24,601 bases of DNA, taken from NCBI GenBank assembly GCA_000388065.2, contig KB932215.1. The stretch is one strand, 5' to 3'. Made by a program: the position numbers and the translations under genes. The stretch is from Fonticula alba ATCC 38817 (taxonomy: Eukaryota > Protista > Nucleariida). Below are positions 1 through 24,601 of this stretch, piece after piece (within the stretch, counting starts at the first letter, position 1; each line of letters starts with the position of its first letter). The notes under the pieces were generated by a model. The model did not search any database. It worked only from the letters and a program-made list of their open reading frames with translations, and was not told the DNA's origin.

Positions 1-1346
1 CCCCCCCCCCCCTCGCCGCCACATAGTGGCCGTTTCTCCGGGTGCACACGAGCGGCCAGGCAGCCGAGACTCAGGACGGGAGGGGGCGGGGGTGCACCAG
101 GGTGGAGATATGGTGTGCGCAGTGGCTGCAAAAGAATGGGGGCGAAAGGCGCACGCACGCGCGCACGCTCCTCCTCGCCCTCTCTCTCTCTCTCTTCCTC
201 CGTCCCACTCTTCACAGGTGTGCGCCCCTCTCTGCGCCAGTCTCCCTCCGCGTCCACCCATCCTCCGTTCCGCTCCTCTCCTTCTCGCGTCATGTGTTTG
301 CCGCCATGTGTGTGTGTGTGCCGACACGCCTTCCCCCTCCCCCTCTTCCCCCCCCCCCGCTTCTCCCTCCTGTCTCCTTCTCCCCTGCCGCTGCCTCCTG
401 CGCCCCGAGAGCCACAAGTGGTGATGCCTCGGCTTGCGCGCGCGCGCGCGCATCCATGCCCGCCCGCCTGCATCGGTCCCTCCTGGGGGCCAGGCTGCGC
501 TGGCACCGGCGGCGGCAGGCCCGCAGGGCAGCGAGGCGAGCATATCCGGCGGCTGGCATGCTGGACAGCCTCCCCTTTTCTCTTCTCCTCCACCCTCGCC
601 CAGGGCAACCGCGGGCCGGAGGCGCAGAAGCGGAGGCGAGGTTTTGGGGCCCGGAGCGACAAGCGAGAGCGCGCGACACCTGGGGAGGAACGGGGGCGGG
701 GGAGGTCCGCCTGAAGCCGCGCGCCGCCCCTGTGCACGCACACAGCGAGATGGCGGGGACGAGGGAGAGGCCCGAAGAGAGGGGCGGCTCGTTCCTCCTC
801 TCCCCTCTTTGTACTTGTTTCCTCCACTCTCCGGGGCACCGGGGTCTCCCCGCGCCCATTTTTCTCTCTCCCTCTCTCTTCCTCTCTCTCTTTCTCTCCC
901 CACCCCCTACCTCAAAAATACATTTCCTATACAGTATGTCGCCCTCTGGGGGCTTCCCGTGTGCCCATCATCTCGGCTCCCTTCGTCCAGCGCGCGCAAT
1001 GGCAGGGAGGGAGGGGGGGGGGGGAGGGCTACACCCACGCAAACACAAATGCAGGGGTGACGGATTTCGGTTTGTGTATTCTCTCTCGCGCAGCGAGCTG
1101 ACACCGGGCGCGCGCAGCAACACCCAGCCCTCGCTGCTGCTGAGGCAATAAAAGGGAACAAGGAAGACATGTGCGCATTTTGGGGGGAGAGGAAGTGGGG
1201 GCAGGAGGGCGGCCGGCTGGCCGGCATGCATGTACACCGGGCGGCGCCGGGCGGGACGCACGGAGGGAGGGACAGACAAGAGAAAGCCGGAGGGAGTCGA
1301 GAGCAAACTCCGTGTTTGTCCTCCACCTAGGGGGAGGGGCTCGGGG

Positions 1347-1496
1347 NNNNNNNNNNNNNNNNNNNNNNNNNNNNNNNNNNNNNNNNNNNNNNNNNNNNNN
1401 NNNNNNNNNNNNNNNNNNNNNNNNNNNNNNNNNNNNNNNNNNNNNNNNNNNNNNNNNNNNNNNNNNNNNNNNNNNNNNNNNNNNNNNNNNNNNNNN
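1347..1496. other. Assembly gap (150 N)
   Basis: N-run. Confidence 1.
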
Positions 1497-1518
1497 CACA
1501 CACACACACACACACACA
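1497..1518 (+). repeat. (CA)n microsatellite flanking gap 1347-1496
   Basis: Direct read of a cacaca run just downstream of the SQS stop codon. Confidence 0.9.
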
Positions 1519-1539
1519 TATGGACGTCACCCCTCGCCC

Positions 1540-2700
1540 TCACTGCGTGACACAGAAGAGAGCCAGGAACAGGGCGCCCAGGGCCAAGATGCGAACCAGA
1601 ACCGAGAACTGGCTGGCGGCCGAGCGCTCCCCCTTCAGGGCGGCCTCCACCATGGGGGCATGCTCCTTGAGCAGGGGGATGGCCTTCTGCAGGGCCTGCT
1701 TGGTGGCATGGACCGGGACGTCGGCCGAGGCGGGGATGATCTTGGCAGCCAGGATGGCCAGCTGCTGGGCGAAGATGCGCTCAACCGAGGCCATGTCCAC
1801 CGAGTCGATGATCATGCGCACGGCCAGGCCCTTGCGGATCTTGACATTCTGCTCGAACACCTGGCCATTGTCGTAGCACAGGGCCAGCGTGGCGATGGCC
1901 ATGACCTGGGGGATGGCACAGAACTGGAAGATGCTGCGGTTGGACAGGAGGCTCAGGTAGTGGAAGACATCCGGCACATGCTTGAGGGCGTCGGTGATCA
2001 GGTGGTTGAGGCACTGGCGGGCCGGGTTCCGGGCCTGGGTGGCGCGGAAGTCCCCGATGGACTCGGCGTACAGGGACCACACCTCGCGCGGCCAGAACAC
2101 CCGGTTGACGTCGACATCCTCGCGATAGTCGCGGATGATGTTGACCTTCTGCAGGAAGAGCCCCATGCTGTTGGAGAGCCGGGTGTCGCCATTGAGCTCC
2201 AGGGCCGTCTCCAGGCCGGACTGCACGAAGAGCTGGGTCAGGCCGATGCCCACCAGGCCGGCCACATAGTGGCAATACTCCTCCCACTCGGCCACGGAGT
2301 TGACGTCCTGCATGGACCGGTTGCAGAACTTGGCCATGCCGGCGCCCATGTCGCGCGTGATGTCCGAGATGACATTGCGGTAGTGCATTTCCAGGCTCCG
2401 GTAGAAGGCGATGACATTGTCGAAGCGGACCAACAGGTGGCGGTCCTTCTCGTCCGGGCCATTCTCGGTGAAGGTCCAGCCCTCCTTCTCGATGAGGTTG
2501 TAGAAGTCCCGCAGGAGGGGGATCTTCCGGTCCACCGACAGGGTGGGATCGTCCTCGATGGTGTCCAGGCCGCGCAGGACCAGGTAGAAGACGCACACCG
2601 CGTCGCGCAGGCTGCCCTCCAGCTGCTGGATGACCGAGGAGAAGGAGCGCGAGGTGAGCTCCAGCATGTCGTAGCAGATGTGCTCATGGGGGCGGAGGTC
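1540..2700 (-). CDS. FDFT1/ERG9: Squalene synthase (farnesyl-diphosphate farnesyltransferase), main 3' exon; N-terminal exon (about 35 aa by comparison with known SQS) not visible, probably in gap 2731-2961
   Basis: Translation has the SQS motifs CYDMLELTSRSFSSVIQQL, FYLVLRGLDTIEDD, YCHYVAGLVG, MGLFLQKVNIIRDYRED, FWPREVW, FCAIPQVMAIATL and VKIRKG, plus a C-terminal hydrophobic anchor (FSVLVRILALGALFLALFCVTQ*). Phase-0 acceptor ctccAG at 2702-2701 after a pyrimidine tract; TGA at 1542-1540. Confidence 0.97.
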   Translation of the reverse strand, partial: DLRPHEHICYDMLELTSRSFSSVIQQLEGSLRDAVCVFYLVLRGLDTIEDDPTLSVDRKIPLLRDFYNLIEKEGWTFTENGPDEKDRHLLVRFDNVIAFYRSLEMHYRNVISDITRDMGAGMAKFCNRSMQDVNSVAEWEEYCHYVAGLVGIGLTQLFVQSGLETALELNGDTRLSNSMGLFLQKVNIIRDYREDVDVNRVFWPREVWSLYAESIGDFRATQARNPARQCLNHLITDALKHVPDVFHYLSLLSNRSIFQFCAIPQVMAIATLALCYDNGQVFEQNVKIRKGLAVRMIIDSVDMASVERIFAQQLAILAAKIIPASADVPVHATKQALQKAIPLLKEHAPMVEAALKGERSAASQFSVLVRILALGALFLALFCVTQ

Positions 2701-2730
2701 CTGGAGTGGGGGTGGGGGGGACGAGGGCAG

Positions 2731-2961
2731 NNNNNNNNNNNNNNNNNNNNNNNNNNNNNNNNNNNNNNNNNNNNNNNNNNNNNNNNNNNNNNNNNNNNNN
2801 NNNNNNNNNNNNNNNNNNNNNNNNNNNNNNNNNNNNNNNNNNNNNNNNNNNNNNNNNNNNNNNNNNNNNNNNNNNNNNNNNNNNNNNNNNNNNNNNNNNN
2901 NNNNNNNNNNNNNNNNNNNNNNNNNNNNNNNNNNNNNNNNNNNNNNNNNNNNNNNNNNNNN
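2731..2961. other. Assembly gap (231 N), probably hiding the SQS first exon
   Basis: N-run immediately upstream of the SQS acceptor; I could not find an SQS N-terminus in the frames just beyond the gap. Confidence 0.95.
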
Positions 2962-5230
2962 CCCCCCCCCCGTCTCCCGCCTGGTCGCCAGCCGCCGGGC
3001 CGATTGCCTGGAGGAGCGCGGGGTCTCTCGGCCAGCGCGGGGACGCTCCCGGCGCACCGCGGGCCGCGGCGGTTGGGCTTCCACGGCGTCGGGGCCTCGC
3101 AACGGGCTCCGGGGTGCCCCCTTGAGAGTCCTGTCGGCCGGGCGTGCACGTGCGGTGCGGTGCGGGCGATCCGACTGCCTTTCGTCCCCCCCCCCCCCCC
3201 GGGCTGGGGCGGGGCCGGCGCGAGGCGGGGGGCCTTTCCTCGGCCGGCGCCGCGAGGCGGTCTGTGGGGTCCTTCTGGCGCGGCTGGTCGAGCCTGGGGC
3301 CACTTGCGGCGGGGGCTTTGGCGGGCGGGAGTACCCCCCCCCGCTGCGTGCCTTGTCGGGGGGGAGGGACGTGGGCCGGCGCGGCCGGGGCGCATGCGGC
3401 GCGAGGAGGGCCGCGCGCGCGCGCGCGCGCCCGCTCGTCCCCGAGATGCCGGCCGGCCGGCGCGGCCTCTTCTCGCGGGCCCCGGGCACAGGCCGGATCG
3501 TATGATCCCCGCCCCGCCCCGCCCCGCCCCGGGCCAGCGGCGGCCCGGTCGGCGAGACCCGGGGGCCGGGCAGCTGCCTGGGCCCACCTGTGTCAGAGGA
3601 TCCAGGATGGGGCCACAGAGCGGCCGGAGCACGCAGGCGGGCCGGCGTGCGCCGGCGTCGAGCCCACACACCCGGGGCGGTTATGTTGGTGGGGGCGCGC
3701 GCGCGCGCGCCCGGATGGGTCGGCACACGGGCGGCCGCGGTATTCTCCCTCCTCGGTCGCCGTCCCCCCGCCCCGAGGGGGGGCCGCCGCCCCGCGGCAG
3801 GCTCTGCCCCCGCCTTGGGCCCGCGGCTGGCGCGGGCGCGCGCACGAAGCAGGGTTCCCCCCGGGCCGCGCGCGGGACGCGCCAGCTCACGGGGTCCCTC
3901 CGCATGAGCATCGCAGAACGGGCCCTCCGTTCTGCAGCAGCAGACCGCCTCGTGGCGTGTGCGATGCGTACCCCCACCCCACACCCCCGGGGCGGGCGGG
4001 CGCGGGCGGGGTGGGGGCAGGTCCAGGAATGGCGCCATGTTCCCCGGGCCGGCTCGTGTGCCCTCGCCGCGCCGCTTGCCGCCCTGTCTCTGCGGCCCCC
4101 CGCACCGTGTGGCCTGCGAGCCGGCGGGCTTCCCGAGAACCGGGCCGTGAAAAGGCCGGCACCTGCCCGGTCGCCGAGCGGGGGGGGGGTGGCCTCTTCG
4201 GCGCCCCCGGTGCATGGGGAGTGGGCGTGCGTGCGCCCCCTGGGTGGGGGGGAGCGAGGCAGGACGGTCGAGCTGGCCGGATGGCCGCGGGCTGACCGAT
4301 CGCGGCCCCGGGGCGCGCGCAGGGGCCGATAAAGCCGGCGGCCGGGGCCCACAAGCCGCAGGGGCCGAGCACTGAAGGGGGGGGCGGGGGGGACGGGGAC
4401 GGGGGCGGGGCGCAGGGGCGAGGGGGCGGGGCAGATACGTTGGAGTTCCTCCGGGCGCCGGCGCGGCCACAAAATGGCCCGGGCCCGCCGGGCGCGTGCG
4501 TCTCCCCACGGAACCCCCGCCGGCGTCCGGAGTCCGTGCGGTGCTCCCCACGAGTGTGCAGCCAGCCGCCGGCGGCCAATACTCATCGCTGACGAATTGC
4601 AACGGATCGCGGGCGCGTCCCCGGCGGCCGCACGCGCCGCGACCCCGGCCGGCCCGCATGGCAGAGGGGAGGGAGAGAGAAAGAGAGGAGGGGGCCCGTG
4701 CGTCCCGGTGGGCCGCCGGCGCCCGGCGCGGAGGTCGCGGCCGATGGCGGCCCATTCCGGAAGGGGGGGCACATTTTCAGCTGCTCCCGCGGCGGCCCCG
4801 TTTTCCGCGGCTCCCCCGCCCTGTGCGCCGCGCTGCATCCGGCCCACGCCGGGGGCGGGCGGGGGGCGGGGGGGGGGCGCTGGCAGGGTGGGCCCCGAAA
4901 ATGAACTGATGTTCCCCCGGGGGATGCCGGGGGCGCCGGCGCCGGCCCCATCTGCCGCCGTGAAAGGGCCGGCCGGATCCCCCCGGCGATCTCGGCGGGC
5001 CCGGCCTGGAGCGGGATCCCCGTGTATACCGGCCGGGGGCGCCGACGCGCCCGCGCGCGGGGGCCGGGGGGGGGGGACACGCTGGGGGCCGCCGCACAGC
5101 ATTCCGCGGCCGGCTGGCCAGCGGGCGGGCGGGGGGGCCGCGCGCAGGGACATGCACATGGGCTTGTGGGTATACGCGCGCACACGCGGAGGGGGGGGGG
5201 GGGGGGGGGGGGGGGAGGGGATCGGGCCGG

Positions 5231-5240
5231 NNNNNNNNNN
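5231..5240. other. 10-N placeholder gap with duplicated flanks (likely overlapping contigs)
   Basis: ggggatcgggccgg occurs at both 5217-5230 and 5241-5254. Confidence 0.9.
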
Positions 5241-6044
5241 GGGGATCGGGCCGGCCAGCCGACTGGCCCAGCCAGCCGGCCGTCGGTCTGACATGCTGGC
5301 GACCAAGCCAAGGACCTCGCAAGCAAGTGTGGGTACCACGCCACGGGCACCGGGTGCCGGTGTTCGTCCGCCGCAAGTAAGACCAAGTTCACTCTGGGGT
5401 TGATCCTAGGGTCCCCAACCCTCTCCTGGTGTCCTCCTCACGGGATGACATCCGGATGGGGCGCGCCCCGGGCGTCTTTCCCCCGCGCGGCCGCACGGGT
5501 TCCGCGGGAAGGAGCGCAACTCTCCCCCGACACTGCTGGGGTAGACACAAAGAGCCGGGGCATGCTCATCCCCCTGACCCCCCCCCCCCCCCCCCCCCCC
5601 CCCCCCGCCCGCCCCGCAGTGCCGCTTCAGATGGCTGCTGGCGGCGGCGGCCAACACCCTGCGAACGGACCGTTGTGCGGGTGTTTGCGGTTTCACTGCC
5701 CGGCCAGCCGGCGGTAACCCGGTCCGCGCGCGGGTGCGGCTGCTGGCCCCCCCCCTCGCCCGGACTCGGACCTGGCGCGGTCGCGGCCCCTCGCCCCCTC
5801 CCAGAGGGGCAGGCATTTCGGCCGGCAGCCTGGCCGCCCGCCATCCCAGGCGCCGGTCCCCCTCGTGAAGCGTGTTCGAGTCGTACTTTTCCCGCACCTC
5901 CCGCTCCCCTCTCCGGTACCTTGCTCCCTCCCCCCCCCCTTGCTGATCCTCCTCGCCTCTCGGGCTCCCCCCGTCTCACCCGCTCCTCTCCCTCCCACGC
6001 CCCCCCTCCCCCCCACCTGCCCCCGGCTCCACCGCTCCAGAGAT

Positions 6045-8034
6045 ATGTCCATCGTCTCCCAGCTCGTTTCGAGCCTGCCCGTGGTCGGGTCTGGCACTGC
6101 CTCGCCGGTGGCCCTGGCCGTGACCGCCAGCTCCGTCCTGCTGGCCCTCTACTACCTGCTGTTCCACTACAAGACCTCGCACAATGGCCACCGCCTGCCG
6201 CCCGAGATCCCGTACACCATCCCCTGGGTGGGCCCGATGGTCTCGTTCGGTGTGCACCCGATCAACTTCCTGCTGGAGAACCGCAAGAAGGTGCGCCCCC
6301 CCCCCCCCCGGCTCTCTCTCTCTCTCTCTCCCCCTCCCTCTCTCTCNNNNNNNNNNNNNNNNNNNNNNNNNNNNNNNNNNNNNNNNNNNNNNNNNNNNNN
6401 NNNNNNNNNNNNNNNNNNNNNNNNNNNNNNNNNNNNNNNNNNNNNNNNNNNNNNNNNNNNNNNNNNNNNNNNNNNNNNNNNNNNNNNNNNNNNNNNNNNN
6501 NNNNNNNNNNNNNNNNNNNNNNNNNNNNNNNNNNNNNNNNNNNNNNNNNNNNNNNNNNNNNNNNNNNNNNNNNNNNNNNNNNNNNNNNNNNNNNNNNNNN
6601 NNNNNNNNNNNNNNNNNNNNNNNNNNNNNNNNNNNNNNNNNNNNNNNNNNNNNNNNNNNNNNNNNNNNNNNNNNNNNNNNNNNNNNNNNNNNNNNNNNNN
6701 NNNNNNNNNNNNNNNNNNNNNNNNNNNNNNNNNNNNNNNNNNNNNNNNNNNNNNNNNNNNNNNNNNNNNNNNNNNNNNNNNNNNNNNNNNNNNNNNNNNN
6801 NNNNNNNNNNNNNNNNNNNNNNNNNNNNNNNNNNNNNNNNNNNNNNNNNNNNNNNNNNNNNNNNNNNNNNNNNNNNNNNNNNNNNNNNNNNNNNNNNNNN
6901 NNNNNNNNNNNNNNCCCGCCCGCCCGCCCATCCATCTCCAGCATGGTCAAGGGTGGCCTCACCACCGCCGCCTTCCGCAGCTACGTGTCCGACATCCAGG
7001 AGGAGGTCCACCAGTACTTCGCCCGTTGGGGCAACGAGGGCGAGGCCGACCTGTACTCCGCCATGTGCGAGCTGGTCATCAACACCGCTTCGCGCACCCT
7101 CCTCGGCCAGGATGTCCGCTCGCAGCTGAACGACGAGGTGGCCCGCCTGTACCACGACCTGGATCTGGGCTTCACCCCGATCAACTTCCTCTTCCCGAAC
7201 CTGCCCCTGCCGCGGAACATCGTGCGCGACCGGGCCAACCTCCAGCTGCGCGAGCTCTTCGTGTCGGTGCTGCGCAAGCGCGCCGCTCGCCTGGAGAAGC
7301 TCAAGGCCGAGGGCAAGGAGGACTCCGAGGTCCACCATGACATGCTGAACTCCCTGATGAACGCCACCTACAAGGATGGCCGGTCCCTGAGCGAGGTCGA
7401 GGTGGCCGGGCTGATGATCGCCCTGCTGATGGCTGGCCAGCACACTTCCTCCACTTCGGCCACCTGGTTCGGCCTGTATCTGCTGCGCGACAAGGAGTAC
7501 CTGGCCAAGGTCATGGCCGAGCAGGAGAGCATCTTCGGCGATGGCAAGGGCGGCTACGTGCCCCTTGACTTCGAGGGGATCAGCAACTGCGACCGTCTGG
7601 AGTACGTGCTGAAGGAGGTCCTGCGCCTGTGCCCGCCCATCTTCCAGATCATGCGCACGGTCACCGAGGATGTCTACTTCAATGACATGGTCATCCCGGC
7701 CGGCTCGTATGTGGCCGTCTCGCCGTCGGTCTCCTCGCTCGATGGCAAGGCCTTCCCCAACCCGAACACCTTCGACCCGGATCGTTTCTCGCCCGAGCGC
7801 GCTGAGGACTCCACCGAGAAGAACAAGGGCCTGTATGTGCCCTTCGGCCATGGGCGCCACCGCTGCATCGGCGAGCCCTTCGCCTACCTGCAGATCAAGA
7901 CCATCTGGGCGGCCATCCTGCAGACCTTCGAGCTGGAGCCTGTTGGCCCGATGAACCAGCCCAACTTCAACTCCATGATTGTCCTGCCGGAGACCCCGTG
8001 CATGGTCCGCTACAAGCGCCGCGTTCCCCTGTAA
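6045..8034 (+). CDS. CYP51: Sterol 14-alpha-demethylase (cytochrome P450 CYP51); exons 6045-6290, at least one exon in gap 6347-6914, and 6942-8034
   Basis: N-terminal anchor (VALAVTASSVLLALYYLLF) and Pro-rich hinge (PPEIPYTIPWVG); donor GTGCGC at 6291 after NRKK; acceptor ctccAG at 6940-6941. The last exon has the I-helix ALLMAGQHTSSTS, KEVLR (ExxR), DPDRF and heme motif FGHGRHRCIGE; TAA at 8032-8034. Confidence 0.97.
6312..6346 (+). repeat. (CT)n microsatellite in CYP51 intron 1, flanking a gap
   Basis: ctctctct run directly before the N-run starting at 6347. Confidence 0.9.
6347..6914. other. Assembly gap (568 N) hiding CYP51 internal exon(s), including the B'-helix region
   Basis: The CYP51 segment between NRKK and MVKGGL is absent from the visible sequence. 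Confidence 0.95.
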
Positions 8035-9109
8035 GGGCTCCCTCCCTCTCCCCCTCCGTCCTCTGTCCTCCCCCCCGCGCCCACCAAACACCACAATAAT
8101 ACTGGCGTGGACCCCCCCCCCCCCCCCTCCAAAGGCCGGCGGGGCGGGAGAGCGCCGGACACGAGGGAGGGATGTGACATCTCTCCCTTCTGCCCGGTGT
8201 GCCTCTCTCCCGCCTCTTCTTGCGCACATTCTGCCTCTCTCTCTCTCTCTCTCTCGCTCGCTTGTGTGCGCGCATGCACGGCCCTCCCCGCTGTCCTTCG
8301 TGCAAGGCGACATGCGCGCGCCCCCGTGTACATGTGTGTACCTGTGGGAGGCGCTCTCCTTCCCCCCCCTCCCCCCACATGCGCTTCTCTCAGTTTGCGG
8401 CAGCACGCACGTGCGTGCATGGGTGAGGCAGCAAGAGGCCGAGAGACAGGGGAAGGCAGGGGGGCATGCACGGGTGTGGGGCCGAGGCGGAGGAGGACCA
8501 AGAGGCGCTGCTCTCGCGCATGCGCGTGTCTTCCCCCCTCCCTTCCCTCCCGCCACCTCTCTCTGTCTCTCCTGCTCTCCCCCTCCCCAAATATATCATC
8601 AGGTAGTTATGTGTCTTTTCTCTCTCTCTCTCTCTCTCTCCCCCTCCCTCTCTCTCGAATCGTGTTTTGCTCTGTCCTTCGGGTCGTCCTCGAGTGTGGA
8701 TGTCTCTCTCCCCCCTGAGCCGGACACGGCAGTTGCGCAGCCAAAAAAATGTAGGTGTGTATTATGTCTTTCTCTCCACACCTTTCCGTCCCTCGCCTCT
8801 CTGCCGGTTGGCTGATGGGAGGGAGGAAGGGCGCGAGCAACAGGGGCAGGACCACATACGGCTGTGCACATGGGCGCGCGCGCGCACGGCATCTGCCTGG
8901 GACCTTTTCTCGTCGGTGCAAATGCCATGCCCCGCAGGATGGCAGGCCAGGGACGATCGGAGGCGCGGCCGCCCTGGCACACTGCGTGGGCCTCTCTCTC
9001 GCGCCTGGCCCTCACCACGCCGACCGCAGCGCGCGCGCGCGCGCGCGCGTGTGAGCGTCGTTCCTGGGACTCCGACTTCTTGCCAGGGGGGGGGGGGGGC
9101 ATGCCCCCC

Positions 9110-10906
9110 TCACATCACCTTGGCCAGGTAGAGTGCAAAGCACACGGTGGCCAGGGGCAGCGTGACAACCGTCGATCCGTACGACGCGAGGACCATGCGC
9201 ACGTAGCCGATCTCCTCGGCCGAGGTAAGCACCGAGGTGACCTCCTCCTTGTCCAGGGCGGCGGCAGCGGCTTCCTCCTCGGCCGCCACGGAGGGGCTGT
9301 CGTCGACCCCGGCAGCGGCCTCGGCGGCCACCAGGGCAGCCGCTCGGCGGTGGAGTGCCGCAGGCGCGTTCGGGGCGGTGGTCGTGGGAGCGGCGGCGGC
9401 GGCGGCGGCGGCGGTGGGGGCGGCGGCGGGGGCGACCGCAGGGCCGCCCGTGGCGGCGGGGGCACCGGCCGCACCGGCGGTAGTGCTCCCCGGCGCCCGG
9501 GTGACGGTCGGCGCGCCGAACTGAATGACGCTGATGATGCTGGTGGCCATGGGAACCGCGGCCTGCAGCAGCAGGACCAAGCAGAGGGCCGGGTCCTCCA
9601 GCGGGATGATCCCACGCAGGGGGTCCTCCCCGGCCAGGGGATCGTGTGCGATGTCGCAGCCGCCCCCGCCGGTGGGATCCTCCTGCCACCACTGGGGCGC
9701 AATGCCGGCGAAGGGCCCATCCCCGGCCGACAGGGCGTCCTGGTGGGGATGGTGGTGGTTCACCCACCGGTGCATGGTCAGGAGCATGGCCAGCCAGAGC
9801 GACGCCACGATGGGCATGATGAACTGGTTCATGAAGACCACCAGGGAAATGTTGCCCCAGGTGAGGACATTCCGGTGGCCGCCGTTGGCCGGCAGAAGGG
9901 GCGGGGCCCGGGGCGGCCCGGCGCGCGCGGGCTTGTTCCCACGGCCGATCATGGTCCCCAACGCCAGCAGGCTGATGGGAATGGCGCAGTCGGCCACCGA
10001 GTCCACGGCCTCGGTGATCCACGGCCCGAGTGGCGGGTTGGCACCGAAGAACATGCGCCGCAGCGGGGTGATCAGGCCGATGATGATGGCCGCAATGCCG
10101 GCCAGCGTGGGCGGCGAAAGGACTGGCCCATGGTCGTGGCGCCGACCGGCCGGCCGCCCGCAGGGGAGGGAGACGAGGGGGAGGGGCGCGCGTGGCGATG
10201 GCGACGGCGAAGGTCAGAACAGCGATGGCAGATTGCGTGTGGCGGCGGCGGCGGCGGCGGCGGCGGCGACCCGCATGCATGCGCGCCGTAACACCGACTG
10301 GGCCTCCTCTGGCCCTGGCGCCCCGCTGCCTCGCTTGCTCCGCCGCCTTTGGCCGCCGGCAGGGGCGCCGAGGATGGCAGCCAGGCGCGAGAACATGGGC
10401 ACGTACGACCGCGAAGGGTTTTCCACTTGTCAACCTGCATGCCGCAGGGGGTGCCACCGTCATGCGGCGCGCCGGCCGAGTGGACCGAGGCCCTGTCGAT
10501 GGAGCGCGGCGAGGCCGGGAAGCTGGGCTGCGAGCCCACCGGCGAATGCTCTGGCGTCCAGTACGGGTAGACCCCAGTGCGGATGGGCGAGTCAGCGCCC
10601 TCTGTCATTGTGTGTATGCGTATGTATGTATGTATGTGTGTGTGTGTGTGTGTGTNNNNNNNNNNNNNNNNNNNNNNNNNNNNNNNNNNNNNNNNNNNNN
10701 NNNNNNNNNNNNNNNNNNNNNNNNNNNNNNNNNNNNNNNNNNNNNNNNNNNNNNNNNNNNNNNNNNNNNNNNNNNNNNNNNNNNNNNNNNNNNNNNNNNN
10801 NNNNNNNNNNNNNNNNNNNNNNNNNNNNNNNNNNNNNNNNNNNNNNNNNNNNNNNNNNNNNNNNCCGGCCCGCACGGCCCGCGGCGCCGATCGCGGGCAG
10901 GCACCG

Positions 10907-10955
<49 letters not shown>

Positions 10956-12031
10956 ACAGGCCCCCCCCCCCCCCCCTCTCTGGCGCTTCCTCGGTGTCCC
11001 CCTTCGTCCGCTGCTACCACGGCCGACCCGGGCCCCCGGCTGTGGGGGTGGCTCTCCGCCTGCTGCGCGCCCCAAGACCGAAGTCCCCTCCCGCCGGACA
11101 CATGTACAACACCATGCAAGCCCATGCACAAGGGGGCACACGCACGCGTTTTGCCAGCGGAGGAAGGCAGGTACCCAAGTTCGAGGTCCTCCTTGGGCGG
11201 CCGCCCGTAGGCCGGGCGGTCGCTGACACGGCGCGTGCGGCCGGCCAGCAGAATGCCGAAGGACCATTTGATGATCTGCGTGGCGGCCATGAAGAGCATG
11301 GTGTAGGCGGCCGCCCGGGCGGTGGCCTTGAGCCGCGTGTCCATGCCGCCGGGGCCCGGCGGCACCAGGCACAGGTCGGTCTGCATGCAGAGGGCCGAGG
11401 CCAGGGGCAGAATCAGCGAGGTGTTGTTCTTGAATGTGCAGGCCAGGATGAGCAGACCCTCGGCCGGGGACAGGAGGAACTTGCCGGTCGGGGTGAAGAT
11501 CCCCTGCACGGCCCGGCGGAAGGCACTGCCGGCGGAGGGGTCCCCGGGGCTGGGGCCCTCCTCCGGGCCGGCGCCCCGAGCCCCGAGCCTCGGCCCGAGG
11601 ACCGGCGTGGCCTCTTCCGACTGGTCGGCCCCGGCCGAGGCCCGACCATGCCAGCCGGTGAAGTAGGCCCACGCGCGCGACAGCAGCACCACCCAAAACC
11701 CGAGGTACACCCCGAACAGGGCGTACGCCACCGAGGTCAGCAGCACCGGCCACAGCTTGACGGCCTGCCGGGCCCCGGTGATGGCCACCGTGACTCGGGT
11801 CAAAATCAGCGCCGGCGTCAGGACCTTGAAGGCCAGGCTGTTGAGCACGGTGTAGACATTCTTCCGGGCCAGGTGCCCGCGCAGGGTGGACCCCGATCCG
11901 TAGGTGGCGATGAACAGGGCCCCGAGCCCCACCACCGACAGGGTGAGGACCACCGTTTGCAGCGAGGCGATGACGATCTCATCGATCGAGCCGACGAGGT
12001 CGACGGGCGACGTCGTCTGGACGTTTATCAT
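9110..12031 (-). CDS. Auxin-efflux-carrier (AEC/Mem_trans, PIN/PILS/Ecm3-like) membrane transporter; inferred exons 12031-11146, 10601-10407 and 10122-9110 (697 aa)
   Basis: Two hydrophobic halves separated by a long hydrophilic loop. Family-like motifs: FKVLTPALI, FKNNTSLILPL, QIIKWSFG, LSPPTLAGIAAIIIGLITPLRRMFFG, AIPISLLALG, DPALCLVLLLQAAVPMA. Donors GTGCGT (11145) and GTACGT (10406) and acceptors (10602, 10123) are phase-compatible; the exons sum to 2094 nt, a multiple of 3. An extra exon hidden in gap 10656-10864 cannot be excluded. Confidence 0.85.
10610..10655 (+). repeat. (TATG)n/(TG)n microsatellite in AEC intron 1, flanking a gap
   Basis: gtatgtatgtatgtgtgtgtg run directly before the N-run starting at 10656. 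Confidence 0.9.
10656..10864. other. Assembly gap (209 N) in AEC intron 1
   Basis: N-run. Confidence 1.
10865..10900 (+). repeat. 36-bp exact direct repeat, copy 1 (contig edge)
   Basis: ccggcccgcacggcccgcggcgccgatcgcgggcag is identical to 17750-17785 and starts on the first base after gap 10656-10864. Confidence 0.9.
10907..10955 (+). repeat. Poly-C tract (about 49 nt), intronic
   Basis: Direct read. Similar tracts: 5578-5606 (C), 5191-5215 (G) and 19088-19134 (C). Confidence 0.9.
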
Positions 12032-12045
12032 AGGTGTAGTATGTT

Positions 12046-12077
12046 GTGTGCGTGTGCGTGTGCGTGTGCGTGTGCGT
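12046..12077 (+). repeat. (GTGTGC)n hexamer microsatellite just upstream of the AEC start codon
   Basis: gtgtgcgtgtgcgtgtgcgtgtgcgtgtgcgt read directly; a similar array lies at about 20020-20072. Confidence 0.85.
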
Positions 12078-13020
12078 CTGTAGTAGGCCAAAAGGAGCGA
12101 GGGGAGTGGGCGACGAGGAGACAGCAAAGCTTGGAGGCGGGCTTCTGTGGCGGGGCGGCGGAGTGGTCAGCACCGGCGCATGAGCACTTGGTGGGCGAGA
12201 GAGAGAGAGAGAGAGAAGGGGCGGCCGGGCGGCGGCGGATCGAGCGCGGTGCAAGTACTTCGTTGAGGACAGGGGAAAGGATGATGCTCTGGCGCTGGTT
12301 GTGGCCGCGATGGAGCGGCCCTCTTTTAGCCTGGCCCGGGACACCGAGCATCGGGGGCAGCGTCGTCCAGGGTCGGCCCTCGCCACCTACCCTCTGCCAA
12401 TGGGGATGTCGGGCCTTGCCGCGGCTGGGGGCGTGCGAGCGCCGGCGCCGGGGCACCCGTCCACCGTGGCCGAAGCCGGGGAGAAAGAGAAGAGGGAGCG
12501 CACACACACACACATATGCGCGCGCGCGCGCGGCACGCACGCGAGACCCCGCGCTCGAAGATCATCCCATGCGAGCCGCCATGGCAGGGACACTGCCGGT
12601 GTTCGCCGTGAGTCCCCCTGCCCGGGGAGGGCGCATAAGGCGGGCGAGTGGATGGGAGGAGATCGATCCACGCCCCGCCACGGGTGATGTGCGGCCGGAC
12701 TCGCCAGAGAGTCTCTCTGCCAGATTTGTTCTCCATCGGCCGGGGCTGCGAGCGCACGGCCGAGCCCTCCACCGTCCCCAGCGCCCCGTGCCTCGGGCCC
12801 CCCCCCCCCCAGGACATCGAGGGGTCAGATTCCAGGGCCGGGACAGCGGACTCCGGGGCCCACAATCGACCGGGCTAAATTCACCTCGGCCCGCGCCCGG
12901 CGGGATGGCTCCCCGGTCCCGAAGAGGGCGCGGGGACGCAAGGGGGCCAGGAGACTGGCGCGCCGGGACACGCGAGACCCCGGCCAGCGGGGTCGGCCGG
13001 GATCCGCGTTCAGACGGGGT

Positions 13021-13140
13021 CAGTTAAGAATCGCGTCGAACGGGCCGGATGCTGAAAAGAAGGGAAAATGGGCACGTGATCCATGTCGAGTTTAAAGTCA
13101 CATGTTATCTATTGGTCCGGCCCCGGGCCGATCGAGTTAA
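13021..13140. promoter_or_regulatory. AT-richer island with E-boxes and a CCAAT box, candidate promoter of the AEC transporter (or 3' processing region of the peptidase)
   Basis: Locally A/T-enriched in a very GC-rich background. CACGTGAT at 13073-13080, TTTAAA at 13091-13096, CACATG at 13099-13104 and ATTGG (reverse CCAAT) at 13111-13115; about 1.05 kb upstream of the AEC ATG. Confidence 0.35.
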
Positions 13141-13324
13141 GGCCCGGCTTGTGCCCGGGGCAGCCCCGCCGGTTCCCCGGCGGGGCGGAGCGGCTCTTCC
13201 TCATCGGGGGATGCGTGTGTGTGTGTGTGCGCGCGCGAATCGAGGTTAGCACGCAGCCGGCCTATTCCCTCGCGGCCACGCGGCCCTTTGCGCGACCTGC
13301 ACCGGCCGCGAGAGCATCGCCCTC

Positions 13325-16300
13325 CTAGTAGAAGATATTCCGGATGAAGCACCGGACGCTGGGGATGTCAGACTGGTAGTTGGAGCCGAGGAACTCCGAA
13401 AGCATGTCGCTGGCGTCGGTGGTGGCACCAGGCTCGAGGAGCATGCGGCGCACGCGCTGGCCCTGCTTGCGGTCATTCAACTGATCGGGCGACTGCTTGA
13501 ACCTGCGGTGTGGCGGCCGTGGTGGTGGGAGTGGCAGCAGCAGCAGCAGCAGTGGATGCGGTGGCGGCGGGGCCACGTGTCAGTAGCGGGCTGTGTGTGT
13601 GTGTGTGTGTGGAAGGAAGGAAGAGACGACGGAGGGAACGGCAAAAGACGGGTGAAAGGGAAAGCGGGAAAGATGTCCCTCCCCGTGAATGGGGAGCACG
13701 CACAGCGAGTAGCACACCTGGGCCAGAACGTCGGCCCACAGGTAGCCGTAGTAGCCGGCGTCATAGCCCTGGACCATGTGGAACCAGGAGCCCAGCATGC
13801 AGGGCCGAATGTCGGCATCCGGGTCGCGAACATGGCCGATGGCCTGGCCCTCGGCCTCGGCCTGCACGTAGGCCGAGGCCATGCCGGTGGCGTCGAGGAC
13901 TGCCTGGTCGTAGAGGGCGCGCAGGCGGTCGGCGGTCCAACCGCCGGCCGGCGGCTCGCCATGCATGTCCATGTCCACACGGGACAGGGCGATCTGCCGG
14001 GCGTAGCGGACCCCGAGCCCGGCGGTCCGAGTACGGACCAAGGCTTCCAGGGTCTCGCGCGAGGGGGCCTCCCCGGTGCGGTAGTGCCGGGCCGCCCGGA
14101 GGAGGACGTCCACCGACCAGGCCCAGTTCTCGAAGAGCTGGGACGGCACCTCGAGGAACTCATGCTCCACGCCGGCCGGGTAGGCGGCCGCCGACCATGC
14201 CCACGAGAAGAGCGAGTGCTCGGATTCGGAGAAGACGGCATGAAGGACCTGGTTCACGTGGCGCCATGTGTGTGTGTGTGTGTGTGTGTGNNNNNNNNNN
14301 NNNNNNNNNNNNNNNNNNNNNNNNNNNNNNNNNNNNNNNNNNNNNNNNNNNNNNNNNNNNNNNNNNNNNNNNNNNNNNNNNNNNNNNNNNNNNNNNNNNN
14401 NNNNNNNNNNNNNNNNNNNNNNNNNNNNNNNNNNNNNNNNNNNNNNNNNNNNNNNNNNNNNNNNNNNNNNNNNNNNNNNNNNNNNNNNNNNNNNNNNNNN
14501 NNNNNNNNNNNNNNNNNNNNNNNNNNNNNNNNNNNNNNNNNNNNNNNNNNNNNNNNNNNNNNNNNNNNNNNNNNNNNNNNNNNNNNNNNNNNNNNNNNNN
14601 NNNNNNNNNNNNNNNNNNNNNNNNNNNNNNNNNNNNNNNNNNNNNNNNNNNNNNNNNNNNNNNNNNNNNNNNNNNNNNNNNNNNNNNNNNNNNNNNNNNN
14701 NNNNNNNNNNNNNNNNNNNNNNNNNNNNNNNNNNNNNNNNNNNNNNNNNNNNNNNNNNNNNNNNNNNNNNNNNNNNNNNNNNNNNNNNNNNNNNNNNNNN
14801 NNNNNNNNNNNNNNNNNNNNNNNNNNNNNNNNNNNNNNNNNNNNNNNNNNNNNNNNNNNNNNNNNNNNNNNNNNNNNNNNNNNNNNNNNNNNNNNNNNNN
14901 NNNNNNNNNNNNNNNNNNNNNNNNNNNNNNNNNNNNNNNNNNNNNNNNNNNNNNNNNNNNNNNNNNNNNNNNNNNNNNNNNNNNNNNNNNNNNNNNNNNN
15001 NNNNNNNNNNNNNNNNNNNNNNNNNNNNNNNNNNNNNNNNNNNNNNNNNNNNNNNNNNNNNNNNNNNNNNNNNNNNNNNNNNNNNNNNNNNNNNNNNNNN
15101 NNNNNNNNNNNNNNNNNNNNNNNNNNNNNNNNNNNNNNNNNNNNNNNNNNNNNNNNNNNNNNNNNNNNNNNNNNNNNNNNNNNNNNNNNNNNNNNNNNNN
15201 NNNNNNNNNNNNNNNNNNNNNNNNNNNNNNNNNNNNNNNNNNGGGGGATGGACCACGCGGGAGGGGCGAGCGGAGGGGGGGCAGGCGCGGGGCGCGGGGG
15301 CGAGAGTAACGGAGGCGGCGAGGGGGGCGGGGGGGGGGGGGGAGCAAGAGGCGGGCATGTGTCAGTAGTGCGCAAGAGGCTCTGCAGGGGGAGGGAGGGA
15401 GGGGGGAGGGGGAGGGGTAGGCGCAGCAAGAGAGGGACCCGGGAAAGAGGGACCCAGGTCTGCACCGCCACCGCCGCCACCAGGGCAGCCCGGCTCATCC
15501 GGACCCCCCCCCCCCCCCTTCCCGGCCGGCTGTTGGCAAGCGTGCGCGGCGTACACGGCAAAGATCAGGTCCCGGACCTGGGACACCGGGAAGTATGCCC
15601 GCAGGGCCTCCTCATCGACATTCATGTTGCGCTCGCGCCAGATGCGCTGCAGGAAGGCCACATCCCACCAGCGGATGTCCTCCTGCCCGGCGGGCACCAG
15701 CCCCGGGGCCAGGTCACGCAGGGCCGCCAGCTCGCGGTCGCATTCGGCACGGACGCCGGACTCCTGCGCCTCGCGAAGGAAGGCCCCGACGGTGGCCGGC
15801 TGCTGGGCGATGGTGTCCCCCTGGAGGCGGCGGTCGGCGTGGGTGTCGAAGCCCAGCAGCCGGGCCGCCGCGTGGCGAGCCGTCAGCAGCTCGGCCAGGA
15901 TGTCCAGGTTGCCGGCGCGCACGGCCCGGCGGTCGCGCGCCGCCGACAGACGCCGCCGGGTGCTGGCCACCTGGCACTGCTCGAGCACCACATGCACGTG
16001 CGGCGGCGAGGTGGTCACCACGAAGAAGTGCTCCGGCCCGGGCGTCAGCAGGTCGCCGGTGGCTTGGAGGTCGGCGGCCGGGACGCGCTCCAGCGCGTCG
16101 ATGAAGTCCGCCGGGCAGCCCTCCTGCGCCGGAGGGGACGTGCGGGGCAGAGGGCCGGGGGTAAGGGGAATGCCCGGAAGCAGGAGCGGGACTCGGGCGG
16201 GTCAGGGCGAGCGGGGGCCGGGCACGGGTGCTCGCGGGCGCCAGGGCGTGCGTACCAGCTCCTCACGCGAGAAGTACACCTTGGCGGCGTTCTCATTGAT

Positions 16301-17003
16301 GTTGTTGACGAAGCGCGACTGCAGCGAGGCGATGCGCTCGCTGAGCTCGGCGAATTCGGCCTGCGCCGCGGGGTCCGTGATGCCGGAGCCCCGCTGCTCC
16401 ATGCGCTTGAGGGTGTGGTCCAGCAGCCGGGCCGTCTGGACAGGCAGGTCGGGCCGGGAGCAGCCGGCTGCCGCGGCTGCGACCGGTCCCAGGGCCGGAG
16501 GGGGGGGTGGGGGGCGGGGGCGGGGGTGTCAGGGCAGATGCGACCAGTGGATGCCGGGGGCTGGAGGGGGGCAGGGGGGAAGGCCGACCGAGGGCCGGCC
16601 ATCGTCGCGTACCCTTGAACACCTTGTACAGGGCGGGGTTGGTGTACTGCTTTTCCCAGGCCAGCTTCAGGGCGGACTGGGCGGCGGAGGCGGCCGCGCG
16701 GACGGCCGGATCCGGCGAGCCCACCATCAGGAAGATGGTCAGCTGCGACTGCATGGTGGCGGCCCAGTCGTGCTTCTGGTGCCACTTGATCAGGGTCGAG
16801 TCCAGGTCGGGGGGGTTCTCCGAGGCAGGCGACCACCTGTGCTCGCGCGGTGACACCCGGGGGGGGGGGGGGGCGGGATGCGGGGCGCACTTCTTGACAA
16901 TCTCATCCGAGGTGGTGGTCATGGCGGAGATGAGCTGCTGGCACTGCTGCTCGATCTGCTTGGCAGTCAGGCCATACTGCATGCCCATCGGGGGGAGGAG
17001 CAT
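13325..17003 (-). CDS. THOP1-like: Peptidase family M3A, thimet oligopeptidase/neurolysin/saccharolysin-like; exons 17003-16891, 16836-16613, 16476-16256, 16123-about 15555, missing exon(s) in gap 14291-15242, 14248-13704 and 13502-13325
   Basis: Matches to M3A conserved blocks: AKQIEQQCQQLI, PDPAVRAAA, RFVNNINE, HAAARLLGFDTHAD, IRWWDVAF, LRAYFP, VLHAVFS (the block after HExxH), EFLEVPSQLFENW, RHYRTGE, RQIALSRVDMDMH, GYDAGYYGYLWADV, LLEPGATTDASDMLSEFLG. Splice phases agree for all junctions outside the gap. The HExxH zinc motif itself falls in the N-gap. Confidence 0.93.
14267..14290 (+). repeat. (TG)n microsatellite in a peptidase intron, flanking a gap
   Basis: tgtgtg run directly before the N-run 14291-15242; other (TG)n runs at about 13593-13610 and 17580-17607. 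Confidence 0.9.
14291..15242. other. Assembly gap (952 N) hiding M3 peptidase exon(s), including HExxH
   Basis: The segment between LIFAV and VLHAVFS of M3A peptidases is missing. Confidence 0.95.
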
Positions 17004-17577
17004 GGCGGCGGCGGGGCGGGTGGGGACGGCCGGGGCGGCGGTCGGCGGAGAGCCAGCGAAGGCGGCGGGGAGGAGGCGGGCGAGCGACCGGGGCTCGCAA
17101 CCGGCCGCAGGCCGGCGCACGGGCCCCGTCTGCCTGCTTGCCTTCCCAGAAGAGCCCGGCAGTCCTCTCGGTACCAGTGCGCGGGGCGTGCGCCCCGGGC
17201 CCGGGGGAGGGGGGCGGGGCGAGGGGGCGCCCGGCCAGTTTGTCGGGGGGGGGCCTGCGGACGCCCCCGGCCCGGTCGGTGGGGGGGGCTCTTTGGCGGG
17301 GGGGGGGGGGGCGGGGGGCGAGGGGCGTGGTAAGCGGGGTGTGGTGACGGCCGGGTGCCCCGGTGGGGGACGGGGGTGGCAGAAAAGAAAAAGAAGCCCC
17401 ACGGCAAACAAGGAGGCCGAGGGCGCAGCGGGAGCAGTCTCACGCACGACGCCAGCTGGCCGGGGTAGGCGACGGAGAAGGGGGCCAGCGGCGAGCCGGC
17501 CGGCAAGCATGTCCTCGATGACCAAGCGGGCGAGGTGCAGGGCGGGGCGGAGAAGGGACAGGCAGGGGAGCGGGTGG

Positions 17578-17610
<33 letters not shown>

Positions 17611-17749
17611 TGTGTGGAGGCGGGGCGGTTTACACCGCCGCCCTGGGAGACGGCGCCCGCGTAGGACGCCGGCTCCCGATCCACGGCGGGCATTTTCCCC
17701 ATCGGACAAGTAGTGCCCTCCGCCCTGGCCAGTGTGACTAGCGCGGCGG

Positions 17750-17785
17750 CCGGCCCGCACGGCCCGCGGCGCCGATCGCGGGCAG
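17750..17785 (+). repeat. 36-bp exact direct repeat, copy 2
   Basis: Identical to 10865-10900; both copies are followed within a few bases by a poly-C tract. Confidence 0.9.
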
Positions 17786-18425
17786 CAGCTGCCCCGCGCC
17801 CCCCCCCCCCCCGGTCATGGCCAAGCTGGTCCGGGAGCCTCCTGGGTGTTGCGCGCGCCCTGCGCCCCCTCCCAGCCGGTGCCCGCGAGCCGGGATCGCT
17901 GGGGGCTCGCTGTCAGCGCACGCGCGATCACGGGATCATGTCTTTTCGCCGGCGCCCCGTCGGCGCTTTGCCCGCGCTTCTGTTGCGCGGCGATCCGGCG
18001 ACCCCGCCGGGGCCTGCCCCCGGGAAGGGGGCCTGCCGTGCGCGGGAAGGGGGGGACCGAAAAAGGGGCCCTTCGTGTGATGCGCTTCCTTGGGTGCATG
18101 TGTGTGTGTCTGCGTTGACCGGCGGCGGTCGCTACCCCCCCCCTCCTCCTGCCCTCCCTCCGGGCGGCACGATCGCGGCGAGGGGGAAGGCAAAGAAAAC
18201 AAGACTACAGAGGGATTATTTATTTGGGATTATTCTTTTTCCTCCGGGAGAGAAGACAGAGGCCACCAGCGGCGGATGGTGGGCACAGGGCAGGGGCTGA
18301 TAGGATGCGGTGGCCGACACGCACACGGACACACCCACAGCAGGGGCGCCTGGCGTTCCGGCGCATGGAAGACCGCGACTCTGCGGCGGGGCCAGGGCCC
18401 GGCGGGAGGGCCCATGCCCCGGCCA

Positions 18426-18781
18426 CTACATGACCTGGCAGGAGGACTCGCTTTCGGCCGGGGGCGGCGCCGGCGGGGGGACCGGGTTGCGGGTGGGCAG
18501 GCCGTGCCGGGCACGAATCTCATCGTACCGGCGCTCGCGCTCGGCGTGGCGCTCATTCAGGCGCTCCTTGCGCGCGGCGTCCTCCTGAGCCTGGCGCTCC
18601 TTCTCCTTGTCCATTTCGGCCTTCTTGCGCTGGGCATGGCGCGGCAAACACAAGGGGGGGGGGGGCAAATGGGTGTCCGTACGGCCTGGACCTCGGGGTC
18701 CTCCTCCTCGTCGTTGAAGCCCATCGAGTCGGTGATGCCCTTGACCTTGTTGCCGATGATGGCCTTGGTGATGGAATCCAT
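18426..18781 (-). CDS. CPLX-like: Complexin (synaphin)-like protein with C-terminal CAAX box, 100 aa; exons 18781-18683 and 18629-18426
   Basis: Spliced product: MDSITKAIIGNKVKGITDSMGFNDEEEDPEVQARKKAEMDKEKERQAQEDAARKERLNERHAERERRYDEIRARHGLPTRNPVPPPAPPPAESESSCQVM*. Phase-0 53-nt intron GTACGG...gcccAG. By eye it follows complexin architecture: N-terminal helix (MDSITKAIIG vs MEFVMKQALG), DEEEDP vs DEEKDP, charged accessory helix, ungapped central helix, and CQVM vs CPLX3 CHVM / CPLX4 CSVM. Confidence 0.8.
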
Positions 18782-19086
18782 GATGATGAAAGTGGTGGCG
18801 GTGGGCACCCTCGTGCGGATGCGTCTTTGTGCAGGGGGTGCGGTGAACAGAAGGGAGAGAGAGAAAGGGGGGGGGGGGGGATGGCTGGGGGGGATATGGC
18901 CGGTGCCGGGCCGTGGCCGGTACCGGCTGGGTGGCCAACAAAAAAGATCGTCATGATCGGCGGCCCGGACCCGGGGGAGGTTGCGTGCACCAGCACACGG
19001 ATCGGCCTCCGCCATCGCCTCTCGCCCGCCGGGGTCGCCGGGCCGTTGTGTGCCTCAGGAACCGGGTCCGGTGCTGTGATGTCCCC

Positions 19087-19087
<1 letters not shown>

Positions 19088-19134
<47 letters not shown>
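19088..19134 (+). repeat. Poly-C tract (about 47 nt) between the UVRAG-like 3' end and the complexin-like 5' end
   Basis: Direct read; a G-run on the minus (transcribed-sense) strand, so G-quadruplex-capable. Confidence 0.9.
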
Positions 19135-19136
<2 letters not shown>

Positions 19137-19462
19137 TGCCCGCCCCCCCCTCCCCCCCCCCCCCAGCGCCCCCCCCCTCCCCAGGCTGACTTCCGTGTCT
19201 CTTCCCTTTGCCCGACTCCGGCCCCCCCGGCCATCAGCGCACCGCGGGGAGGTGGCCCACAGCCTGGGCTCGCCCAAGCAGACCACGGCCCCATGTCCCA
19301 ACGGACGGCGATCTGCTTGAGTGCATCTATTTTTTGGCCCGCCCGGGGGGGGGGGGGGGGGAGAAGGGACGGGGACTTCCCGCCCGGGCCTCGCACGGCG
19401 GCCGGACATGCGCATGGAAAAAGGCGACGCCGGAGGGGGAAGCGGCAAGGAGACCGGATGCT

Positions 19463-22400
19463 CTACTGGGCGAGCAGGGCATCGGGACACCTCCCGGCAG
19501 GGGGGACGACGGGGGCCGGGCTGGCGGCCTCCGCCTGGGTCGGGGAGTCCTCCTTGTCGGAGGTGGGAGTCCCCGGGGCGGGGATCTCCTCGGAGCCGCC
19601 GAGTTCGGCGGCGCCAGATCGCCCGGCCTCCCCGGCCGGGGCCCCGATCGACGCGTCCAAGGTCCGCTCCGGGGACTGGCCGCCATCCCTGGCCATGGAC
19701 GGCGGCGCGCGCCGGGAGTAGAACTCCACATTGGCGAGGGACATCGGCCGGTAGGAGTAGAACTGCCGCGGGGCGCCATCCGGGGTGTCCTCATCCAGGG
19801 CACACAAGTCCATTTGGTGGCGAATCCAACTGAGCAAGCCGGCCAGCGGCTTACTCGGGATCAGGGTCAGCGCCTGGTTTGAGGCAAGATGGACCTGGGA
19901 GCAGGGAAGGGGGGGGGGGGGGAGGAGGGGCGAGCCAGCAATGGGTCAGGCAATTGGTATGGGGCACAGCCCATCAAAAGCAGCAGCAGCAGCCTGTGCA
20001 TGAGATCCCAGGCGGAGTGTGCGTGTGTGTGTGTGCGTGGGCGTGGGCGTGCGCGTGTGCGTGTGCGTGGGCGTGGGGAGGAGGGAGGAAAAGACAGGCA
20101 GACGTACCGCGCTTAGCAGGCGCTGGAGGAACAGATAGTACGGGGTGTTCAGGCCGGACACATGTGCCATTGGAGAGAGACCGCCGGGGGTGGCGGTGGC
20201 GGTCCCCCCGGCGCCCGCGGCCCCCGGCGTGGCGGCGCGCAAGGACGGGGTCCGCGACAATGGCGGCGAATGCGACAGCGAGAAGCTAGACGAGCTGGCA
20301 TAGGAGTAGCGCGAGAGTGTGGGAGCCGGCTGCGCAGGGAGCTGCCCGGAGAAGGACCCGGGGCGCGAGGAGCTGGGCGTGCTGTCAGCCGGGAAGGGAG
20401 GAGGGGAGGGCAGTGCCCGCACACGGAGGGGCAGCATCACCTTGTCAGAGGGGGGGGGGGCAGGAGGGGGAAAGAGAGGGCGATGCCGGCACACATGGAG
20501 GGGACCATGGGGAACGAAAGGGAGAAAAGGCGAGAGAGAGAGAGAGGGGGGGAGAGGGAGGCCAGACGCACGTTGGCCCGGAGCCGAAGGATGGCCGAAG
20601 GACGCGCGCCAGATCCATGAAGAGTGGACCATTGGCCAGGTGGGCCTCCGGGATTGCCGAGTACGCGAGCACCAGGGAGGCCAGATGCAGCGCCAGCCAC
20701 AATGCCGGGTGGGGGTTCGGATCCTCCTTGGAGGTGGCTGGACGCACGGCAGCCGGGGCAGGGGGAGGAAGACATGTCAGACACCCGGGGAGCCTCGTCA
20801 AGAAAAAAAAACACCCCCCCGCGAGTGGCCCACGCGTATGGGCAAGAGCCCCGCAGATGAGGGGGGAGGGGCAAAGCAACGCACAGGCCTGGTGATCAAA
20901 CAGGGGAGACAGTGTGAAGGGACCAACCGAGTCGTGCTTCAGCACGGCCGACGCCCGACTCGAGGAGAATGTCCCGGATGCCAGGCGGTTGAAGAGCCGG
21001 ATGGAGGGCGATCGGGAGACCAGGTCGCCCGGGTCGGCGTGCACCGCCACCGGGAAAATCCGCAGGAGCTCCTCCAGCAAGGATGCCCGGCGGGCCGACA
21101 GGAGCCGGAACTGCTCGACGGCGAGGGAGCTGTGTGCGTGTGTGCGTGTGTGTGCGAGAGAGAGCGTGTGTGTTGGCGTGTCCGGTGTGGCCGGTGTGTG
21201 CGTGCGCGTGTGTTGGCGTGTCCGGTGTGGGCATGCGCATGGAAAGGAACGTGAGTGGCACAGGGGGAATCGGCACGTGAGTGAAGCGTGCAAGGGCCCT
21301 GGGCGCACCGAACGGAGAGGATGCCCGACTCGGCGTGAATGTTCCGCGCGGCCAGCAGGGCAGATGTCGCGGCGTCGGCCTCCTGCAGGTCTCGGAGCTG
21401 CTGGATCTGCTGGCGCTTGGCGGCAACCTTGGCACGAACTGCGGGGAAGACCAGCACGCAAGCACATCCCGCGGCCCGCGGTCCCCCGCCCGCCCACCAT
21501 GGCGGATGTGAGGGTCAGACAAATGCCGGCAGGTGCAAGGGAAGGGCGCTGAATGGGGGCAATCCGGGTGCGTACGCGTGTCTCGATGGCGAGTGAGGCG
21601 CTGGAGGCGCTCGGCGGCCCGCTGCCGGCGCAGGGCCGCCGTCAGCAGGGCGTCCATGCAGGCGGCGGCGCCCGGGTCCGGCAGGACCACCGACTCGACC
21701 GACTCCGCCAGGAAGCGGCTGGGTCCCTCGATGCACTCGTTCGCCGGCCGGGCATCCCCCCGGGAAGAGGGCGACAGAGGAGGGCCACTGGCGGGGATCC
21801 CGAGAAGCGGGTCGAGGGAACGGCGCTTCCTTTCCAGGGCGTCCATCCGGGCATTGAAATGACGCACCAAGCGACACAGGCTGGCCGGGGGGGGAGGGGG
21901 GGGAACGGACAAAGTCAGCGCGAGCCGCCAATGCAGATGCAAGGAAGAGGGCCCCAAGGCGGGAAGCCCCAGGAAGGTACCCGATCAGTCGCCAGCTGAG
22001 AGATGTGTCGTGCACATGGTCGTCACTGTCGAAGTGGCGCTGGAACAGGGCAAGCGACGGCCCGGGGCCGGCATCCTGGGCCACCTCGACAAAGGAATCG
22101 GACGACAGCGACGTGTGGAGCCCCAGCGATCGGGAAGCCGTGGGGTAATCCTGGTCGGAGGGGGGCTCGGGCGATGGCGCGGGCGAGGCGTCCGGCGACG
22201 ATTGCGGCGCCTCGGTGACAAAGGTATCGCCGGCCAAATTGATCAGCATCTCCGGCTCGTCCAAGCCGGAGGCGCCTGTGGACATGGCCAAGAGCCGGAG
22301 CTCCGGCGCCAGGGCCGGATCGCCGGAGGGCTGGGCCCCGTACAGGCGAAACTGCGACACCAGCAGCAGCGATCGGGGATGCAGCGAGCACACGCGCACC

Positions 22401-23655
22401 GTGGCCGGCAGGGAGGCCGGCTCGGCCGGCACCATCTGGAAGGGGAAGGGCCCGGCCTCGGCCAGGGCCTCACTCGCCAGCGGAGGGGCAAGATCGGCGG
22501 CCAATCCGCCCGGCAGGGGGACCTCGCTGTGGGGGGGGGCGCTGGTGCCGGGGGCATCGGACCCCTCGGCCGGCCAGGGCCCCTGGTGTAGGGACAGCGT
22601 GGCGAAGTCCACCGGGAAGTGGTACACCTGCAGGGGCTCATCCGTCGAGGGGCTCACGCCCAGGAAGAAGGACATGTCTGGTGGGCAGTCCCAGGGTGGG
22701 GGGGAGAGAAGGAGAGAATGGGGAGCGGCGGAGGGGAGGCGAAAGGGGGGCCCCGGGCCGGTCAGCACATCCGAGCAAGGAGGCAGGCGAGCGGGGGGGG
22801 GGGGAGGCAAGGTGCGCACGCTGGACCCCGTGGGTGTTGGACAGGAGCGCGCGGCGCTCGATCGGCCAGTAGATGGAGTTCTGGGAGGCAGGCAGGAGGG
22901 GCCGGAGTGAGTGCGAGGGGGAATGGCGGGGGCGGGGCCGGGCAGGCCAAAAAGCAAGATGGGCAAGCCGGCGGCGCACGGAGTCGACGTCCACCGAGGC
23001 GGACCCGGCCACCACACACGGCCGACCGGAGGGCGTGGCCCCGAGCAGGCGCTCGTGGAGGAACCCGAGCACCGGCTCGCTGAAGGTCCCAAGCAGGTCC
23101 GGGTGCACGCGGTCAAAGGGGCAGTATGCGGCGTGCAGGGGCGCGCGCGAGGCGCACAACGACGGCGGCGCCAGCAGGTCCAGCGAGTGGGCAAAGTGCG
23201 CCGGCCCGTCCGGCAGGAGGCCCGGGCTTTCGGGCGCCCCGGCCGCTCCGGCCGCGTGGAATACCAGCGCCGCATAGATGAAGGGCTCGTCGGCGGTGTG
23301 CAGCGCGGCGACGCCCTCCGGGCCGAAGGCCGGGTCGTCCAGGTGCACGCGCACGCCCTGCATCTGGGTTTGGAAGAGCTGGCATGGAGGTGGGGGGGGG
23401 GGGGGGGGGGGCCGGGGGGGGGGGGACCGAAGGGGGAGGTCAGGCGCGGGCGCCGGCGCGGGCGTTAGCACCACCATGGCCCCGGCGGTGCCGGTGGTGG
23501 TGGTGCCGGTGGTGGAACTGATGGCAGGAGTGGATGCGCACGGAAAAGGGGTCGAACAGGGGGCGCGTCGACTGGGGGCCAAATGGGGTCCCGCTCAAGC
23601 CCGCCAGCGAGCCCCCGGCGTCGGGCATCGCCAGGAGGGCCGTCGGCGGCGGCAT
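19463..23655 (-). CDS. UVRAG/VPS38-like: Divergent UVRAG/Vps38 (Atg14/UVRAG family) class III PI3K complex subunit-like; inferred exons 23655-23542, 23378-22980, 22880-22820, 22677-21981, 21880-21576, 21438-21309, 21129-20834, 20737-20572, 20381-20108 and 19894-19463 (about 957 aa)
   Basis: All nine inferred GT-AG introns are phase-compatible and the exons total 2874 nt. A coiled coil ends in ARRASLLEELLRIFPV (UVRAG RCRQLLSELSYIYPI), followed by LICG (FVCG), ALWLALHLASLVLAYSAIP (ALGYTAHLVSMISFFLQVP) and FLQRLLSAVHLASNQALTL (FDYGVYLLNKNIAQL). C2-region-like blocks: VYHFPVDFATLSL and PEMLINLAGDTFV (NEIIFGLNDGYY). Similarity is weak and judged by eye; start and end are less certain. Confidence 0.62.
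21168..21230 (+). repeat. 23-bp direct repeat with 40-bp period in a UVRAG-like intron
   Basis: gtgtgttggcgtgtccggtgtgg at 21168-21190 and 21208-21230, within GT-rich microsatellite-like sequence. Confidence 0.85.
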
Positions 23656-24601
23656 CGGCGCTGGGTCGAGACGACGGGGGGGGGGGGGGCGGGGGGCAGG
23701 AAGAGGCACGCAGGAGCAGGGGAGGGGCGAATCTTGGGAGGGGATGGGTGGCAAGGGGGTCTGGTCGGAGTGGCACCTTCCCCGGTCGCGGTGCGGCGTC
23801 CCCTGAATGGCGAGCGCCGGACTGTCTTCTGCCGCGGGAGTCGCGCCGGCCCCTCTCTCCCGCGCCGGCCCCCCGCCCCCTGGGCTCCTCCCGGCTCCAT
23901 GCCGCCGCCAATGCACATCAGCCCACGAACCTGAGACGTCCCCGGGCGGGGGGGGAGAGGCGCCTCGGTGCGTTTTCCGTGTGCCGGGATCGCACGTTCA
24001 GTCGCGGTCGCCTGGGAGTCTCTCGGGCCCGGTTGGGGGCGGCGGGCGGGCCCCAGGGGCGCGTGCCCTTGTTTCCCCCCTTCCCGGGTGGGAGTCGCGC
24101 TCCTGGGGGCGGGGAGCGGCGTCCCGCCCCCCCCCCCCCCCAACGCCAGACACACGAGCACACGCTCGCCAGGAATCAACAAACACCGGAGCGGAAGACC
24201 CGCTGCATATAGGGGCTGCGCGCATTGTTATTGTCGACAACAGCCGGGCCGGGCCGGGCCGGGCCGGGGGGGAAGGTGGGGGGATGTGGGGGTTGCCGCG
24301 CCATCGGGCGGGTACGGGCGGGCGCGGGGCGCCGCCGCGGGGGGCATCAGCGCGGCCCGGCTCGGCAGGCGCCGAAGCAGCCAACGGACCTGACGCATAA
24401 GTGGGCGTGACCCGATCACATGAGACCCCGGTGCCGGTGGACGGGGAGGCCGGCGCACTGAATCGTTGGCTGGCCGGTTTGCGCGCCGCGGCGCGCAGGG
24501 CGATCTTGCCGGCCGGCGCGGCTGGCGGTCACCGCGGTGGCAGCGCCGGCCCCCCGCGCGCCTTCACGCGGCTGGCCCGGGGGCACACCGCGCCTTGGGC
24601 G

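What the first reader, a model, noticed from the sequence alone, without database searches (positions are those of the whole stretch)
18426..18781. Complexin-like synaptic SNARE regulator in an apparently non-animal genome
Seen: a two-exon, 100-aa gene that the ORF track splits into unrelated frames. Its residues 53-77 (RKERLNERHAERERRYDEIRARHGL) align without gaps to the complexin-1 central helix, residues 48-72 ([25 protein letters not shown]), keeping R48, K49, A57, E58, R59, E60, I66, R67 and G71. The changes at SNARE-contact positions are R63>Y, K69>R and Y70>H. The N-terminal helix and the DEEEDP segment are also complexin-like. Known: complexins clamp and activate Ca2+-triggered SNARE fusion in animals, have been reported in choanoflagellates, and are not part of the yeast exocytic machinery. 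Inference: if the host is Fonticula or another holomycotan, complexin predates the animal-fungal split and may control regulated secretion, for example of fruiting-body stalk matrix. I cannot tell whether this locus is already annotated.
Basis: partly seen in the sequence, partly recalled or inferred. Interest (0 to 1): 0.85.

Follow-up and report, generated by a model that had tools for sequence, protein, structure and literature searches.

The report
Unannotated complexin gene in Fonticula alba
A small, expressed and spliced gene that public annotation misses in the fungus-related amoeba Fonticula alba encodes a 100-residue protein. It matches animal complexin from its first residue to the end of the SNARE-binding helix, which suggests this regulator of vesicle fusion is older than the split between animals and fungi.

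Summary
On the minus strand, exon 1 (18781-18683, 33 aa) and exon 2 (18629-18426, 67 aa plus stop) are joined by removing a 53-nt GT..AG intron. RNA contigs of four runs (two samples) show exactly this junction and a poly(A) end near 18211.

Each exon on its own hits only Pfam Synaphin, in the right order: profile positions 1-31 (E=0.0019) and 34-80 (E=0.036). Each is below the 27-bit cut-off. The spliced protein aligns from Met1 to residue 77 with PDB-verified complexin-1 residues 1-72. Identity is 36%, z is 7-10 against shuffles, and E is about 1e-3 to 4e-7 at proteome scale.

It also ends in CQVM, a CAAX farnesylation box like that of complexins III/IV.

The scaffold is KB932215.1 of GCA_000388065.2, which is Fonticula alba. 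A tree of the neighbouring CYP51 gene places the organism as sister to aphelids plus fungi.

No protein containing exon 2 exists in the large public protein sets, so the gene is unannotated.

Verdict: a real complexin homologue outside Holozoa, confidence about 0.8. SNARE binding, farnesylation and any role in secretion are inferred, not shown. The scan had no earlier complexin note.

The parts
18211..18876 (-). Transcript as assembled from RNA runs: 5' UTR, two exons and 3' UTR. The true 5' end may lie a little further upstream, where a poly-C tract begins.
   Evidence: RNA contigs of 579-613 nt in runs X6, X7 and X8, and 492 nt in X12, cover 18211/18212-18629 and 18683-18876 with no mismatches.
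18782..18876 (-). 5' UTR. It contains no ATG before 18781.
   Evidence: Sequence read. The in-frame stretch 18782-19015 has no codon periodicity (GC1/2/3 = 0.67/0.65/0.69).
18683..18781 (-). Exon 1 coding part, residues 1-33: complexin-like N-terminal domain and acidic DEEEDPE cluster.
   Evidence: Translation. Pfam Synaphin profile positions 1-31, E=0.0019, 18.9 bits, the only hit. The hit persists inside the 152-aa ORF. Local alignment to complexin-1 residues 1-29 scores 47, reached by 0 of 5000 shuffles.
18630..18682 (-). Spliceosomal intron, 53 nt, GTACGG...CCCAG.
   Evidence: The junction 18683|18629 is present in contigs of all four RNA runs. Sequence.
18426..18629 (-). Exon 2 coding part, residues 34-100 plus the TAG stop (18426-18428).
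   Evidence: Translation. Pfam Synaphin profile positions 34-80, E=0.036, 14.8 bits, the only hit. Coding periodicity of the whole CDS is GC1/2/3 = 0.67/0.43/0.92.
18504..18626 (-). One continuous predicted alpha-helix, residues 35-75, equivalent to the accessory plus central helices.
   Evidence: AlphaFold2 single-sequence model of exon 2: helix at residues 2-42 with pLDDT above 90, followed by a disordered tail.
18498..18572 (-). Central-helix equivalent, residues 53-77, aligned without gaps to complexin-1 residues 48-72.
   Evidence: 9 identities and 14 positives, score 38. Reached by 0 of 5000 and 4 of 5000 shuffles. The complexin-1 segment was verified in PDB chains.
18441..18497 (-). Short proline-rich tail, residues 78-96, predicted disordered. 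It takes the place of the long C-terminal domain of animal complexins.
   Evidence: Translation. pLDDT 60-65 and no secondary structure.
18429..18440 (-). C-terminal CQVM, a CAAX-type box ending in Met (farnesylation type).
   Evidence: Read directly from the translation. CAAM boxes of complexins III/IV are farnesylated and are considered ancestral in the family (PMC2171701).
18211..18425 (-). 3' UTR with AATAAA at 18224-18219 and the cleavage/poly(A) site near 18211.
   Evidence: Sequence. Contig ends at 18211/18212 and poly-T loose ends.

Best explanation
This is a genuine, expressed, two-exon gene of Fonticula alba that the public annotation misses. It encodes a minimal (100 aa, 11.4 kDa, acidic) member of the complexin/synaphin family.

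Shown here:
- It is transcribed, spliced and polyadenylated.
- It has native codon usage.
- It is similar to complexin in the same order over the N-terminal domain, the acidic cluster, the accessory helix and the central helix.
- It has one long predicted helix followed by a disordered tail that ends in a CAAX box.

Inferred by homology:
- The central helix (residues 53-77) lies antiparallel in the groove between the R-SNARE and the syntaxin-type Qa-SNARE of an assembled exocytic SNARE bundle.
- The N-terminal about 26 residues promote fusion.
- Cys97 is farnesylated, followed by removal of the last three residues and methylation. This would tether the protein to vesicle or plasma membrane, doing the job of the membrane-binding C-terminal domain of animal complexins.

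The likely cellular role is tuning stimulus-dependent exocytosis in the amoeba. A link to stalk-matrix secretion is a guess.

If the gene was inherited vertically, complexin dates back at least to the last common ancestor of opisthokonts and was lost, or has gone undetected, in fungi.
For: Gene reality:
- The splice junction and poly(A) end are seen in four RNA runs.
- GC3 is 0.92, the same as the neighbouring CYP51 exon.
- There is no coding signal upstream of the ATG.

Homology:
- Both exons independently hit only Pfam Synaphin, in order, starting at profile position 1 with Met1.
- Smith-Waterman score of the spliced protein against verified complexin-1 residues 1-72 is 99, covering 1-77 against 1-72. 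z is 10.4 against whole-protein shuffles and 7.1 against shuffles within blocks; no shuffle out of 2000 reached the score.
- BLASTP gives 36.4% identity over 77 columns: 41.6 bits (E=4e-7) unadjusted and 32.3 bits (E=1e-3) composition-adjusted, for a 3-Mb search space.
- phmmer gives E=4.7e-4 at Z=6500.
- Language-model features of exon 2 put a complexin-like Synaphin cluster first, and 21 of 100 hits are Synaphin (weak).

Architecture:
- A helix at residues 35-75, then a disordered tail.
- CQVM at the C-terminus, against the farnesylated CAAM boxes of complexins III/IV.

Organism:
-.
Against: - Neither Pfam hit reaches the 27-bit gathering score on its own.
- The exon-2 hit disappears when the tail is trimmed or when the 171-aa ORF is scanned.
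- Single-sequence phmmer of either exon against PDB chains finds no complexin.
- Exon 2 has no relative at E<=1e-3 among 1.84 billion representative proteins, so there is no orthologue to show conservation.
- Of the four residues whose joint mutation abolishes SNARE binding in mammals (R48, R59, K69, Y70; from my own knowledge of the literature), only two are identical. K69 is Arg and Y70 is His here, and R63 is Tyr.
- The sequence is rich in Glu, Arg, Lys and Ala, a composition prone to spurious helix-helix similarity.
- No binding, lipidation or localisation data exist.
Confidence: 0.8

Rival explanations
1. Chance or convergent resemblance: a real small gene for a charged helical protein that has no common ancestry with complexin.
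For: - The Pfam hits are sub-threshold and the exon-2 hit is fragile.
- phmmer of the pieces against PDB finds no complexin.
- Language-model scores are only 0.67 for exon 2 and uninformative for exon 1.
- The gene was picked out by eye from a whole-genome scan, so there is a selection effect.
Against: - Two non-overlapping pieces hit the same family out of 24,736, in the right order and with Met1 at profile position 1.
- The end-to-end alignment has z=7.1 even when composition is kept within blocks.
- The composition-adjusted BLASTP E-value is 1e-3 at proteome scale.
- Protein size, helix borders and the CAAX ending all fit the family.
Confidence: 0.1
2. True complexin homologue, but present through horizontal transfer from a holozoan or through contamination of the assembly. 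In that case it says nothing about the opisthokont ancestor.
For: Only one holomycotan is shown to have it. No fungal or other nucleariid copy was found or could be searched for here.
Against: - It lies on a 427-kb Fonticula scaffold about 10 kb from CYP51, whose tree position is holomycotan.
- GC3 of 0.92 matches the neighbouring gene.
- The intron donor GTACGG fits the genome-wide donor pattern noted by the scan (note s1-065616).
- Identical DNA fragments of the locus turn up in further DNA runs. Runs X1, X2, X3 and X5 may be the sample the assembly was made from, so they are not independent.
- It is not close to any known protein, so no recent donor is visible.
Confidence: 0.05
3. Descended from complexin but no longer a SNARE-groove binder. 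It would be a farnesylated, membrane-tethered helical protein with another partner.
For: Changes at contact positions R63>Y and Y70>H, and Y52>L and M62>R under the same alignment. The C-terminal domain is very short.
Against: R48, R59, I66 and G71 are kept and K69 is conservatively Arg. The N-terminal domain, which has no known role outside fusion, is the best-conserved part.
Confidence: 0.12

Closest known systems
Mammalian complexin-1 (PDB 1KIL, 3RK3, 5W5C)
   Same: Same order of parts: N-terminal domain starting at Met1, acidic D/E cluster followed by Pro, accessory helix, central helix. Identity is 36% over residues 1-77 against 1-72. R48, K49, A57, E58, R59, E60, I66, R67 and G71 are kept.
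   Different: 100 aa rather than 134 aa. The roughly 60-residue C-terminal domain with its amphipathic membrane-binding motif is replaced by a 19-residue proline-rich linker plus CQVM. R63>Y, K69>R and Y70>H.
Complexins III/IV of vertebrates and CAAX-bearing invertebrate complexins
   Same: C-terminal CAAX box ending in Met (the CAAM type), which is farnesylated and needed for targeting in CPX III/IV. The box is argued to be ancestral in the family (PMC2171701).
   Different: Those proteins are about 160 aa with a long C-terminal extension. Farnesylation of the Fonticula protein is only predicted.
Choanoflagellate (Monosiga brevicollis) complexin
   Same: A complexin in a unicellular organism. 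It is cited as the evidence that complexin is older than synaptotagmin (PMC13454271).
   Different: Monosiga is a holozoan; Fonticula is on the fungal side of the opisthokonts. I could not obtain the Monosiga sequence with these tools, so no direct comparison was made.

Membership tests
Complexin / synaphin (Pfam PF05835) | Whole-protein score against the Synaphin HMM at or above the gathering cut-off (27 bits) | tested here: inconclusive
   Only the two exon products could be scanned: 18.9 bits (profile 1-31) and 14.8 bits (profile 34-80), each the sole hit and in the right order. Their sum, about 33 bits, would pass, but that is an inference. The spliced protein has no reference and was not typed in. 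The exon-2 hit is lost on trimming.
Complexin / synaphin (Pfam PF05835) | Conserved N-terminal domain beginning at the initiator Met | tested here: met
   Exon 1 matches profile positions 1-31, E=0.0019. Local alignment to verified complexin-1 residues 1-29 scores 47, reached by 0 of 5000 shuffles.
Complexin / synaphin (Pfam PF05835) | Long continuous accessory plus central alpha-helix in a small, highly charged, otherwise disordered protein | tested here: met
   AlphaFold2 predicts one helix at residues 35-75 (pLDDT above 90) with a disordered tail. The protein is 100 aa, with 22 Asp/Glu and 19 Lys/Arg residues.
Complexin / synaphin (Pfam PF05835) | Central-helix SNARE-contact residues (R48, R59, K69, Y70 of complexin-1; their role is from my knowledge of the mutagenesis literature) | tested here: inconclusive
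   R48 and R59 are identical, K69 is Arg and Y70 is His; R63 is Tyr. Two of four are identical and one is conservative.
Complexin / synaphin (Pfam PF05835) | C-terminal membrane-targeting element (amphipathic motif or CAAX box) | tested here: met
   The protein ends in CQVM. CAAM boxes of CPX III/IV are farnesylated (PMC2171701). Actual lipidation was not tested.
Complexin / synaphin (Pfam PF05835) | Binds the assembled (not monomeric) exocytic SNARE complex | not testable with these tools
   This needs biochemistry or a multimer model with the Fonticula SNAREs, which are outside this window.

The most novel reading that the evidence does not exclude
Complexin arose before animals and fungi diverged. 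On this reading its ancestral form was a roughly 100-residue, farnesyl-anchored SNARE-groove binder that worked without a synaptotagmin-1-type partner. Fonticula still uses it to gate stimulus-dependent secretion, possibly the burst of matrix secretion that builds its fruiting-body stalk, while fungi lost it.
Probability: 0.45. Interest if true: 0.8.

Novelty: new member of a known kind. Interest (0 to 1): 0.62.

Why it matters
Papers I could read place the origin of complexin in unicellular holozoans, with Monosiga as the example. They use that timing to argue for a primordial role independent of synaptotagmin (PMC13454271; PMC9750855). None of the full-text searches paired complexin with Fonticula, Holomycota, chytrids or the other early opisthokont genera tried.

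A complexin in a nucleariid would do three things:
- move the origin back to the opisthokont ancestor;
- imply loss in fungi;
- support the idea that the CAAX-anchored form is ancestral.

It would also give a non-neuronal, culturable organism in which to ask what complexin did before synapses existed.

There is a practical lesson as well: very short spliced genes like this one are missed by annotation, so surveys of "synaptic" proteins based only on proteomes can under-count.

Tried and rejected
- **Word-index homologue searches.** Exon 2 alone, and exon 2 scored inside the 171-aa ORF to widen the length filter, found nothing.
- **Exhaustive phmmer.** Exon 2 against 1.84 billion representative proteins gave 0 hits, not even the protein itself. 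This shows the gene is unannotated but gave no relatives for a profile.
- **JGI metagenome contigs.** No relative was found with exon 2. Exon 1 was too short for the tool.
- **phmmer against PDB.** Each exon found no complexin.
- **Protein atlas.** Exon 1 was uninformative.
- **Foldseek.** The exon-2 helix model against AlphaFold DB clusters returned only unrelated helical segments, as expected for a single helix.
- **DNA runs from other samples.** Runs of 'organism B' and of soil and sludge metagenomes gave only identical low-depth fragments, so no divergence was available for a selection test.
- **Direct view of the public annotation at the locus.** The look-up around CYP51 stops 392 bases short of the gene. 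A guessed neighbouring 116-aa ORF is not on record.
- **Yang et al. 2015 (EMBO Rep).** This is the main survey of complexin distribution, and the library does not hold it.
- The whole 100-aa spliced protein was not scanned against Pfam. It has no reference, and I did not type it in.

Full report
**The gene**

Reading the minus strand from 18781 gives a 33-codon exon that ends at 18683 before GTACGG. A second reading frame resumes after CCCAG at 18629 and runs 67 codons to TAG at 18426-18428.

Logan contigs of four RNA runs (two samples of 'organism A') each carry the junction 18683|18629, skipping 53 nt with GT..AG on the minus strand. They cover 18211-18629 and 18683-18876 without a single mismatch, and poly-T loose ends on the plus strand mark a poly(A) tail. 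AATAAA lies at 18224-18219.

The CDS has strong codon periodicity, GC1/2/3 = 0.67/0.43/0.92, the same as the neighbouring CYP51 exon at 0.63/0.38/0.92. The in-frame stretch upstream of the ATG has none, 0.67/0.65/0.69. So 18781 is the start codon, and the product is 100 aa, 11.4 kDa, pI 5.5.

**Is it complexin-like beyond chance?**

*Pfam.* Against Pfam-A, exon 1 hits only Synaphin (PF05835): E=0.0019, 18.9 bits, residues 1-31 on profile positions 1-31. Exon 2 also hits only Synaphin: E=0.036, 14.8 bits, residues 3-48 on profile positions 34-80. So two non-overlapping pieces choose the same family out of 24,736, in the right order and adjacent, with Met1 on profile position 1.

Each is below the 27-bit gathering score. 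The exon-2 hit vanishes if the tail is trimmed or if the 171-aa ORF is scanned, whereas the exon-1 hit survives inside the 152-aa ORF. The sum of about 33 bits would pass, but that is my inference. The spliced protein has no reference, so I did not submit it.

*Pairwise test on the spliced protein.* I first checked the complexin-1 segments against PDB chains. Residues 1-47 match 5w5c_E exactly.

It was reached by 0 of 5000 whole-protein shuffles and 4 of 5000 helix-only shuffles, and it is the best 25-mer in all six frames of the window.
- A Smith-Waterman alignment of the spliced protein with complexin-1 residues 1-72 runs end to end (1-77 against 1-72) with three short gaps and score 99. Whole-protein shuffles gave 36±6, and shuffles within the three composition blocks gave 47±7. 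None of 2000 shuffles reached 99.
- BLASTP gives 36.4% identity: 41.6 bits (E=4e-7) unadjusted and 32.3 bits (E=1e-3) with composition adjustment, for a 3-Mb search space. phmmer gives E=4.7e-4 at Z=6500.
- Language-model features of exon 2 rank a 'complexin-like' Synaphin cluster first, but at a score of only 0.67.

*Negative results.* Neither exon alone finds complexin in PDB by phmmer.

**Architecture**

AlphaFold2 (single sequence) predicts one continuous helix for residues 35-75 with pLDDT above 90, followed by a disordered proline-rich tail. This matches the accessory-plus-central helix layout of complexins.

Complexins III/IV end in CAAM boxes that are farnesylated and needed for targeting. 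Many invertebrate complexins also carry CAAX boxes, and the box is argued to be ancestral (PMC2171701; PMC4611016).

Under the alignment, R48, R59, I66 and G71 are kept. K69 becomes Arg, Y70 becomes His and R63 becomes Tyr.

**Whose genome?**

The annotated CYP51 fragment of this window (P0001) is encoded on record KB932215.1 of NCBI assembly GCA_000388065.2, a 427,202-bp scaffold. That locus is identical to the window over all 18,034 shared bases. A preprint gives this accession as the Fonticula alba assembly. Other follow-ups of this scan reached the same name.

As an independent check, I built a maximum-likelihood tree of CYP51. It puts the window's protein inside opisthokonts (support 100/100), outside Capsaspora plus Metazoa (100/98), and as sister to aphelids plus fungi (92/89). 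That is the position expected for a nucleariid.

The gene therefore sits in a holomycotan. It has native codon usage and a donor site (GTACGG) that fits the genome-wide pattern noted elsewhere in the scan.

**Is it annotated or known?**

No protein containing exon 2 is present among proteins of 37-299 aa in the 5.8-billion-cluster collection. None is present in the 1.84-billion representative library either, where even a self-hit is missing. The neighbouring CYP51 of the same assembly is there. So the gene is absent from the public protein sets.

Full-text searches found no paper that pairs complexin with Fonticula, Thecamonas, Sphaeroforma, Spizellomyces, Allomyces, Holomycota or chytrids; the apparent hits were the word 'complexing'. 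Recent papers place complexin's origin in unicellular holozoans.

Two caveats apply. The key survey (Yang et al. 2015) could not be read. I also could not query InterPro for non-holozoan Synaphin entries.

**Mechanism**

Shown: the gene is transcribed, spliced and polyadenylated, and it has the family-like sequence and predicted helix.

Inferred:
- Cys97 is farnesylated and tethers the protein to membrane.
- Residues 53-77 bind the groove between the R-SNARE and the syntaxin-type SNARE of the assembling exocytic bundle.
- The N-terminal domain promotes fusion.

A 2026 study reports that the synaptotagmin-independent activity of complexin needs exactly the central helix and a C-terminal membrane-binding element (PMC13454271). 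The Fonticula protein would supply both in minimal form. A role in stalk-matrix secretion is speculation.

**Limits**

- There is only one species.
- No orthologue is available to show conservation.
- The profile hits for the pieces are sub-threshold.
- The composition is charged and helix-prone.
- There is no functional evidence.

I put homology at about 0.8-0.85 and vertical descent from the opisthokont ancestor somewhat lower.

Noticed in passing
window 6184-8034 (+), N run 6347-6914: The public CYP51 model (P0001, 363 aa, window 6943-8034) is truncated at its N-terminus by an assembly gap. The P450 match covers only profile positions 123-460, and the open frame continues upstream of the gap.
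   Followed up: partly
window 1540-8034: Squalene synthase (SQS_PSY, minus strand) and CYP51 (plus strand) lie head to head, as another first-reader note says. The Pfam hits confirm both identities. Nothing further was tested.
   Followed up: partly
window 1347-1496, 2731-2961, 5231-5240, 6347-6914, 10656-10864, 14291-15242: Six runs of N (assembly gaps) explain the apparent AT-rich dips in the composition profile. Several cut through genes: SQS, CYP51, the Mem_trans gene and the Peptidase_M3 gene.
   Followed up: no
window 17900-19300: Identical low-depth fragments of this Fonticula locus appear in DNA runs labelled as another organism (2025) and in soil and sludge metagenomes. Either Fonticula is present in those samples or there is cross-contamination.
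   Followed up: no
window 18877-18893 and 19075-19182: A poly-C tract lies just upstream of the transcript's assembled 5' end, and a long G/C-rich simple repeat (reading as poly-Pro or poly-Gly in ORFs) lies nearby. The read-laying tool skipped the second as a repeat. The first may have cut the RNA contigs short.
   Followed up: no
window 19466-19945 (-): An open frame with coding-like periodicity (GC3 0.86) lies directly upstream of the complexin gene on the same strand, probably the last exon of a neighbouring gene. A guessed 116-aa product is not on record.
   Followed up: partly
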